Assembly (NCBI GenBank): GCA_005777235.1 | Contig: SXND01000007.1 | Span: 5,694-69,693, forward strand | DNA length: 64,000 nt | Direction of reading: 5' to 3' | DNA from: Pseudomonadota bacterium | Lineage (GTDB): Bacteria; Tectomicrobia; Entotheonellia; Entotheonellales; Entotheonellaceae | Shown: piece by piece, positions 1 through 64,000 of the stretch | Numbering within the stretch: position 1 is the first letter of the stretch | Layout of the letters: each line of letters starts with the position of its first letter | Position numbers and translations under genes: made by a program | The notes under the pieces: generated by a model | Told to the model about the DNA's origin: nothing | The model's input: only the letters and a program-made list of their open reading frames with translations | Databases searched by the model: none

Positions 1-319
1 TCACGGGTGTGAGACGATGCGTGAGCAGGGCAGCAAGTTCGTCAGGCCACGTGGTGCCTAACACCAGAATGGGCGCCGTGATCCCCTCCTGGCGCAGGGT
101 CAGACCTTCCTCGCAGCGTGCCACACCCAGCCAGGTCGCGCCGTGCTGCAACGCCACCCGCGCCAGAGGTGCCACCCCATGGCCATAGGCATTGGCTTTC
201 ACCACAGCCATGAGTTGACAGCCGACAGCAAGGCGTTGACGGACCGCGCGGAGATTGTGCGCAAAGACTCCAAGGTCAATTTCTGCGACGGTTGGCAGCC
301 ACCCAGCAGAAGGTGCCAT
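1..319 (-). CDS. alr: alanine racemase, N-terminal part (gene runs off the window start)
   Basis: Not in the ORF track because it is edge-truncated. Manual minus-strand translation from the ATG at 319 gives MAPSAGWLPTVAEIDLGVFAHNLRAVRQRLAVGCQLMAVVKANAYGHGV..., which contains the PLP-lysine motif VVKANAYGHG. Its ATG overlaps the dnaB stop (ATGA). Confidence 0.85.
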   Translation of the reverse strand, partial: MAPSAGWLPTVAEIDLGVFAHNLRAVRQRLAVGCQLMAVVKANAYGHGVAPLARVALQHGATWLGVARCEEGLTLRQEGITAPILVLGTTWPDELAALLTHRLTPV

Positions 320-1671
320 CACACATGACGCTCCTCACGATTGTCGAAACGCGTGAATTCACCACGAAAGAGCAGTTTTACAGTCCCTGTTGGACCATTG
401 CGCTGTTTCGCAATGTTAATCTCGGCTACGCCTTTTTCCTGGCTGTCCTCGTGGTACACGTCATCACGGTAGATGAGTGCCACGACGTCGGCGTCCTGTT
501 CAATGGCGCCAGATTCGCGCAAATCCGAGAGCTGTGGTTTCGGAGGCTTCCGCTGTTCCACCGCCCGACTCAACTGTGACAAGGCAATGACCGGCACGTT
601 GAGCTCTTTCGCCAGGGCCTTCAAGGAGCGCGTAATCCCAGAAATTTCCTGCTGGCGGCTCTCCGTGCGGCCACGGGTCTCCATCAGCTGGAGATAATCG
701 ACGATGATCAACGACAGGTCACCTAACTCCGCCTGGAGACGACGTGATTTGGCGCGAATATCGAGGGCGGATTGCGCGGGGATATCGTCAATGTAGATCG
801 GCGCTCCGGCCAGGACGGCGGCAGCATCTGTCAGAGTAGACCAGTCACCTTGACCCAAATACCCGGTGCGCAGCTTGGCGGAATCCACCCGAGCTTTGGA
901 ACAGAGGAAGCGCACGACGAGTTGTTCTTTGGACATTTCGAGGCTAAAAATAGCCACTGGGCGCTTGACGAGCACCCCCACATGCTCGGCAATGTTGAGG
1001 CAAAACGCCGTCTTCCCCATGCCAGGGCGTCCAGCAATAATAATCAAGTCAGACGGCTGTAAGCCCGCCGTCTGCCGATCAAAATCCGTGAAACCCGTCG
1101 GCAGCCCTGTGACGAGTTCCTTACGCTCCGAAAGTTGTTCGAGACGCTTAAAACTGCCTTTGAGAATGGCATTAATATGCACAAAACCGACCGTGGTTTT
1201 GCGCTGGCCGATCTGCAAGATAGCCTGCTCGGCCCGATCCACCAGCGTATCCGCGTCTTCGGCGTCTTCATAACTGTCCGTAATAATCGTGGTGCCCGTG
1301 TGAATCAAAGCCCGCAAGATCGCTTTTTCCCGTACGATCTGCGCATGATGGAGGACATGCGCCGCTGTGGGCACCGCATTGACTAACTCGGCCAGATAGG
1401 GCGGCCCACCAGATGACTCATAGCGCCCTTTCCGGCGCAACCGGTCACCCACCGTCAGGAGATCAATGGGTGCGTTGGCCTGGAACAGATCAATCATCGC
1501 CTGAAAGATCCAGCGGTGTGCCTCTTGGTAAAAATCGCGCTCTTGCAAGAGGTCCAACACGCGCACTAGCGCTTGATTATCTTGCAAAATCGCCCCAAGG
1601 ACACTCTGTTCCATCTCCACGCTTTGCGGCGGGAGCTTGCGAAGCACGTCGAGCTGCCCATTGAATGCCAT
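319..1671 (-). CDS. dnaB: replicative DNA helicase DnaB
   Basis: 450-aa ORF. It has the N-terminal DnaB signature PPQSVEMEQSVLGAIL, Walker A GRPGMGKTAF and Walker B LIIVDYLQLM. It follows rplI, as in many bacteria. Confidence 0.95.
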   Translation of the reverse strand: MAFNGQLDVLRKLPPQSVEMEQSVLGAILQDNQALVRVLDLLQERDFYQEAHRWIFQAMIDLFQANAPIDLLTVGDRLRRKGRYESSGGPPYLAELVNAVPTAAHVLHHAQIVREKAILRALIHTGTTIITDSYEDAEDADTLVDRAEQAILQIGQRKTTVGFVHINAILKGSFKRLEQLSERKELVTGLPTGFTDFDRQTAGLQPSDLIIIAGRPGMGKTAFCLNIAEHVGVLVKRPVAIFSLEMSKEQLVVRFLCSKARVDSAKLRTGYLGQGDWSTLTDAAAVLAGAPIYIDDIPAQSALDIRAKSRRLQAELGDLSLIIVDYLQLMETRGRTESRQQEISGITRSLKALAKELNVPVIALSQLSRAVEQRKPPKPQLSDLRESGAIEQDADVVALIYRDDVYHEDSQEKGVAEINIAKQRNGPTGTVKLLFRGEFTRFDNREERHV

Positions 1672-1686
1672 GGCGCTACCTCCGAC

Positions 1687-2130
1687 TTATTCGGCAGTCA
1701 CGCTCACCTTGAGCAGCGCCGACGTGGCCGCCGGTAAACGGACGGGCACCGTAAATTCGCCCACGCTCTTGATCGGTTGGTCGAGCTGGATGGCACGACG
1801 ATCGACCTCGAAGCCGGCGGCTTTGAGGGCATCGGCAATGTCCATGTTTGTCACCGAGCCGAAGAGTCTGCCGTCATCCCCAGCCTTGCGGGCAAAACGG
1901 TATGCCCCGGCTTGCAGTTGCCCAGCGAGCGCTTGGGCATCCTTACGGGCGCGGACAATGCGGTGCTCCCGCAGGCGTTGTTCATGTTCCATCTCACGCT
2001 TATTCTTGGCCGTAGCAGCGACGGCGAGACCGCGGGGGATGAGGAAATTGCGGCCATAGCCATCAGCCACGTCGACAATGTCTCCTACATCACCGACATG
2101 TTCAACATCGCGCATTAAAATGATTTTCAT
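1687..2130 (-). CDS. rplI: 50S ribosomal protein L9
   Basis: MKIILMRDVEHVGDVGDIVDVADGYGRNFLIPRGLA is a typical L9 N-terminus. I used the internal ATG at 2130, which is preceded by AAGGAGAG. The track ORF extends to 2202. Confidence 0.9.
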   Translation of the reverse strand: MKIILMRDVEHVGDVGDIVDVADGYGRNFLIPRGLAVAATAKNKREMEHEQRLREHRIVRARKDAQALAGQLQAGAYRFARKAGDDGRLFGSVTNMDIADALKAAGFEVDRRAIQLDQPIKSVGEFTVPVRLPAATSALLKVSVTAE

Positions 2131-2156
2131 CACGCCTCTCCTTTCCAACTGCTCGC

Positions 2157-3152
2157 TTAGGGCAGCATGGAATGCCGCCGCTGCCGGCGAAAATCCACCC
2201 ACAGATCAAAGAGACCAGCGGCGGTGCAAATGATAACACAGAAAGGGCCCGCGACTAGGAAGAGCAACGCGAGCAGAAAACACTGTACGCCGAGGGGCAC
2301 GGGCAGCCGTCGGCCCCAAAAGAGTACAATCGCCACGCCCTGTAAGAAATACAGCGCCAGGGTGATGAGCAAGAGATTTACGCCAATCGTTCCAACAACA
2401 TCCGAAGGCACGAAGAGCGACGCACCACTCGCGAGAAACACCCATACCAGATATTCCGACGCTTTCCAGCCGGCCAAGTCGTCGGGCGGCAGTGCCAGGG
2501 GTGGTTGACTGCGCTGGCAATAGCGTCGTGCCAGGAGGTAGTTGAGGAGATTGAGGCACAAGTGGCCGATCACAATCAGCGCTGGCAGTACAATCAATAA
2601 TAATTGTGGCAACGCCTCAATGAGGACTGCCCATTGCTCCGCGTCACCTTCCTGGAACTGTTCGAGGGTCCGTACATACTCCTGCGAGGCATCCACGATT
2701 TTCTGCACGTAACGCATCACGAGTGCGTCGAGTGGGAGCTGCATGAGGAGACTATACGCCACCGCCACGAGCATTCCCACCACACACGGCACCGCAATAC
2801 TACAGAGCAACGTCTGGGAGATCGACCAACGGCGTCGGGTAGCCCAGGAGATCCCCCAGGCTATCAGCGCGCATTGACCGAGAAACACCAGCGGCTGTAG
2901 ACGTCCATCCAGGAGGATCACGCCGCTTTCGAGGCCCAGCACACTCACGACATACTGCCAGGGATACTTGCTGGCGAGCACAATGAACGGAAACGGCGCG
3001 AGCGCTGTCAACAAGCCTCCGCCCAGAGGAACAAAGATCGGCAGGAGTGTCAACACCCCAGACAGCAGTGCGAGATACAATACCTCGGCATGGCCCACGA
3101 CAACTTTCATGATCCACTCTGGCGGTACATCCCTGCCGGGCACCGCACCCAA
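2157..3152 (-). CDS. polytopic membrane protein, DUF2232/YybS-like (tentative)
   Basis: 331-aa ORF that is hydrophobic throughout, with many predicted TM helices. It sits between rpsR and rplI, the position occupied by yybS in other lineages. The start is uncertain; an alternative is the ATG at 3110. Confidence 0.55.
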   Translation of the reverse strand: MGAVPGRDVPPEWIMKVVVGHAEVLYLALLSGVLTLLPIFVPLGGGLLTALAPFPFIVLASKYPWQYVVSVLGLESGVILLDGRLQPLVFLGQCALIAWGISWATRRRWSISQTLLCSIAVPCVVGMLVAVAYSLLMQLPLDALVMRYVQKIVDASQEYVRTLEQFQEGDAEQWAVLIEALPQLLLIVLPALIVIGHLCLNLLNYLLARRYCQRSQPPLALPPDDLAGWKASEYLVWVFLASGASLFVPSDVVGTIGVNLLLITLALYFLQGVAIVLFWGRRLPVPLGVQCFLLALLFLVAGPFCVIICTAAGLFDLWVDFRRQRRHSMLP

Positions 3153-3155
3153 GGG

Positions 3156-3416
3156 TCATTCAACGGTAAACGGCATCAAGGCGAGGTGTCGGGACCGTTT
3201 GATCGCCGTGGTGAGCTGGCGTTGGTGCCCAGCACAGTTCCCTGAGATACGACGCGGGATAATTTTTCCACGCTCCGTGATGAGGTTCCGGAGACGCCGG
3301 ACATCTTTATAGTCGATCAGCGTCAGTTTATCGGCGCAAAATCGACAAATTTTCTTGCGCAAAAAGCGCCGGCGTTTGCGAGCCGCCGCTTTCTTTTTCG
3401 AGGACATCATCGCCAT
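3156..3416 (-). CDS. rpsR: 30S ribosomal protein S18
   Basis: The sequence [59 protein letters not shown] is a canonical S18 core. Confidence 0.95.
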
Positions 3417-3442
3417 ATGTGCTTTCCTCTGTGCCCCAAAGT

Positions 3443-3952
3443 CTAAAAAGGAATATCATCATCTTCAAATGCTGGAGGAAGATCCATGTCGCTGCCGGCC
3501 CGTGCTGGCCCTGGACGTGAGCGTTCCATGCCTGGGCCTGGGTTCGAGCGCCCCATGCCGGCACCTGAGGCCGGACGTTCCGTACCGGTGCCGGGACTCA
3601 TGCGCTCCATGCCATCCTCACGCCCGCGTGACAGAAATTGAACCCGTTCGCCAAGGATCTCGTGTTTGCTGCGTTTCTGGCCATCCTGGCCCTCCCAACT
3701 GCGCCACTGCAAACGGCCTTCAATAAGCACCTGACGCCCCTTGCTGAGGTATTCACTCGCGACTTCGGCCTGCCGACCGAAGACCACGACATCAACAAAG
3801 CACACTTCCTCTTTGCGCTCTTCACCTTGTCCGGGGCGTTGGGTATTCACCGCCAGACCAAAGGTCGTCACGGGAGTGCCGTTTGGGGCATAGCGTAGTT
3901 CAGGATCACGGGTCAAATTACCCATCAAAATTACTTTATTGAGGCTTGCCAT
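3443..3952 (-). CDS. ssb: single-stranded DNA-binding protein
   Basis: The OB-fold N-terminus is [22 protein letters not shown] Gly/Pro/Met-rich linker follows, and the acidic C-terminal tip is DDDIPF. Confidence 0.95.
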
Positions 3953-3988
3953 CTGAAGAGCCTCCTCACCGCAGACAAGTCGCGATGC

Positions 3989-4516
3989 TTAGTCGTTATC
4001 GTCATCGTTATCGTCAAGACCGCCGTCACCACCAAAACGTGGACCATCACCGTGCATCGGACCATCGTCCGACATGCCCCGCCGTGGGTAACGGCCTTCC
4101 CCACGGCCCTGGAATCCTCCGTCGCCGCGGAAATCCCCACGACGTCCACTCCGGCGCCGGTCATCACGGTCGTCGTCACGGCCATCATCGTCCGGCACAC
4201 GCGTGAAGCCCGTGAGATGCTCTTCTTTCTCAAAACGTACGGTGAGATACCGCAGGACACGCTCATTGAGCCGATACATGCGTTCGAGTTCGAGGAGGGG
4301 CTCGGGAGTCGTCCGAAAATGGATCAGCGTATAGTAACCGTAGCGCTGTTTCCGTATCACGTAGGCCAGCCGGCGTTTGCCACCACGGTCGACACGAATA
4401 ATTTCTACGCCTTTGCCTTCAAGGAGTTGGACCGTGTTTTGGATACCAGCCTCGGCCTCTTCATCGGTCATCTCTGGGTGTAAGACGAACACCGTTTCGT
4501 ACAAATTCTTGATCAC
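3989..4516 (-). CDS. rpsF: 30S ribosomal protein S6 with a long D/R/G-rich C-terminal tail
   Basis: The S6 core reads YETVFVLHPEMTDEEAE...RRLAYVIRKQRYGYYTLIHF. It uses a GTG start preceded by AAGGAG. The rpsF-ssb-rpsR order is conserved. Confidence 0.9.
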   Translation of the reverse strand: MIKNLYETVFVLHPEMTDEEAEAGIQNTVQLLEGKGVEIIRVDRGGKRRLAYVIRKQRYGYYTLIHFRTTPEPLLELERMYRLNERVLRYLTVRFEKEEHLTGFTRVPDDDGRDDDRDDRRRSGRRGDFRGDGGFQGRGEGRYPRRGMSDDGPMHGDGPRFGGDGGLDDNDDDND

Positions 4517-4595
4517 GTTGCTACAAGCTCCTTATGGATTCTAGCCCGCCAAGCGAGCAAGGAGAGCACCCTAGACGCCGCGGACGCCACGTGCG

Positions 4596-5129
4596 TTAGC
4601 GCGGTGCCTCTATGAGGGCTATCACGTGGGTGACAGCCTGCGCGATCATCCGGTCGCGCACGTCGGCCTCCTGGGCCGGAAACGGGGCCAGGACATACTC
4701 CACCACTTCATCTTTGTGCGTGGGCTTCCCCACACCGAGACGAATACGCACGAAGACATTGTCCTGCAGGCACGCAATAATGGAGCGGATGCCAAGATGC
4801 CCAGCATCCCCCCCCTGGTATTTGAGCTTGGTTGTCCCTACGGGGAGGTCAATATCGTCATGCACGACGATCAGCAGCTCTCCCTGGCGTCGATGTCGCC
4901 GCACTAACGGCGCGACACTGCGGCCACTGGCATTCATGTACGTTTGCGGTTTCACGCAGAGGACCGCATGGTCACCAATACGCCCGGTCCCACACAACGC
5001 CTCGGCCTCCCGCTGCCGCATGGGAATATGACAGCGCTCTCCTAGGGCGTCAAGGACGTCGAACCCCAGGTTGTGACGGGTATGGCGATAGCGCTGCCCA
5101 GGGTTACCTAACCCGACAATCATGTCCAC
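4596..5129 (-). CDS. pth: peptidyl-tRNA hydrolase
   Basis: The N-terminus IVGLGNPGQRYRHTRHNLGF is the classical Pth signature. Confidence 0.9.
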   Translation of the reverse strand: MDMIVGLGNPGQRYRHTRHNLGFDVLDALGERCHIPMRQREAEALCGTGRIGDHAVLCVKPQTYMNASGRSVAPLVRRHRRQGELLIVVHDDIDLPVGTTKLKYQGGDAGHLGIRSIIACLQDNVFVRIRLGVGKPTHKDEVVEYVLAPFPAQEADVRDRMIAQAVTHVIALIEAPR

Positions 5130-5171
5130 AGAAGCCTCATAGTGACGCTGGCCCTCGGTCTGAGGCGCTGC

Positions 5172-5774
5172 TTAGGCGCTCGCTTCTGCTGTCGCACTGG
5201 CCGCGGCCGCGGCGTCAATATGCGCGGCGACCAGCGCTTCTTCGGCATCTGTCACTAACGTCGCGCCTGCCGGGAGCACCAGTGACCCAGCTTTCAGCAT
5301 GCTACCAGGCTGGATATCCGACAGATCAACGGCAAGCTCATCAGGAATATCGCCTGGCAAGCATGCCAGCTCGACCTCACGCCGGAGATATGTCAGCGAG
5401 GCCTTCAGACTCTGCAGACGGCTGATAGGCTCATTGATAAAGAGCAGCGGAATGGAGACCAAGAGCGTCTTTTGCATATCCACCCGGTAGAAATCCGCAT
5501 GGATGATCCGGCGCGAAATCGCGTGGATCTGCACCTCGCGCAGAATGGCCTGACAGCTTTCCGGCCTGTCGCCGTCTATGAGCACATCGAGAATCGTGTT
5601 GTCACCGGACTCAGACTGCTGAATGGTGAGGAGATCTTTCTCGACCACCGCAATGGGCACCGCCGTCCCGTTGCCATACACCACCGCTGGCAACTGACCG
5701 GCACGGCGGAGCTGACGGGATATGCCCTTTCCGGCCCGGTCGCGCCGTTGCACGACAAGCTTCACACTCTCCAT
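5172..5774 (-). CDS. rplY: 50S ribosomal protein L25 / general stress protein Ctc
   Basis: 200-aa ORF containing RRAGQLPAVVYG. It has the long Ctc-type form with an Ala-rich C-terminal tail and lies upstream of pth. Confidence 0.9.
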   Translation of the reverse strand: MESVKLVVQRRDRAGKGISRQLRRAGQLPAVVYGNGTAVPIAVVEKDLLTIQQSESGDNTILDVLIDGDRPESCQAILREVQIHAISRRIIHADFYRVDMQKTLLVSIPLLFINEPISRLQSLKASLTYLRREVELACLPGDIPDELAVDLSDIQPGSMLKAGSLVLPAGATLVTDAEEALVAAHIDAAAAASATAEASA

Positions 5775-5793
5775 ACTGCGCTCCTCATTTTCC

Positions 5794-6738
5794 CTAATCG
5801 AACAGTGAGCTCACTGAATCGTCACAGTGGATCCGTTTGATGGCTTCCCCCAGCAGTGGGGCGACCGACAAGACGGTAATGCGCTCCCAGGCCTGCGCCT
5901 TTGCGCCGAGAGGAATCGTATCCGTAATCACCAACTCTTCCAGATCGGATGCCGCTAAACGTTGCATCGCCGGCCCAGACAGGACGCCATGCGTTGCACC
6001 GGCATACACCCGACGTGCCCCCGCCTGGCGGAGTGCCGTGGCGGCTTCAAGCAGGGTACCCGCGGTATCGACCATATCGTCCACCACGAGGACATCGCGA
6101 TCGTCCACATCGCCCAGAATGTGCATGACTTTGGCGACGTTTTTCTTCTCCCGATCCCGGCGTTTATCAATGATACCGAGCGACACATCCAAGCGCTTGG
6201 CGAAGGCCCCAGCCCGCTCCACCCCACCCGCATCCGGCGAGATCACACTCAAGTTACGATAGGAACGACGCTGAAAGTAGTCAGTTAAGACAGGAGCCGC
6301 AAAGAGGTGGTCTACCGGGATATTGAAATAGCCTTGCAGTTGTCCGGCGTGCAAATCGAGCGTCAACACCCGATTCACCCCTGCCGCGGTAATCAAGTCA
6401 GCCACGAGTTTCGCCGTGATCGGCACGCGTGGCTTGTCCTTCCGATCCTGCCGCCCATACCCAAAATAGGGTAACACCGCGGTAATCCGCGCTGCTGAGG
6501 CCCGGCGACAGGCGTCGGTCATGATCAGCAACTCCATGAGGTGCTGATTCACGGGATGGCAGGTGGATTGGACTAAAAACACATCTTTGCCACGGACGTT
6601 CTCACGAATCTGGACAAAAATCTCCCCGTCACTAAAGTCGGAGACATCAATGCACCCCAGCCCAATGTCTAGATACTTGCAGATCCCCTGGGCTAGTTGA
6701 GGATTCGCACGCCCTGTGAAGAGTCGCAAGTCCCTCAT
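5794..6738 (-). CDS. prs: ribose-phosphate pyrophosphokinase
   Basis: Contains DLHAGQLQGYF and the PRPP-binding loop VVDDMVDTAGTL. Length is 314 aa. Confidence 0.95.
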   Translation of the reverse strand: MRDLRLFTGRANPQLAQGICKYLDIGLGCIDVSDFSDGEIFVQIRENVRGKDVFLVQSTCHPVNQHLMELLIMTDACRRASAARITAVLPYFGYGRQDRKDKPRVPITAKLVADLITAAGVNRVLTLDLHAGQLQGYFNIPVDHLFAAPVLTDYFQRRSYRNLSVISPDAGGVERAGAFAKRLDVSLGIIDKRRDREKKNVAKVMHILGDVDDRDVLVVDDMVDTAGTLLEAATALRQAGARRVYAGATHGVLSGPAMQRLAASDLEELVITDTIPLGAKAQAWERITVLSVAPLLGEAIKRIHCDDSVSSLFD

Positions 6739-6823
6739 GATTCACTACCTTACATGCTTGAAGCTGTTGATGTCTCTGAAGCCACCATATTGGGACAGCA
6801 AGGCTGGGAAGAGCGATACAGAG

Positions 6824-6895
6824 CTGGGGCGGGAGGATTCGAACCTCCGAATGCAGGTTCCAAAGACCTGTGTCTTACCGCTTGACGACGCCCCA
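6824..6895 (-). tRNA. tRNA-Gln (anticodon UUG); CCA not encoded
   Basis: The minus-strand sequence is TGGGGCGTCGTCAAGCGGTAAGACACAGGTCTTTGGAACCTGCATTCGGAGGTTCGAATCCTCCCGCCCCAG. It folds as a cloverleaf with a 7-bp acceptor stem, anticodon loop CUUUGGA and T-loop TTCGAAT. Confidence 0.9.
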
Positions 6896-6984
6896 GTGAC
6901 GACCATAGCGTAGGAAGCACTGAGAAGGCAGTTGCTCAATGCCTGACTCGTGGCACGCACGACTCCCCACAAGGACAGCATCGC

Positions 6985-7860
6985 TCAGACTGGTTCTGTG
7001 GGAGGGGACTGCCAGGAGCGACATACCCATACACCCCACCCTCTCGGTTGTATTGCTGCAGCCACCTCATGGGCGATGTCCTCCGACCGACAGAGCGCAT
7101 ACACGGTCGGTCCGCTCCCCGACATACAGACACCGTATACCCCCGGCTGCCTCAACGCCTGTTTCACGTCTTGTACGACAGGGAAGTGCCTTAGAACAAC
7201 AGCTTCGAGATCGTTAAAGCATGTCGCTCCTAGACCCTCAATATCTCCAGATTCAAGGCATTGTTTGAGGATGGTAGTATCCTTCGGTGGCGCTGTCAAC
7301 TCAAATCTCAGCCGCTGGTACACCCACGCGGTGGACACCGCAATCGGCGGTTTGACGAGCACAAGGGCCAAGGAGCGCGGGCACGCTACATGCGCTAGCT
7401 CGTCTCCACGGCCATACCCCATCGCCGCCACTGTCGGCGAGAGAAACAGTGGGACGTCCGCTCCCAGGCGTGCAGCATAGGGGTGTAAGGCGGGCTCCGA
7501 GAGCCTTAAGTGCCACAACGTATTGAGACCAAGGAGGGTGGCTGCCGCATCACTACTCCCTCCACCCAGGCCCGCGGCCACTGGGATGTGTTTGTGCAGC
7601 GTAATCTGGACCCCTTGCGTCGGGGCCAGTGGTTGCAACGCCGCGGCGGCGCGATAGGCCAGATTCCGCGCATCGTTGGGCACCTCCGGATGTGCCCCGT
7701 CGACGCTAATGGCATGGGGCTGGGCGGTGAGGCACACGGTGTCTGCCAGCGAGACTTTGAGAAAGAGCGTGGCAATGTCATGATAGCCATCGGCACGACG
7801 GCCATGGACCGCTAAGCCAAGATTGATTTTGGCTGGAGCCTGTCGCGTGAGTACCGTCAT
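6985..7860 (-). CDS. ispE: 4-diphosphocytidyl-2-C-methyl-D-erythritol kinase
   Basis: Contains PAKINLGLAVHGRRADGYHDI and the GHMP kinase loop PVAAGLGGGSSDAAA. The ispE-prs synteny is classical. Confidence 0.9.
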   Translation of the reverse strand: MTVLTRQAPAKINLGLAVHGRRADGYHDIATLFLKVSLADTVCLTAQPHAISVDGAHPEVPNDARNLAYRAAAALQPLAPTQGVQITLHKHIPVAAGLGGGSSDAAATLLGLNTLWHLRLSEPALHPYAARLGADVPLFLSPTVAAMGYGRGDELAHVACPRSLALVLVKPPIAVSTAWVYQRLRFELTAPPKDTTILKQCLESGDIEGLGATCFNDLEAVVLRHFPVVQDVKQALRQPGVYGVCMSGSGPTVYALCRSEDIAHEVAAAIQPRGWGVWVCRSWQSPPTEPV

Positions 7861-7866
7861 ACGCCT

Positions 7867-8727
7867 TCACCAGATCCGGGGGAGTCGGTCCGCTTCGGGT
7901 TCGAGCAGGCTCTCTACCTCGACCTGCGTCGTCCCAGCCGGTACACGCATGTGAAACAGCGCCGGAAGCACCTGACCGTTGAGTTCGACCTCGCGATATT
8001 CCCAGACAACCTGCCGCCCGACGATCGGCTGCACGAGGGTAATACGATACGGCACTCGGAATCCTTGGACACGCCGGAAATCCTCGTACCATATCTGCAG
8101 CAGAAGCCGGCCTTCGATGTCATCGGCCTCAAAGCGGATAGGATGCAAGTCATAGGGCTCAAACCACATCCGATACGTGAGCGGTTGACCCGGCACCTGG
8201 CCTTGCCAGAAATAGAGATTCTCACGCTGCTGATAGGCAAACGTCCCGACTGTCGGAAAGGCGCGCAGCGGGATATCGCCAGCCAACACATACTGTAATG
8301 CGCATGGGGTCATGGCAATGCCAAAGAGGCGGGTCATATTTTCGGCAGACGCCTCCCCACTCAGGAGACGCCGCTCTTGTGGCGCGTAGAGCGCTAAGCG
8401 CTGCGTGTCAGCAATAAGTAAAAACAGCGGCTGGTTGAGCGGCCCTAAACCCTCCAGGCGCAGGGACTCAAAGCGTTGCAGCACGATCACGGCTTCTTCC
8501 AGGGTGGCGTCTCGTGTAGACACTTGCAACCGTGCCCGTGCCAAGCCGCGCAAGTTGTCCAAGGCCTGACGACGCGTCTGGAGGTGCTCCCAGACAGGCG
8601 CGACGCTGGTGAGTGGGCTCGGCGGCGGCGGCAAACTGGCCCACGGGTTGATGGGCAGGCTCTGGCAGCCCGTGAGGCACAGGAGGAGGACACTCCAGCT
8701 AAGGACGCTGCGGCTCAGGCGCACCAT
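7867..8727 (-). CDS. outer-membrane lipoprotein, LolB-like/DUF4292-like (tentative)
   Basis: It has a signal peptide with the lipobox LLLCLTGCQS. Its position directly upstream of ispE matches lolB-ispE-prs synteny. The start is taken at the internal ATG 8727; the track ORF extends to 8757. Confidence 0.5.
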   Translation of the reverse strand: MVRLSRSVLSWSVLLLCLTGCQSLPINPWASLPPPPSPLTSVAPVWEHLQTRRQALDNLRGLARARLQVSTRDATLEEAVIVLQRFESLRLEGLGPLNQPLFLLIADTQRLALYAPQERRLLSGEASAENMTRLFGIAMTPCALQYVLAGDIPLRAFPTVGTFAYQQRENLYFWQGQVPGQPLTYRMWFEPYDLHPIRFEADDIEGRLLLQIWYEDFRRVQGFRVPYRITLVQPIVGRQVVWEYREVELNGQVLPALFHMRVPAGTTQVEVESLLEPEADRLPRIW

Positions 8728-10552
8728 GCAGCGCTTCCTCCATCCGAGAACGCACATCTCGTAGCTTTTGTTCTATGGCGGGATTGTCCGGTTTGAGGCT
8801 GAGGGATTTTTCCCAGGCTTGGCGTGCTTCCGGCAGACGCTGCATCTGGAGGTAGGCATCCCCCAGGTGTTCTTGCATGGTCGGATCATCTGGGATGGCG
8901 GCTACGGCTTTTTCAAGCTCAAAAAGGGCTTTTTCATACCAACCTTTCTTGAAGAAGGCCCAGCCCAGACTGTCAATGAAATAACCGTTGCCGGGTTCGA
9001 GTATGAGGGCCTGCTGGATAATCTCTACCGATTCGTCGAGGCGAATACCGCGCTCAGCATACATATAGCCGAGATAATTGAGGGCGCTGGCGTGTTTGGC
9101 ATCCAGTGCAATGGTGCGTTGCATGTGCGCCACGGAGGCATCGAATTCCCCCAGCTTTTCATACACCACACCCAGATTGAAATGGTACGTCGCGTTATTG
9201 GCTTCCAGCTCGACAGCGCGCCGCAGACTCGTAATGGCCTCGGCATACGCCTTCTGTTCCGCTTGCGCCAACCCGAGGTAGAAGTGCGCCCCAGGATGGG
9301 CAGGATCGAGGGCGACCGCCTGGCTCAGGGCCGCCACCGCTTGTGGCAGATTGCCGAGACGTTCGTACACATGCCCCAGATGTAACTGCATTTCGAGGGA
9401 CGTGGGTTGCAAAGCCAGGCCGCGCTGAATCACGGGCAAGGCCTCGTCGTAGCGCTTCATGTCTTCGTAGACTAGCGCCAGATAGTAGTGCGCATCGGCG
9501 TTGTTGGGCTCATCCGCGATGACGCCCTGTAACAGGGGAAGGGCTTTCTCCCCCTCGCGTTGTTCCAGATAAATCTGCCCTAAGCGTAAACGCAACCGCA
9601 CGTTATTGGGATCGACGTGGCGCAGCTCTTCGTACGTGCTGGATGCCTCCGCCAGGTTGTTCTGCTGCAGATACACTTCACCCAGCCGTTGATGGATCAT
9701 ATGGTTCTGCGGATTCAGGGTCAGCACGCGGCGATAGAGGTCAAGGGCCTCCTCGTAGCGCTTCTGCACTTCGTAGACGGTGCCCAACACCCCAAGCGCC
9801 CGCTCAAAGGACGGTTGCTGCGCAATGACGCGCTTGAGGAGCTCTTCAGCTTGCGCATAGTCACCCTTTTCGGCATATAAACGCCCCAGCTCATACAGCC
9901 CCTTGATGGATGTCGGATGGCGTTGGAGCAACTCTTGAAAGACGGTGATCGCCTCGGTAGATTGGTTGGTCGCCAAGAAAAAAACCCCCAGATAAATGTA
10001 GCCTTCTTCCTCACTGGGGTCGAGCGCAATGGCTTTCCGAAAGGCCGTCTGTGCCTGGGTCTTGTGTTGTAAATTGGCACGAATCTGTCCCAACAAGATA
10101 TAGGCGTGGGCTGCATCAGGCTCACGCTGCAGCGCCTGTTCGCAGGACTGCAAGGCGGCCTGCATATCCCCGCGCCGCATCTGTAAACGCGCTAACTCCA
10201 GATATAAGAAGGCCGTCTGTGGCTGCACGGCGAGCGCTTGTCGGAGTTCCGTGATGGCTTCGTCCAGCGCGACCTCCGCGGCATGCCCGCGCAAGGCCGC
10301 GTGGCTCAGCATGAAATGGTAGTAGCCCGCGCTCCGCCGCATGATCTCATCACTAGTGAGGACGGTGCGGTCCTGCGTCGGTGCCGGGTCAACCCCCGGC
10401 TCCGACTGCGCCATGTACGCTACCGCACAACTACTACACAGCAGCAGCAAGCTGACCCCACTGAGCCAGACGCCATACCGCAACCATAGCCGACAACGTA
10501 TGGCCACTCTCTTCCTCCCTGCCTTCATGACCTTACCCTTCTTGTTTGCCAT
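8699..10552 (-). CDS. tetratricopeptide (TPR) repeat protein with an N-terminal membrane anchor or signal
   Basis: 617-aa ORF with a hydrophobic N-terminus (LSGVSLLLLCSSCAV). More than 12 consecutive 34-residue TPR-like units follow, with a recurring A..Y..LG..Y...G....A pattern. Confidence 0.8.
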   Translation of the reverse strand: MANKKGKVMKAGRKRVAIRCRLWLRYGVWLSGVSLLLLCSSCAVAYMAQSEPGVDPAPTQDRTVLTSDEIMRRSAGYYHFMLSHAALRGHAAEVALDEAITELRQALAVQPQTAFLYLELARLQMRRGDMQAALQSCEQALQREPDAAHAYILLGQIRANLQHKTQAQTAFRKAIALDPSEEEGYIYLGVFFLATNQSTEAITVFQELLQRHPTSIKGLYELGRLYAEKGDYAQAEELLKRVIAQQPSFERALGVLGTVYEVQKRYEEALDLYRRVLTLNPQNHMIHQRLGEVYLQQNNLAEASSTYEELRHVDPNNVRLRLRLGQIYLEQREGEKALPLLQGVIADEPNNADAHYYLALVYEDMKRYDEALPVIQRGLALQPTSLEMQLHLGHVYERLGNLPQAVAALSQAVALDPAHPGAHFYLGLAQAEQKAYAEAITSLRRAVELEANNATYHFNLGVVYEKLGEFDASVAHMQRTIALDAKHASALNYLGYMYAERGIRLDESVEIIQQALILEPGNGYFIDSLGWAFFKKGWYEKALFELEKAVAAIPDDPTMQEHLGDAYLQMQRLPEARQAWEKSLSLKPDNPAIEQKLRDVRSRMEEALHGAPEPQRP

Positions 10553-11034
10553 CCCTGCTTCCAGGCGCGCCGCACGGCCTCTCGCAGCTCTTCGTCAGCA
10601 ATGATGGCGGTGTTGTCCTCCACATATTGCTCTTCGACGGCGGTCAGTGGTGCGGACACCAGCACTACCGTGGGCCGGGGAGGCAGGGGTTGCCGGAAAG
10701 CAGATTGCGCCAAGACGAAATGGAGTTTCGTGACGGGTACGTCCCCAAGAGTCTGGCGAATCTTCGTGAGCAACAAGGCTTGGTAGAACAGTAGATTGTG
10801 CATCCACAGGGAGTCGCGGACGGCGATAAATAACACCCGTCCCCGGATGCGCTCAGGCCGCGTCACCCCCACCAACATGGGACCAGCGATCGTCGGCCAG
10901 GCGCGCAGCATCTGGCTGATCACCACGATATTCCCCAAACCACGTTTCCGTAGCGTCTCTGCCAAGATCACGCCAAGGACTTGGAAGGTGCCAGCCTGCG
11001 AGGGAAGTTCCTCTTCCATGCGTATCGTGTCCAT
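10525..11034 (-). CDS. DUF721 / DciA-like protein (putative replicative-helicase operator)
   Basis: The segment LRAWPTIAGPMLVGVTRPERIRGRVLFIAVRDSLWMHNLLFYQALLLTKIRQTLG matches the DUF721 pattern as I remember it (W..IvG..la..t.p..l..g.L.v.v.s..w..eL). Confidence 0.55.
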   Translation of the reverse strand: MDTIRMEEELPSQAGTFQVLGVILAETLRKRGLGNIVVISQMLRAWPTIAGPMLVGVTRPERIRGRVLFIAVRDSLWMHNLLFYQALLLTKIRQTLGDVPVTKLHFVLAQSAFRQPLPPRPTVVLVSAPLTAVEEQYVEDNTAIIADEELREAVRRAWKQGWQTRRVRS

Positions 11035-11061
11035 CGAGGATTGTCTGCCTTCTTGCCTGTC

Positions 11062-11757
11062 TCACTCTGGCAACGCCAGTGCCAATTGTGACGCAATGGC
11101 CTGCATCACCTCTTCGACAATGGCCACAGAGGTTGCTTTGCTATCCGGCTGCGTATAATACCCCTGCACGTCAAGCGGCGGTCCATACCGTATGGACACA
11201 GGGGCACGGCCACGGAAGGGACGTTTGAGATGGGCCAGAATACGATCTGTCCCGACAATCGCGGTAGGAATCACCACAGGCTGCGCCGCATAAATGAGCT
11301 TCCCAACTGTGCGGTTCCCCTCTTGTAAGCGACCATCGCGACTCCGTGTCCCTTCTGGAAAGAGCATCATGGTGTCGGTGCGCATGTGGTGTATCATACG
11401 GCGCATCGCCCAGCGGTCATGCTGTCCACGGCGGACAGGAAACACCCCTAAGGGCGTCAGGAAAGCGCTCATCCAACGCGAGCCAAAGAGTTCGGCTTTG
11501 GCTGGAGCCCACACGATCGTGGCCCTGTGCGTGGCAAGGATGGTATATGGCAGTAAAATAGTGTCAAAGGCTGAGATATGATTGCTCACAAACACCACAC
11601 CGCCCTGGCGTGGGATGTGCTCGATGCCCGTCATCTGCACGCGACAGCACAGCGCGAAAAACCACCGCGTTGCCGTATACGCGATGAGAAACCATAGATA
11701 TCCTATCCAGGACTTATGGGCGACAGGGTGTGACGATGGTGGGCGATGCTCATTCAC
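11062..11757 (-). CDS. plsC: 1-acyl-sn-glycerol-3-phosphate acyltransferase family protein
   Basis: Contains the acyltransferase motifs NHISAFD and FPEGTRSRDG. The track ORF extends to 11958 and overlaps manC, so I propose the GTG start at 11757. The start is uncertain. Confidence 0.7.
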   Translation of the reverse strand: MNEHRPPSSHPVAHKSWIGYLWFLIAYTATRWFFALCCRVQMTGIEHIPRQGGVVFVSNHISAFDTILLPYTILATHRATIVWAPAKAELFGSRWMSAFLTPLGVFPVRRGQHDRWAMRRMIHHMRTDTMMLFPEGTRSRDGRLQEGNRTVGKLIYAAQPVVIPTAIVGTDRILAHLKRPFRGRAPVSIRYGPPLDVQGYYTQPDSKATSVAIVEEVMQAIASQLALALPE

Positions 11758-11906
11758 TATAAGTCTATGTAACGCAAGATGTTGTACGAGAGAATACCCT
11801 CTGCGAATCTCGCTGTGAGTATAGCCTTGACAGGCAAGATATGCAATCCTAAGAAAGCACCCAGCAGACCTTGTGCCTGCAAACCTCGTGATGTGAGAGT
11901 AACCCC

Positions 11907-12992
11907 ATGGATATGACGTCTCTCTATGCAGTCGTGCTGGCCGGTGGCAGCGGTACACGATTTTGGCCCGTCAGCCGGGCTCATCTCCCGAAGCAATTTC
12001 TGACCTTGGAAGGCACACAGTCGCTCTTGCAAGCGACGGTGAGTCGCATTGCGCCACTCATCGCGCCACAGCGTACCTATGTCGTCACTGCCGCGCCCTT
12101 GCAGCCCCAAACCGTGGCCCAGTTGCCCGCCGTGCCCATCGCCAATATCCTCAGTGAGCCGATGGGGCGCAATACGGCCGCGGCGATCGGCTTGGCCGCC
12201 TGGCATCTCCAGAACCTGGACCCAGCAGCCCTGATGGTGGTCTTACCCGCCGATCATGCGATTGCGGATGGGACCGCGTTTTGTGACAGTGTGCAGCAAG
12301 CCGCCGCCACCGTGCTGCAGACCGACAGGCTGATGACTTTTGGTGTACAACCGACCTATCCCGCAACCGGCTACGGGTATATTGAAGTGGGGGCCGAGCT
12401 GGGCATCTCTGAAGCACCGCGTGCCGCCGAGGTCACCCGGTTCCAGGAAAAACCAACCGCCGAGGTTGCCGCCCAGTTGATGGCCTCACAACGCTATCTG
12501 TGGAATTGCGGTATTTTTCTGTGGCGCGCGGCGACCATTGCACGCGAACTACGCACCCATATGCCGGCGCTGGCGCACCAGCTCGATGTCTATATGGCCG
12601 CGCTCCAGGCTGGCGCTGCTCCAGAGGTACTGCAGACGCTCTATCAACAACTGCCGAGTCTACCCATCGACATCGGTGTCCTCGAACCATCCTCCTGTGT
12701 CGGGGTACTCCCAGTAACGTGGGCCTGGAGCGATGTCGGCAGCTGGGGGGCTTTGCGGGATCTCCACCCGGCAGACGCCGCGGGAAATGTGGCGGTGGGG
12801 CACCATATCGGCCACGGGACGACCAACGCCGTGGTCTATAGCCCGCACCGCCTGGTGGTCACGATTGGAGTGTCGGATGTGATTATTGTGCAGACGGATG
12901 ATGTCCTGTTGGTCTGTCATAAAGATCAGGATCAAGCGGTGCGTGAGGTCGTGCAGTTGTTACAGCAACGCGGTGAGACCACCTATCTCTAA
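11907..12992 (+). CDS. manC: mannose-1-phosphate guanylyltransferase family (nucleotidyltransferase domain only)
   Basis: Contains VLAGGSGTRFWPVSR and EKP motifs. Length is 361 aa. Confidence 0.8.
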   Translation: MDMTSLYAVVLAGGSGTRFWPVSRAHLPKQFLTLEGTQSLLQATVSRIAPLIAPQRTYVVTAAPLQPQTVAQLPAVPIANILSEPMGRNTAAAIGLAAWHLQNLDPAALMVVLPADHAIADGTAFCDSVQQAAATVLQTDRLMTFGVQPTYPATGYGYIEVGAELGISEAPRAAEVTRFQEKPTAEVAAQLMASQRYLWNCGIFLWRAATIARELRTHMPALAHQLDVYMAALQAGAAPEVLQTLYQQLPSLPIDIGVLEPSSCVGVLPVTWAWSDVGSWGALRDLHPADAAGNVAVGHHIGHGTTNAVVYSPHRLVVTIGVSDVIIVQTDDVLLVCHKDQDQAVREVVQLLQQRGETTYL

Positions 12993-13013
12993 TACCCTGA
13001 GGCTTTCAGGCTG

Positions 13014-13460
13014 TCACCCTGTCTGCTGGGTGAGCCAGTGGCAGGCGGCCTGGAGCGCGAGGCTGTAACCGTGATGGCCAAAACCAATGACCTGGCCGAG
13101 GGCGATATCGGCGAGATACGAGTGATGCCGAAAGGGCTCACGCTGGTGCACGTTGGAGAGATGGACTTCGATGGTCGGCAACCCGACGCCGAGGATGGCA
13201 TCGCGCAACGCCACGCTGGTATGCGTGTACGCCCCAGGGTTGATGATGAGGAGCGCCGCACCGACACCGTGCTGCTGAATATACTCGACGAGCGCGCCCT
13301 CATGATTGGATTGAAAGGTGTCGAGGACATGCCCCGCGGCGGCGGCGAGCGGTACAAGCGCCTGATGAATGTCCGTCAGCGACATAGAGCCATACAGTCC
13401 AGGCTCACGGGTGCCCAGTAGATTGAGATTGGGACCATGCAACACCAGAATCCGTGCCAT
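13014..13460 (-). CDS. aroQ: type II 3-dehydroquinate dehydratase
   Basis: Contains [24 protein letters not shown] and [16 protein letters not shown]. The ATG at 13460 overlaps the stop of the upstream ORF (ATGA). Confidence 0.9.
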
Positions 13461-13843
13461 CAGCTCTCCCCCTGGTGCGCCTGCGGCCGCCTCGTAGGCT
13501 GCAGAGACGGTGTTTGGAGGTACTGCAGCCAACGTTCGAGGTGCGTCAGCACGTACTGGTGCGTCGTAGGCCCGGGACTGCTGTGCGGGGTCAGAGGCAT
13601 CGCAGATACGCTGGCCTGCCCGCCGGCCTCCTGGCCCAGGAGGCCGAGGGCGATCTCTTGCTCCACGCTCTGTAGACGAGCTTGCAGGGCGTGATTCCCT
13701 GGTTGCTCCTGTGCCACACGGCGATAGATCACCAGGGCGTGCTCGATAAAACCTTGTTTGAGATACAAGCGCGCCAGCGTTTCTGTATAGATACCGGTTG
13801 CCAGCGTACGGACTGCAGACGTCTCGCCTGCTATCTCAGCCAT
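13460..13843 (-). CDS. hypothetical protein (127 aa), one TPR-like helix pair
   Basis: This ORF lies between aroB and aroQ, and its stop overlaps the aroQ start. I recognise no family. Coding status is inferred from position and coupling only. Confidence 0.4.
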
Positions 13844-13893
13844 GGGGCTCCCTCCCTACTCCCCCGCAGGTCGCACGGCGCACCATGTGGACC

Positions 13894-14991
13894 TTAGGCA
13901 TACTCCGCCAGCAGGGGCTGTAACACTTCAACGGGCACTTGCTGGTGGAACGCGACATCACCGATGTCTTTCAAGAGTATAAAGCGCACCACGCCATTGA
14001 GGGATTTCTTGTCATGCGTCATAATCTCCAGCAGGCGCTGCGGGGGCACACCGGTATAGGTGGTAGGTAAACCCAGGGCTTCAATCAGCGCACACAGACG
14101 CGAACGTGTGGCGGGGGTGCAATAGCCGAGCCGCTCGGAGAGGATGGACACCAACGCCATACCGACCGCCACGGCTTCTCCATGGGAGTAAGCGCTGTAG
14201 ACGGTGGCCGCTTCTAAGGCATGCCCCAGCGTATGGCCAAAATTGAGAATAGCCCGCACACCCTTCTCATACGGATCTTCTTGGACAACGCGGACTTTCA
14301 CCGCAATCGCCCGTTCGATGAGCGTGGTCAGCACGGCATCCTCACGCTGCCGTATCGCCTCAATATGCTGTTCGATAAATTGGAAGAGTTCCACGTCGCC
14401 AATGGCACCGGCTTTGACGATCTCACTCAGGCCACAGAGGTATTCCCTTTCAGGCAGCGACTGCAGCAGGGTAGTATCAGTAAAGACAGCGCGCGGCGGA
14501 TAGAACGCGCCGATGAGATTTTTCCCGAGTTTGTGATCGACCGCAGTTTTCCCACCCACGCTGCTATCGACCATGGCGAGCAACGAGGTGGGCATCTGCA
14601 CCAAAGGGATGCCACGCATATACGTCGCCGCCACAAAACCAGCCAGATCCCCAATCACCCCCCCACCGAGGGCGCACATCACGCTGTGCCGGTCGGCCCC
14701 GCCACGCGCTAAGCGCGTAAAGAGACGTGAGGCACTGAGCAGGGTCTTACTCCGCTCACCCTCAGGCACCAGGCAGGCTTCTACCGCAAACCCTGCCGCC
14801 CGGAGACTCTCCTCGACGGGCGCACCATACAGTTTGTAGAGGGAGGGATGTGACAGGAGGAAGGCTTTCCGCCCTGCGGTCAAGGCTTGGATCTTCTCAC
14901 CAACCTGGTGTAATACCCCAGGGCCGAGATGAATGTCGTATTGCTCTGTGGCAGAGCGCACGGCGATGCAATGATAACGTGTTGCGGACAT
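13894..14991 (-). CDS. aroB: 3-dehydroquinate synthase
   Basis: Contains GGGVIGDLAGFVAATYMRGIPLVQMPTSLLAMVDSSVGGKTAV. The start is taken at ATG 14991, preceded by GGGAGAG. The track ORF extends to 15066. Confidence 0.9.
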   Translation of the reverse strand: MSATRYHCIAVRSATEQYDIHLGPGVLHQVGEKIQALTAGRKAFLLSHPSLYKLYGAPVEESLRAAGFAVEACLVPEGERSKTLLSASRLFTRLARGGADRHSVMCALGGGVIGDLAGFVAATYMRGIPLVQMPTSLLAMVDSSVGGKTAVDHKLGKNLIGAFYPPRAVFTDTTLLQSLPEREYLCGLSEIVKAGAIGDVELFQFIEQHIEAIRQREDAVLTTLIERAIAVKVRVVQEDPYEKGVRAILNFGHTLGHALEAATVYSAYSHGEAVAVGMALVSILSERLGYCTPATRSRLCALIEALGLPTTYTGVPPQRLLEIMTHDKKSLNGVVRFILLKDIGDVAFHQQVPVEVLQPLLAEYA

Positions 14992-15025
14992 AAAGCTCTC
15001 TCCCTCTGCTTGTGACGCACCTCTC

Positions 15026-17415
15026 TCAGTACGACAGGGTGGCGCGACGTTTACCTGTCGATTCATCTTGCCGTATGATACGTGGCGTCAGAAAAATGAG
15101 CAATTCATCACTTTCGTCCTGCTCTTGATCCTTACGGAAGAGCCAACCGAGCACAGGGAGACTCGATAATCCTGGAATGCCAGCACGGTTGGATTGGATG
15201 GTGCGGCGGTAGAGACCACCGATCACGACCGTATCGCCGTCTTTAACCAACATGTCGGTATTGGCTTCACGGGTGGTAATCGTCGGAATCCCGTTGACGA
15301 CACGGGAGAAATCCGCCTCGTTCTTGGTCGCGGTGATTTTCATCCCGATGAAGTCATTGGGGGTGACATGTGGCGTGACTTTCAAGGTAATACTTGCATC
15401 CACAAAGTCCGTCCGGGTGCCTTCAGCGGAAGTCGTCTGGACCGGGATCTTCCGTCCGCTCTGGATCTGCGCTTCCGTGTTATCTAACGTGGCAATTTTC
15501 GGGCTGGAAATAATCTTGCCACGCCCTGACGATTCAAGCGCTGACAATTGGGCATCAAGCACCGAGCCACCGATACTCGCCAGGGAAAAGCCAATGGCGC
15601 CGCCTGCACCGGTCGCAACGGCGGCGGGGAGATCCAGCAAGAAATTCGCCGGAGCCGCCGGTCTCGCCAGCCCACCACCACCGCTACCGGCCGGACCGCC
15701 CCCACGGACGTCAATGCGATTTGGGAAGGCTCGGTCGGTGATTTGCGAATGCGCCAACCCCAGTTGAATGCCCAGTTCACGTAAGAAGGTGCGCGTGGAT
15801 TCGACAATACGCGCTTCGATCATCACCTGGGGCGTCGGTCGATCCAGCTTTTCGATGAGGGACAGCGCTTCAGCCAGACTTTTCTGTGTGTCCGTAATAA
15901 TCATCGTATTGGTGCGGACATCAATAATGATCGTGCCACGTTTACTCAAGATCTTTTCGAGATTAGGACGCAGCTCCTTGGCACTCGCATAATTGGCCGG
16001 CACGATGCGGGTGAGTAACGGTTCTGCCGCCACTTCGGTAATCTGGGCCTTCAAGCGCTCCTGACGTTCCGCCGTAAATTTTTCCAGAGGTGCGACCCGG
16101 ATGATGTTACCGCCACGTTCTTGTGCCAACCCGTTAATTTTGAGAATGACATCGAGCGCTTGATCCCAGGGCACATCCACCATACGGGTCGTGACTTTTC
16201 CCTGCACATCGCCCCCTGCAATAATGTTGACCTTCCCCACCTCCGCAATGAGACGTAAAATATCGTTGATATCTGCATCTTGAAAATCGAGGGAGACTTT
16301 CTCGCCTTTGTACACAGGCCCATCCGTACTGCTACTCGTAGAGATGCCCTCGCTGCGCTCCGCCACTGGCGCGCTGTCGGTACGGACGGCTGGAGCGGCA
16401 GAGGCGCCTCGGCGGACTAGAGGGGCAATTTGGGCCACGCGCGGCATGACCGGCGTCCGCGCGGCGGTGGAGGAGACACGTGTAGACGGGACAGCAGCGA
16501 GGGCCGCCGCAGGCAGTGGGCCTGGGGCACTTGCTGCTTCCACCGCCAGGGTGGGGGCTGGTTTGCTCAGGGTGAGCCGAATCGTCGTCGTATCCTGCTG
16601 CACTTCAAACGTGGCGGTAGTCTGCAAATAGACCGTGACTTTGACAGAGGGTATCGGCGTATCGGTCACGGGCAGCGCTTCCACATGTGTGACCACGCCC
16701 GCGGGATCCTGGACGGCAAGCGTTTTGTGCTGTAGAGGATCAAGAGAGGCTGGACGAATGTCGAGCGCGAGCCGTGGGGGATTGGACTGCTGTCGTACCT
16801 GGACTTGTGGGGGAGCGCCAGTGGTGACGAGGGAAAGCAGCCCACGTTGCTCGTGGGTTTCAAACGCCATCCCCGTAATGCGCGTGCCGGCAGAGGCGGC
16901 AGAGGCGGGGACAGAGTCCTCCTGGCCCGCAGGAGTTGGCACACGCGGGAGCCCAGGCGGTGGGGTCTCCACCACGTGGTTCCCAGTATCCGCCAACGTA
17001 ATGTGCAGCTGACGGCCTTGGAGTTCAACCGTATGTGTGGTCATGGCCTGCAACGCAATTTCCAAGCGGACGGCCTGTTCCTCGGGTACAAGCACAGGTT
17101 CAATATGCTGCACGATCCCAGCCACCGGCAGCGGCTGGGGTAAGGGGCCGAAAGTTGCTCGAGGGAACGTGAGGACCAGACGGGGGGGGTAGGGAAGGCC
17201 ACTGCTGTATATTCCACCACGGCGGTAGCTTGGACGACAATACGCACGTGGTCGGGCAACGTCTCCGTCGTAATTCCCGTAATCATGGCCGGGCTTCCAG
17301 GCCGCTGCACTCCTACGGCTGGCACCTGGGGCCGTGCAGGGCTACAGCCCCCACATACCAAGGTCATGGCGAGGAGTCCTATGCACACACCGACAAGACG
17401 GTGGGAGAGGTTCAC
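15026..17415 (-). pseudogene. pilQ: type IV pilus secretin PilQ, split by a 1-nt frameshift in a C8 (plus-strand G8) homopolymer
   Basis: The track gives two overlapping ORFs. ORF 17415..17041 encodes a lipoprotein signal (LVCGGCS) and the start of an AMIN domain. ORF 17125..15026 encodes the rest of the AMIN domains plus the secretin domain (IPGLSSLPVLGWLFR). Adding one C at 17182-17189 joins them as ...AFPTPPRLVLTFPRATFGPLPQPLPVAGIVQH... Confidence 0.8.
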
Positions 17416-17419
17416 GGGC

Positions 17420-18004
17420 TTATCCTTCCTTCTTGTCCTTGCGCCGAAGCGGAATCGTCAGCGTTTTAGGGACGACCTTGTTTTCCGCGTTGATGTACTC
17501 TTCCTCGATGATCAGATGATCGCTCTCAATGGCAATAACTTTCCCACCATATTTCCCCATATACGTCTCAAGAAGCGCAAAATAACTCTTGCCGTCAGGC
17601 CCTTTAATCAGCCCGGTGCGTTTTTGCACCTCGCTGACAATCCCAACGAGCTTCAGGGCCGCGAGATCAAAACGTTCCAGAGGCCCGAGCGGACGATCCT
17701 GATTACGTGGTCTGGGCTGCAAGGTATCCGGTGGCAAATCCACCAGCAACGGTGCGAGAGGATCCCGCCGGGCCTGCGCGGAATAGCGGTAGGCATCCAC
17801 GCCAGGAGACTTCTCGACCGGCGGCGGTGGTGCCGTCGGACGTCCTCGCCTCGCTCCCGGTGGCGCCTGGCTCTCGACCCCCGGTCCAGGCATCCCTAAG
17901 ACCACGCCGCACGCCAGAAGGCACACAGCAGACCATGGAGTCACCCACTGAGACCGTCGCTGCTTACTTTTTTGCACCCTTTTTCGTTGCGGCAGCCACT
18001 TCAT
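17420..18004 (-). CDS. pilP: type IV pilus assembly lipoprotein PilP
   Basis: It has the lipobox LLACG. The C-terminal beta-domain reads LERFDLAALKLVGIVSEV...GKVIAIESDHLIIEE. The start is taken at ATG 18004. Confidence 0.75.
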   Translation of the reverse strand: MKWLPQRKRVQKSKQRRSQWVTPWSAVCLLACGVVLGMPGPGVESQAPPGARRGRPTAPPPPVEKSPGVDAYRYSAQARRDPLAPLLVDLPPDTLQPRPRNQDRPLGPLERFDLAALKLVGIVSEVQKRTGLIKGPDGKSYFALLETYMGKYGGKVIAIESDHLIIEEEYINAENKVVPKTLTIPLRRKDKKEG

Positions 18005-18548
18005 TCGTTTCGGCCTCGTCAAGAAAGCGGAACGTAGTCGCCAAGCACTGCGTTTCCTGGTTCGTTGCCTCAATCTGAATGCCATCTAGGCTGATAATGC
18101 GCTCGAGATGCGCCAGATCGTCCAAAAATTGTCCAACAGCGTGATACGGACCCTTGACACGTATTTGAATGGGAATCTCGGCGTAAAATTCTTTGCGTTG
18201 CTCTAGTTGCGGCTTGATAAGATTGATCTGCAGCCCCGTGCGGACCCCGACATCGGAAATGCGCCGGATCATGCCGGGAATCTCACGGCTTTCTGGCAAT
18301 TCGCGCAGCAGAACTTTCAGCCGGCTTTCCAGCGCGGCCACCTCCGTGCGGAAGATATCCAGCTGGGCGGCGATTGTCTGATATTTCTCGATGGTTTGTA
18401 GCTTTGTGTCAATAGTCTCTTGGAGTGCCGTCATCTCTTCAGAGAATGGCTGATAGAAAAAATTCCAATACAGTGCTCCAAGGAGCAGCACCACTCCAGG
18501 GATCATCAACCAACGGTAATGGGCCGGAATCGCTTCAAACCGTTCCAT
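17964..18548 (-). CDS. pilO: type IV pilus assembly protein PilO
   Basis: 194-aa ORF with one N-terminal TM helix, then a coiled coil and a ferredoxin-like domain. Gene order is pilM-N-O-P-Q. Confidence 0.8.
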   Translation of the reverse strand: MERFEAIPAHYRWLMIPGVVLLLGALYWNFFYQPFSEEMTALQETIDTKLQTIEKYQTIAAQLDIFRTEVAALESRLKVLLRELPESREIPGMIRRISDVGVRTGLQINLIKPQLEQRKEFYAEIPIQIRVKGPYHAVGQFLDDLAHLERIISLDGIQIEATNQETQCLATTFRFLDEAETNEVAAATKKGAKK

Positions 18549-18573
18549 AGAATTCCTTGCCTCCCTCGAGATC

Positions 18574-19134
18574 CTAAGAGGCTGCCTCTTTTTTCTTTTC
18601 TCCGATATGAGCCACTACTGTAAAAGCGACCACGGAGCGCCCTTTTAAGAGTTCGGTCTTCGATTCGACCAGTTCCACAGCCCGAAAGGACGGCGCGCGT
18701 TCCAGGTTTTCCATGAACGCCGCAATGCCCACATTATCAAAAGACTTGCCGGTGATTTGTAAGCCCGCACCAGCATCTTTAATGGTCAACAGCCATATTT
18801 GCTCCGGGAGACTGGCGCTGATTTCATCAAGGAGACGAGCCGGCCGGCGCTGCTTCAGCTTGAGATCTTCAATGGCGGCGACTTTACGCACCATCAGCGC
18901 CTTACTCGTTTCGAATTTCCGCACCTCTTTGATGATTTCTTCGAGGCGTTTCAGCTCCGCGTTGAGCCTCGCTAACTCTGCTTGCCGTGCTTCGAGCGCG
19001 TCATTCTGTGCAAAGTAGCCCCAGATGCCTCCCCCGAGAGTCAGGCTCAGAGCCAGCACGGCCACTTGCACTTGGCGGCGGACTTCCACACGCCGCTGCG
19101 CTTCACGGGCGGGTAGGAGATTGATACGAATCAT
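18574..19134 (-). CDS. pilN: type IV pilus assembly protein PilN
   Basis: The N-terminus MIRINLLPAREAQRR is the conserved PilN INLLP motif. A TM helix and a coiled coil follow. Confidence 0.85.
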   Translation of the reverse strand: MIRINLLPAREAQRRVEVRRQVQVAVLALSLTLGGGIWGYFAQNDALEARQAELARLNAELKRLEEIIKEVRKFETSKALMVRKVAAIEDLKLKQRRPARLLDEISASLPEQIWLLTIKDAGAGLQITGKSFDNVGIAAFMENLERAPSFRAVELVESKTELLKGRSVVAFTVVAHIGEKKKEAAS

Positions 19135-20210
19135 CGGTCGTGCATCCTTCGCAAGGCCAGCCCGACGCTGACGGCGGCCATAGGTGCCATATCGTGGAGA
19201 TATTCCGGATCAAAAAACTTCTCGCTGTAGTAGAGACCTCGGAACGGATCGGCGACGCTGACAGGTAAACCTAAACGGTTACTCAAAAAACGGTCTAAAC
19301 CGCGAATTTTGGCGCATCCCCCACTGATCACCATCCGATCAATGACCTCGTCGGCCGCGGTCGTGCGAAAAAATTCAAAGGAGCGTTGAATTTCCTCGCC
19401 AATTTCTTCGCTGACACCCGCCATCAGGCTGAGGACCTCATCTTGCGTGCGCTTCTCACTCAGCCCACACCCCATCTTCAGCGCTTCGGCTTCCTGATAG
19501 TCGACATTCAGTGCTTTCTGAATCGCCGTCGTATAGCGATGGCCCCCAATAGCAATGTCGCGCTGAAACAGGGTGGAACCGGCTTTCAGGATGTTGATGT
19601 TCATCGTGGTGGCCCCAATGTCTACCAACGCCACGACGCCGAGATCATCACTCGCCGTCGTGACTTCGTGCTCATTTTCGAGGGCAAACACATCGATATC
19701 CACTATGACCGGATTGAGGCCTGCCGCCGTCAGGATATTCGAGTAATCGCGCACTTTGGTCTTCCGAGCCGCCACCAACAGCACGTCCATCTGGTTGTCC
19801 GCACGTTCGCCCTCATCAAGGAAAGTCGGTAAAATTTGGAAATCAATGTGGACATCAGAAATTTCAAAGGGGATATGCTGCTCCGCTTCGCCGGGAATGG
19901 CCTCGGTGAGTTCTTGTTCGGTCATCCGGGGGACACGAATGCGTTTGACAATGACCGATTGCCCTGAAATCGCCGTCGCGACATCTTTCGATTTAATTTT
20001 TTCCATGCGTATGAGGTTTCGAATCGCCTCAACGATGGCTTCTGCCTCGGCGATGTTGCCATCCACCACGGCCTCATGGCGCAGAGGCATGATCCCAAAG
20101 TTGAGGAGTTGATACCCTTTCCCTTTGGGTTTGAGATATGCCAACTTGATCGAATGTGTGCCAATATCGACACCTACCAAGAGCTTCTTGCGCATTGCAA
20201 ACATAGGCAT
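19131..20210 (-). CDS. pilM: type IV pilus assembly ATPase-like protein PilM
   Basis: 359-aa actin-like fold containing VGVDIGTHSIKLA and ISGGCAKIRGL. It overlaps the pilN start. Confidence 0.9.
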   Translation of the reverse strand: MPMFAMRKKLLVGVDIGTHSIKLAYLKPKGKGYQLLNFGIMPLRHEAVVDGNIAEAEAIVEAIRNLIRMEKIKSKDVATAISGQSVIVKRIRVPRMTEQELTEAIPGEAEQHIPFEISDVHIDFQILPTFLDEGERADNQMDVLLVAARKTKVRDYSNILTAAGLNPVIVDIDVFALENEHEVTTASDDLGVVALVDIGATTMNINILKAGSTLFQRDIAIGGHRYTTAIQKALNVDYQEAEALKMGCGLSEKRTQDEVLSLMAGVSEEIGEEIQRSFEFFRTTAADEVIDRMVISGGCAKIRGLDRFLSNRLGLPVSVADPFRGLYYSEKFFDPEYLHDMAPMAAVSVGLALRRMHDR

Positions 20211-20480
20211 ATTTCCTTACTGAGACCGCGTATATATTGCAAGGATATTACTAAATCTTCAAGCATTTTCTTAAAAATTATCTTGACACGCGTTCAGAGC
20301 AGCCCCCGTTGCACGCCGATGGAACCAGCCAAGCTGCGTAAAAGTATCATAGCATATCCTGCATGCCGAAGTGGCGACGATGATCCGTCTCCAAGGCGTG
20401 AGGACGACTTTGCAAGCCTCACGTTGCCTGTTACACTCTGTGGCACTTTCCTGCGATGAGCACAAAAGAGGCCAACATAT

Positions 20481-21185
20481 ATGCAGATTATAGCCTTTGG
20501 AGACATTCACGAGTACGTCCATCCTTTGCCCGCGCTCGCTGTCCCACTCCGCCAGGCAGATCTCGTCATTGTGACGGGGGATATGACGCGCTGGCGTGGG
20601 GCGGAGACGGCGCAGAAGGTGCTGCAGGCGATCTGGCACTATAATCCGTACGTGCTGGCACAAGTCGGCAATACCGATACCTGGGAGGTGCATGGCTACC
20701 TCGAACACTGTGGGATCAATTTGCATGGCCAGGGGCATCGCTTCGGGGAGGTCGGGATCTTTGGTGTAGGTGGTTCGACCTACACCCCCTTTGCTTCGCC
20801 TACCGAATTCAGTGAGGAAGAAATCGCCGCGACCTTGCTCGCCGGGTATGCCATGGTGCACGACCTGCGCTACACCATCCTCGTGGCGCATTGCCCACCC
20901 TATCACACCGCCGTTGATCGCTTGTCTTCAGGAGTCCATGTCGGAAGCCACAGTGTGCGGCGCTTTATCGAAACCTATCAGCCCGATTTGTGTATTTCCG
21001 GCCATATCCACGAAGCGCCGGGAGAAGACATTCTTGGGCGGACTCTGCTAATCAATCCTGGCATGTTGGCCCACGGAGGTTATGTCTCGGTCACCTGTAC
21101 GCCAGAAGCCCTCACGGCGCAGCGTGTGCCAGGACACCAGAATCGCCACTACAGTACCAGTCCCTTCATTCCTTCGTCCTTTTAA
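20481..21185 (+). CDS. metallophosphoesterase family protein
   Basis: Contains the motifs GDIH, GD(M)T, GNTD and GHIH in canonical calcineurin-like order. Confidence 0.8.
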   Translation: MQIIAFGDIHEYVHPLPALAVPLRQADLVIVTGDMTRWRGAETAQKVLQAIWHYNPYVLAQVGNTDTWEVHGYLEHCGINLHGQGHRFGEVGIFGVGGSTYTPFASPTEFSEEEIAATLLAGYAMVHDLRYTILVAHCPPYHTAVDRLSSGVHVGSHSVRRFIETYQPDLCISGHIHEAPGEDILGRTLLINPGMLAHGGYVSVTCTPEALTAQRVPGHQNRHYSTSPFIPSSF

Positions 21186-21220
21186 CAACGGCTGCGTCAG
21201 CGCGGCGTCTGGAGAAGTGG

Positions 21221-22402
21221 ATGACTCAGGCCATAGATGTCCGCCTCCTGCTACCGAAGATCGCGTGGAACATGCAAGCGCCGTGGCATTTGCGGCAGCC
21301 ACCGCCTGGGCCCACCCTCTCCGTGCCCGAGACCGTGCGTGGCCTGCAACGGGCGCTCCTCGCGGAGCACGGAGCGCTGTTACAGCAGACCCTGCAGCAC
21401 GCCTGTGGCCACCCTGTACCCCTGATGGCCCTGGCACACTTGGACATTGTCCTGTATCAGGAGGGTCGTGACCAACGCGTCTGGCGTGCCCAGGCGCGCC
21501 TTATGGATGGGACGGCGTGCAGTTTTGGGATCATTGTGGCGCGGGCACCTGGGGCCAGTCATGTCGTCACCCAGCGTGATGGGGCCCACTTACACACGCT
21601 GCATCAGCAACACCCTGGGGGGTGTGTGACGCCGTATGTGACGGGGACAGCCCCGGTGGCTGGGGGCCTGGCTTTCTATACCGTCGAGTGGCTAGACGAC
21701 TATAAAGAGTTAGTGTTTGAAATCACCCTGGATGGCGGGGTGTTTCTGGTCAATGCCCACGGAGCCCAGCGTTGTTTCAGCCCCCAGGAGTCGCGGCAGA
21801 TCTGGCGCCGTATGGTCGAAATTTTCTGGTGGTACCCGCAGCTCCGTGGTGTCAATATCCAGGCCGGTGATTTTGTCGTACAGGTGCAGGACGACGGCCA
21901 GATGGCCGTGAAACTGACGACGGCCCGGGAGCTCGTCTCCGCGGACTGGGCGCCCGCGCACCTGCACGCGCTCCTCGGCTCGTTGATTACCGCCAGTGGC
22001 TATCTCAGCGACGGCCAGCGTCCCTTCGCACGCCAGATGGCCCACGCGGCCTTTATGGCGCGGATGCTGGCAGTCTTACAGCGGCGCTTCGGTGCACGAG
22101 CTCCCATGATGGCTGAGAAGCACTGGGCGTTCTTGCAAGCCGGCATGTTGGCGCAACAGGAAGATTGGCTGAAAGCAGATTGTATGCTGGGCACGTATGC
22201 GCGCTTCCGGGTGGAGGCACCCGCCACGCGTGCCTGGGAGGAGACCTGTACGCGCTGGCTGGCCTACGCTACAGCCGTGCAGGCGGGACAACTGCCCGCT
22301 TCCTGGTGGTTTCCCGCCACGGAGATTGCGCCATTACTCGACCAGCTCTGTCCCGACGTGTTATCCACACTTACTGTAAAGGTCAAGCACGATGCCGTAT
22401 GA
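21221..22402 (+). CDS. hypothetical protein (393 aa)
   Basis: Long ORF with ordinary amino-acid composition. The start is taken at ATG 21221, after the upstream stop; the track ORF begins at 20990 inside the previous gene. It overlaps the next gene by 11 nt. I recognise no family. Confidence 0.5.
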   Translation: MTQAIDVRLLLPKIAWNMQAPWHLRQPPPGPTLSVPETVRGLQRALLAEHGALLQQTLQHACGHPVPLMALAHLDIVLYQEGRDQRVWRAQARLMDGTACSFGIIVARAPGASHVVTQRDGAHLHTLHQQHPGGCVTPYVTGTAPVAGGLAFYTVEWLDDYKELVFEITLDGGVFLVNAHGAQRCFSPQESRQIWRRMVEIFWWYPQLRGVNIQAGDFVVQVQDDGQMAVKLTTARELVSADWAPAHLHALLGSLITASGYLSDGQRPFARQMAHAAFMARMLAVLQRRFGARAPMMAEKHWAFLQAGMLAQQEDWLKADCMLGTYARFRVEAPATRAWEETCTRWLAYATAVQAGQLPASWWFPATEIAPLLDQLCPDVLSTLTVKVKHDAV

Positions 22403-23180
22403 CGCGATCCGCTACGCTGTCCACCAGGGCATTGCCACGATTACTCTGAACCGCCCTGAAGCCTACAATGCCCTGGATATGACGATGGCCACGGAACTGC
22501 ATGATGCGGTGGTCACGTGCAGCGCAGATGACACGGTGCGCGCCGTCGTGCTCACTGGCAGCGGACGGGCCTTCTGTGCTGGGGGCGATGTCAAAGGTTT
22601 TCGCGCGCACCTCGACACGATTGGTCCGCACCTCACGTTGCTCACTGCGGCGTTTCATGCGGCGGTGTCACGGTTGGTGCGCATGCCCAAGCCCACGATC
22701 ACGGCCGTGAATGGCATTGCCGCCGGAGGTGGGATGAGTCTCTCCCTGGTGGGCGATCTGATTGTCGCCACGGAGTCGGCGCGTTTTACCATGGCCTATA
22801 CGCAGATTGGCGCCTCGCCTGATGGCAGCGCGAGTTTCTTTCTGCCACGTCTGGTGGGCGTGAAACGGGCGCTGGAACTCACCTTGCTCAATCGTACGCT
22901 GAGTGCCCGCGAGGCCATGGAGTGGGGTATCGTCAATCAGGTGTGGCCCGATGCGCAATTTCACGACGGCGTGCAGGCCCTGGCCACGCAACTGGCGCAG
23001 GGGCCAACGCAGGCCTATGGACGGGCGAAAGCGCTGTTCTACAACAGTGGGAGCGCGACGCTGGAAACCCAGATGGAACACGAAGCGCAACTCATCGCCG
23101 CGAGTGGCTTGACGGCGGATTTCCGCGAGGGCGTTACCGCATTTACTGCCAAGCGTCCGGCAGTGTTTCAGGGACGTTAA
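22392..23180 (+). CDS. enoyl-CoA hydratase/isomerase (crotonase) family protein
   Basis: Contains GSGRAFCAGGDVK and the crotonase oxyanion-hole region AVNGIAAGGG. Confidence 0.85.
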   Translation: MPYDAIRYAVHQGIATITLNRPEAYNALDMTMATELHDAVVTCSADDTVRAVVLTGSGRAFCAGGDVKGFRAHLDTIGPHLTLLTAAFHAAVSRLVRMPKPTITAVNGIAAGGGMSLSLVGDLIVATESARFTMAYTQIGASPDGSASFFLPRLVGVKRALELTLLNRTLSAREAMEWGIVNQVWPDAQFHDGVQALATQLAQGPTQAYGRAKALFYNSGSATLETQMEHEAQLIAASGLTADFREGVTAFTAKRPAVFQGR

Positions 23181-23186
23181 GCGCCT

Positions 23187-23921
23187 ATGGCGACGGAACC
23201 TCGTGTACTCACTTTTGAGATGTTCGACGCGCTCGAATCCGTACGACGTAGCGTGTTGCGCCTGTTGATCGCCTTTGCGGTCGCCAGTGCTGTCGCCTAC
23301 CCGCTGGCGCCCCACCTTATGCACTTCCTGGTCCGTCCTTTAGGGTCAGGGGTGTCGCTGGTCATGTACGATCCCCTGGAAGGGTTTCGCGGCTATGTCA
23401 CCGTGTCGATGACCGCGAGCCTTGTCCTGCTCGCGCCCCTGGTGCTCTATGAGGTGCACCGCCTGCTGCGCTACGCCTGTGGGCTCACGCCGCGCCTGGC
23501 CCTGTGGAGCACCACGGCGACTGGAGGCTTGTTCCTGCTCGGCGCCGTGTTTTGTCATCGATTCATCCTGCCAGTGACGCTGAGTTTCTTGATGGGTTTT
23601 GGTGGAGAAGGCATTGCCACCGGCCTTTCGGTGAACCGCTATCTCTCCATGACCCTCGGCCTCTCTGCCGCCTGTGGGCTCACGTTTGAGTTGCCTCTCG
23701 TGGCGCTCCTCCTGCACGCCATGGGGCTCCTCTCGGCCACATTTTTGGCGACGCACCGACGCTATGCGATCCTGCTTGGCGCCATTTTTACAGCCATTAT
23801 CACCCCCACGCCGGATGCCTTTACCATGGGGGCACTGCTGTTACCGCTTCTGGCGCTCTATGAGATCAGTATTCTGCTCATGCGTTTAGCTGATCGTCGT
23901 CGAGCCACCCACGTTTCTTAG
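23187..23921 (+). CDS. tatC: twin-arginine translocase subunit TatC
   Basis: 244-aa ORF with 6 predicted TM helices and a TatC-like N-terminus (FDALESVRRSVLRLLIAF). It ends with the conserved P-rich motif ITPTPD. Confidence 0.8.
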   Translation: MATEPRVLTFEMFDALESVRRSVLRLLIAFAVASAVAYPLAPHLMHFLVRPLGSGVSLVMYDPLEGFRGYVTVSMTASLVLLAPLVLYEVHRLLRYACGLTPRLALWSTTATGGLFLLGAVFCHRFILPVTLSFLMGFGGEGIATGLSVNRYLSMTLGLSAACGLTFELPLVALLLHAMGLLSATFLATHRRYAILLGAIFTAIITPTPDAFTMGALLLPLLALYEISILLMRLADRRRATHVS

Positions 23922-24707
23922 ATGAAAGGCGCCTGTATGAGCACTACGGTACAGCAACATTGGAATCCTGCGCAGTATGACGCACATGCACGCTTCGTCT
24001 CGGATCTGGCGCTACCTGTGGTCGAGCTGCTCGCACCGCGCCCGGAGGAGCGCCTCTTGGACTTAGGCTGTGGGGATGGCGTGTTGACGCAGAAACTGAT
24101 GGAGCTGGGGTGCCAGGTCATCGGCGTCGATGCCAGTCCAGCCATGATTGCCGCCGCGTGCGCCCTGGGGGTGGATGCCCGGGTCATGGATGGCCAGGCC
24201 CTGCCGTTTGAGGCGGCCTTTGATGCGGTGTTTTCGAATGCCGCACTGCATTGGATGCCGCAACTAGAGGTGGTGATCGCCGGTGTATGGCGCGCCCTCG
24301 TGCCTGGGGGCCGCTTTGTCGGTGAGTGCGGCGGCGTGGGCAACGCTGCGACGGTGGTGCAGGCCCTCACCCAGGCCCTGGATCGGCGTGGCATTGATGC
24401 CCAGCTGGTCATGCCGTGGCGCTTTCTGACGGTCGAGGCGTTTCGCACGCTCCTGGAGACGCAGGGTTTTCTGGTGCACACGCTGGACTTGCTCCCACGC
24501 CCGACGCGGCTCCTGGGCAGTCTCGAGGGCTGGTTGGAGACGTTTGCCCAGAGCTTTTTGGCGTCGGTACCTGACGCCGAGCGTCCGGCCATGCTGGCGG
24601 AAGTGGCGTCCATGTGCCGTCCGACGCTCTGTGATGCGCAGGGCCAGTGGACGGTCGATTATGTGCGCTTGCGCTTTGCGGCCACGCGGCCCATGCCGTG
24701 TGCCTAG
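23922..24707 (+). CDS. class I SAM-dependent methyltransferase
   Basis: Contains the SAM-binding motif I, LLDLGCGDGVLT. An alternative start is ATG 23937. Confidence 0.8.
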   Translation: MKGACMSTTVQQHWNPAQYDAHARFVSDLALPVVELLAPRPEERLLDLGCGDGVLTQKLMELGCQVIGVDASPAMIAAACALGVDARVMDGQALPFEAAFDAVFSNAALHWMPQLEVVIAGVWRALVPGGRFVGECGGVGNAATVVQALTQALDRRGIDAQLVMPWRFLTVEAFRTLLETQGFLVHTLDLLPRPTRLLGSLEGWLETFAQSFLASVPDAERPAMLAEVASMCRPTLCDAQGQWTVDYVRLRFAATRPMPCA

Positions 24708-24741
24708 GGCCACGGCGCCACACGCTCACGGCTGTACGGGT

Positions 24742-25302
24742 CTATGGTGTGTGCGAGGATTGGTGATTGCTGAGTGCCTCCAACTCGTGACGCAACGCCT
24801 CGGCTAGCTGTGTCAGGCTGTTCCGGGTGTGCGGGCGGGCGTAACGTGTCTTGTTCTGACGGATAAAGGTAATAGCTTCGTCCCGACTGCGGTTATAGAG
24901 TCGGAAGACTTCCTCGCGAAAGGCCGTAAAATCCGGCACCCGCGCCTCAGTGCGCGGGTCAAAGGGCGTCACAAAGCCAGCCTCAAAATTGATCTCTGAG
25001 TACATGGCATAGGTGTAGCGTTCGAGATTATATTCATCATGCCGCAGATAATCACGGCCCCCAAGGTAGGTGGCAACGCAACGATGATGCCCATCGCGAA
25101 TCATCTGACGGCCATCGGGAAAACACGCAATGGCAATCGGACGTGGCGCAGGCGCGTTGTGGAGGGCCGCATGCGCCTGGAGGACATCGCGCGTCCAGAA
25201 CACGCCCGCGCGGACACGCCAGGACATCTCCACGACTTGCCGTTTATAGCGGATCTCGTCGTGCATAACCCCAAGAATGTCCAGGGATAAGCGTTTGTTC
25301 AT
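24742..25302 (-). CDS. ParB/sulfiredoxin-like nuclease-domain protein (tentative)
   Basis: Contains the ParB-N signature IRDGHHR (MIRDGHHRCVATYLGG). The start is taken at ATG 25302; the track ORF extends to 25374. Confidence 0.5.
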   Translation of the reverse strand: MNKRLSLDILGVMHDEIRYKRQVVEMSWRVRAGVFWTRDVLQAHAALHNAPAPRPIAIACFPDGRQMIRDGHHRCVATYLGGRDYLRHDEYNLERYTYAMYSEINFEAGFVTPFDPRTEARVPDFTAFREEVFRLYNRSRDEAITFIRQNKTRYARPHTRNSLTQLAEALRHELEALSNHQSSHTP

Positions 25303-25677
25303 AGCGTCCTGTTCTGCCCGTGCTCTCCAGCAGAGCGCACGACATGCTCCCTCGACGTGGCTATGCCCGTCCACGGCGAGCCGGTCGTCCTCTGGTACGG
25401 CGGCTGGTGTCCTCTACGCCAACACCATAGGGTGATGGTCCTCCCCCACCGCCTGCCTGCGGTGTGGCACTACCGTGGCGGAGGCGGGGTCAAGCGTTGC
25501 ACACCCCTATCGTAGCATAGAGTTGCGCGCAGGCCTAGAAGGCGACCCAGGTGGAGCGATTCTCCACCGCCGTGCACACGACCCATGCTACACTGGGTGC
25601 CTACGGTATCCATATGTTCCCGGGATGGACAATCGGCTTGGAGTTCCTCTGAGTCCCGCGCTTGTGAGGAGAGACCT

Positions 25678-26466
25678 ATGGCACGGCTGACAGGGAAAAT
25701 CGCTGTCATTACTGGTGGCGCTGGTGGTATTGGGGCTGCCACGGCACAACTCTTGACGGACGAGGGGGCGCGGGTCTTGCTCGTGGACCGCCATGAGGCA
25801 CCTCTGCAACGCGTCGTGGAGACGCTCGGCCCGGCCGTGGCAAGCTATGTGGTGGCGGATGTGACGCAGCCTGCCGCCGTCGAGCACTACGTGCAGACCG
25901 CGGTAGAGCGCTACCAGGGTATCGACATTTATCTGGCAAACGCCGGCATCGAAGGCGTCGTGCAACCAATCCCTGACTATCCTATTGAGGTCTTCGATGA
26001 GGTCATGGCCGTCAATGTCCGCGGGGTCTGGCTTGGACTCAAGTACGTCATCCCCATCATGCGGGCCCGGGGTGGAGGCAGCATTGTGATCACGTCCTCC
26101 ACCGCCGGGATTCGTGGCTCGGTGGGTCTCTCCCCCTACACCACCAGTAAACATGCCGTCATCGGGCTGATGCGGACCGCGGCGTTGGAGTGCGCCCGCT
26201 GGAACATCCGGGTCAATACGGTCAACCCAGCGCCGATTGAGACCCGCATGATGCGCTCCCTGGAAGAGATGCGCACGTCGGTGAGTGGTGGCAGCGCCAC
26301 GGTCGAACGTACCAAGGAAACGATTGCGGCCCGCCTGCCGCTCAAACGCTACGGCACCCCGGAAGAAGTCGGACGCCTGATGCTCTTTCTGGCCAGCGAT
26401 GAGAGCAGTTTTTGCACCGGTGGCGTGTATATGGTGGACGGCGGGACGTCCGCTGGCGGGTATTGA
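25678..26466 (+). CDS. short-chain dehydrogenase/reductase (SDR)
   Basis: Contains the cofactor motif TGGAGGIGAA and the catalytic YTTSKHAV (YxxxK). The start is taken at ATG 25678. Confidence 0.85.
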   Translation: MARLTGKIAVITGGAGGIGAATAQLLTDEGARVLLVDRHEAPLQRVVETLGPAVASYVVADVTQPAAVEHYVQTAVERYQGIDIYLANAGIEGVVQPIPDYPIEVFDEVMAVNVRGVWLGLKYVIPIMRARGGGSIVITSSTAGIRGSVGLSPYTTSKHAVIGLMRTAALECARWNIRVNTVNPAPIETRMMRSLEEMRTSVSGGSATVERTKETIAARLPLKRYGTPEEVGRLMLFLASDESSFCTGGVYMVDGGTSAGGY

Positions 26467-26512
26467 ACGTGGCCGCCAGCACCTTGCCCTGCACTAGCGA
26501 CTCTTTACTCTG

Positions 26513-27502
26513 ATGGTGAGGACATCCATGGCACACAGCGTTTCCCTGGCTGAGGTCGAAGCGGCCCGGCAGTATATCTATCCGCATATGCGACCCACCC
26601 CGCTCATCCAGTACCCCCTCCTGTCGCAGGAGATGGGTTTTCACGCCTACGTGAAGCACGAAAACCATACCCCGATTGGCGCGTTTAAGATTCGCGGCGG
26701 CCTCAATCTGATGGCGCATCTTGCCCAGCAGCATGTCCCGGGGGTGATTACCGTGACCCGCGGCAACCACGGCCAGTCGATTGCGCTGGCGGCCCGTTTG
26801 TACGACCTGCCAGCCACCGTGGTCGTGCCGGTGGGCAATAACCCGGAAAAAAATGCCCTGATGCGGGCGCAGGGGGCCGATTTGCTCGAACAGGGGCACG
26901 ATTTCGATGCGGCGCGTGCGGTGGCCGAAACCCTGCAGCACGAACGTGGCCTGTATTACGTGCATCCGGCCAATGAGCCCTTGCTAGTGAATGGTGTGGG
27001 CACGTACTGGCTCGAAGTGTTCGAGGATTTGCCTGATCTCGATGTCGCCCTGGTGCCGGTAGGCGGTGGCAGTGGAGTCAGCGCCGCCATCACCGTGCTC
27101 AAAGCGGTACGACCGGCGGTGCGGATTATCGGCGTGCAGGCAGCACAGGCGCCAGCCGTATTTAACTCGTGGTCAAGCGGCACGCTCTGTGAGACCGCCA
27201 GTGCCGAGACCTTTGCGGATGGTTTGGCCACGAGGGTAGCGTTTGCGATGCCCTTGCGCATCATGCGGGATGGGCTGGATGCCATGGTGCTGGTCAGTGA
27301 GGAGGAGATACGGCAGGCCATTCTCCGCCTGTTCCGTACGACCCACAACTTGGCCGAAGGGGCGGGCGCGGCGGCGTTAGCGGGCGCCTGGCAGCTCCGT
27401 GAGTCGCTGGCTGGCCAGAAAGTGGTCATCGTCCTCAGCGGTGGCAACATCGACCTGGACACCTTCCGCTGGGTGCTACGGCAGGACGGTACGGCGCTCT
27501 GA
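26513..27502 (+). CDS. PLP-dependent threonine/serine dehydratase family protein
   Basis: Contains the PLP-lysine motif HTPIGAFKIRGG and the glycine loop VPVGGGSG. Confidence 0.8.
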   Translation: MVRTSMAHSVSLAEVEAARQYIYPHMRPTPLIQYPLLSQEMGFHAYVKHENHTPIGAFKIRGGLNLMAHLAQQHVPGVITVTRGNHGQSIALAARLYDLPATVVVPVGNNPEKNALMRAQGADLLEQGHDFDAARAVAETLQHERGLYYVHPANEPLLVNGVGTYWLEVFEDLPDLDVALVPVGGGSGVSAAITVLKAVRPAVRIIGVQAAQAPAVFNSWSSGTLCETASAETFADGLATRVAFAMPLRIMRDGLDAMVLVSEEEIRQAILRLFRTTHNLAEGAGAAALAGAWQLRESLAGQKVVIVLSGGNIDLDTFRWVLRQDGTAL

Positions 27503-27613
27503 GCAGCCCAACGCCCGCGGTGGCAACCGTAGGGACGACCGGCTGGTGGTCCCTACGGCGCGGACGGACATTGAGGATGGGCTGGCCTGTGGAGAGCCTC
27601 CTGGGAGAGGCAC

Positions 27614-28720
27614 TTAACGTTTCTGCACGACCTTTTTGTAGACGGCCTCGACATTCACGCCCACCCGGTCGCGATACTGGCCGGAAGGATACCTCGACAT
27701 GCCCTGCTCGTACTTCCCGGCCAGCTGATCGCCAACGGTTTTTTGCATCTCGGGCAGGGCCGCCCCAGCCGCCGCGGCTTGCTTCACTGCCGCAATCAGA
27801 TCGGCTAAATAGCTGCGGAAAAACGCTAACTGCTCGCGGGGAGCCACGCTCCCGTGCCCCGGGATAATATGCGCAAAGTCAAATTTTTCGAGCGCCGTTA
27901 ACGTCTGCACCCAGTCCTCGGGATAGCCGTCATTCAAAAAGGGCATCCAATCGACTAGGGCATCGCCGGTGGCGACGACTTTTTCCTTGGGGAGATAGAT
28001 ATACACGTCGCCATCCGTATGCCCACGCCCCAGCAGGAGAATCTGGATCTCGCGCCCGCCTTCGTTGAGGGTCATCGAACTGGTCAGCGTCCGCGTCGGC
28101 AGCGCCGGCTTGAACGTTTGGAGTTCTGCAAGATACGACTCTGCTTGCTGCAGATTGGCTTCGAGACGTGCCTTGTGCTCTGGGCTGCTCGCCTTGAGGA
28201 TGTCGCTCTTCAGCGTGTCGATTTCCTTGGGCACAGCCGTGAGCTGCTTCTCAATATACGACAGACCACCCACCCCAGCGTCCGGCCTGGTTAAATTCTC
28301 CTTGGTGCGCTCGGAGGTAATGATTTCCAGGCCGGGGGAGTGCATGGCATAGGTTTGATTCCCCTGCCAGTGATCCCAATGAAAATGCGTATTGATGATT
28401 GTGCGGATCGGCTGCTTGGTCAGGCTCTGAATCTCGTTGTACAGCGTATGGGCGGCAGAGGGTTTGGAGTACGAATCGACCACTACCACGCCGTCATTAG
28501 TCAGAATCACGGCGGCGTTCGAATTGACTTTGTAGCGTGGCGCGGCGATAGCGGCCTAGACGCCATCGGCGACTTGCTTCAGCACAAACAATTCTTTGGA
28601 GGCGGTTTGGGCGTCGGCGGGGACCACACAGCACGGGCTGAGAGATCCAAACGTCGGAATCGTCGCGGCAGCAACACCAACGCGGCTCAAAAACTGTCGG
28701 CGGGTCCAGTGCAGACTCAT
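27614..28720 (-). pseudogene. Tat-exported MBL-fold metallo-hydrolase interrupted by an in-frame TAG
   Basis: The ATG at 28720 is preceded by AGGAGG. The Tat signal is MSLHWTRRQFLSRVGVAAATIP. The sequence ...KQVADGV is followed by TAG (28558..28556) and then continues in the same frame as AAIAAPRYKVNSNAAVILTNDGVVVVDS...THFHWDH (the HxHxDH motif). Confidence 0.7.
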
Positions 28721-28924
28721 AGGATACCTCCTGGTGAGCATGGCGATGCTTGCGAAGCCTGTGTCCCAAAGACGATTGTGCCATAGGCTGTAGGGCCTGT
28801 CACGCGCAGCGTGCAGTGTACGCTTGAAAAGGACAGGCGAAATGCCTATCCTTGCGCGCAGGATGTTCGGCAGCAGCAGGCGCTGGCTCCCGTAGCGGGT
28901 CAGCACGCGACACAGGAGGGCCGT

Positions 28925-29431
28925 ATGCCACAGATTACGCGTTTAGGTCACGTCGGTCTCTATTGTGATGACTTGTTAAAGATGCGCGACTTTTATGCAC
29001 GGGTGATGGGCCTGGCGATTACAGATGAAGACCTCGACCGGGGGATCTGTTTCTTCAGCGCTGACCCTGAAGCCGAGCACCATGAGCTGGCGCTCGCCCA
29101 GGCCAAAGAACCGGGACAAAAAACCCAGAGCGTGCAACAGGTCTCGTTCAAGGTCGGGAGCCTGGACGATGTCCGCAGCTTTTACCACCGTCTCCAGGAC
29201 GAGGGCCTGAAGATTGACCGCACAGTGACCCACGGCATTGCGTGTAGCGTGTATTTTTACGACCCAGAAGACAATCGCGTGGAACTGTATTACACTACAC
29301 CCTATAACGTGCGGCAACCCCTGGGGCAACACATCGATCTCGATGCCCCCGACGCCGAGTTATTGGCCTTCGCGCAGTCGTTTGAAGCCAGTATGGGACC
29401 AGCACGTGGCCCGCAGCAATCTGTCGGATAA
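28925..29431 (+). CDS. VOC/glyoxalase-family (extradiol dioxygenase-like) protein
   Basis: Contains ITRLGHVGLYCDDLLKMRDFYARVMGL, a typical VOC beta-alpha-beta-beta-beta module start. The start is taken at ATG 28925. Confidence 0.75.
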   Translation: MPQITRLGHVGLYCDDLLKMRDFYARVMGLAITDEDLDRGICFFSADPEAEHHELALAQAKEPGQKTQSVQQVSFKVGSLDDVRSFYHRLQDEGLKIDRTVTHGIACSVYFYDPEDNRVELYYTTPYNVRQPLGQHIDLDAPDAELLAFAQSFEASMGPARGPQQSVG

Positions 29432-29556
29432 GTCGCCTGACAGGCGGACACGATTGACGCCGGCCTTGTTCGCAGGCGGAGCCCATCGTGTCCGTACACG
29501 CGGGGCCCACATCACGCACAATCATACCTAGATCTACGTACTCATGAGGAGATGCC

Positions 29557-29898
29557 ATGTACGCCATTTTTGTGACCATTAAAGTGAAGCCCGGGTTTGC
29601 TGAGCAGTTTAAGGCGGCGAGTCTTGGCGATGCCCAGGGCTCCGTGCGGGACGAGCCGGGCTGTGTCCGGTTTGATATGCATCAGAGCACCACTGATCCC
29701 CATACCTTCCATCTCTACGAAGTCTACGAAAATCAAGACGCGCATATGAACGCGCACCGCAATGCTCCGCACTATCAGCAGTGGCGGGCGACGGTGCAAG
29801 ATTGGTTTGATGGCGAACCGCAGCGGGTCGCGATGACCTCGGTGTTCCCGTCCGATGCTGGCTGGCGGGCGCAGAAACCTGGGCTGCTCAACTGGTAA
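29557..29898 (+). CDS. antibiotic-biosynthesis-monooxygenase (ABM) domain protein
   Basis: 113-aa ORF. The pattern MYAIFVTIKVKPG...EPGCVRFDMHQ...FHLYEVYENQDAHMNAH is a typical ABM ferredoxin-like dimer pattern. Confidence 0.7.
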   Translation: MYAIFVTIKVKPGFAEQFKAASLGDAQGSVRDEPGCVRFDMHQSTTDPHTFHLYEVYENQDAHMNAHRNAPHYQQWRATVQDWFDGEPQRVAMTSVFPSDAGWRAQKPGLLNW

Positions 29899-29920
29899 GG
29901 TTAGAAGGAAATACAGCGTC

Positions 29921-30367
29921 ATGAGTGAGGCAACAGAGCGTGGTGTGCTCGTAGTAGACCTGGATGGCACGATCTGTGAGCATCGCTATCCCGCCTTTGG
30001 CGAACCGATTGCCGGAGCCAAAGAAGCCCTGCAACGTCTCAAAGCCGCTGGATTTCGGATTATTATCCATACGGTGCGCACCTCGGGCTCATTCCAGCCG
30101 CCGGAGGACGCGGTACCCGAGATCAACAGCCCCGAGGCGGTGCATGCCTTTTTGCAGCGTCACGCCATCCCCTATGACGAACTCTGGATGCACGATAAGC
30201 CACTCGCGGTGGCCTATATTGACGACCGCGGGCTGCGTCTGACCGGCAACCGCATGACCAGTAACTGGCACGAGGTCGCCGATGCCTTACTGCCGTGGGA
30301 AGTCCGCCCAACCGTGCTTCCCAAATGGCTCCTATGGTTGGTCAAAAAATGTACGGCGTGGAGTTAG
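29921..30367 (+). CDS. HAD-like phosphatase-fold protein (tentative)
   Basis: Contains the DxDGT nucleophile motif VVDLDGTIC. The start is taken at ATG 29921. Confidence 0.5.
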   Translation: MSEATERGVLVVDLDGTICEHRYPAFGEPIAGAKEALQRLKAAGFRIIIHTVRTSGSFQPPEDAVPEINSPEAVHAFLQRHAIPYDELWMHDKPLAVAYIDDRGLRLTGNRMTSNWHEVADALLPWEVRPTVLPKWLLWLVKKCTAWS

Positions 30368-30386
30368 AGGGACAGAGAGGGAGCCT

Positions 30387-30728
30387 ATGGCCATGTTTAC
30401 TTTGGATGAAGCACGCGCCTTACTCCCGCGTGTGCGGGAAATGACCCAGCATTCGTATGAACTCGTGGAAGAACTGCAAGCGCAATTGGGGGCCACGGAG
30501 CATCCGCGTGCAGTGCGACAACTGGAAGCCCGCGTGAACGAAGTCCTGCAAACATGGGCCGCCGCGGTGAAAGAGCTGGGCGTGGACGTCAAAGGGCTGT
30601 GGCTGGCAGATTTTGACTCGGGGGATGGGTATTACTACTGCTGGCAATTGGGCGAAGAGGACATCGAGCATTTCCATCGCTATGAAACAGGCTTTGCCGG
30701 GCGTCGTCCAATTACGCTCCTCGACTAG
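30387..30728 (+). CDS. DUF2203-like protein
   Basis: The sequence MAMFTLDEARALLPRVREM...LWLADFDSGDGYYYCWQLGEEDIEHFH matches my memory of DUF2203. Confidence 0.5.
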   Translation: MAMFTLDEARALLPRVREMTQHSYELVEELQAQLGATEHPRAVRQLEARVNEVLQTWAAAVKELGVDVKGLWLADFDSGDGYYYCWQLGEEDIEHFHRYETGFAGRRPITLLD

Positions 30729-30731
30729 GCC

Positions 30732-31799
30732 ATGAGACACGCCCTGGCACCCCTCAGGTGGCTACGATATTTCGTGCGTTGCGGTGTCCTGGGATGCTAC
30801 CTCGTGACCTGCAGCGGGTGCGGGGTGGGCTATCTCTGGCATGTGACCGTGGGACAAGCGATGTTGTTTGCACGCCAGCGCCCGGTGGAGGACGTGCTGC
30901 GCGCAGGCCAATTGTCGCTACAGGAGCAGCAGAAACTCCACCTGATCCAGGCCGTACGCCAGTTCGCCATCACCGACTTGGGCTTGTATGACAGCGCCAG
31001 CTACACGACGTTTGTGCAGCTGGATCGCCCCTACGTCAGCTATAACTTGTCGGCGGCACCTGCGGATGCTCTCACCCCATATGTCTGGCGTTTTCCTCTC
31101 CTGGGTACTCTGCCCTACAAAGGCTTTTTTGACCACGAGTATGCCCAACGTGAGCAACATCTCCTCGACGAGCAGGGCTATGACACCTATCTGCGTGGTG
31201 TCCGTGCGTATAGCACGCTCGGCTATTTTGATGATCCAATTCTCTCAAGTATGCTGGCCTACGATGACGCCTGGTTAATCAATACCATCATCCATGAAAT
31301 GCTGCACCAGACCGTCTGGATCAAAGGCAGTGTCAGTTTTAACGAAAGTTTGGCCAGTTTTATCGGGGAACATGGGGCCGTACGCTATCTGACGCAGCGG
31401 GATGGGGCCGACAGTGCTGTAGTGCAGCAGTACCGGGCCGTCCAGGCCGATGCCTTGGTGTTTGCCGAGTATATGCGCGGACTCATCGAACGCCTCGAAG
31501 CGATGTATGCGGAACCGCTATCGCGTGAGGACAAGCTGCGCCGCAAGGCGGACATCTTGGCGGCAGCGGTGGCCGAGTATCCCCAGGTGTTTCCACGTCT
31601 GCAGACCATGAGCTACCGGCAGTTTTTCGAGCGCCAGCCCTTAAATAATGCGGTACTGCTGGCGTTCCGCGTGTATCATCGGGATACGACGTATTTTGAG
31701 CGCCTCTTCGCCGAACACGGCGGCGATGTACGACGCCTGATTGCCTATTTCAAGACCGTGCGTGCCGAGGAGATCCCGGCGCAGTTTCGCACACGCTAG
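30732..31799 (+). CDS. predicted zinc aminopeptidase (DUF2265-type)
   Basis: It has a signal/anchor and a lipobox-like LVTCSGC. It contains the HExxH motif IIHEMLHQ. Confidence 0.6.
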   Translation: MRHALAPLRWLRYFVRCGVLGCYLVTCSGCGVGYLWHVTVGQAMLFARQRPVEDVLRAGQLSLQEQQKLHLIQAVRQFAITDLGLYDSASYTTFVQLDRPYVSYNLSAAPADALTPYVWRFPLLGTLPYKGFFDHEYAQREQHLLDEQGYDTYLRGVRAYSTLGYFDDPILSSMLAYDDAWLINTIIHEMLHQTVWIKGSVSFNESLASFIGEHGAVRYLTQRDGADSAVVQQYRAVQADALVFAEYMRGLIERLEAMYAEPLSREDKLRRKADILAAAVAEYPQVFPRLQTMSYRQFFERQPLNNAVLLAFRVYHRDTTYFERLFAEHGGDVRRLIAYFKTVRAEEIPAQFRTR

Positions 31800-31871
31800 G
31801 GGCCACTCCCAGACGTCAAGCGTCAGCTGGACTGGGGGCGCAGGGGGCGTGGCAGTTTTCCACACAGGAGT

Positions 31872-32819
31872 ATGAGATTGCGCACAGTGTATCGTATCAT
31901 CGGTCTCCTTGTCTTGCTTCTCGGCTCGCTGGGCATCTGGGAGAGTCTCGGCGCCCAGGAAGAACGGGCCATCCGACGCATTGTGGTGGCTGAGAGGGAG
32001 GCGGCGGAGGCGATCCGCCAGCAAGTGCAGCAAGGGGCGTCGTTTAGCGCCCTGGCGCGGGCCAAGTCCCAAGGGGCGGAATACACTCAGTGGGGCTATA
32101 GCGGCATTGTCCAGGTCAACGAAGTGCAACCGGCCATGCGTACGGCATTACTGCAACTGCAAGAAGGCCAAATCAGCGACGTCCTGCCACTCGATGGGCA
32201 GTTCGTGCTGCTCAAAGTCATCTCGCCGAAAATTCCGCGGCACTTGGAGGCCGCAGAACGGGCCGAGAACGCCAAACAGCTCCCACAGGCCCTGCAGGAA
32301 ATCCAGAGTGCCCTGAAATTGGAAGCAGACAATGTGCAGGCGTATATCAAGTTGGGCCTCGTGTACCAGGGCATGAAGCAATTTGACGAGGCCATCCGGT
32401 CGTTTGACAAAGCGCGGCAGTACGCGCCGCAGGAAGCCCAAGTCGCCCTGCTCGCCGCCACAGCCCTCATGCATGCCGCCGTCGACAGCCGCAAGGCCGC
32501 CCAGGTGGAGCAAGCGCTGGCGGCATTCCAACAGGTGGTGCAACTGGATAGCCGCTATGCGCCCTCAGCAGATTTTGGCATCGGCAAGCTCTATCTGCTG
32601 GCCCTGCGGCAGCCTGCCAAAGCGGTGAGCTATTTAGAAAAAGCCGCTGAGGCGGTCCCGAGTGTGCCGGACGTGCATCGCTTACTCATTCAGGCCTACT
32701 ACGACACCCAGCGCTACGAGCAAGCCTGGCAGAGCATGCGGCGGGCCCAAGATCTGGGCTTTGACTTTCCGGATTTACTGGCAGTGCTGCATAAGGTGAA
32801 GCAGCACAGTCAACGGTGA
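31872..32819 (+). CDS. PpiC-type peptidyl-prolyl isomerase domain plus TPR repeats
   Basis: It has an N-terminal signal. The parvulin-like segment is SFSALARAKSQGAE...GQISDVLPLDGQFVLLKV. The C-terminal TPR units include AYIKLGLVYQGMKQFDEAIRSFDKA. Confidence 0.7.
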   Translation: MRLRTVYRIIGLLVLLLGSLGIWESLGAQEERAIRRIVVAEREAAEAIRQQVQQGASFSALARAKSQGAEYTQWGYSGIVQVNEVQPAMRTALLQLQEGQISDVLPLDGQFVLLKVISPKIPRHLEAAERAENAKQLPQALQEIQSALKLEADNVQAYIKLGLVYQGMKQFDEAIRSFDKARQYAPQEAQVALLAATALMHAAVDSRKAAQVEQALAAFQQVVQLDSRYAPSADFGIGKLYLLALRQPAKAVSYLEKAAEAVPSVPDVHRLLIQAYYDTQRYEQAWQSMRRAQDLGFDFPDLLAVLHKVKQHSQR

Positions 32820-33262
32820 CGGGGGGAGGAGGCGAGCACATGGCCCAGGAACAGCGCGGAGCAGGGGCAACCTTAACGGTGAGTGCCAAAATTGGTGGCG
32901 CCTCCATGGTGCTGGGGCTGGTGAGCGTGGCGCATGCCATGTCGCATGCCTATGGGGCCCTGTTACCCTTGATTCTGCCGTCGCTCCAGCAGGAGTTGGG
33001 GCTGACGGAGATTACGGGGTACTCGGAGGGCGCGGTGATGCAGACGGCCCTGGCGGATGTCGCTGGCAAGGCCTCTATCGCAATGCTGTTCGGGCTCTAC
33101 TTTACGATTGGCGCCACCATTGGGGCACCGTGGGCACTGCTCCTGGGGATACTGGTGGACGCCTATGGCTTCCCAGCCGCCTTTGCCGCTATGGGCCTGT
33201 CCCAGATTGTGGCGGGGCTCTGTATCCTGCCCGTGCGTCTGCGCACTGCACGGACGGCATAG
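32816..33262 (+). CDS. small membrane protein resembling the fused N- and C-terminal ends of an MFS transporter (possible deletion remnant)
   Basis: 148-aa ORF. LVSVAHAMSHAYGALLPLILPSLQQELGL looks like MFS TM1 plus loop. It is followed directly by LFGLYFTIGATIGAPWALLLGILVDAYGFPAAFAAMGLSQIVAGLCILPV, which looks like the last MFS helices. Confidence 0.4.
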   Translation: MTGGGGEHMAQEQRGAGATLTVSAKIGGASMVLGLVSVAHAMSHAYGALLPLILPSLQQELGLTEITGYSEGAVMQTALADVAGKASIAMLFGLYFTIGATIGAPWALLLGILVDAYGFPAAFAAMGLSQIVAGLCILPVRLRTARTA

Positions 33263-33307
33263 GCGTACTCTCGTAGCACACGCTGCTCTAGAAGGAGCTC
33301 CCACCCT

Positions 33308-33919
33308 ATGGCATCCCCTGATCTGCCCGATGAGGCGGCCATCACCCGCACTGTCACCGCGTTACAGGCGCGCAATATCCACGTCATCGTCACCACGACG
33401 GGCGCGGAAGCATGCCAGGCGGTGCTCGCCTTGCTCCCAGACGGAGCAGAGATCTGTGACAACACGTCGGAGACCCTGGATGCGATAGGCTTTACCGCCT
33501 GTGTCCGTGGGAATCCACGCTACCGCAATCTCCACGAGGCGTACGAAGCGGAGTCTGACCCGGTGCGGCGCAATGAACTCCGGCGCCGCCGGGCTTCGAT
33601 AGCTGAGTATGTCATCGGCAGTGTGCAGGCCGTTGCGGAAACCGGGGAGATTTTTATTTCGAGCTCCTCCGGGAGTCAGTTGGCACCGTACGTCTATGCC
33701 GCCAAGCGCGTCATCCTGGTCGTGGGGGCGCAGAAAATTGCTCCCACCTTTGCCGACGCCATGCAACGCGTGCGCGGCCACACGCTGCGGCGGCACGACC
33801 AGTGGCTGGCGGGCATGGGCCGGGCGCCCACCCCGATTGGCAAGCTGGGCATTATTGAGCACGAGAGCCAGGCTGGCCGCATCACCGTGGTCTTGGTGCG
33901 GGCCGCTCTCGGGTGGTAA
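33308..33919 (+). CDS. LUD-domain (DUF162, lactate-utilization LutC-like) protein
   Basis: The pattern GSVQAVAETGEIFISSSSGSQ...KRVILVVGAQKI is characteristic of LUD domains. Confidence 0.55.
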   Translation: MASPDLPDEAAITRTVTALQARNIHVIVTTTGAEACQAVLALLPDGAEICDNTSETLDAIGFTACVRGNPRYRNLHEAYEAESDPVRRNELRRRRASIAEYVIGSVQAVAETGEIFISSSSGSQLAPYVYAAKRVILVVGAQKIAPTFADAMQRVRGHTLRRHDQWLAGMGRAPTPIGKLGIIEHESQAGRITVVLVRAALGW

Positions 33920-34704
33920 CCGCCCCTGCGCGCGATCCGCACGCCCCCACCGCGCTGCTCAGCGTCGAGCATGTCAGCAAACGTTTTGGCGGGGTCGTTG
34001 CCGTGCACGACTGCTCTCTGCGCGTACAGTCGGGCACCATTACGGGCCTCATCGGGCCGAATGGCGCCGGAAAAACCACCCTCTTCAACATGATCGCGGG
34101 GGTGTATCGCCCCGACACGGGGCGCATCTGGTATGCCGGGGTGCGTCTGGATGGCCTCTCGCCATCCCAGATCGCTCGGCGTCACATTGCCCGGACCTTT
34201 CAGATAGCCCGGGTGCTGAAGCGCTTGACCGTGCTGGAAAATTTGCTCGTGGTGCCGCAGCAACAGGCCGGCGAGCGCCTGCGGTCGGCGTGGTTCCAGC
34301 CACGGCGTGTGGCGGCGCAGGAACGCGCCCACCGCACCCGCGCCGAGGACATCTTACAGCGCGTGCAGCTGGCGACGCTGCGCCATGCCTATGCTGAGCA
34401 TCTCTCTGGCGGCCAAAAAAAACTGCTCGAACTGGCGCGTGTCATGATGTCGGACGCCACGCTGATTTTGCTCGATGAGCCGGGAGCCGGGGTCAATCCC
34501 ACCCTGATGCGCGAGTTGGTGCAGCACCTCCGCCAGCTCCAGGCCACGGGGCGGACCTTCTTGCTGATTGAGCACAATATGGCCCTGGTGCAGGAGCTGT
34601 GCAACCCGGTCATAGTGATGAGCCAGGGCTGCACGCTGATGGAGGGCACACCTCAGGAGGTGCGCGACGATCCCCGCGTTATTGAAGCCTATCTGGGGAC
34701 CTAA
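33913..34704 (+). CDS. livG: branched-chain amino acid ABC transporter ATP-binding protein (LivG type)
   Basis: Contains Walker A GPNGAGKTT, the signature LSGGQKKLLELAR and Walker B LILLDEP. The C-terminal end RVIEAYLG is LivG-like. Confidence 0.85.
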   Translation: MVTAPARDPHAPTALLSVEHVSKRFGGVVAVHDCSLRVQSGTITGLIGPNGAGKTTLFNMIAGVYRPDTGRIWYAGVRLDGLSPSQIARRHIARTFQIARVLKRLTVLENLLVVPQQQAGERLRSAWFQPRRVAAQERAHRTRAEDILQRVQLATLRHAYAEHLSGGQKKLLELARVMMSDATLILLDEPGAGVNPTLMRELVQHLRQLQATGRTFLLIEHNMALVQELCNPVIVMSQGCTLMEGTPQEVRDDPRVIEAYLGT

Positions 34705-34708
34705 GACT

Positions 34709-35416
34709 ATGGCTCTGCTGGACATCCAACATCTCACCGTGGGTTATGGCGGGCTACCGATTCTGCATGGCGTGACGCTGCGGGTCGAGCCCCAGGAAAT
34801 GGTCGTCATTGTCGGGCCCAATGGCGCCGGGAAATCCACCCTGCTGAAGACCATTGCCGGCCTGTTACGTCCGCAGGAGGGCACGCTGCGCTTTAACGGC
34901 CAGGATCTCACGCGGCTGCGCCCGCATCGCATGGTGCACGCCGGGGTGTGTTATGTACCGCAAGTGGAGAACGTCTTCCCCTCGTTGAGCGTCGACGACA
35001 ATCTCGCGATGGGGGCGTTTGTGCGCACGGGAGACATCCGGGCGCACAAAGACGCCATGTATAGCCTGTTCCCAGACTTGCGTGACAAGCGCCGCCTCCG
35101 CGCTGGGGCGCTGAGTGGTGGCCAGCGCCAGATGGTGGCGATGGCCCGGGCGCTGATGCTGCATCCCACCCTGCTCCTGCTGGACGAGCCTACCGCTGGC
35201 TTGTCGCCACTGATGGTCGGGATCATGCTGGAAAAATTGCGCGATATTCAGCGCACCGGGGTGGCCCTGCTCATCGTCGAGCAGAATGCCCGCCAGGCGC
35301 TACAACGGGCCCAGCGCGGGTATGTGCTGGCCATGGGACAGAATCGTTACGAGGACACCGGCCCGGCGCTGCTCGCTCACCCGGACATGGGCGCCTTGTT
35401 CCTGGGCAACGCGTAG
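34709..35416 (+). CDS. livF: branched-chain amino acid ABC transporter ATP-binding protein (LivF type)
   Basis: Contains Walker A GPNGAGKST, the signature LSGGQRQMVAMARAL and Walker B LLLLDEP. The start is taken at ATG 34709. Confidence 0.85.
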   Translation: MALLDIQHLTVGYGGLPILHGVTLRVEPQEMVVIVGPNGAGKSTLLKTIAGLLRPQEGTLRFNGQDLTRLRPHRMVHAGVCYVPQVENVFPSLSVDDNLAMGAFVRTGDIRAHKDAMYSLFPDLRDKRRLRAGALSGGQRQMVAMARALMLHPTLLLLDEPTAGLSPLMVGIMLEKLRDIQRTGVALLIVEQNARQALQRAQRGYVLAMGQNRYEDTGPALLAHPDMGALFLGNA

Positions 35417-35492
35417 CCAGCGCGTGCGGCACCCTCCCTGCCATCAACTAGACTGCATACTGACCACACGGCACGCCGCGAGCGCCATCGTA

Positions 35493-35538
35493 GGACATGG
35501 TGTCAGACTTGTGGCGTGCGAGAATGGACATGATGTCA
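35493..35538. promoter_or_regulatory. two copies of the operator-like palindrome GGACATGrTGTCA, 33 nt apart
   Basis: The copies are 35493-35505 (ggacatggtgtca) and 35526-35538 (ggacatgatgtca). The core GACAT-N-ATGTC is palindromic. They lie 150-195 nt upstream of the GNAT/ACS start codon. Confidence 0.3.
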
Positions 35539-35686
35539 CATATCCTTCTGGGGTCGCTAAAGCGGTGTCTGCCATCGTAGGGCACTACACACGGCATGCT
35601 TCTTGCTGACATCCTTGGCAGCGCCTGACTTGACATCGGTTGGCTGTGCCGCCCTGGCATCCGCACGTTCGTACAGGAGAGACCCC

Positions 35687-38395
35687 ATGCCCATCCAGGA
35701 ACCGCGCCATTACCGCATCAGCGCTTTGCTGCGCGATGGCGGCTCAGTCTGTGTACGCGCTGTCCAACCCGATGATAAAGCGCGTGTCCTGGCGCTGTTC
35801 GACCAGTTGAGCAGTCGCTCGGTGTATTACCGCTTTTTTCAAACCAAACAACGCCTCACCGACGCAGAACTGCGCTATTTCACCGAGCTCGATTTCGTGC
35901 GCCATGTCGCCCTGGTCGCGACCCTTGACGATGACGACGCCGAGCAGATCATCGGCATGGGGCACTACATTGGACTCAGCGAAGACGGGCGCCCAGTGCC
36001 ACGTGCCGAGGTGGCGTTTGAGGTCGCCGAGCCGTATCAAGGCCGTGGCGTTGGCACCCTGCTCCTCGAACACCTGGCCATACTCGCACGGGCCAACGGC
36101 ATCGAGACCTTTGAAGCGCAGGTTCTGGGCGAAAACAACCGCATGTTGCAGGTTTTTGACACGAGCGGCTTTACGGTCCAGCGCGCCCTGGCCAGCGGGG
36201 TGTTTCACGTATCCTTCCCGACCATGGACACCGAGCAGGTGCGCGCCGCCAGCACCGAGCGTGAACGCCTGGCCGCGGCGCAGAGCGTGCAGGCCTGGCT
36301 CAATCCCCGCTCCGTGGCGGTAGTGGGGGCTTCGCAGCGCCCTGGCGCGGTGGGCAGCGCGCTGCTCACCAATCTCCAGCACGGGGGATTCCGCGGCCCG
36401 ATCTATCCCGTCAATCCGCAAGCCACGCTGGTGCACGGTCTCCCGGCCTTCCCAACCGTCAGCGCCATTGGTGCCCCAGTGGATCTCGCCCTGATTGCCG
36501 TGCCAGCCGCCGCCGTCGAAGCCGTGGTGGCGGACTGCGCCAGGGCTGGGGTGCATGGCGTGGTGGTGATTTCGTCGGGTTTTGCCGAAGCCTCGGCTGT
36601 CGGACGCGAGACCGAGCAGCGCCTGCGCGCCATGGTGCGTGCGGCGGGCATGCGTCTGGTCGGCCCCAATTGCATGGGCGTGCTCAATACCGATCCGCAG
36701 ATCCTCCTGAATGCCACGTTCACCACACCCGACTTTCCCCCAGCCGGCAATATCGGCATGTTGTCCCAGAGTGGAGCGCTTGGGCTGGCCATGCTGGATT
36801 ATGTGCAGAGCCTGCGGGTGGGCATCTCGACCTTTGTCTCGGTGGGCAATAAGGCGGACATCTCCAGTAACGACCTGCTGGCGTACTGGGCCGATGACCC
36901 ACGCACCGACGTCATCGTGCTGTACCTGGAAAGTTTTGGCAATCCACGCCGCTTTGCCCGCCTGGCCCCCACGGTAGCACGCCGCAAGCCGATTATTGCG
37001 GTGAAATCTGGGCGCTCGACTGCCGGCAGTCGCGCCGCGGCAAGCCATTCGGCGTCGTTAGCCACTAATGATACTGCCGTCGAGGCTCTGTTCGAGCAAG
37101 CGGGTGTCGTGCGCGCCAACACGTTACAAGAGCTGTTCGATGTCGCGGTGTTACTCGCGACCCAACCTCTGCCGCCTGGCGCGCGCGTCGGGGTGGTGAC
37201 CAACGCCGGCGGGCCGGGCATTTTACTGGCCGACATGGGGGAAACACACGGACTGACCATCCCAGAGTTAGCGTCCGAGACGCAGGCCACGCTGCGCGCC
37301 TTCCTGCCACCGCAGGCTGGACTGGCCAATCCGGTGGATATGATTGCCTCGGCCACGCCGGAGCACTATAGGCGTACGATCGAGGCCGTGGGCGCTGATG
37401 CCCACGTCGATGCCGTGGTGGTGATCTATATTCCGCCGCTGGTCACGGACCCAGGCGAGATTGCCCAGGCCATTGCCGTCGGTGCCGGGAACATGCCGGT
37501 CTCCAAGCCCGTGTTGACGGTGTTTATGTCCTCGCAGGGTGCCCCGGCGGTGTTGCACACCGGACCGCGAGGGGCCTTACCCACGTACATGTTTCCCGAA
37601 AATGCCGCCTTAGCCCTCGCGGCCGCGGTGCGCTATGGGCGTTGGCGCGCCCGTCCCATGGGCACGCTGCAGCATCTGTCGCCGTTTGCCCATAGTGCCG
37701 TGCGCGCCGTGATTGATCGGGTGCTGGCAGACACGCACGGCTCGGTCTGGCTCCAACCGGATGACGTGGCGACGGTGCTCCAGGCCGCCGGGATTCCCAT
37801 GGCGCAGGCCGTGCAGACCACGCCAGAGGCGGCAGTGGCCACCGCGGAACGTCTGGGTTATCCCCTAGTGGCCAAGATCGTCAGCCCGGATGTGCTGCAT
37901 AAAAGCGATGTCGGTGGGGTCATCATGGGCCTGGAGACCCCCGACGCGGTGGCCACGGCGGTCACGACGCTGGTGGAGCGCCTGCGCCAGATCGGTGCCC
38001 GCCTGGATGGTATTCTGCTACAACGGCAGGTAGCCAGTGGTCTCGAAGCCCTGGTCGGCGTGACCACAGACCCGCTGTTTGGCCCCTTGCTGGTCTGTGG
38101 ACTGGGGGGAACGCTGGTGGAAGTGCTGCACGACGTCACGTTTCGCCTCACCCCGGTGAGCGATCTCGATGCGGCGGAGATGTTGACTACACTACGGGCA
38201 AACGTGCTGCTCGACGGCTACCGTGGGGCGCCGCCCGGTGACCGGGCGGCGTTAATCAACGTGATACTCCGTGTCTCCGCCCTCGTGGAGAGTGTCCCCG
38301 AGTTACAGGAGCTGGATCTCAACCCTGTGAAAATCCTAGCGCCCGGCGCTGGCGCCATCGCCCTGGATGGACGGATGCGCCTGGCATCACGCTGA
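35687..38395 (+). CDS. GNAT acetyltransferase fused to an ADP-forming acyl-CoA synthetase-like module (Pat-type, GNAT at the N-terminus)
   Basis: The N-terminal GNAT domain contains QGRGVGTLLLEHL. The CoA-binding domain follows (PRSVAVVGAS...), then succinyl-CoA-synthetase-like and ATP-grasp domains (YPLVAKIVSPDVLHKSDVGGV). The ATG at 35687 is preceded by AGGAGA. Confidence 0.85.
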   Translation: MPIQEPRHYRISALLRDGGSVCVRAVQPDDKARVLALFDQLSSRSVYYRFFQTKQRLTDAELRYFTELDFVRHVALVATLDDDDAEQIIGMGHYIGLSEDGRPVPRAEVAFEVAEPYQGRGVGTLLLEHLAILARANGIETFEAQVLGENNRMLQVFDTSGFTVQRALASGVFHVSFPTMDTEQVRAASTERERLAAAQSVQAWLNPRSVAVVGASQRPGAVGSALLTNLQHGGFRGPIYPVNPQATLVHGLPAFPTVSAIGAPVDLALIAVPAAAVEAVVADCARAGVHGVVVISSGFAEASAVGRETEQRLRAMVRAAGMRLVGPNCMGVLNTDPQILLNATFTTPDFPPAGNIGMLSQSGALGLAMLDYVQSLRVGISTFVSVGNKADISSNDLLAYWADDPRTDVIVLYLESFGNPRRFARLAPTVARRKPIIAVKSGRSTAGSRAAASHSASLATNDTAVEALFEQAGVVRANTLQELFDVAVLLATQPLPPGARVGVVTNAGGPGILLADMGETHGLTIPELASETQATLRAFLPPQAGLANPVDMIASATPEHYRRTIEAVGADAHVDAVVVIYIPPLVTDPGEIAQAIAVGAGNMPVSKPVLTVFMSSQGAPAVLHTGPRGALPTYMFPENAALALAAAVRYGRWRARPMGTLQHLSPFAHSAVRAVIDRVLADTHGSVWLQPDDVATVLQAAGIPMAQAVQTTPEAAVATAERLGYPLVAKIVSPDVLHKSDVGGVIMGLETPDAVATAVTTLVERLRQIGARLDGILLQRQVASGLEALVGVTTDPLFGPLLVCGLGGTLVEVLHDVTFRLTPVSDLDAAEMLTTLRANVLLDGYRGAPPGDRAALINVILRVSALVESVPELQELDLNPVKILAPGAGAIALDGRMRLASR

Positions 38396-38608
38396 GCCAG
38401 CCTGTTCCCACCACCGTACAGGCGATCCATGCCGCCGAAGCCTGCCGCAAGGCCGGTCTGAGCCCTCTGGCCTGTCCCTAGCTCCACACGGGCCCACTGC
38501 CCTCGGCCCTCTCGGCGTCCCGCCACAGCGCGGTGGCCCGGCGCCGCGTCTCGAGGTCGGCTCTGGAGTAAGAGAGCCCAGCGCACCGCCGCTCACCAGG
38601 GCACACCA

Positions 38609-38637
38609 TTGACTCGCACGACAATCAACGCTAGGAT
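38609..38637 (+). promoter_or_regulatory. candidate sigma70-type promoter (TTGACT-17 nt-TAGGAT)
   Basis: The -35 element TTGACT is at 38609-38614 and the -10 element TAGGAT is at 38632-38637, with a 17-nt spacer. It lies ~70 nt upstream of the E1alpha start. Confidence 0.35.
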
Positions 38638-38707
38638 ACGCTCATCACGACCCAGCGCTGCTTCCGTCTCTGAGCACCTAGCTGCCGGCGGGGTACGTCG
38701 GCACGAC

Positions 38708-39706
38708 ATGGAGGAGCCACCCATGCCCGTTGATATTCCATCGGCTGAGACGCTGAAAGAGATCTATACCCGCATGTGGCGTATCCGTTTGTTCGAAGAA
38801 CAGGCGGAATACCAATCGAGTCAAGGCAAAGTCATGGGGGCCCTGCACACCTACATCGGTGAAGAAGGCGTCGCAGTGCCCGTCTGTGCCCATCTCCACG
38901 ATACGGATTACATCACCAGCACACACCGTGGCCATGGCCACTGTATTGCCAAGGGCGCCGACATCCGCCGCATGATGGCTGAGCTGTTTGGCCGAGCCAC
39001 GGGCTATTGCAAAGGCAAAGGCGGCTCGATGCATATTGCCGATTTCACCGTCGGCATGCTGGGAGCCAATGGCATTGTGGCCGGCGGCTTTGGCCTGGCC
39101 ACCGGGGCCGGATGGGCGGCGCAGTTGCGCCAGTCGGGGCAAGTGGCGGTGTGCTTCTTCGGCGACGGCGCTGCCAACCGTGGACCGTTTCACGAAAATA
39201 TCAACATTGGGGCGGTGTGGAAGTTGCCAGTCGTGTACGTCTGCGAAAACAACCAGTATGCGCAGTGGACAGCCCAGAAGGACGTCACGCTGGTGACCGA
39301 TATTGCCAACTGGGCACCGTCGTATGGCATCCCCGGCGTGCAGGTGGATGGCATGGATGCCCTGGCCGTGTACGAAGCCGCTGGTGAAGCCATTGCGCGC
39401 GCCCGGCGCGGCGAGGGGCCGACGCTGCTCGAATGTAAGACCTACCGCTTCCATGGGCATAATTTTGGCGATCCGCAAATGTACCGCACCCGCGACGAAA
39501 TCGCTGACTGGGTCGATAAGCGTGACCCCATCAAGCGCCTGGCGGCGTATGTACTTGAGGCTGGCATTATCAGTCCGGAAGAAGATCAGGCCATCCAGCA
39601 GCAGGTGGCGGAGGCTATCCACGAGGCGGTGCGCTTTGCGGAAAGCAGCCCGTATCCGACGCCCGACGAGCTGCACAAAGATATTTATTCGTACGAGTAT
39701 GCCTAG
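38708..39706 (+). CDS. 2-oxoacid (pyruvate/acetoin) dehydrogenase E1 component, alpha subunit
   Basis: TPP-dependent E1alpha pattern: YTRMWRIRLFEE...HTYIGEEGVAV...STHRGHGHCIAKG...GDGAANRGPFHENINIGAVWKLPVVYVCENNQYA. An alternative start is ATG 38723. Confidence 0.85.
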   Translation: MEEPPMPVDIPSAETLKEIYTRMWRIRLFEEQAEYQSSQGKVMGALHTYIGEEGVAVPVCAHLHDTDYITSTHRGHGHCIAKGADIRRMMAELFGRATGYCKGKGGSMHIADFTVGMLGANGIVAGGFGLATGAGWAAQLRQSGQVAVCFFGDGAANRGPFHENINIGAVWKLPVVYVCENNQYAQWTAQKDVTLVTDIANWAPSYGIPGVQVDGMDALAVYEAAGEAIARARRGEGPTLLECKTYRFHGHNFGDPQMYRTRDEIADWVDKRDPIKRLAAYVLEAGIISPEEDQAIQQQVAEAIHEAVRFAESSPYPTPDELHKDIYSYEYA

Positions 39707-39891
39707 ATGTCCATTGCGTCCGTCCTGCGCCAATGCCCCCTGGGCCCGCCGGGCTCCAGCCCGGCTCCGGCAGCCACGCTGGTGTGTGGCGCTCCTAGGG
39801 GAAATCCTGGAACACGGGCAGCGTGTGTATGCCATGGACATTTAGAACGCTTGTGGGGAGTATCACGAGACCCCTGGAAGGGAGACAACTC

Positions 39892-40863
39892 ATGCCCAAG
39901 ATTAACATGCGCGACGCGCTACGTGACGCCTTGCATGAAGAGATGGCGCGGGACGAAACCATTATCATCCTCGGAGAAGACGTCATTGCCCACGGCGGCC
40001 CCTATGCTGTCACCCGTGGCATTTACGAAAAATACCCGCTGCGCATCCGTCAGACGCCCATCTCAGAAGCTGGGATTGTCGGCACGGCCCTCGGCGCAGC
40101 CCTGTGCGGGATGCGGCCGGTGGCGGAACTCATGTACGTCGATTTCGTCACCTGCGCCATGGACGAAGTGGTAAACCAGATGGCCAAGGTGCGCTACATG
40201 TTCGGCGGGCAGACCGACGTGCCGGTGGTGCTGCGTTTGCCCTCCGGCACAGCCCGGCTTATTGCGGCGCAGCACTCGCAGAGCCTGGAAGCCTGGTTTA
40301 TGCACGTGCCCGGCTTGCAAGTGGTGATTCCCTCCACGCCGTATGATGCCAAAGGTTTACTCAAAACTGCCCTGCGCGGCAAAGATCCGGTGATGTTCAT
40401 TGAATACAAACGCTTGTACACCAACGAAGGCGAGGTGCCAACCGACGACTACACCATTCCCTTTGGCCAGGCCGACATCAAACGCGCTGGACAGGATGCC
40501 ACGATTGTCGCCACCGGCCCGATGGTGGGCAAAGCGCTGGAAGCCGCCGAGCTGCTCGCGGCGGAAGGTATTGAGGTGGAAGTCATTGACCCGCGCACCA
40601 TTGTTCCGCTCGACAAGGAGACCATTTTCACCTCGGTGCACAAAACCAACCGCGTCATCGTCACCGACGAAGGAGCCAAACGCGCCGGAGTCAGTGCCGA
40701 GATCGCCTCGCTTATTGCCGAAGAATGTTTTGATGTGCTGGATGCGCCGGTGAAACGTCTGGCCTCGGCGAACGTGCCCATGCCGTTCAGCCCCGAGCTG
40801 GAAAAGCTGGTGATACCCAAAGCTGAGCAACTCGTGGCGGCGGTGCGCGCACTCATGGGCTAG
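39892..40863 (+). CDS. 2-oxoacid dehydrogenase E1 component, beta subunit
   Basis: The sequence MPKINMRDALRDALHEEMARDETIIILGEDV...TPISEAGIVG is a typical E1beta. The ATG at 39892 is preceded by GGAAGGGAGA. Confidence 0.9.
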   Translation: MPKINMRDALRDALHEEMARDETIIILGEDVIAHGGPYAVTRGIYEKYPLRIRQTPISEAGIVGTALGAALCGMRPVAELMYVDFVTCAMDEVVNQMAKVRYMFGGQTDVPVVLRLPSGTARLIAAQHSQSLEAWFMHVPGLQVVIPSTPYDAKGLLKTALRGKDPVMFIEYKRLYTNEGEVPTDDYTIPFGQADIKRAGQDATIVATGPMVGKALEAAELLAAEGIEVEVIDPRTIVPLDKETIFTSVHKTNRVIVTDEGAKRAGVSAEIASLIAEECFDVLDAPVKRLASANVPMPFSPELEKLVIPKAEQLVAAVRALMG

Positions 40864-40939
40864 CGCGGCACGCGAGGTCCATGGCATCAATGGGAGGTCG
40901 GGCTTCAGTCCGATAGGCACTGGCTTAGAGCCTGTCCCG

Positions 40940-40967
40940 GTCGGGGCGACCGGCCGGTCGCCCCGAC
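40940..40967. repeat. perfect 28-nt GC-rich palindrome in the E1beta-E2 spacer
   Basis: The sequence is GTCGGGGCGACCGG|CCGGTCGCCCCGAC, with the two halves exact reverse complements. There is no U-tract on either side. Confidence 0.9.
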
Positions 40968-41030
40968 TGCGACACGGACGGGTCTTTGGATGGTCTACTG
41001 GGATGGGCTCCTAGTATGAGGAGAAGGGCG

Positions 41031-42290
41031 ATGGCGCTCGCATTTGGCATGCCCAGCCTGGGGCATACCATGGAAAAAGGCAAAATCATCGAGTGGTTGA
41101 AGCGTGAGGGGGATCCCATTGGCAAGGGCGAGCCCCTGGTGATTATTGAAACCGACAAGGTCATTACCGAAGTCGAATCGCCGATCGCGGGCGTGGTGTT
41201 GCGCATCGTGGCGCCGTCCGAAGAGGAACGCCCCATCGGGGCCTTACTGGCCGTGCTCGGAGCCCAGGGCGAGCAGCTCAGCGACGCCGAGCTACAGCAG
41301 ATGCTCGGGCCGGTGGCTGCCGTGGCGGCGCCGGTTGCCCCCACCCCCGTTGTTGCTCCACGTCCGGAAGCGGCGCCGCGCGATAGCGGGGAGCGGCTCA
41401 AAATTTCCCCCATTGCCCGCAAACTGGCCGATGAGCTGGGCCTGGATGCCAGCACCATTGCGGGCACTGGTCCAGGGGGGCGCATTACCAAGGATGACGT
41501 GTTACGGGTGGCCGACGCCGTTAAGGCAGCTCCAGCCGCCGCGCCGATGACACCGTCCCCCGCTGTCTCTACGCCAGCCCCGTCCCGAGGTCGCCTGAGC
41601 GTGAGCAGCACCATTCCCCTACGCGGTATGCGTGGGCGCGTGGCCGAACGCATGTTTCAGAGCTGGAACACCATTCCCCGCGTCACCGAGGTGATGCAGG
41701 TGGACATGAGTGCGACAGTGGCCTTTCGTGAGGCCATGCTGGGTCAATGGGAGCAGCAGTACGGCCTGCGCATCTCCCTGAACGACATGTTGACCAAAGC
41801 TGTGGCCCTCGCCTTACGGCATCAGCCACGCCTCAACGCCACGCTGGTGGACCAGGAAGTGCGCCTGCACGACAGCGTCAATGTGGGAATCGCGGTCAAC
41901 CTCGACGAAGGCCTGGTGGTGCCCGTCATCTGCCATGCCGACCAGAAGGATCTTGGACAGATCGCACGCGAGGGCCGCGAGCTGGCGGATAAGGCGCGTG
42001 CCGGGCGTTTGCAACTTGACGAGATCAACGATGGCACCTTCACCATTACCAATCTCGGCACCGCCGGCATTGAGCTGTTTACCCCGATTATCAACCCGCC
42101 ACAGGTGGCTATTCTCGGGGTGGGCACCATCCAAAAGCGTCCTGTGGTGGTGGGCGATGCACTGGCCATTCGCCCGTCGGTGTATCTCTGTCTGGTATTT
42201 GATCACCGCGCCGTGGACGGCGTGCCCGCCGCCAATTTTTTACAAGAGTTAAAACGCCTGCTCGAAAAGCCGCAGGAGTACGCGCTCTAA
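41031..42290 (+). CDS. dihydrolipoamide acyltransferase (E2)
   Basis: The lipoyl domain has the lipoyl-lysine motif IETDKVITEVESP. An Ala/Pro linker and a subunit-binding domain (ISPIARKLADELG) follow. The catalytic motif is DHRAVDG. Confidence 0.9.
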   Translation: MALAFGMPSLGHTMEKGKIIEWLKREGDPIGKGEPLVIIETDKVITEVESPIAGVVLRIVAPSEEERPIGALLAVLGAQGEQLSDAELQQMLGPVAAVAAPVAPTPVVAPRPEAAPRDSGERLKISPIARKLADELGLDASTIAGTGPGGRITKDDVLRVADAVKAAPAAAPMTPSPAVSTPAPSRGRLSVSSTIPLRGMRGRVAERMFQSWNTIPRVTEVMQVDMSATVAFREAMLGQWEQQYGLRISLNDMLTKAVALALRHQPRLNATLVDQEVRLHDSVNVGIAVNLDEGLVVPVICHADQKDLGQIAREGRELADKARAGRLQLDEINDGTFTITNLGTAGIELFTPIINPPQVAILGVGTIQKRPVVVGDALAIRPSVYLCLVFDHRAVDGVPAANFLQELKRLLEKPQEYAL

Positions 42291-43087
42291 TGGGACGACT
42301 TGTTGTCCTCGCCCTCCTCACCCTCCTGGGCCTTCTCCCAGGCCTGGCTTCGGCCCAGACCTGGCACGAGAAAACCAGCACGCATTTCCGCGTGTTCTAT
42401 CAGCAGCATCCGGCCTTTGCCAACGCCACGCTGCAGCATGCGGAATTCTACTACCGCCAGATTCAGCTGGATCTTGGCCTGACGCATGTGGTGCAGCGCG
42501 AGCAGCGCCCCTGGCTCTGGGAGCAGCGCTGTCAGATCTATCTGTATCCTGATCGCCTGACGTACCAACAAGCCACTGGCGCTCCGGCGTGGTCCGGGGG
42601 GTTTGTCAAGCATCGCCAGCGCCTCATCTACAGCTACATGGGGGCGGATACCTTCCTGGAGCAGATCTTGCCTCATGAGCTGGCGCACATTCTGTTTCGC
42701 GAGTTTGTTGGGTCTGACAATCCCCGTATTCCGCGCTGGCTCGACGAAGGCGTGGCGCAATACGCCGAGGAGGGACGCCGCGCTGCCTCCTCGGGCACCA
42801 TGCAGCACTGGCTTACCCAGGATGTCTACATCCCGCTGGCGCAGCTCCAGACCCTGCGCCTGGGCCATGCTGCACACGGCGCGGCCCAGGTGTTTTATAT
42901 CCAGGCCGCGACGCTCGTGCACTTTTTCATCACCGTATACGGTCCTCGGCGGTTCCTCGATTTCTGTAGCAATCTGCGCGATGGCTACACGCTTGAGCGT
43001 GCCCTCAGTTTCGCCACTGGCAGCAGTCTCAGCTCACTCGACGCGCTCGAAGACGCCTGGCGGGCTTTCCTGCTGAGCGATCCGTGA
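42290..43087 (+). CDS. secreted peptidase-MA-like zinc metalloprotease (tentative)
   Basis: The signal peptide ends ...LASAQT. It contains HExxH (PHELAHILF) plus a downstream glutamate (WLDEGVAQYAE). Its ATG overlaps the E2 TAA (TAATG). Confidence 0.55.
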   Translation: MGRLVVLALLTLLGLLPGLASAQTWHEKTSTHFRVFYQQHPAFANATLQHAEFYYRQIQLDLGLTHVVQREQRPWLWEQRCQIYLYPDRLTYQQATGAPAWSGGFVKHRQRLIYSYMGADTFLEQILPHELAHILFREFVGSDNPRIPRWLDEGVAQYAEEGRRAASSGTMQHWLTQDVYIPLAQLQTLRLGHAAHGAAQVFYIQAATLVHFFITVYGPRRFLDFCSNLRDGYTLERALSFATGSSLSSLDALEDAWRAFLLSDP

Positions 43088-43129
43088 TTACTCCCCATGG
43101 CTAAAGCCAGGGGGTTTACGAAGGATTTG

Positions 43130-44650
43130 CTAAGTCGTAGTGCCGGAGACGCCCCGCCTGGCTGACGCGGCAGCCAGGCGGGCAAGGTTCAGGTGTTCGT
43201 CCGAGGCGGGATCCGCGGCCTGCCAGCGCTGGGTCACGACCTGCAGATTGGTGTTGGCCGCCTTGGCCTGGCCATTGTGCAGCTGCGCCCGACCGAGCCA
43301 GAACAGATCACGCACCGAGTCCCGGCGTTGCAGGCGTGCCCGCAACATGGCCTCGGCTTTGTCAAACTGCTCGGCGCGGAGATAGGCTTCCAGCATCGTA
43401 TCCTCAAACACTTCGCGCTGGGCGTGACTGCCGCCAATGCGAGAGAGTTGGTCTAGATGCGGCGCCCCAAACAACGGTTCCAGCAGCCGGACGGCCTCGG
43501 CGTACTCCGCATGCGCAAAGGCATTGATGCCCTGCGCCAGGGGTAGCGTCACCTCCCCGGCCAACACATCGCCCTGGTCCGCCAGGCCGCGCAGGCGGTC
43601 AATCATCTGCCCCATATAGACCTCATCCCCGGCGACGGCAAAGGCCAGGGCGGCGTGGGCATCGCGGAAGGCCGGTCCCGGTCGTGTCGCTGCCGGAGCC
43701 GCCAAGTCGCGCACTTCGGCCGGGGGCACGGGAAGCGTGGTGCCGCCATACAGAGACACTCGCCACAACAACGCCGCGCTGTCGTTTAAGGCAGGACTCT
43801 TATTGGCCAGCACCGCCGGGCGAATCTCGGCCGCATAGAGGTCGAGCACACGCGTGTAACGGCCCAGCGCCAACTCAAACAGGGCATGATGCCAGGAGAG
43901 GTGCACACGATACGGCGCCCGCGTGTCAAACGTCTGCAGCCAGGTCGCTAAAAAATCGCCACCGCTGGCAGCGTCGCCGGTCTCGAAAAACACATGGGCC
44001 GCCGAATGCGCCGCAGTGCCGTTGGTGGGACGTAAGGCGAGCGAGCGGAACGCCAGTCGGCGGGCCCCTTCCATGTCACCGGTTTCATGATGCGCAAAGG
44101 CATACTGCCCCAGAAAAGCCCAGTCATCCCCGTAGGCTGGAGCGACACTGCGCATCAAGGCGAGGAGGGTACCCGGGAAACTGGCGACCCCAGCGCCACT
44201 ACAGCCGAGCATAAACAGACGCTGCACCACCCGAATCATCAGCATATCGCGGGGATAGTCGGTCAAGTGCTCGCGGATCAGGGCATAGGCGCTGGGGCCT
44301 TGGCCGTTGACGAACAAGGCGATGGCCTCAACCTGTTGTTGTTCACGGCGGGACACCCCACGCGCCAGAGCCTGGGCTTGCTGTGCAGAGGCCTTGGCCT
44401 CGGGCACCTGGGCCCGGAGGTGCAGCATATACGCCAGCGCGCTGTGCGCCAGCGCACACTCGGGGTCAGCCTCAATCGCTAGGGTGAATTGTTCCTCCGG
44501 GCCGTAATTCTGTTCCAGTAGCAGGTCGATACCCGCGATAAAATGCTCTGCAGTCCGGGCCGAACTCGTGGTCAGCGGCAGGTCATAACGGTCTTGCATC
44601 TGATGGGGCGTTGGCATCAGGAGATTCCTTCCTTGTAGCTGGCTCCTCAC
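43130..44650 (-). CDS. TPR-like helical repeat protein (TTC38-like, tentative)
   Basis: 506-aa all-helical repeat protein. The N-terminus ...YDLPLTTSSARTAEHFIAGIDLLL resembles the TTC38 family as I recall it. Confidence 0.5.
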   Translation of the reverse strand: MRSQLQGRNLLMPTPHQMQDRYDLPLTTSSARTAEHFIAGIDLLLEQNYGPEEQFTLAIEADPECALAHSALAYMLHLRAQVPEAKASAQQAQALARGVSRREQQQVEAIALFVNGQGPSAYALIREHLTDYPRDMLMIRVVQRLFMLGCSGAGVASFPGTLLALMRSVAPAYGDDWAFLGQYAFAHHETGDMEGARRLAFRSLALRPTNGTAAHSAAHVFFETGDAASGGDFLATWLQTFDTRAPYRVHLSWHHALFELALGRYTRVLDLYAAEIRPAVLANKSPALNDSAALLWRVSLYGGTTLPVPPAEVRDLAAPAATRPGPAFRDAHAALAFAVAGDEVYMGQMIDRLRGLADQGDVLAGEVTLPLAQGINAFAHAEYAEAVRLLEPLFGAPHLDQLSRIGGSHAQREVFEDTMLEAYLRAEQFDKAEAMLRARLQRRDSVRDLFWLGRAQLHNGQAKAANTNLQVVTQRWQAADPASDEHLNLARLAAASARRGVSGTTT

Positions 44651-44898
44651 CCCACCGCCGTGTGGTGTCGCAGGAGCGGACTGACGGCATGAGGAGCACG
44701 GGACGATGTTCCAGAGACCAGTGAGCCTGGCGACGCTCTAGAAGCAGTATAGCATTAGATCTGGCTGATGGAGTAGTGTATAAGAGCATACCAGGCGTTG
44801 ACGGACGCCTGACCAGCGCCGACGCTGTGTCACGTCCCTGGTTGCCGCAGGCACGACCAAGAGTGTACTGATGCACACGGAGAAAGAGGGTAGGCCTT

Positions 44899-46449
44899 AT
44901 GCGTTACGACGTCATCATCGTGGGAGCTGGGTCCGCCGGGAATGTTCTGGCCACGCGACTGTCAGAAGACCCGCAACGATCCGTGCTCTTGCTCGAAGCC
45001 GGACCAGATTACCCAGACTTTGCCCATCTGCCCGAGGATCTCAAAAACGGCTACAACACCGCTGCGGCCCTGGTTGGGCCACACAACTGGGCTTTTACCG
45101 GGCAGGGCAATGCGCAGCAGTCAGAGCCTATGCTGGTGCCACGCGGCAAAACCGTTGGCGGCACCAGCGCCATTAACGGCCAGGTCGTGCTGCGCGGCAC
45201 GCCGGAGGATTACGACGCGTGGGCGGCCGCAGGCAACGATGCCTGGCACTATCAGCAGGTGCTGCCGTACTTCCGCAAGATGGAAACCGACATGGACCTC
45301 GGTGGCAGTAGCGCCATGCACGGGGCGGACGGCCCGCTGCCAGTGCGACGCCACCAACCGGAGGCGTGGCAGCCGACGCAAGCCGCCTTCTATCAGGCGT
45401 GTCTGGCGGCGGATTTTCCCCCGGACGCGGATATGAATCATCCCGAATCCACCGGCGTGGGACCGTTCCCGATGAACAATCCCAACGGTATCCGCGTCAG
45501 TACCGCCCTGGCCTACTTGAGCCGGGCGCGTCATCGCCTCAATCTCACCGTCAAGGGTGATATCCGTGCCCTGCGCCTGTTGTTCGATGGCAAGCGTGTT
45601 ACGGGCGTGCAGGTGGAGAGCGGTAGCCAGCCATTTACGGTCGAAGGCACGCAGATTGTGCTGAGTTCGGGGGCCATTGCCTCGCCGCATCTGCTCATGC
45701 TCTCTGGCGTTGGGCCTGCCGCACACTTGCAGAGCCTGGGCATTCCGGTGGTGCATGATCTGCCCGGCGTGGGCCAGAATTTTCGCGATCATCCCCTGGT
45801 GCCGGTCCTCTTCCATATCAACGAAAATTTTATCGACGACGCCCAAGGCCCGCGCTTGCAACTTGGCTTGCGCTACACCGTGCCGGGCTCCAGCATCCGC
45901 AATGACATGCAGATCATGCCCTCGTGGTTTACGGACCCGCGTGGTTACACCTATGCCGATGCCGATCCGCTGGGGGTGCGCTTTGTGGCGATCCTCGAGA
46001 AAGCCTTCGGTTCTGGTGAGATCCGCCTGGCCTCCGCCGATCCGCATGCGCAGCCCGCCCTGACTTACCGTTTACTGTCGCACCCAGGCGATGTCGAGCG
46101 CATGCGGCACGCCGTGCGCCTCGCCGTACAATTGGCCGAAAGCGCGCCGTTTCGCCATGTGCTGACCGAGCGCTTGGCCCCGACGGACGCCGATTTGGCT
46201 TCGGATGCGGCGCTGGATCGCTGGCTGCTCGCCAACGTGTCCACGGCGCACCACTTGGCCGGGACGTGCAAGATGGGTCCGGCCTCTGATCCCATGGCGG
46301 TGGTGGACCAGTATTGCCACGTACACGGGGTAGAGGGCCTGCGCGTGGTGGATGCGTCCGTGATGCCGGACGTGGTACGGGCCAATACCAATGCCACAAC
46401 GATTATGATTGCCGAGCGCGTGGCGGATTGGGTCAAGGCTGGGACATAG
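44899..46449 (+). CDS. GMC-family FAD oxidoreductase (choline dehydrogenase-like)
   Basis: The N-terminal FAD fold is YDVIIVGAGSAGNVLATRLSED. It also contains the GMC signatures GGTSAINGQV and the C-terminal HLAGTCKMG. Confidence 0.85.
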   Translation: MRYDVIIVGAGSAGNVLATRLSEDPQRSVLLLEAGPDYPDFAHLPEDLKNGYNTAAALVGPHNWAFTGQGNAQQSEPMLVPRGKTVGGTSAINGQVVLRGTPEDYDAWAAAGNDAWHYQQVLPYFRKMETDMDLGGSSAMHGADGPLPVRRHQPEAWQPTQAAFYQACLAADFPPDADMNHPESTGVGPFPMNNPNGIRVSTALAYLSRARHRLNLTVKGDIRALRLLFDGKRVTGVQVESGSQPFTVEGTQIVLSSGAIASPHLLMLSGVGPAAHLQSLGIPVVHDLPGVGQNFRDHPLVPVLFHINENFIDDAQGPRLQLGLRYTVPGSSIRNDMQIMPSWFTDPRGYTYADADPLGVRFVAILEKAFGSGEIRLASADPHAQPALTYRLLSHPGDVERMRHAVRLAVQLAESAPFRHVLTERLAPTDADLASDAALDRWLLANVSTAHHLAGTCKMGPASDPMAVVDQYCHVHGVEGLRVVDASVMPDVVRANTNATTIMIAERVADWVKAGT

Positions 46450-46470
46450 CACGGTGGCGACCGGATGCCC

Positions 46471-47439
46471 TTACCGCGGGCCGCACGCCGCGGTGAGGGC
46501 TTGGAGGTCGGCGGCAGTCAACGTCAGCGGGTCGAGATCTTGCTCGCTTAAGAATTCGTGCATCACGGCCTCTTCGTCAGCCACATGCTTGAGCCCCAGG
46601 GCGTGCCCCAGTTCATGAGCTAACACGAGGAGGAGATCCTCGGGGCCGCGAAATTGGTAGATCGTGATGTCTGTGCCATTAAACTCTCCCTTGTGAAACT
46701 GACGTTGTGACCGCGAGAGCCAGTTATACGAGCGCACCTTGCGCGTGTAGGTGGTGATCAGCGTCTTGTCCTGTTCTTCTAACATCTGCAGCGTATGCCT
46801 GATCTCTCGTATCTCTTGTGTCAGGGCGCGGAGTTGGGATTGATCGGCTTCCAGGGAGGACCGTTCAGCCGCGAGGGTCTGCTGCGCCGATAATGGCGCG
46901 CCGCCCTGGGCGTTCCACTGGTCCACCTCAGCGTTATACGCTTGGAGCCGGGCCCGATGCGCTTCCTGCGCGGTCGTGTAGTGTAGGTGCTGCTCTTCAT
47001 ACGTTCTGCGCCACGTAAGGTAGGACTGCGCCAGGCTGGCATGCGTGGCTTCAGCTTGTTGGAGCTGCGGCAGCAAGCGTTGTTGGGCCTGCGTCGCATT
47101 TTGCCGCTCATCAAAGACAAAGTTGACGGTTAGCGGCGCGGTGCTCGTTTGGACGAAGAGGTTACGCCCAGCCGCCGTTTCCCACAGCCTCTCAGCCTGC
47201 CGCAGGGCTTTATACACGGCCCGGTCATCCAGATAGAAGCGGGGATCGAGTTGGCCAATCTTGTAGGCCACAGGCGTATGACAGGGTGGGACGCGTTGTC
47301 GCCATATCCAGAAACCACAGACAACGCTGAGAAGCAGACCGAGCACGGTGAGACGAGTGGCCATAGTTACCAACTGCGCAGGTGAAGTCGTGATGTTTGG
47401 CGTCATGGCGGCGCCTTGGCGCCGTACTCTGCGACACAC
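46471..47439 (-). CDS. membrane-anchored matrixin (M10)-like zinc metalloprotease
   Basis: Contains the zinc motif VLAHELGHALGLKH. It has an N-terminal TM helix and a central coiled-coil region. The start is uncertain; alternatives are 47406 and 47364. Confidence 0.65.
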   Translation of the reverse strand: MCRRVRRQGAAMTPNITTSPAQLVTMATRLTVLGLLLSVVCGFWIWRQRVPPCHTPVAYKIGQLDPRFYLDDRAVYKALRQAERLWETAAGRNLFVQTSTAPLTVNFVFDERQNATQAQQRLLPQLQQAEATHASLAQSYLTWRRTYEEQHLHYTTAQEAHRARLQAYNAEVDQWNAQGGAPLSAQQTLAAERSSLEADQSQLRALTQEIREIRHTLQMLEEQDKTLITTYTRKVRSYNWLSRSQRQFHKGEFNGTDITIYQFRGPEDLLLVLAHELGHALGLKHVADEEAVMHEFLSEQDLDPLTLTAADLQALTAACGPR

Positions 47440-47633
47440 GCGCAGACCCCCGCCCGTCTACAGTGCCTCTCTGTGCCAACCGATCTGTGACCACCCTATT
47501 CTACCCGTCCGCGGATGCCTGCAGCAACGCGAGGGTGGGCGGGGAGATCTGCAAACGCTCCTGTGGTAGAGTACCGGCCTCTGGTAGATGGCCCATCGAG
47601 GCCTGGGCACCGCGGGATGAGGACGAGGGGACA

Positions 47634-50600
47634 ATGCGCACAGCATGGCTCGGGTTGAGCGTGTTCTATACCGCAGTCATCGTGTATGGCAGCCTTGTCC
47701 CATTCGACTACACGCCTCTCAGTGTGGCAGAAGCCTGGGAGCGCTGGCAACACCTCCAGCGCTTCGTCTTCTATTCACGTGCGGTCTGGCTGACGCATAG
47801 CCTTCGGTTCGCCCTGCTCGCCTTTCTGTGGTCCGGGGTCTGGATTGCCTCCTCGCGTCGGCGCCGCGTGCTGGTCGGCACCGTGGTCTGCAGTGCCTGC
47901 GTCGGCGGCGCCGTCGCCCTAGAGTTCGCCCAGCTCTACATACCTAGTCGTACAGTGACGCAAAACGATATTGAGGCGGGAGCCGTTGGGGCGGTGCTTG
48001 GAGTGCTCGCGTGGTGGAGCGTGGGCGCTGCTTGCCTGCGCTGCGTGTACCATCTCACCCACAATATCCAGGTCGCCCTCCGGGTTTTCTTTGTATTGTA
48101 TGGCCTGTGTTATGGTGTGGTGGCACTCTTCCCGTATGATTTCGTGCTGTCCATAGAGGAATTCCGCGCGCTGCTGGCCTATCGTCCGCTCGCAACATTC
48201 CTGCTGGGCACCAACAGTGCCGAGGGGCTACGCTATGGCCTCTCCCTCGTGCTGGAAGGGCTGGCGATGATCCCGCTCGGGGCCGTGTTCGCGCCGTCCT
48301 CTGTGCAGTCGCGTCGTGTGGGCGGGGTGTCCCTGTTCGCCATCGGTGCTGCTCTCGGGCTCGTGGTGGAGGGCGGAGACATGCTGCGGTATTCTGGCAA
48401 CGTCGCGCTGCTCTCGCTCGTGACACGTGGGTGTGGGCTCTTGGTAGGCTGTCGGGTGGCGGAGCTGTGCAAAACCATCCCGCGGCGCCCGATGCTCCAA
48501 GCGTTGGGCCCCCTGGCACGGTGGCTCATATGGCCGTATCTCCTCATGCTACTCGTGGGCAGTGATCGCGTGATGACGGCCCCTCTCTCTCTGCATGCCG
48601 TGATCACAGAGCTGAAAATCCTGCGGTTTTTTCCCTTTGCGGCCTCCCACCTGAGTCCGGCCACGCTCTCACTCAGGGACTGGGTGTGGACCGCGCTCCT
48701 GTCTCTCCCCTTTGGACTGCTGTATCGGGCCGCAGGCGCCGCATTGCCCACTGCCCAGCGCTGGTTGCTGGCGGGAGGCGTCAGTGTCGTAACCGTGTCC
48801 CTGCTGGGGATAGGGCGGTTCTTTTTCCAGAGCGTTATGGATTCCGACACGCTGCTCGTCAGCTGCGGGGCCGCGCTGGCCGGCTACGGCCTCGGTGGGT
48901 CTATCCGCCACCTCAAGCGACAGCCTGCGGTGGCTCTTTCGACTGCCACACCACCGCGTACCACACCGGCCAGCACGGGACGTGCCAGCGGTCTTATCCC
49001 ACGCTGGCAGCGTGTCCTGGCGTGTGTCTTGGTGATGCTCCTCGGCCTCTGGCTCTCGCAGTATTCCTGGCCTAGCACCGCCTGGGGACTCGGCTTGGCA
49101 GGATATGGGTTGCTGCTGGGCCGTTCTCCGTGGTTGTGGTTGCTCGTGGTTCCGGCAGTCCTGCCGGTGCTCGATGGCAGGAATCCCACCGGATGGCTGG
49201 TGGGGGACGCGCTGGATATGCTCCTGCTAACGACCATGGCGGTGAGCCTGTGGTGTACACCGCTGCGCCTGCCACCGCACGCCACGCTCGGGTTGGGTGG
49301 TCCTCTGGTGTCTTGCTGGTTACTGTCAGTACTTTGCAGTGCGCTACGGAGTATACTCACCGAGGCGCCACACCATGCCGAAGCCCTCCTGGGCTATGGC
49401 GGTCCCCTCCATGGCTGGTGGGCCTTCAAGGCCTGGATCTGGCCCTGGCTCTTCCTGCCAGGCTTGCGTGCGCTGCATGCCCAGGAGCCGGGTCTGACGT
49501 TACGACGCGTCGCACTGGGAACTGGGGTCGGACTGTTGAGCGCCTCCGTCGCGGTCTGGTGGGAACGTGCCATGTTCACAGGCTTGTGGGCGGTTGACGC
49601 CGCCTCCCGAGCCGTGGGGAGCTTCCCAGGTGTGCACACCGGTGGTGCCGCATGGGAGGCGTATCTGGTGATGAGTCTGCCGTTCCTCAGTTGGGCCTGC
49701 CTGGTGGCACAGCCCCGGTGGCGCCTCCTGGCCAGCGGCGTGGCGGTGGTGGCAGGGTACGCGCTCCTAGTGACTTTTAGCTATACGACCTATCTGGCGG
49801 CGCTTGGCGCGTGTGGTGTGCTGCTCCTCGGCTGGCCCCTGTCCGCACGCCCTGCATCTCCGCGTCCTTACGGCGCGCTGAGACGCGTGGCGGGTGGCCT
49901 CTTACTACTCCTGGTGGGGAGTCTGCTGGTCTACAGCCCCGAACGGCTCCAGCCTGTGCGCCCCATGTCGGGCGACGCAGCCACACGGTGGGCGTATTGG
50001 GCGCATATCCTCTCCTTGCGCCCTCCTGATCTGCTGTCGCAGCTGGTGGGAGCCGGGCTGGGGCGTTATCCCGCGCTGCAGCTGGCGGCGCTTCCGGATG
50101 AGCGCCGTCCGGGAAGCGCCCTGCTAGTCGCCGAAGAGGGCAATACTTTCCTGCGTTTGCGTGGTGGGACCACGGCGTATATCGCGCAGTCCATTGCCGT
50201 CCAGCCGCAGGAGCGCTACTGGTTACTACTCGATGTCCGTACCTCCTCCTCCCCCACAGCTCAGCTCGGCGTGCTCGTCTGTGAGAAGCACGCCATCCAT
50301 ATCGGCACCTGTGTCTCCCAGGAGTTCGCCATAGCGCCTGCTGAAACATGGCGACGGCAGAACTTGCCTGTCGACCTTGCTTCTGTAGGGCGTCCCAGGA
50401 CCGTGTTCGGCTGGCAAGCGCCACGGTCTTTGCTCCTGATGACGCCAGAATGGGGCCAGACGCTTGAGGTCGATAATGTCCATCTGCTGGATAGTCGTGG
50501 CCGCGACCTCTTGACGAACGGCGATTTCGCCCAAGGGGGCCTCCAGTGGCATATCAGCCATGACGACACCCCCATCTGGCACATACAGCATTTCTGGGTC

Positions 50601-50897
50601 GCTCTCCTGTTCGAGCACGGCCTGCTGGGGCTCGTGACCTTTATACTGTTGCTACTGTATGTGAGTATCCGACTGGGCGTGGCGATCAGACGCGGCCACC
50701 AGTACGCCGTCATCTTCTCGGCCTCCATGCTGGCGTTCTTGGTGATTGGACTGACCGATAGCATCATTGATGCCCCACGTCCCACCATGTTTCTGGGTGT
50801 GCTGTGCATGCTGGTACTTGTCACCGGACTGCCAGCTCAGGCAGGCAGCTTGTCAGTCCCAGCGTCCAGGATCTCTCCCGAGATCCCTGAGGGCTGA
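47634..50897 (+). CDS. giant polytopic membrane protein: N-terminal VanZ-like domain plus Wzy/O-antigen-ligase-like TM region plus periplasmic jelly-roll-like insert (tentative)
   Basis: 1087 aa from ATG 47634. The VanZ-like part is VYGSLVPFDY...EFAQLYIPSRTVTQNDIEAGAVGAVLG. More than 20 hydrophobic segments follow. A soluble ~250-aa segment carries a CBM-like NGDFAQGGLQW. The C-terminal end ALLFEHGLLGLVTFILLLLY resembles O-antigen ligase ends. Confidence 0.55.
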   Translation: MRTAWLGLSVFYTAVIVYGSLVPFDYTPLSVAEAWERWQHLQRFVFYSRAVWLTHSLRFALLAFLWSGVWIASSRRRRVLVGTVVCSACVGGAVALEFAQLYIPSRTVTQNDIEAGAVGAVLGVLAWWSVGAACLRCVYHLTHNIQVALRVFFVLYGLCYGVVALFPYDFVLSIEEFRALLAYRPLATFLLGTNSAEGLRYGLSLVLEGLAMIPLGAVFAPSSVQSRRVGGVSLFAIGAALGLVVEGGDMLRYSGNVALLSLVTRGCGLLVGCRVAELCKTIPRRPMLQALGPLARWLIWPYLLMLLVGSDRVMTAPLSLHAVITELKILRFFPFAASHLSPATLSLRDWVWTALLSLPFGLLYRAAGAALPTAQRWLLAGGVSVVTVSLLGIGRFFFQSVMDSDTLLVSCGAALAGYGLGGSIRHLKRQPAVALSTATPPRTTPASTGRASGLIPRWQRVLACVLVMLLGLWLSQYSWPSTAWGLGLAGYGLLLGRSPWLWLLVVPAVLPVLDGRNPTGWLVGDALDMLLLTTMAVSLWCTPLRLPPHATLGLGGPLVSCWLLSVLCSALRSILTEAPHHAEALLGYGGPLHGWWAFKAWIWPWLFLPGLRALHAQEPGLTLRRVALGTGVGLLSASVAVWWERAMFTGLWAVDAASRAVGSFPGVHTGGAAWEAYLVMSLPFLSWACLVAQPRWRLLASGVAVVAGYALLVTFSYTTYLAALGACGVLLLGWPLSARPASPRPYGALRRVAGGLLLLLVGSLLVYSPERLQPVRPMSGDAATRWAYWAHILSLRPPDLLSQLVGAGLGRYPALQLAALPDERRPGSALLVAEEGNTFLRLRGGTTAYIAQSIAVQPQERYWLLLDVRTSSSPTAQLGVLVCEKHAIHIGTCVSQEFAIAPAETWRRQNLPVDLASVGRPRTVFGWQAPRSLLLMTPEWGQTLEVDNVHLLDSRGRDLLTNGDFAQGGLQWHISHDDTPIWHIQHFWVALLFEHGLLGLVTFILLLLYVSIRLGVAIRRGHQYAVIFSASMLAFLVIGLTDSIIDAPRPTMFLGVLCMLVLVTGLPAQAGSLSVPASRISPEIPEG

Positions 50898-51359
50898 CGT
50901 TCTATGCAGACCTTGACTGTGCTGTCTGCACAGAGCCGATTGGCGGCGGGCTGGGTGAACGCCCATGCGGCATGGCCTGTGGGCAGCCCGTCTACAGCAG
51001 ACAGCCCATCCGCAGATGGCAGGCTGGGAGCCTTACGGCGCGCTCTACCGCTGTAGACATGCGGTCCGACGGTTGGGTACTAGCTCCCAGAGGGGGAGGC
51101 CACGCCGGTCTGAGAGGCATCCTGACGGCTCCGTAGGCTTGCACCGGGACACGCCGCGCAGATATAGCATCTCTGCCGGGTTCGCACCACTGTACCGCGG
51201 AAGAAAAACACCTTAAGCAAGGCAGAACACCCTGTTGGGCGACGGACACCCAACGGGCCATTCCCCTGTCGCCTGAAGGCGACAGCCCCCTTGCCCGGCT
51301 TTCTGTGGCCACGCTCCGGGTACGCGTCGGACGCGCGCCACGCACGAGCCGCCCTCTGC

Positions 51360-51388
51360 TTGACACACTGTAGAGCCAGCCCTACACT
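51360..51388 (+). promoter_or_regulatory. candidate sigma70-type promoter (TTGACA-17 nt-TACACT)
   Basis: The -35 element TTGACA is at 51360-51365 and the -10 element TACACT is at 51383-51388, with a 17-nt spacer. It lies ~70 nt upstream of the repeat-protein ATG. Confidence 0.4.
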
Positions 51389-51459
51389 CCCCATCAGGCA
51401 GCAACACCTACCGCGCACGGTAGGGCGCACTCCACAGGCTCCGCAAAGGTGGGTACGGC

Positions 51460-52227
51460 ATGACTTCGACACGTTTGATGACACGCTGGAGTATAGGGTT
51501 TCTGGTCATGGCGCTTGGGCTAGTCGCCCTCTGGAGCATGCCGTTTTCCTCGGCCAACGCGCGCTCGCACGATCTCCAAAGCCAGGTGCGCGATCTCCTC
51601 CTGCGCGTCCGCGAACTCGAAACCAAGCTGGCCTGTGTGGGGAAAGAAGGCGACAACGTGGTGTTTGAGAAGTGCAACGTCTATATCCGCAGCGGCAGCG
51701 GTCAGACCGATGGCGAGGTGAACGGTCTGGGGAACTTGATCATCGGGTATAACGAGAGTGCCAGTGAGACGATCAAACGGAGTGGGTCACACAATCTGAT
51801 CATTGGTCCAGAACACGCCTATGCGAGTTTTGGAGGGCTGGTGGCAGGCCGTGAAAATACCCTCAGTGCCCCGCATGCCAGTGTGCTGAGTGGACGTCTC
51901 AACACCGCTAGCGGTCTCGGTGCCAGTGTGAGTGGTGGCAGCGTGAACACCGCGAGTCGTGATTTCGCCAGCGTGAGTGGCGGCAAGAATAATGAAGCGA
52001 AAGGCATCAGCGCGAGTATTAGCGGAGGCAGCAGTAACACGGCGCCTGGGGAATTTGCCAGTGTCACCGGCGGCTCAGACAACGCGGCCAACGGGTTCGC
52101 AGCCAGTGTGCAGGGTGGCTCAGGCAATGTCGCCACGGGCAACTACTCCAGCATTAGCGGGGGAAAACGACGTGATGCGAGTGGGCAGGATGCCTGGCGT
52201 GGTGGGAATTTATTAGAGCAGCATTGA
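51460..52227 (+). CDS. membrane-anchored or secreted protein with seven 15-residue A-S-[VI]-x-G-G repeats (YadA-head/tail-fibre-like beta-helix repeats)
   Basis: It has an N-terminal TM/signal (WSIGFLVMALGLVALW) and a short coiled coil (QVRDLLLRVRELETKL). The repeats are ASVLSGRLNTASGLG / ASVSGGSVNTASRDF / ASVSGGKNNEAKGIS / ASISGGSSNTAPGEF / ASVTGGSDNAANGFA / ASVQGGSGNVATGNY / SSISGGKRRDASGQD. Confidence 0.6.
   Translation: MTSTRLMTRWSIGFLVMALGLVALWSMPFSSANARSHDLQSQVRDLLLRVRELETKLACVGKEGDNVVFEKCNVYIRSGSGQTDGEVNGLGNLIIGYNESASETIKRSGSHNLIIGPEHAYASFGGLVAGRENTLSAPHASVLSGRLNTASGLGASVSGGSVNTASRDFASVSGGKNNEAKGISASISGGSSNTAPGEFASVTGGSDNAANGFAASVQGGSGNVATGNYSSISGGKRRDASGQDAWRGGNLLEQH
51877..52191 (+). 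repeat. coding tandem repeat, 7 units of 45 nt (15 aa)
   Basis: The A-S-[VI]-x-G-G motif recurs at residues 140, 155, 170, 185, 200, 215 and 230 of the 51460 ORF. The units have diverged at the nucleotide level. Confidence 0.75.
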
Positions 52228-52231
52228 GAGT

Positions 52232-52260
52232 GTGCGCAGGCCGAGCGCTACGGCCTGCGC
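52232..52260 (+). terminator. stem-loop after the repeat-protein gene (11-bp perfect stem), weak U-tract
   Basis: The structure is TGCGCAGGCCG-agcgcta-CGGCCTGCGCA, 5 nt after the stop codon. It is followed by atatgtctt. Confidence 0.45.
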
Positions 52261-52342
52261 AATATGTCTTCGCCAGTGCGTGCCTCTGGACGGTGACTGA
52301 GGGTGGTGTGGCGTCCCCAGACACGCGGTTGGCGCACAGGGC

Positions 52343-52380
52343 AGGCCACAGCGCCAGGCTTTAGCCTAGCGCTGTGGCCT
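52343..52380 (-). terminator. long stem-loop downstream of the MCP gene
   Basis: AGGCCACAGCGC pairs with GCGCTGTGGCCT, and an inner AGGCT/AGCCT pairing extends the stem. It lies ~40 nt after the MCP stop on the minus strand. There is no clear U-tract. Confidence 0.4.
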
Positions 52381-52417
52381 GTGAGAGAAGATCGGGGTCT
52401 TCCTCTGCTTCGGCCTC

Positions 52418-54589
52418 CTATCCACCATGCAGGGCGATCAATGCACCCCTTTGCGGTATCAGAGGGAGCTTGAACACCTGCACGGCACGGACCAAAAGCC
52501 CAGCATCGTCCACCAAGCGTATGGTCTGCCCGCCCTGGGCGATGAGCTGTTCGTTGGTTCTCCGCGTACTCTCAACAATTCTACCAGCGTAGTCACGCAG
52601 GGCACGACTCACCTGCGCCTGTGCCTGCGCGCCAGCGGCAATTTTGTGGACTGCGGACACCAGCGCTGCGGTACTCTGCTGGGTCTGGCGCATTTGCTCC
52701 CCAGCCTCTCCGGCTAACCGGCTGCCATCGACTACTTGGCTAATGACCATGGCCATGGTGGTCGCCGTATCCGACATCTCGGTCTGGATATTATGCACCA
52801 AATGCGTAATCTGTTCGGTAGCCTGCTGGGCAGTTTCCGCCAGCCGTTGCACTTCGTTCGCTACCACGGCAAAGCCCCGGCCTGCTTCTCCGGCCGTGGC
52901 GGCGTGCATACTGGCGTTGAGGGCCAGGATGTGCGTGCGTTCCGCAATGCTGGTGATCAAACTCACGGCTGTACCGACCTCGTGCGACCGTTCCCCCAAG
53001 AGCTTAATACGCTGTTCAGTCTCACGGATGGTATCCCGGATGCTGTGAATACCGTCCACCGTGTTGCTCACAGCGGTTAGCGCGGTTTGCGTCTGCCCAA
53101 TCGCGTCTTCCGCCGCCACGTCACAGTCCTGGGCCAGCGCAGCGATTTGCTGCATGGCGGTTGCCGCTGCGGCCAGTTGGGTCGCCGTCTGGGTGACTTG
53201 TTCCCGCTCGGCCTCAGCGAGGGCACGCACTGTATCGCCCTGCACCTGCACCTCTTGTGAGGTAGTAGCCACACGGCCAGCAATGTGGACCACCGTGGTC
53301 AGCACCCCGGCCATCTCTTCGGCTAATTGGTTGAGCGCGTCCGCCACAGGCCCCGTGGCGTCTTCTGTCATAGGAATCTGCACCGTGAGATCGCGCTCAC
53401 ACAGCTGATGCACGGCATACAGCAAGCCAGTGACGGCGTCGTTGAGGGCCTCGTTCTCCTGCTCAGCTTCCGCAAGACGAGCCGCGCGCTCGGCTTCATA
53501 GAGAGCGCGCCCATCCAAAAGGCTATCGAAGGCGTCTCCCAAGGTCGCCAGTTCATCACGCCCTCGTATCTTGGTCCGGACTTCTCTGTCGCCAGCGATG
53601 ACGCGAGAGACGATGTGCTGCAGATAAAGTAACCGACGCCTGAGGGATGACCCCACTAACCCGAGCGACAGGATAAGCAGCACGGCAACCGAGACCAACG
53701 CCACCCCAAAGACCCGATGAATCTGGGTAATCCGTATGGACCCGTGCTGGCGGTTTTCTTCCATAGCTTGCAGGGTCATAGAGCCAAGGGAGGACAGCAG
53801 CGGGGCGGCAAAGCGTTGTTGCTGGTGCAATTTAGCGAGTGAGCGCTCCCGTTGTTTGACGCGTTCCGCTAGACGCAGGAAAGCCTCGTGATACGCATCA
53901 AGCCTGTGCACGAGCTGCGTTTTCTCTGCCTCAGTCGCGTGCCCGGCCTGCACGGCATCACTCAACGTCTTTTTCGCCGCTGACAAGTTCCCGGCTTGGA
54001 TAGCTTTACCTTGGAGCATGAACTCGCTCTCATACTGTTGTACGGTCACCCAGAGTTCGTGCAGCGCTGTCGCCTCTTGACGCTGACCACTGACCGGCGC
54101 TCCCAGCGTAGGCAACGCTTGCTCCACCGCCGTGGCCGCCTGACGTACGGTGCCGCGTAGGCCACTCTCTGCATCGAGGCCAATGGCGATCGTATAGCCG
54201 ATGGTCTCCTGCGCCGCACGTTGAAAGGCGCTGACCGCTGCAGTAAGCTCTAGGCTCCGCGCGCGCGTTTGCTCGGTCAGCGCCAACCGCTCAAGCGTCG
54301 CAGAAGCCATATAAGCTTCGGACATCGTGGTCGTGAACTGGCTCATGAGCGACGGCGTGTTCTGGATGAAAAAATCTTTCAAGAGTAATTCACTCTCAAG
54401 AGTTTTCGCCCCGGCGAGAGCCGTAGAGATGGTGAACGCGTTGAGGGCTTCCGTGCGCTGTACTACCTCCTCGTGTACCTGCACGAGGCGGAAGTACGTA
54501 GCGCCGACACCGGCAAAACCCACCAGCAGGATGCCGGCAACTGCGGTGAGCTTGTGAATGATGCTCATACGTTGAAACATTGTCGTCAT
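52418..54589 (-). CDS. methyl-accepting chemotaxis protein
   Basis: 723-aa ORF with an N-terminal TM helix, a periplasmic helical sensor, a second TM helix and a HAMP domain. The highly conserved signalling hairpin reads ERTHILALNASMHAATAGEAGRGFAVVANEVQRLAE. Confidence 0.9.
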   Translation of the reverse strand: MTTMFQRMSIIHKLTAVAGILLVGFAGVGATYFRLVQVHEEVVQRTEALNAFTISTALAGAKTLESELLLKDFFIQNTPSLMSQFTTTMSEAYMASATLERLALTEQTRARSLELTAAVSAFQRAAQETIGYTIAIGLDAESGLRGTVRQAATAVEQALPTLGAPVSGQRQEATALHELWVTVQQYESEFMLQGKAIQAGNLSAAKKTLSDAVQAGHATEAEKTQLVHRLDAYHEAFLRLAERVKQRERSLAKLHQQQRFAAPLLSSLGSMTLQAMEENRQHGSIRITQIHRVFGVALVSVAVLLILSLGLVGSSLRRRLLYLQHIVSRVIAGDREVRTKIRGRDELATLGDAFDSLLDGRALYEAERAARLAEAEQENEALNDAVTGLLYAVHQLCERDLTVQIPMTEDATGPVADALNQLAEEMAGVLTTVVHIAGRVATTSQEVQVQGDTVRALAEAEREQVTQTATQLAAAATAMQQIAALAQDCDVAAEDAIGQTQTALTAVSNTVDGIHSIRDTIRETEQRIKLLGERSHEVGTAVSLITSIAERTHILALNASMHAATAGEAGRGFAVVANEVQRLAETAQQATEQITHLVHNIQTEMSDTATTMAMVISQVVDGSRLAGEAGEQMRQTQQSTAALVSAVHKIAAGAQAQAQVSRALRDYAGRIVESTRRTNEQLIAQGGQTIRLVDDAGLLVRAVQVFKLPLIPQRGALIALHGG

Positions 54590-54661
54590 GACACTACACC
54601 TTCTTCTCGCTTACCGTCATGTCCCGCCCATGCTACCCCGGCGACGGGGAGCACACGCCCC

Positions 54662-55030
54662 TTAGCCCAAGATTGTGAGTTGATCGAGGATCTCTTGTGT
54701 CGTATACGGTTTTGTCACGTACCCCTTAGCCCCCTGCATCTGCGCCCAGAGGCGATGCACCTTCTGTGTCTTACCCGTTACAAAAACTACCGGAATCTCT
54801 TTCGTGGCGCTGTGGTGGCCCAACTGACGACAGGTACGAAAGCCGTCCTGCCCTGGCATCATGATGTCGAGGAAAATTAAATCGGGTTTTTCCAGCATCG
54901 CCTTATCGAGCGCCTCCTGACCACTGGTGGCCGTCACCACCAGATATCCGGCGTCGGTCACAATGTTGGACATGTTCGTCAAATCGGTGAGAGAATCGTC
55001 AACCACGAGGACTTTTTTCATCACCATCAT
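54662..55030 (-). CDS. single-domain CheY-like response regulator
   Basis: Contains KKVLVVDDS, the phospho-acceptor region DLIFLDIMMPGQDG and KP near the C-terminus. The start is taken at ATG 55030, after GAGGAG; the track ORF extends to 55057. Confidence 0.85.
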   Translation of the reverse strand: MMVMKKVLVVDDSLTDLTNMSNIVTDAGYLVVTATSGQEALDKAMLEKPDLIFLDIMMPGQDGFRTCRQLGHHSATKEIPVVFVTGKTQKVHRLWAQMQGAKGYVTKPYTTQEILDQLTILG

Positions 55031-55074
55031 TGCTCTCCTCATTCGGTAACTTCGCACGTCCTACTGGCCCTGTT

Positions 55075-55385
55075 AGGAAAGGGCTAAGAACTAGCACATT
55101 GGTAGAATATTTACTACTTCCAAACCCGCAATTTTATGCCCGAATTGTTACCTCATAGATCACTTTCTTTACGTGATGTGTTCTTGTCTTAATGTTGTAT
55201 CGGATTTTTATGAGAAATCTTAACATAAAAAGTAACATTTTCATACGACTTCTCACACCTTTCTGCTTTCCTCATTGGAGGGATGATAGTCAGTATGAGA
55301 AAAGGGAGAATCGTTAGTAGAAGAATGTCATTTATGATTCTTACTATTCTGTAATTATAGGGCATATTATCGCCGCCCCAAACTA
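55075..55385. other. AT-rich islet (~36% G+C by my manual count over 55081-55380) in a GC-rich background
   Basis: I counted bases directly in five 60-nt lines and found 108 G+C out of 300. It lies in the divergent intergenic region between the CheY-like gene and the oxidoreductase gene. Confidence 0.85.
55189..55365 (-). CDS. possible small hydrophobic protein (58 aa) encoded in the AT-rich islet
   Basis: The peptide is MPYNYRIVRIINDILLLTILPFLILTIIPPMRKAERCEKSYENVTFYVKISHKNPIQH. This is the terminal part of a track ORF whose upstream part is antisense to the next gene. It has one clear TM segment and no convincing SD. Confidence 0.25.
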   Translation of the reverse strand: MPYNYRIVRIINDILLLTILPFLILTIIPPMRKAERCEKSYENVTFYVKISHKNPIQH

Positions 55386-55449
55386 TAGCGCATGGTGCCA
55401 GGGTGTGGTATACACGACGTAAGTTTCTCACTGCTGAAGGAGAAGAGCG

Positions 55450-56535
55450 ATGCACACACAGTGGCTCCTGGCGCGCACCCCTGCAGAGGGCTTGCCGACC
55501 GCAGCGGATTTTCGGCGCGTTGAAGCACCTATCCCGGAGCCTGGGGCCGGACAAATGCTCACGCGCACCATTTACCTGTCCCTCGACCCATATCAGTGGG
55601 GCCGGAGGCGCAGCGGCCTGGAAGTGCCCGGCGAGGTCTGCCATGGCCGCACCGTGTCGCAGGTCGTCCGCAGTAATATCCCGGCGTACCGCGAGGGTGA
55701 TTTTGTGTTCAATACCGCGGGCTGGCAGGAATATGGCTTGAGCGGCGAGGGCGTGTCGATTTTTGGCTATATGTTCCCGCGCAAGCTCGATCCGGCCCAG
55801 GCGCCCATTTCGACCGCCGTGGGTCTCATGGGCATGCTCGGACTCACGGCCTATTCTGGGATGCTGGTGCAGTGCGCGCCGCAAGCCGGGGAGACCGTCG
55901 TGGTGTCCGCCGCCTCGGGGGGCGTGGGACAAATTGCTGGGCAGCTAGCCAAAATTGCCGGGTGTCGGGTGGTGGGGATTGCCGGCATCCAGGCGAAATG
56001 TGATTTTGTTGCTGATACACTGGGGTTTGACGCCTGCGTGTCGCACAAAAGCGCCACCCTGGCAGAAGATTTACGGGCCGCCTGCCCGGATGGTATCGAC
56101 GCCTACTTTGAAAATGTCGGCGGGGCGGTTTTTGCCGCAGTGTTGCCGTTGCTCAACTCACAAGCCCGCATCAGTCTCTGCGGCTTGGTGTCGCAGTACG
56201 GTGCGACCACCGGGGGCGACCCACACGAGGCCTGGATGGCGCTCGGTACCCCGACCTTTGCACGCCAGCAGGTGCACGTACACCGTCTGCACGTACGTGA
56301 GTTTGTCGACGAGCACCAAGCCCGCTTTCTGGCGCAGATGGGCGACTGGATTCGCGCTGGCCAGGTGAAATATAAAGAAGATCTGTGGCCCGGGTTGGCG
56401 CAAGCCCCCACAGCCTTTCGCGCCATGCTCGAAGGCGGCAATTTTGGGAAGACGTTGGTGGGTGTGGGCGATGATCCTACCCTGGATGCGACCCTCCAAG
56501 CCCGCCGCGCCAGCAGTAATGTCTTATCAGCCTGA
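55450..56535 (+). CDS. NADP-dependent medium-chain oxidoreductase (YncB/leukotriene-B4 dehydrogenase-like)
   Basis: Contains the cofactor loop VSAASGGVGQIAGQLAKIAGCRVVGIAG. Length is 361 aa. Confidence 0.8.
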   Translation: MHTQWLLARTPAEGLPTAADFRRVEAPIPEPGAGQMLTRTIYLSLDPYQWGRRRSGLEVPGEVCHGRTVSQVVRSNIPAYREGDFVFNTAGWQEYGLSGEGVSIFGYMFPRKLDPAQAPISTAVGLMGMLGLTAYSGMLVQCAPQAGETVVVSAASGGVGQIAGQLAKIAGCRVVGIAGIQAKCDFVADTLGFDACVSHKSATLAEDLRAACPDGIDAYFENVGGAVFAAVLPLLNSQARISLCGLVSQYGATTGGDPHEAWMALGTPTFARQQVHVHRLHVREFVDEHQARFLAQMGDWIRAGQVKYKEDLWPGLAQAPTAFRAMLEGGNFGKTLVGVGDDPTLDATLQARRASSNVLSA

Positions 56536-56554
56536 ACAGAAAGGGACCGCCCGT

Positions 56555-57991
56555 ATGTTGACGGCGCAACTTACATCGCACATCAATACCTTTTGGGACC
56601 AGGAGATTCTCCCGGCCCTGCACGACTATATCCGCATTCCTAACGAATCCCCGCTCTTTGACCCGGACTGGCAGGCGCACGGCCACATGCAACGTGCTGT
56701 GGATCTCGTCGCCGCCTGGAGCGCGCGGCAAGCCATCCCCGGCGGCACGGTCTCTCTGCTGCAAGATGGGAACCGTACGCCACTGTTGTTGATCGACTTC
56801 CCGGGCGACCTGCCTGACACCGTGTTGATGTATGGGCATCTGGACAAACAACCCCCCATGGTCGGCTGGCGGGACGACCTCGACCCGTGGACGCCCCACT
56901 TGGATGCGGAAGGCCGCCTCTACGGACGAGGCGCTGGCGATGATGGCTATGCCGTGTTTACCGCCCTGGCCACGGTCAAAACCCTCAAAGACCTCGGCCA
57001 ACCGCATGGCCGTATCGTTATCCTGATTGAATGCTCGGAGGAAAGCGGTTCTCCCGACCTGCCGTACTACATCAACACCTATGGTGCCAGCCTCGGCACC
57101 CCAAGCCTCATCATCTGTCTGGACTCCGGTTGTGGCAATTACGACCAGTTGTGGAGTACGACCAGCCTGCGCGGCCAGATGGTGATCACCCTGCAAGTTG
57201 AAGTCCTGCACGAAGGGGTGCATTCCGGCCTGGCCAGCGGCATTGTGCCCAATCCCTTCCTGATCCTGCGTAAGCTCTTGGATCGCCTGGAAGATACGGA
57301 CACCGGCGCATTACGTCTGCCTGAGCTGTACGTGCCCATTCCTGACGAACGCCTCCGACAAACGGCCCAGGCTGCCAGCATCCTCGGCGGAGCCATTGTC
57401 GATGATTTCCCCCTGCTGGACACAGTGCACGTCTTAGCGGACAACCCCGTGGAACTCCTGCTCAACAACAGCTGGCGTCCGGCCCTCGCCGTCACCGGCC
57501 AGGACGGCATGCCATCCGTCACCCAAGCCGGCAATGTTTTGTTGCCCCAACTCACCTATAAAATGTCGCTCCGCCTGCCGCCCACGCTCACCGCGGACAC
57601 TGCCGCTGCCGCCGTCACACGCTTGTTACAGAGCGATCCACCGTTCGGGGCCCGCGTCACCGTCACGGCCAGTGGCGCCAATGGCTGGAATGCACCGGCC
57701 CTGGCACCCTGGCTCGAGGAGGTGACCGATCAGAGTTCTCAGGAGTTTTTTGGCAAGGAGGCGTGCTACATCGGTCTGGGCGGGTCGATTCCCTTCATGG
57801 CCATGCTGGGCGAGCGCTTTCCCGAGGCGCAATTTTTGATCACCGGTGTCCTGGGGCCGCATGCCAATGCCCACGGCCCCAATGAGTTCTTGCATACCCC
57901 GTATGCCAAGAAGCTCAACTGTTGCCTGGTGCGTGTGGTGGCCGCGCATTACCAGCAGGCGCACGAGCGCCGCGTTGCAGTGAGGAGTTGA
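56555..57991 (+). CDS. M20-family metallopeptidase (dipeptidase-like)
   Basis: Contains YGHLDKQPP and GRGAGDDGYAV motifs and CSEESGSPDL. The start is taken at ATG 56555. Confidence 0.8.
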   Translation: MLTAQLTSHINTFWDQEILPALHDYIRIPNESPLFDPDWQAHGHMQRAVDLVAAWSARQAIPGGTVSLLQDGNRTPLLLIDFPGDLPDTVLMYGHLDKQPPMVGWRDDLDPWTPHLDAEGRLYGRGAGDDGYAVFTALATVKTLKDLGQPHGRIVILIECSEESGSPDLPYYINTYGASLGTPSLIICLDSGCGNYDQLWSTTSLRGQMVITLQVEVLHEGVHSGLASGIVPNPFLILRKLLDRLEDTDTGALRLPELYVPIPDERLRQTAQAASILGGAIVDDFPLLDTVHVLADNPVELLLNNSWRPALAVTGQDGMPSVTQAGNVLLPQLTYKMSLRLPPTLTADTAAAAVTRLLQSDPPFGARVTVTASGANGWNAPALAPWLEEVTDQSSQEFFGKEACYIGLGGSIPFMAMLGERFPEAQFLITGVLGPHANAHGPNEFLHTPYAKKLNCCLVRVVAAHYQQAHERRVAVRS

Positions 57992-58063
57992 CGCCCTGGC
58001 TGAAGGTGGTTAAGATGAAAGCCACATGCGGCACGCCCTGATCGCGTGTCGCAGTGTGTCTGT

Positions 58064-58146
58064 GCCGGGGTGGTGGAATGGTAGACACAACGGACTTAAA
58101 ATCCGTTGGGGTAACACCCGTGCCGGTTCGAGTCCGGCCCTCGGCA
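58064..58146 (+). tRNA. tRNA-Leu (anticodon UAA), long variable arm; CCA not encoded
   Basis: The sequence is GCCGGGGTGGTGGAATGGTAGACACAACGGACTTAAAATCCGTTGGGGTAACACCCGTGCCGGTTCGAGTCCGGCCCTCGGCA. It has a 7-bp acceptor stem (one G-U pair), anticodon loop CUUAAAA and T-arm GCCGG/CCGGC. Confidence 0.9.
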
Positions 58147-58231
58147 TTGGTCGGCCTGGGACGTGACGCACGTCCCGCCCAGGTCATCTCCAGTGGTGGA
58201 ACCTCACCGTACCTACAGAGCAGATCGTCGC

Positions 58232-59224
58232 ATGGCCGATATTTTGGTAACAGGTGGCGCAGGATTTATTGGTGCACACCTGTGCACCCGGCTGTGGAAC
58301 GAGGGGCATCACGTCGCTTGCCTGGATAATTTTGATCCGTTTTACGCACCGGCCATCAAGCAGGAACACGTGCGCCGCTTGCAGCAGCTCGCCGGCACCA
58401 GCGGGCGCTTCGTGTACCACGAGGGCGACATTCGCGACACCGCACTGCTCCAACGCCTCTTCCAGACGACCTCATTTGATCTCGTCATCCATCTCGCGGC
58501 CCTAGCGGGCGTGCGCCCTTCAATTGCGCGACCAGTGGCCTATAGCGAGGTCAATATCCAAGGGACACTCCACCTGCTCGAATGCTGTCGGCAGTATCAC
58601 GTGCAGCAGATGCTCTTTGGCTCCTCCTCGTCCGTCTATGGTGCACGCCAGCGTGTGCCATTTGCCGAGGACGACGATGTCAGCCTGCCCGTGTCTCCCT
58701 ATGCCGCCACCAAACGGGCTGGGGAACTCCTGTGTTATACCTACGCCCATCTCCATCATCTCCGCATTGCCTGCCTACGGTTTTTTACCGTGTACGGCCC
58801 CTACCAGCGCCCGGATCTCGCTATCCACAAATTTGCACGCCTCATGCTGACCGGACAACCCATCCCCGTGTTCGGTGATGGCACATCGCAACGTGATTAC
58901 ACCTACGTTGATGACATTGTCGAGGGGATGGTCCGTGCCTGGCAGTGGCTGCAGCAGCCGGCGCAGGCGGAGCACGCGTATGAGATTTTCAACCTCGGTG
59001 GGGCCCATCCCGTGCCCTTACTTCGCCTCATTCGGCTGCTCGAAACCGCGCTGGATTGCCCAGCACAGCTGGATTGGCAGCCCGAGCAGCCCGGCGATGT
59101 GCCACGCACCTACGCCGATTTACGCAAGTCTACGTCCATGCTGGGCTACTGCCCGCAGGTTGATATTGCCACGGGTATCGAGCGGTTTGCCACCTGGTTC
59201 CGGGCGTATTATCAAAGCGTCTGA
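58232..59224 (+). CDS. NAD-dependent nucleotide-sugar epimerase/dehydratase
   Basis: Contains the Rossmann motif VTGGAGFIGAHL and the catalytic YAATKRAGE (YxxxK). The start is taken at ATG 58232. Confidence 0.85.
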   Translation: MADILVTGGAGFIGAHLCTRLWNEGHHVACLDNFDPFYAPAIKQEHVRRLQQLAGTSGRFVYHEGDIRDTALLQRLFQTTSFDLVIHLAALAGVRPSIARPVAYSEVNIQGTLHLLECCRQYHVQQMLFGSSSSVYGARQRVPFAEDDDVSLPVSPYAATKRAGELLCYTYAHLHHLRIACLRFFTVYGPYQRPDLAIHKFARLMLTGQPIPVFGDGTSQRDYTYVDDIVEGMVRAWQWLQQPAQAEHAYEIFNLGGAHPVPLLRLIRLLETALDCPAQLDWQPEQPGDVPRTYADLRKSTSMLGYCPQVDIATGIERFATWFRAYYQSV

Positions 59225-59236
59225 AAAGGAAGCCGT

Positions 59237-60196
59237 ATGAAATTGCTCACCTATGATACGGGCCAGGGACCACAGGCTGGCGTCGTGGTCGATGGGCAGA
59301 TCCTCGACGTCGCTACCGTCTTAGGGGAACCGGGTGGGCTGCGGGACATCCGGGCCCTGCTCGAATTACCCAATGATCCGCTTGTCCGCCTGCGCACCGC
59401 GCTGGCCTCGACCACCATCACCGCTGGCGTGCGCCTCGACAGCGTGCGTCTGCGGGCACCCATTCTCCAGCCGCCCACGGTGCGCGATTTTATGGTGTAC
59501 GAAGGGCACGCCACCGCCGGAGGCACCAGGGAACTGTCCGATGCCTGGTATCGGTTGCCCATTTTTTACTTTTCCAATCCGCTGCGCATTTTTGCCCCGG
59601 ACGATGCCGTGCCGTATCCCTCGGCGGCGGAGCAGCTCGATTATGAGCTGGAGATTGGGGCGGTGATCGGGCGGGAAGGGAGTAACATCGCGGAAGCCGA
59701 TGCCTTAGCGTACGTGGCTGGCTTTACGATCTTCAACGATTGGAGTTGTCGGGACCTACAACGGGACGAAATGCAGGCGCGTCTTGGCCCAGCCAAAGGG
59801 AAGGACGCCGCGACCTCGCTGGGCCCCTGGCTGGTCACCACCGACGAGCTGGCGCCGTTTTTCCGTGATGGACGTTTGCATGTGCGCTGTTCCCTGACTG
59901 TCAATGGCGTGACGTGGATGGAGGGGGATGGTGGCACGATGTACCACACCTGGGGGGCGATGATTGAACGGGCCTCGCGTGATAGCCGTCTCGTGCCCGG
60001 CGATGTGCTTGGTGGTGGCACAGTGACCGGTGGCTCCATCAGCGAAGCGATCTGCAATGGCTATCCGGCACGCTTTCTTCAACCGGGGGATGTCGTGGCG
60101 ATGGAGGTGGAAGGTATCGGGGTCTTGCGCAATACCATCGCCCCAAAGGTGGACGTCGATCCCAACTACCGCTTTAAGGCACCGCCGGGTATCTAG
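59237..60196 (+). CDS. fumarylacetoacetate hydrolase (FAH) family protein
   Basis: The FAH-fold pattern is ...DYELEIGAVIG...FTIFNDWSCRDLQ...GPAKGKD... Confidence 0.8.
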   Translation: MKLLTYDTGQGPQAGVVVDGQILDVATVLGEPGGLRDIRALLELPNDPLVRLRTALASTTITAGVRLDSVRLRAPILQPPTVRDFMVYEGHATAGGTRELSDAWYRLPIFYFSNPLRIFAPDDAVPYPSAAEQLDYELEIGAVIGREGSNIAEADALAYVAGFTIFNDWSCRDLQRDEMQARLGPAKGKDAATSLGPWLVTTDELAPFFRDGRLHVRCSLTVNGVTWMEGDGGTMYHTWGAMIERASRDSRLVPGDVLGGGTVTGGSISEAICNGYPARFLQPGDVVAMEVEGIGVLRNTIAPKVDVDPNYRFKAPPGI

Positions 60197-60199
60197 CGT

Positions 60200-60229
60200 A
60201 GAGCGAGGGAGTATTGCCTCCCTCGCTCT
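60200..60229. terminator. perfect 12-bp stem-loop between convergent genes (candidate bidirectional terminator)
   Basis: The structure is AGAGCGAGGGAG-tattgc-CTCCCTCGCTCT. It lies 4 nt after the FAH stop and ~19 nt after the minus-strand ORF stop. Confidence 0.45.
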
Positions 60230-60247
60230 GCCACTGCACCACGTGTC

Positions 60248-60856
60248 TTATGCCCCAGGCAGGGCCGCGAGGCGTGACAGCAGGGTGTCGACCGCTGCCG
60301 CTCCTGGTGTGGTGATGCCCACCGTCAAGCGTGAGGCCTCCTCACGGCGATGCTCTACGGCCACGGGCTGGCCCGGATACACCTGCGCGAGGAACGGCGT
60401 CAGATGCGGTGCCAACTCCGCGTAGGCCTCCGGGGTGTTGGGCGCCCGGAGGCGGTCGTTACAGCGTAATAACAGCTCATCCTGGTGAAACCGGAGGCGT
60501 CCCTGCAAGGCTGGATGCGTCGCCAGACGTTGGCAGGCCGTGAACGCGCACTGCCATACCGAGCGCAACCGTGCCACGGTGTTGGGTAGGGCGCGACGGC
60601 TCAGATGCGTTTCACGACGACGGCTGTACAGCAGGCCTAGACGCCCGGCAGCGAGGTCCATGGTGTAATGCGCATCATGCGCCACCAGGACCACCCCAGG
60701 ACCGTCTGGCACGTGGCGGTAATCTGCCACGTCGATCAGCAGTTCATCGAGCTGCTGCGTCTGAATAAAGTCATGGAAGACCGGGATAAACTCCTCAATC
60801 TCTACACTCGAACTCTGGTCCACAAACACTTTTAATTCGTACTTCAGGGTCTCCAC
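60248..60856 (-). CDS. hypothetical protein (202 aa), apparently co-transcribed downstream of sulfite reductase
   Basis: The ORF starts 18 nt after the reductase stop on the same strand. Its composition is ordinary. I recognise no family. Confidence 0.5.
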   Translation of the reverse strand: METLKYELKVFVDQSSSVEIEEFIPVFHDFIQTQQLDELLIDVADYRHVPDGPGVVLVAHDAHYTMDLAAGRLGLLYSRRRETHLSRRALPNTVARLRSVWQCAFTACQRLATHPALQGRLRFHQDELLLRCNDRLRAPNTPEAYAELAPHLTPFLAQVYPGQPVAVEHRREEASRLTVGITTPGAAAVDTLLSRLAALPGA

Positions 60857-60874
60857 GCAACACCATCCTCTGTG

Positions 60875-63133
60875 TTAGGGCAGGGCCGGTTGTGGATTGA
60901 GCCGGTTGTAGCACGCATAGGCGGCCTCAATGAACAGGCGGGCCTCTTCAATACGACGCCGCACTGCTTCCAGACTCAGCCCCTCAAGGCCCTCGTCGTG
61001 GGCATGAAACAGGTACAGGGCAAATGTTGGCCCGGCAAAGGGGTCATAAAAGAGCTGCGTGTCATAAAAACGCTGCCGGAATTCGGCCACCAGGTACTCG
61101 AAATCCTCTTTGACATCAATGAATTGGACCTGGATCAGCGCTTTGGCGGCTTGCAGCATCGCGGCATAGGCCGTCTGGGCGGCTTTGGCACTCTCGCCGT
61201 TCTCCAGGAAAAGTTGTGCCTCAAACACCTGCCGTTCGCTGGCGGCTAACCCGAACTGGGTCATGGACACTACCTCACCGGCGCACTCACCAATACCCAT
61301 ATCTCCCAGGCTGTACTCCCGGGGATTGCCCCAGTCGGCGTAGTAAGAGCGGTCCTCGGCGTAGGACGGCACCCGCGTCAGGTCGTCGAGCAGCGCCCGC
61401 AAGCGGGCTTTGCCGATGCGCTTAATGAAGGTCTGGAACGTGTCCCCGTCCTGACGCTCTTTGGCGTAGAGATCCGTCAGCCGCGCCATGGCGTCTGGGA
61501 TACGTTTGGAGGGAATCGCCACCGTGGAGAGCCCGTAGGCCCCAGCGTTGTCGGTGCTTTGGCCACCGAGCACCACCTGGAAATGTGGCACCGCATGATT
61601 GCCGACTTTCCGACTGACGCCATAGAAACCAATGTCGGCAATGTGATGCTGTCCGCAGGAATTAAAGCAACCGCTGACTTTGACATTGAGCGGTCTGACC
61701 GCGGCGTCGAGGCTACCATTTTGCGCCAGAATGCGCTGCCGCAATTCCGCCGTCAGCCCCCGTGAGGACGAAATCCCGAGTTTGCAGGTGTCCGTGCCAG
61801 GGCACGTGGTAATGTCCGCCAGTGTCCCAGCTCCATCTTGTCCTAACCCGGCCGCCACCAGCTCCGTATACAGGGCTGGGAGATCCGCCTGACTGATCCA
61901 GCGTAGGACGATATTTTGCGCCACGGTCGTGCGCGCCCGCCCGCCGTTGTAGCGCCGAGCAATGGCGGCGAGGGTGCGCATTTGCTGGGACGTCAGATCG
62001 CCGATGGGGAGACACAGCGTCACCACCGCGTAGCCGGTCTGCCGCTGCGCGTAGACGTTACTGGCATGCCAGGACGCAAAACCCGCGGGATGCGGGCCAG
62101 TGCCAAGCACACCAGCTGGACGGGTGGGCTGGTCGTCCGTGCCGTGCAGGTCGCTGAGATAGACCGTCCAACGTGGGTCTTCCGGCAAAATGGCTCGCTC
62201 TTCCTGTACCAGACGGCGAAATTCGTCAATACCCAGCTTGGCAATTAAAAATTTCAGCCGCGCCCGGGCCCGATTCCGCTTTTCCCCCAGGCGTGCGAAC
62301 ACGCGGCACACGGCCTGCGCCAACGGCAGTAACTCGGCTTCCGACACAAAGGCGTCGAGCAACTGTGCCTGATGCGGCACGGTCCCGAGGCCACCGCCCA
62401 CGTAGAACTCAAAACCACGCTGGATCTCGCCATGTTCCACCCGCGTGCTGGCAATGAGGCCCAGGTCATGCATATTGACCAGACCGCAGGCATCCTGCGC
62501 GCACCCCGAAAAGGCTGGTTTAAATTTGCGACCAAAATCCTGCGTGTCCTTGTGGCCTAGTAAAAAATACGTCAGGGCATGAGCATACGGCGTGATGTCA
62601 AAACCCTCATCACGGCACACCCCCGCCCGTGGGCAGCCAGTGACATTGCGCACGACATTGCCACAGGCTTCCAGCGTGGTAATGCCCACGGCGGCGAGGC
62701 GGCGCATGAGATCCGGTGTGTCTTCAATATGAATAAAGTGCAGTTGAAAATCCTGACGGGTCGTGATGTGACAAATAGCGTCGGAGTATTCTTCCGCCAG
62801 GTCGGCCAGGGTCTCCATTTGGACCGCGTTCAAGCCGCCAAAGGGAATTTTGATGCGCTGCATTCCCGGGGCATCCCACATGGTCTGCGGCCCTTTGGTG
62901 AGAGCGCCGGAAGGATACGGCAACTGTTGGACGCTCACGCCGTCATGTCGCTGCCCATTATCATAGCGTTGCCCGTAGACGCCCCGGCGCAGGCGCGATT
63001 CCGCAAAGACGCGCTCGTCGATCTTCCCCTGCTGCCGTAGCGTGATCTGCGTCTCGTAAATATGAATTTCTTCATCCATCTCTGGGGCAATCTGGCCCTG
63101 CAAGGCGCCTTTCCAACTCAGAGCATGCGGCAT
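60875..63133 (-). CDS. sir: ferredoxin-type assimilatory sulfite (nitrite/sulfite) reductase with a ~190-aa helical C-terminal extension
   Basis: It has two nitrite/sulfite reductase ferredoxin-like half-domains. The siroheme/[4Fe-4S] cysteine motifs are TGCPGTDTCKLG and SGCFNSCGQHHIADIG. Residues from ~560 onward form an extra helical domain. Confidence 0.85.
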   Translation of the reverse strand: MPHALSWKGALQGQIAPEMDEEIHIYETQITLRQQGKIDERVFAESRLRRGVYGQRYDNGQRHDGVSVQQLPYPSGALTKGPQTMWDAPGMQRIKIPFGGLNAVQMETLADLAEEYSDAICHITTRQDFQLHFIHIEDTPDLMRRLAAVGITTLEACGNVVRNVTGCPRAGVCRDEGFDITPYAHALTYFLLGHKDTQDFGRKFKPAFSGCAQDACGLVNMHDLGLIASTRVEHGEIQRGFEFYVGGGLGTVPHQAQLLDAFVSEAELLPLAQAVCRVFARLGEKRNRARARLKFLIAKLGIDEFRRLVQEERAILPEDPRWTVYLSDLHGTDDQPTRPAGVLGTGPHPAGFASWHASNVYAQRQTGYAVVTLCLPIGDLTSQQMRTLAAIARRYNGGRARTTVAQNIVLRWISQADLPALYTELVAAGLGQDGAGTLADITTCPGTDTCKLGISSSRGLTAELRQRILAQNGSLDAAVRPLNVKVSGCFNSCGQHHIADIGFYGVSRKVGNHAVPHFQVVLGGQSTDNAGAYGLSTVAIPSKRIPDAMARLTDLYAKERQDGDTFQTFIKRIGKARLRALLDDLTRVPSYAEDRSYYADWGNPREYSLGDMGIGECAGEVVSMTQFGLAASERQVFEAQLFLENGESAKAAQTAYAAMLQAAKALIQVQFIDVKEDFEYLVAEFRQRFYDTQLFYDPFAGPTFALYLFHAHDEGLEGLSLEAVRRRIEEARLFIEAAYACYNRLNPQPALP

Positions 63134-63161
63134 ACCAGGCTTCCTTTCCTGCCTACATCAT

Positions 63162-63196
63162 AAAAAAAGCCCACCCCCTGCTGTGAGGGAGTGGGC
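63162..63196 (-). terminator. strong intrinsic terminator inside the sulfite reductase leader (attenuator terminator)
   Basis: The minus-strand RNA is GCCCACUCCCU-cacagc-AGGGGGUGGGC followed by U7. The stem is 11 bp including one G-U pair. The U-tract ends 28 nt upstream of the reductase ATG. Confidence 0.75.
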
Positions 63197-63221
63197 TGGT
63201 GTACTGAGGTCTTCGAGCAAT

Positions 63222-63329
63222 CTATCCGCTCAACCTCCCGGCTCCACCCCCTCCGGCAGCGCAACAACAACACGCGCAACAACAGCAACAACATGGGGTA
63301 GCGCAGAGACAGGCTGACAGAAACATCAT
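63222..63329 (-). CDS. Cys-rich leader peptide (35 codons, 12 Cys)
   Basis: I checked the manual translation codon by codon. It reads ATG ATG TTT CTG TCA GCC TGT CTC TGC GCT ACC CCA TGT TGT TGC TGT TGT TGC GCG TGT TGT TGT TGC GCT GCC GGA GGG GGT GGA GCC GGG AGG TTG AGC GGA TAG, which gives MMFLSACLCATPCCCCCCACCCCAAGGGGAGRLSG*. It is too short for the ORF track, and the SD is weak. Confidence 0.6.
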   Translation of the reverse strand: MMFLSACLCATPCCCCCCACCCCAAGGGGAGRLSG

Positions 63330-63379
63330 AGTGCGGATACTCGCCTAGGGTCGTTTTGGCAAAAGATGATGATGTGCGT

Positions 63380-63409
63380 AAGCTACCACAGCATGCTATC
63401 GTCTGTCAA
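63380..63409 (-). promoter_or_regulatory. candidate promoter for the Cys leader/sulfite reductase transcript (TTGACA-18 nt-TAGCTT)
   Basis: On the minus strand, TTGACA is at 63409..63404 and TAGCTT is at 63385..63380. It lies ~50 nt upstream of the leader ATG. The -10 element is weak. Confidence 0.3.
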
Positions 63410-63463
63410 CGTGCGCCGCTCTACGTGGCGCTTTGTGTGGCGCTGTGCCAGGAGGAGTGAGCC

Positions 63464-64000
63464 ATGTCCACCGATACCGACCGCTTACAAGCGGCTCTGG
63501 CCCGCTTTGACGCCGCCAATGCCGAAGATCCCAGTACAGAAGTGTTTAATGGCACCGTCTATCCCAAAGAACTGCTGTATGCCCAGCGTATGACGGCCTG
63601 GCTCACCACCGTGGCGCCGGAGGCCTCGGAAGCCCTGCGCCTGGCGGTGCGCTGTCAGCACATGCGGCGCTGGAGCATCCCCCGGCAGACGTATCCCATG
63701 GATCGCGAGGGTTACCTGCGCTGGCGGACGACGCTGGCACGGTTCCATGCTGACACCGCCGCGACCATCTTGCGTGACGTGGGGTACGACGAGGCGACCA
63801 TTCTCCGTGTGCAAACGCTGCTCCGCAAAGAACGCCTCAAGCGTGATCCAGAGGTGCAGTGTTTGGAAGACGTCATCTGCCTGGTCTTCCTTGAACACTA
63901 CTTGGCCGATTTTGCGCTGCAACACGAGGAAGAGAAAATTCTCGATATCCTACGCAAGACGTGGGAAAAGATGTCACCACATGGGCAGGACATCGCGCGC
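63464..64000 (+). CDS. DUF4202-like protein (C-terminus beyond the window end)
   Basis: Not in the ORF track because there is no stop in the window. The ATG at 63464 is preceded by GGAGGAG. The translation MSTDTDRLQAALARFDAANAEDPS...AVRCQHMRRWSIPRQTYPMDREGYLRWR... matches my recollection of DUF4202. Confidence 0.55.
   Translation, partial: MSTDTDRLQAALARFDAANAEDPSTEVFNGTVYPKELLYAQRMTAWLTTVAPEASEALRLAVRCQHMRRWSIPRQTYPMDREGYLRWRTTLARFHADTAATILRDVGYDEATILRVQTLLRKERLKRDPEVQCLEDVICLVFLEHYLADFALQHEEEKILDILRKTWEKMSPHGQDIAR

Follow-up and report, generated by a model that had tools for sequence, protein, structure and literature searches.

Upstream of the gene for a ferredoxin-type sulfite reductase, the 64,000-nucleotide stretch of DNA analyzed here (the window) carries a short open reading frame (ORF) rich in cysteine codons, an intrinsic terminator and a set of RNA segments able to form mutually exclusive helices. 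We consider this element, at a probability of roughly 80%, to be a ribosome-mediated transcription attenuator of the classical type that responds to cysteinyl-tRNA, a reading whose support is computational. Through this leader and its terminator, the sulfite reductase would very probably be made only when cysteine is short. An initial annotation of the same DNA had already proposed a cysteine-keyed attenuator, and the proposal is now supported by two isoenergetic folds and by the conservation of a Cys-run ORF followed by a terminator. All features of the element and of the genes behind it lie on the minus strand and are given in window coordinates.

The sulfite reductase gene, its partner gene and the leader

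The first downstream gene, sir (60875..63133), encodes a 752-aa ferredoxin sulfite reductase of the NirA/SirA type, as identified by Pfam and PDB matches. The protein contains the Pfam domains NIR_SIR and NIR_SIR_ferr in two copies each, its closest solved structure is that of Mycobacterium tuberculosis NirA (PDB 1zj8), and the best GTDB matches, among the matches listed, are 60–67% identical. The Shine–Dalgarno (SD) sequence of sir is GGAAAGGAAG (63140..63149), whose AAGGA is invariant in alignment A1. A gene for a 202-aa protein (60248..60856) begins 18 nt past the stop codon of sir; it is probably co-transcribed with sir and directly follows it in nearly all of the 80 loci compared, and in the closest relative, P0008, its product is 93% identical. 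Sequence searches of this protein against Pfam, NCBIfam and the PDB returned no match, and its confident AF2 model gave no significant fold match. Sir itself scored below every cut-off in NCBIfam. For a NirA-like enzyme that falls below all curated cut-offs, the attenuator would provide functional evidence of a role in cysteine synthesis, and it would link the conserved 202-aa partner to the same pathway. The contig belongs to the ENA metagenome ERZ27257034, and a PilQ secretin is also encoded in the window, suggesting a diderm organism.

The leader ORF (63222..63329) comprises 35 codons and a UAG stop, and its reading frame translates as MMFLSACLCATPCCCCCCACCCCAAGGGGAGRLSG. Cysteine is specified by 12 of the 35 codons (7, 9, 13–18 and 20–23), including a run of six (codons 13–18, 63276..63293), the predicted chief stall site, and a run of four (codons 20–23, 63261..63272); the coordinates and translation given in the initial annotation were confirmed. 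This amounts to 34% of the leader codons, compared with 1.06% of the codons in 22 long ORFs of the window, and four of the five matches to a run of four TGY codons in the 64-kb window fall inside the leader ORF (0.19 expected). A preference for UGU, which is read by wobble, was not significant among the leader Cys codons (8 of 12, p = 0.10). An SD-like AGGCGAG (63340..63346) precedes the ORF, and its AGG(T)G hardly varies among the aligned relatives. The spacing between this motif and the ATG is 8 nt in the relatives compared with 10–14 nt in the window, where the SD is weaker.

Conservation was assessed in nine metagenomic relatives with complete upstream DNA, whose Sir proteins are 81–85% identical. 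The alignment shows that the start codon, frame and Cys run of the leader ORF are kept in all nine, with 11–15 Cys codons, together with the promoter, the SD-like AGG, the antiterminator strand (segment 2, described below) and the terminator. The initial expectation that relatives would carry a Cys-run ORF and a terminator upstream of sir was therefore borne out in nine of nine. A tenth relative, L129, whose sequence ends at a contig end, likewise retains the Cys run, segment 2 and the terminator.

The putative leader promoter consists of a −35 hexamer, TTGACA (63404..63409), read from the sequence, and, 18 nt past it, an extended −10 element, TGG-TAGCTT (63380..63388), whose TGGTA and final T do not vary in alignment A1. 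TTGACA is kept in the seven relatives whose aligned sequence extends to the hexamer, a comparison that leaves out L087, L095 and L124, as their extracts begin inside or past it. The conserved −10 element ends about 50 nt 5' of the leader AUG, and we infer a transcription start near 63375–63373, some 45 nt before that codon. A consensus promoter scan missed this promoter, because just three of six positions of the −10 hexamer match, and gave a sole candidate on the plus strand. The gene upstream of the leader (DUF4202) is divergent; therefore, the terminator cannot belong to another gene. Sequence reading and the promoter scan found no conserved promoter belonging to sir itself in the 28 nt between the terminator and the ATG. 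One internal candidate there, TATGAT at 63162..63157, was rejected, as it has no acceptable −35 element and is not conserved in the relatives.

Alternative folds and the predicted position of the ribosome

The intrinsic terminator (63162..63197) is composed of segment 3 (AGCCCACUCCCU, 63197..63186), the loop CACAGC, segment 4 (AGGGGGUGGGCU, 63179..63168) and a U7 tract (63168..63162). A terminator scan described it as a 12-pair stem with eight GC pairs, a 6-nt loop and a T7 tail (63197..63168), and the energy of the 3:4 hairpin is −22.9 kcal/mol. The leader stop codon ends 24 nt 5' of the stem, and 28 nt separate the end of the U-tract from the sir ATG (63133). The strong terminator placed by the initial annotation between the UAG and the sulfite reductase gene was thus recovered, with its stem now counted as 12 bp. 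All 12 pairs form in each of ten sequences.

Segment 2 (GGAGGGGGUGGA, 63243..63254, codons 26–29) provides the antiterminator with its 5' strand and repeats the sequence of the terminator 3' arm. The 9-mer CCACCCCCT occurs exactly twice in the 64-kb window (63171–63179 and 63244–63252; 0.73 expected), as had been pointed out for the terminator arm and the leader ORF. The 2:3 duplex has an energy of −23.5 kcal/mol, and its ten pairs are 98% paired over the ten sequences, with one mismatch each in L091 and L098. Segment 1 (UGCGCUACCCCA, 63294..63305), which abuts the Cys hexad on its 5' side, pairs with segment 2 at −16.8 kcal/mol. An equivalent pyrimidine-rich segment 1 pairs with segment 2 in ten of ten sequences (−15 to −20.5 kcal/mol), forming a helix of polypyrimidine against polypurine whose register shifts among sequences. 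This fourth segment is absent from the initial annotation. Additionally, the minimum-free-energy folds contain an inner hairpin between segments 2 and 3 (63206..63239), which holds the UAG stop.

When the RNA 63372..63162 was forced into either arrangement, the fold with 1:2 and 3:4 reached −73.5 kcal/mol and that with 2:3 reached −73.0 kcal/mol, only 0.5 kcal/mol apart; two mutually exclusive structures of similar energy, as initially predicted, were thereby obtained. Ribosome-free transcripts extending from the predicted start site to segment 4 adopted the 1:2 and 3:4 fold in all ten sequences, which in these models is the default-off state, while RNA from segment 2 to the end of segment 3 folded as 2:3 in all ten. 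At equilibrium, the termination probability P(term) was near 1 in the relatives once segment 4 was present, and 0.4–0.97 in the window with segment 1 masked. The ribosome was represented by two masks, one in which pairs may span the ribosome and one in which only the RNA downstream of it is folded, and these equilibrium variants gave conflicting outcomes. Because they conflict and the terminator wins at equilibrium, antitermination would have to be kinetic.

Neither the terminator nor the antiterminator helix displays two-sided covariation across the ten very similar sequences, because the clade is too narrow; the check for covariation in relatives that had been suggested gave none, and helix conservation alone among sequences so similar cannot prove structure. 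The fold of the whole leader is no more stable than that of shuffled sequences (z = 0.19), a value treated as uninformative where helices compete in a switch. Searches against Rfam gave nothing relevant for the leader region at E-values up to 10, and two tRNAs only for the whole 64-kb window at the gathering score.

In the mechanism that we propose, transcription would begin at the conserved extended −10 promoter and produce a leader RNA holding the four segments. With ample Cys-tRNA, the ribosome would pass the 12 Cys codons and segment 2, which would then be covered or would re-pair with segment 1 behind the ribosome; the free segment 3 would pair with segment 4, and the polymerase would terminate at the U7 tract before reaching sir. 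With scarce Cys-tRNA, the ribosome would stall at codons 7–21, chiefly in the first hexad, and either cover segment 1 or sit between segments 1 and 2. Segment 2 would pair with segment 3 upon the transcription of the latter, the terminator could not nucleate, and the polymerase would continue into sir and probably the 202-aa gene.

The coordinates are consistent with such a stall, as a ribosome with its A site at any of codons 5–17 is predicted to cover segment 1 and leave segment 2 free; stalls at codons 22–23 would start to cover segment 2. The initial proposal that a stall in the first Cys hexad would free the antiterminator agrees with these coordinates. Its second part, that a ribosome reaching the stop codon would disfavor the antiterminator, needs correction for the window, where 19 nt lie between segment 2 and the stop codon and a terminating ribosome therefore leaves the antiterminator uncovered. 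A better explanation of termination in the window is that segment 1 pairs with segment 2 again once the ribosome has moved on. The stop codon of the nine relatives begins 1 nt past segment 2, and a ribosome at this position would, from the sequence, mask segment 2.

Competing explanations and analogous leaders in other phyla

Translational attenuation of the mycobacterial type, the sole mechanism experimentally proven for polycysteine short ORFs (sORFs) (10.1101/834739), is the first alternative to be weighed, although we give it little credence. Here, the leader would hide the sir SD until a stalled ribosome freed it, and the hairpin and U-tract would be incidental or partly active. The 267-nt minimum-free-energy fold of the window does pair the SD region of sir with leader codons 2–7, but the best leader:SD duplex is no better than in shuffled sequences across the ten sequences (z from −0.35 to +1.9), and the pairing partner of the SD varies among them. 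SD sequestration was rejected on these z-scores and inconsistent partners. Furthermore, the 12-bp GC-rich hairpin and its U-tract are conserved in all ten sequences, and the mRNA, judged by its inferred start site, is not leaderless.

The sORF could also be a true gene for a small Cys-rich peptide, metal- or redox-binding for instance, that has its own terminator and adjoins sir through shared function and not cis regulation. In favor of this reading, conservation covers the ORF together with its start and SD, the leader peptide itself is under purifying selection in a neighboring clade, and Canestrari et al. left this possibility open for some mycobacterial sORFs. Against it, changes in the first 12 leader codons of the window clade are spread evenly over the three codon positions (10/9/10), as expected if the Cys codons alone matter, and the number of Cys codons drifts among relatives. 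Moreover, sir is without a conserved promoter of its own, and the leader peptides of other phyla share Cys codons alone. On this balance, we regard a peptide gene as very improbable.

It is just as hard to believe that a triplet repeat without coding function, or a Leu frame (UUG/CUG), accounts for the TGY run and that the terminator is a constitutive or otherwise controlled roadblock, acted upon by a protein or small RNA, for example: (TGY)n can also be read as (GTT)n or (TTG)n, insertions and deletions within it come in multiples of three, as from replication slippage, and an automatic gene caller annotated a 58-aa poly-Leu frame, but the SD-preceded ATG sits in the Cys frame in all sequences, the poly-Leu ORF crosses the terminator into sir, the Anaerolineales and clade 2 leaders keep their Cys codons though they are not simple repeats (CMCMACMCMCC, invariant TGCTGT), the pathway downstream yields cysteine and not leucine, and no Rfam family matches.

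Leaders found elsewhere also support the attenuator reading. Of 80 reference loci from Acidobacteriota and Anaerolineales, about 25 have a non-homologous Cys-rich leader with a terminator ahead of sir or a sulfate-assimilation operon. For these independent leader families, in which a Cys cluster and a terminator lie before sir or cys operons, the count is 27 of 41 Cys-cluster sORFs on the sir strand and 4 of 31 on the other strand. In these families, the stretch that pairs best with the terminator 5' arm mostly ends in the last sORF codons (mean z-score −1.2), and their leader peptides have nothing in common but Cys codons. In Terriglobia leaders, covariation of the 2:3 helix inspected by eye gave suggestive but untidy patterns. 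A cysteine-tuned trp-style switch thus appears, from the sequences, to recur in several uncultured bacterial groups. More tentatively, and with the odds somewhat against it, leaders with Cys or alternating Cys/Met codons and terminators might constitute a widespread, repeatedly invented 'sulfur amino-acid ribulon', which could be what chiefly governs assimilatory sulfate reduction in several little-studied phyla, namely this lineage and Terriglobia, Vicinamibacterales and Anaerolineales. If that were true, the window element would be the first full terminator/antiterminator attenuator for cysteine. The leader of a sister clade, MNxGxTxIQGxSSRRTHxTGGxCC, shows conservation of the peptide itself and may contribute stalling that depends on the nascent chain.

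Comparison with known attenuators

The classical leader-peptide attenuators are those of the enterobacterial trp, his, leu, thr, ilvGMEDA and pheA operons. The element described here resembles them in its promoter-proximal short ORF rich in codons for the end product, in its 1:2, 2:3 and 3:4 helices, in a terminator placed just 5' of the first biosynthetic gene, and in the predicted choice of fold by ribosome position. As with trp, the antiterminator has no thermodynamic advantage over the terminator. The element differs in that the amino acid sensed would be cysteine and in that the regulatory run is much longer, counting 12 codons in the window and as many as 15 in relatives; it shares no sequence homology with the classical attenuators, and its host is a soil bacterium. 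To our knowledge, textbook attenuators of the terminator/antiterminator kind have a notable gap at cysteine, the one proven Cys-codon sensor is mycobacterial and acts on translation, and sulfur regulators are undescribed in the Acidobacteriota and Chloroflexota lineages concerned. A four-segment Cys attenuator, together with the analogues in Acidobacteriota and Chloroflexota, would indicate that the classical design has also been applied to sulfur assimilation. The element would also represent a small cysteine-responsive regulatory part that is open to testing.

A cysteine-keyed attenuator is not an idea of a new kind, as proven mycobacterial polycysteine attenuators and predicted cysS leaders precede it. 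The initial annotation held that cysteine-keyed attenuators exist only as sparse predictions, which is out of date in view of Canestrari et al. 2020 (10.1101/834739). In Mycobacterium smegmatis, polycysteine sORFs mediate cysteine-responsive attenuation that acts on translation and not on termination (Canestrari et al. 2020, 10.1101/834739; Mol Microbiol 114:93), and the sORFs of this mycobacterial 'Cys ribulon' are leaderless and unmask the SD of the downstream gene (Canestrari et al. 2020, 10.1101/834739). Both systems place a polycysteine sORF as the first ORF of a cysteine-metabolism transcript, both have stalling at low Cys-tRNA as the proposed signal, and both point to independent origin at several loci. 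Unlike the mycobacterial sORFs, the leader described here has a 5' UTR of about 45 nt with an SD-like motif, a conserved terminator and no detectable SD sequestration.

Two leaders of cysS are also comparable, namely uORFC-8-2 in Rhodobacterales, a predicted attenuator with an intrinsic terminator (Brewer et al. 2021, PMC8632094), and the cysS leader of Deinococcus deserti, a predicted attenuator with Cys codons (de Groot et al. 2014, PMC4007540). These, too, are predicted transcription attenuators with Cys codons in the uORF; however, they have two such codons, control a tRNA synthetase and not sulfate assimilation, and are unrelated in sequence, structure and taxa. Finally, candidate leader peptides with Cys codons have been described ahead of cys and cbs operons in Actinobacteria, where no terminator hairpins were found and Rho dependence was suggested (Seliverstov et al. 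2005, PMC1262725). Those candidates likewise are short ORFs with Cys-codon runs 5' of cysteine biosynthesis genes, whereas in the element described here the terminator and its alternative helix are explicit and conserved.

Leader, terminator and alternative helices

The intergenic region preceding the sulfite reductase gene sir contains, in order along the minus strand, a -35 hexamer (TTGACA, 63409..63404), an 18-nt spacer (GACGATAGCATGCTGTGG, 63386-63403), an extended -10 element (TGG-TAGCTT, 63388..63380), a 5' UTR of approximately 45 nt that includes an SD-like AGGCGAG (63346..63340), the leader ORF (MMFLSACLCATPCCCCCCACCCCAAGGGGAGRLSG, 63329..63222), the terminator, and the sir SD 3' of it (63149..63140); the promoter and 5' UTR elements were assigned by sequence reading. 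Almost invariant in ten sequences, the spacer is conserved beyond what a spacer needs and thus may additionally serve as an operator for some regulator. The 12 Cys codons that the initial annotation had reported in a minus-strand ORF (codons 7, 9, 13–18, and 20–23) were recovered by strand reading and ORF listing. Cys represents 34% of the leader codons versus 1.06% across 22 long window ORFs, and of the window's five (TGY)4 matches, four fall inside the leader (expected 0.19).

A terminator scan recovered the strong intrinsic terminator proposed 28 nt before the sir ATG (63197..63168, minus strand): its 12-pair stem includes 8 GC pairs and closes a 6-nt loop, and a T7 tail follows. Between the UAG and the stem lie 24 nt, and 28 nt separate the end of the U-tract from the ATG (63133). 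Because the upstream DUF4202 gene is divergent, this hairpin cannot terminate another gene. The claimed 9-mer duplication was also found, as CCACCCCCT occurs twice in the 64-kb window (expected 0.73), both copies being at the leader and terminator. Beyond the two helices originally described, a fourth segment was identified: segment 1 (UGCGCUACCCCA, 63305..63294), which abuts the Cys hexad on its 5' side, is complementary to and pairs with segment 2 (GGAGGGGGUGGA, 63254..63243). The helix energies were -16.8 (1:2), -23.5 (2:3), -22.9 (3:4, the terminator hairpin), and -18.2 kcal/mol (1:4). For the RNA 63372..63162, the best terminator fold (1:2 with 3:4) reached -73.5 kcal/mol and the antiterminator fold (2:3 nested within 1:4) -73.0 kcal/mol, giving the two exclusive structures of similar energy that had been anticipated. 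The leader as a whole folds no more stably than shuffled sequence (z = 0.19), which we do not hold against a switch.

Modelled ribosome positions

If the ribosome is assumed to occupy the RNA from 15 nt 5' to approximately 13 nt 3' of the position where the A-site codon begins, a ribosome stalled at codons 5–17 covers segment 1 and leaves segment 2 free; at codons 18–21 it lies between the two, with segment 2 still free, and at codons 22–23 it begins to cover segment 2. When pairs were permitted to span the ribosome, antitermination was predicted with the A site at codons 1–17, except codon 13. Under a stricter model, in which only RNA 3' of the ribosome is folded, the terminator was preferred at equilibrium once segment 4 was present, with P(term) of 0.4–0.97 in the window and close to 1 for the relatives, so that read-through has to be kinetic. 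Pairing of segments 2 and 3 ahead of the transcription of segment 4 would allow such read-through. The trp attenuator, judged by its published helix energies, behaves in the same way.

When transcripts that begin at the predicted TSS and reach segment 4 were folded without a ribosome, each of the ten sequences adopted the 1:2 and 3:4 fold, the default-off state in these models. In nine close relatives, the TGA begins 1 nt past segment 2, and a ribosome there is predicted to mask this segment. The window stop codon lies 19 nt past segment 2, so that a terminating ribosome leaves it unmasked; renewed 1:2 pairing in the wake of the ribosome is the better explanation of termination there. The proposal that a ribosome at the stop disfavors the antiterminator would hold as masking in the nine relatives and not in the window.

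Conservation, gene neighborhood and other groups

Metagenome contigs were probed with p202, the 202-aa product of the gene directly after sir, as a lineage-specific marker, and the close-relative set comprised nine loci with complete upstream DNA (L085–L089, L091, L095, L098, and L124; Sir identity 81–85%). Common to all nine are the promoter, AGG(T)G, ATGAT, the terminator with its T-tract, the sir SD, and the divergent DUF4202 gene. Their leaders contain 11–15 Cys codons and end in NTGGSG*; segment 2 reads GGAGGGAGTGG, and the terminator is GCCCACYYCCTC...GAGGRRGTGGGC followed by the T-tract. In L129, a closer relative whose locus is cut by the contig end, C10-A-C3...GGGAGGGUGCGG accompanies a T9 terminator, and the stop codon lies 18 nt after GGGAGGGUGCGG, placed as in the window. 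Across the ten sequences, 100% of terminator and 98% of antiterminator cells were paired, with one 2:3 mismatch each in L091 and L098, and two-sided pair changes sought in both helices numbered none. The expectation of conservation in relatives was therefore borne out, and that of covariation found no support in these closely similar sequences.

Variation in leader codons 1–12 is even across codon positions (10/9/10), which agrees with the peptide sequence being irrelevant in the window's clade. A functional Cys-rich peptide is unlikely in this clade because its non-Cys residues are unconstrained, the Cys count drifts among relatives, and sir lacks its own promoter. In a sister clade (Sir 71–73% identical; L099 ~270-374, L101, L103, L109 1211-1330, L111 415-534, and L116), leaders have just 2–3 Cys codons and a conserved peptide, MNxG(A/S)T(V/I)IQGxSSRRTHxTGGxCC. 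Variable columns by codon position number 11, 6, and 22 of 25, a third-position concentration indicating selection on the peptide itself and raising the possibility of a nascent-chain role.

A Sir scan with one genome per GTDB species yielded at least 80 loci, 60–67% identical; the 80 listed derive from Acidobacteriota, Binatia, Latescibacterota, Anaerolineales, and other groups. Among these 80, 27 sir-strand Cys-cluster sORFs were followed by a hairpin and T-tract within 200 nt, approximately 25 of them upstream of sir or its operon; on the opposite strand, 4 of 31 were so followed. The leader families are mutually unrelated, with ...CICCCCNSAPLCGGIAR and MCCCTVPAPTCGERA in Terriglobia, ...ACCCCCMEAP... 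and ...ACCCCPEAAEAPTLTVV in Vicinamibacterales, and MMTFGMFCMCMACMCMCCMTTHRAVQHA..., with Cys and Met codons alternating, in Anaerolineales. The best leader partner of the terminator 5' arm was on average stronger than in shuffles (mean z -1.2; several -2 to -4) and mostly ended within the final sORF codons, the geometry an attenuator requires. This support is moderate, not decisive, and a few false sORFs were among those compared. In the Vicinamibacterales locus L016, a polyCys sORF (MRMHWHARFGGACCCCCMEAP..., 400-569) and a strong terminator head an operon (582-6271) encoding a TauE-family permease, PAPS/APS reductase, siroheme synthase, uroporphyrinogen methyltransferase, Sir, and p202. The Anaerolineales Cys/Met leaders (for example MMTFGMFCMCMACMCMCCMTTHRAVQHAMAGYR; L015 195-278, L017 1919-2020, L026 3721-3819, L046 3735-3836, and L054 3720-3818) lie upstream of sir, followed by terminators, and would sense both sulfur amino acids.

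The public annotation of the contig, which belongs to ENA metagenome ERZ27257034, omits the Cys-frame leader. Its automatic gene caller placed a 58-aa poly-Leu ORF at 63118-63294 (minus strand), in a frame that runs through the terminator into the beginning of sir and is absent from the non-repetitive leaders of other clades; the ORF is probably spurious. Mycobacterial-style SD sequestration gained no support, as leader:SD duplexes were no better than shuffles and their partners varied among sequences.

The 752-aa Sir (60875-63133, minus strand) carries two NIR_SIR and two NIR_SIR_ferr domains, and its closest PDB structure (residues 91–573 aligned) is 1zj8, M. tuberculosis NirA, a sulfite reductase; the whole protein reached no curated NCBIfam cut-off. 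About 170 aa at the C-terminus (residues ~590–752) extend past the NirA-like core and gave no domain or structure match. The p202 gene (60248-60856, minus strand) lies directly 3' of sir in nearly all 80 loci listed and in metagenome relatives. It matched no Pfam or NCBIfam family, and the 120 listed of its 1568 homologues bore no name other than 'hypothetical protein'. Its AF2 model is confident (pLDDT 81, pTM 0.83) and matched no PDB fold at E ≤ 0.001; it resembles coproheme decarboxylase/chlorite-dismutase-type proteins only weakly (TM about 0.3). The DUF4202 gene (63464-64000, plus strand), divergent from the leader promoter, also adjoins sir–p202 in Thermoanaerobaculia and Holophagales loci, and its linkage to sulfite reduction is suggested. 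A plus-strand hairpin (63413-63431) followed by TTTGTGTGG, just 5' of its start codon, may be a 5' UTR element of this gene; a plus-strand promoter-like site lies at 63314-63341. Elsewhere, minus-strand genes at 15026-17125 and 52418-54589 encode a PilQ-type secretin and a methyl-accepting chemotaxis protein, suggesting a motile or piliated diderm bacterium.

Comparison with known cysteine leaders

The window element has the testable defining features of a classical leader-peptide transcription attenuator, and we assign a probability of roughly 0.8 to cysteine-specific attenuation of this type as its predicted mechanism. Cys leader peptides were predicted in Actinobacteria, where terminators were not found (Seliverstov et al. 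2005, PMC1262725). In M. smegmatis, leaderless polycysteine sORFs were proven to be cysteine-responsive attenuators acting via SD unmasking, and uORF-mediated cysteine attenuation was stated to be previously undescribed (Canestrari et al. 2020, 10.1101/834739). Predictions for cysS include a two-Cys leader in Deinococcus deserti (de Groot et al. 2014, PMC4007540) and, in Rhodobacterales, the uORFC-8-2 motif, which combines an intrinsic terminator with two Cys codons (Brewer et al. 2021, PMC8632094). Within the partial coverage of full-text literature, a polycysteine leader with a terminator before sulfite-reductase or sulfate-assimilation genes outside Actinobacteria was not found, which is absence of evidence only. 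Unlike the mycobacterial leaderless translational class, to which it does not belong, the window element is predicted to act on transcription. A cysteine attenuator of this kind would fill a gap, and the Cys-codon leaders point to broad, convergent use in uncultured phyla.
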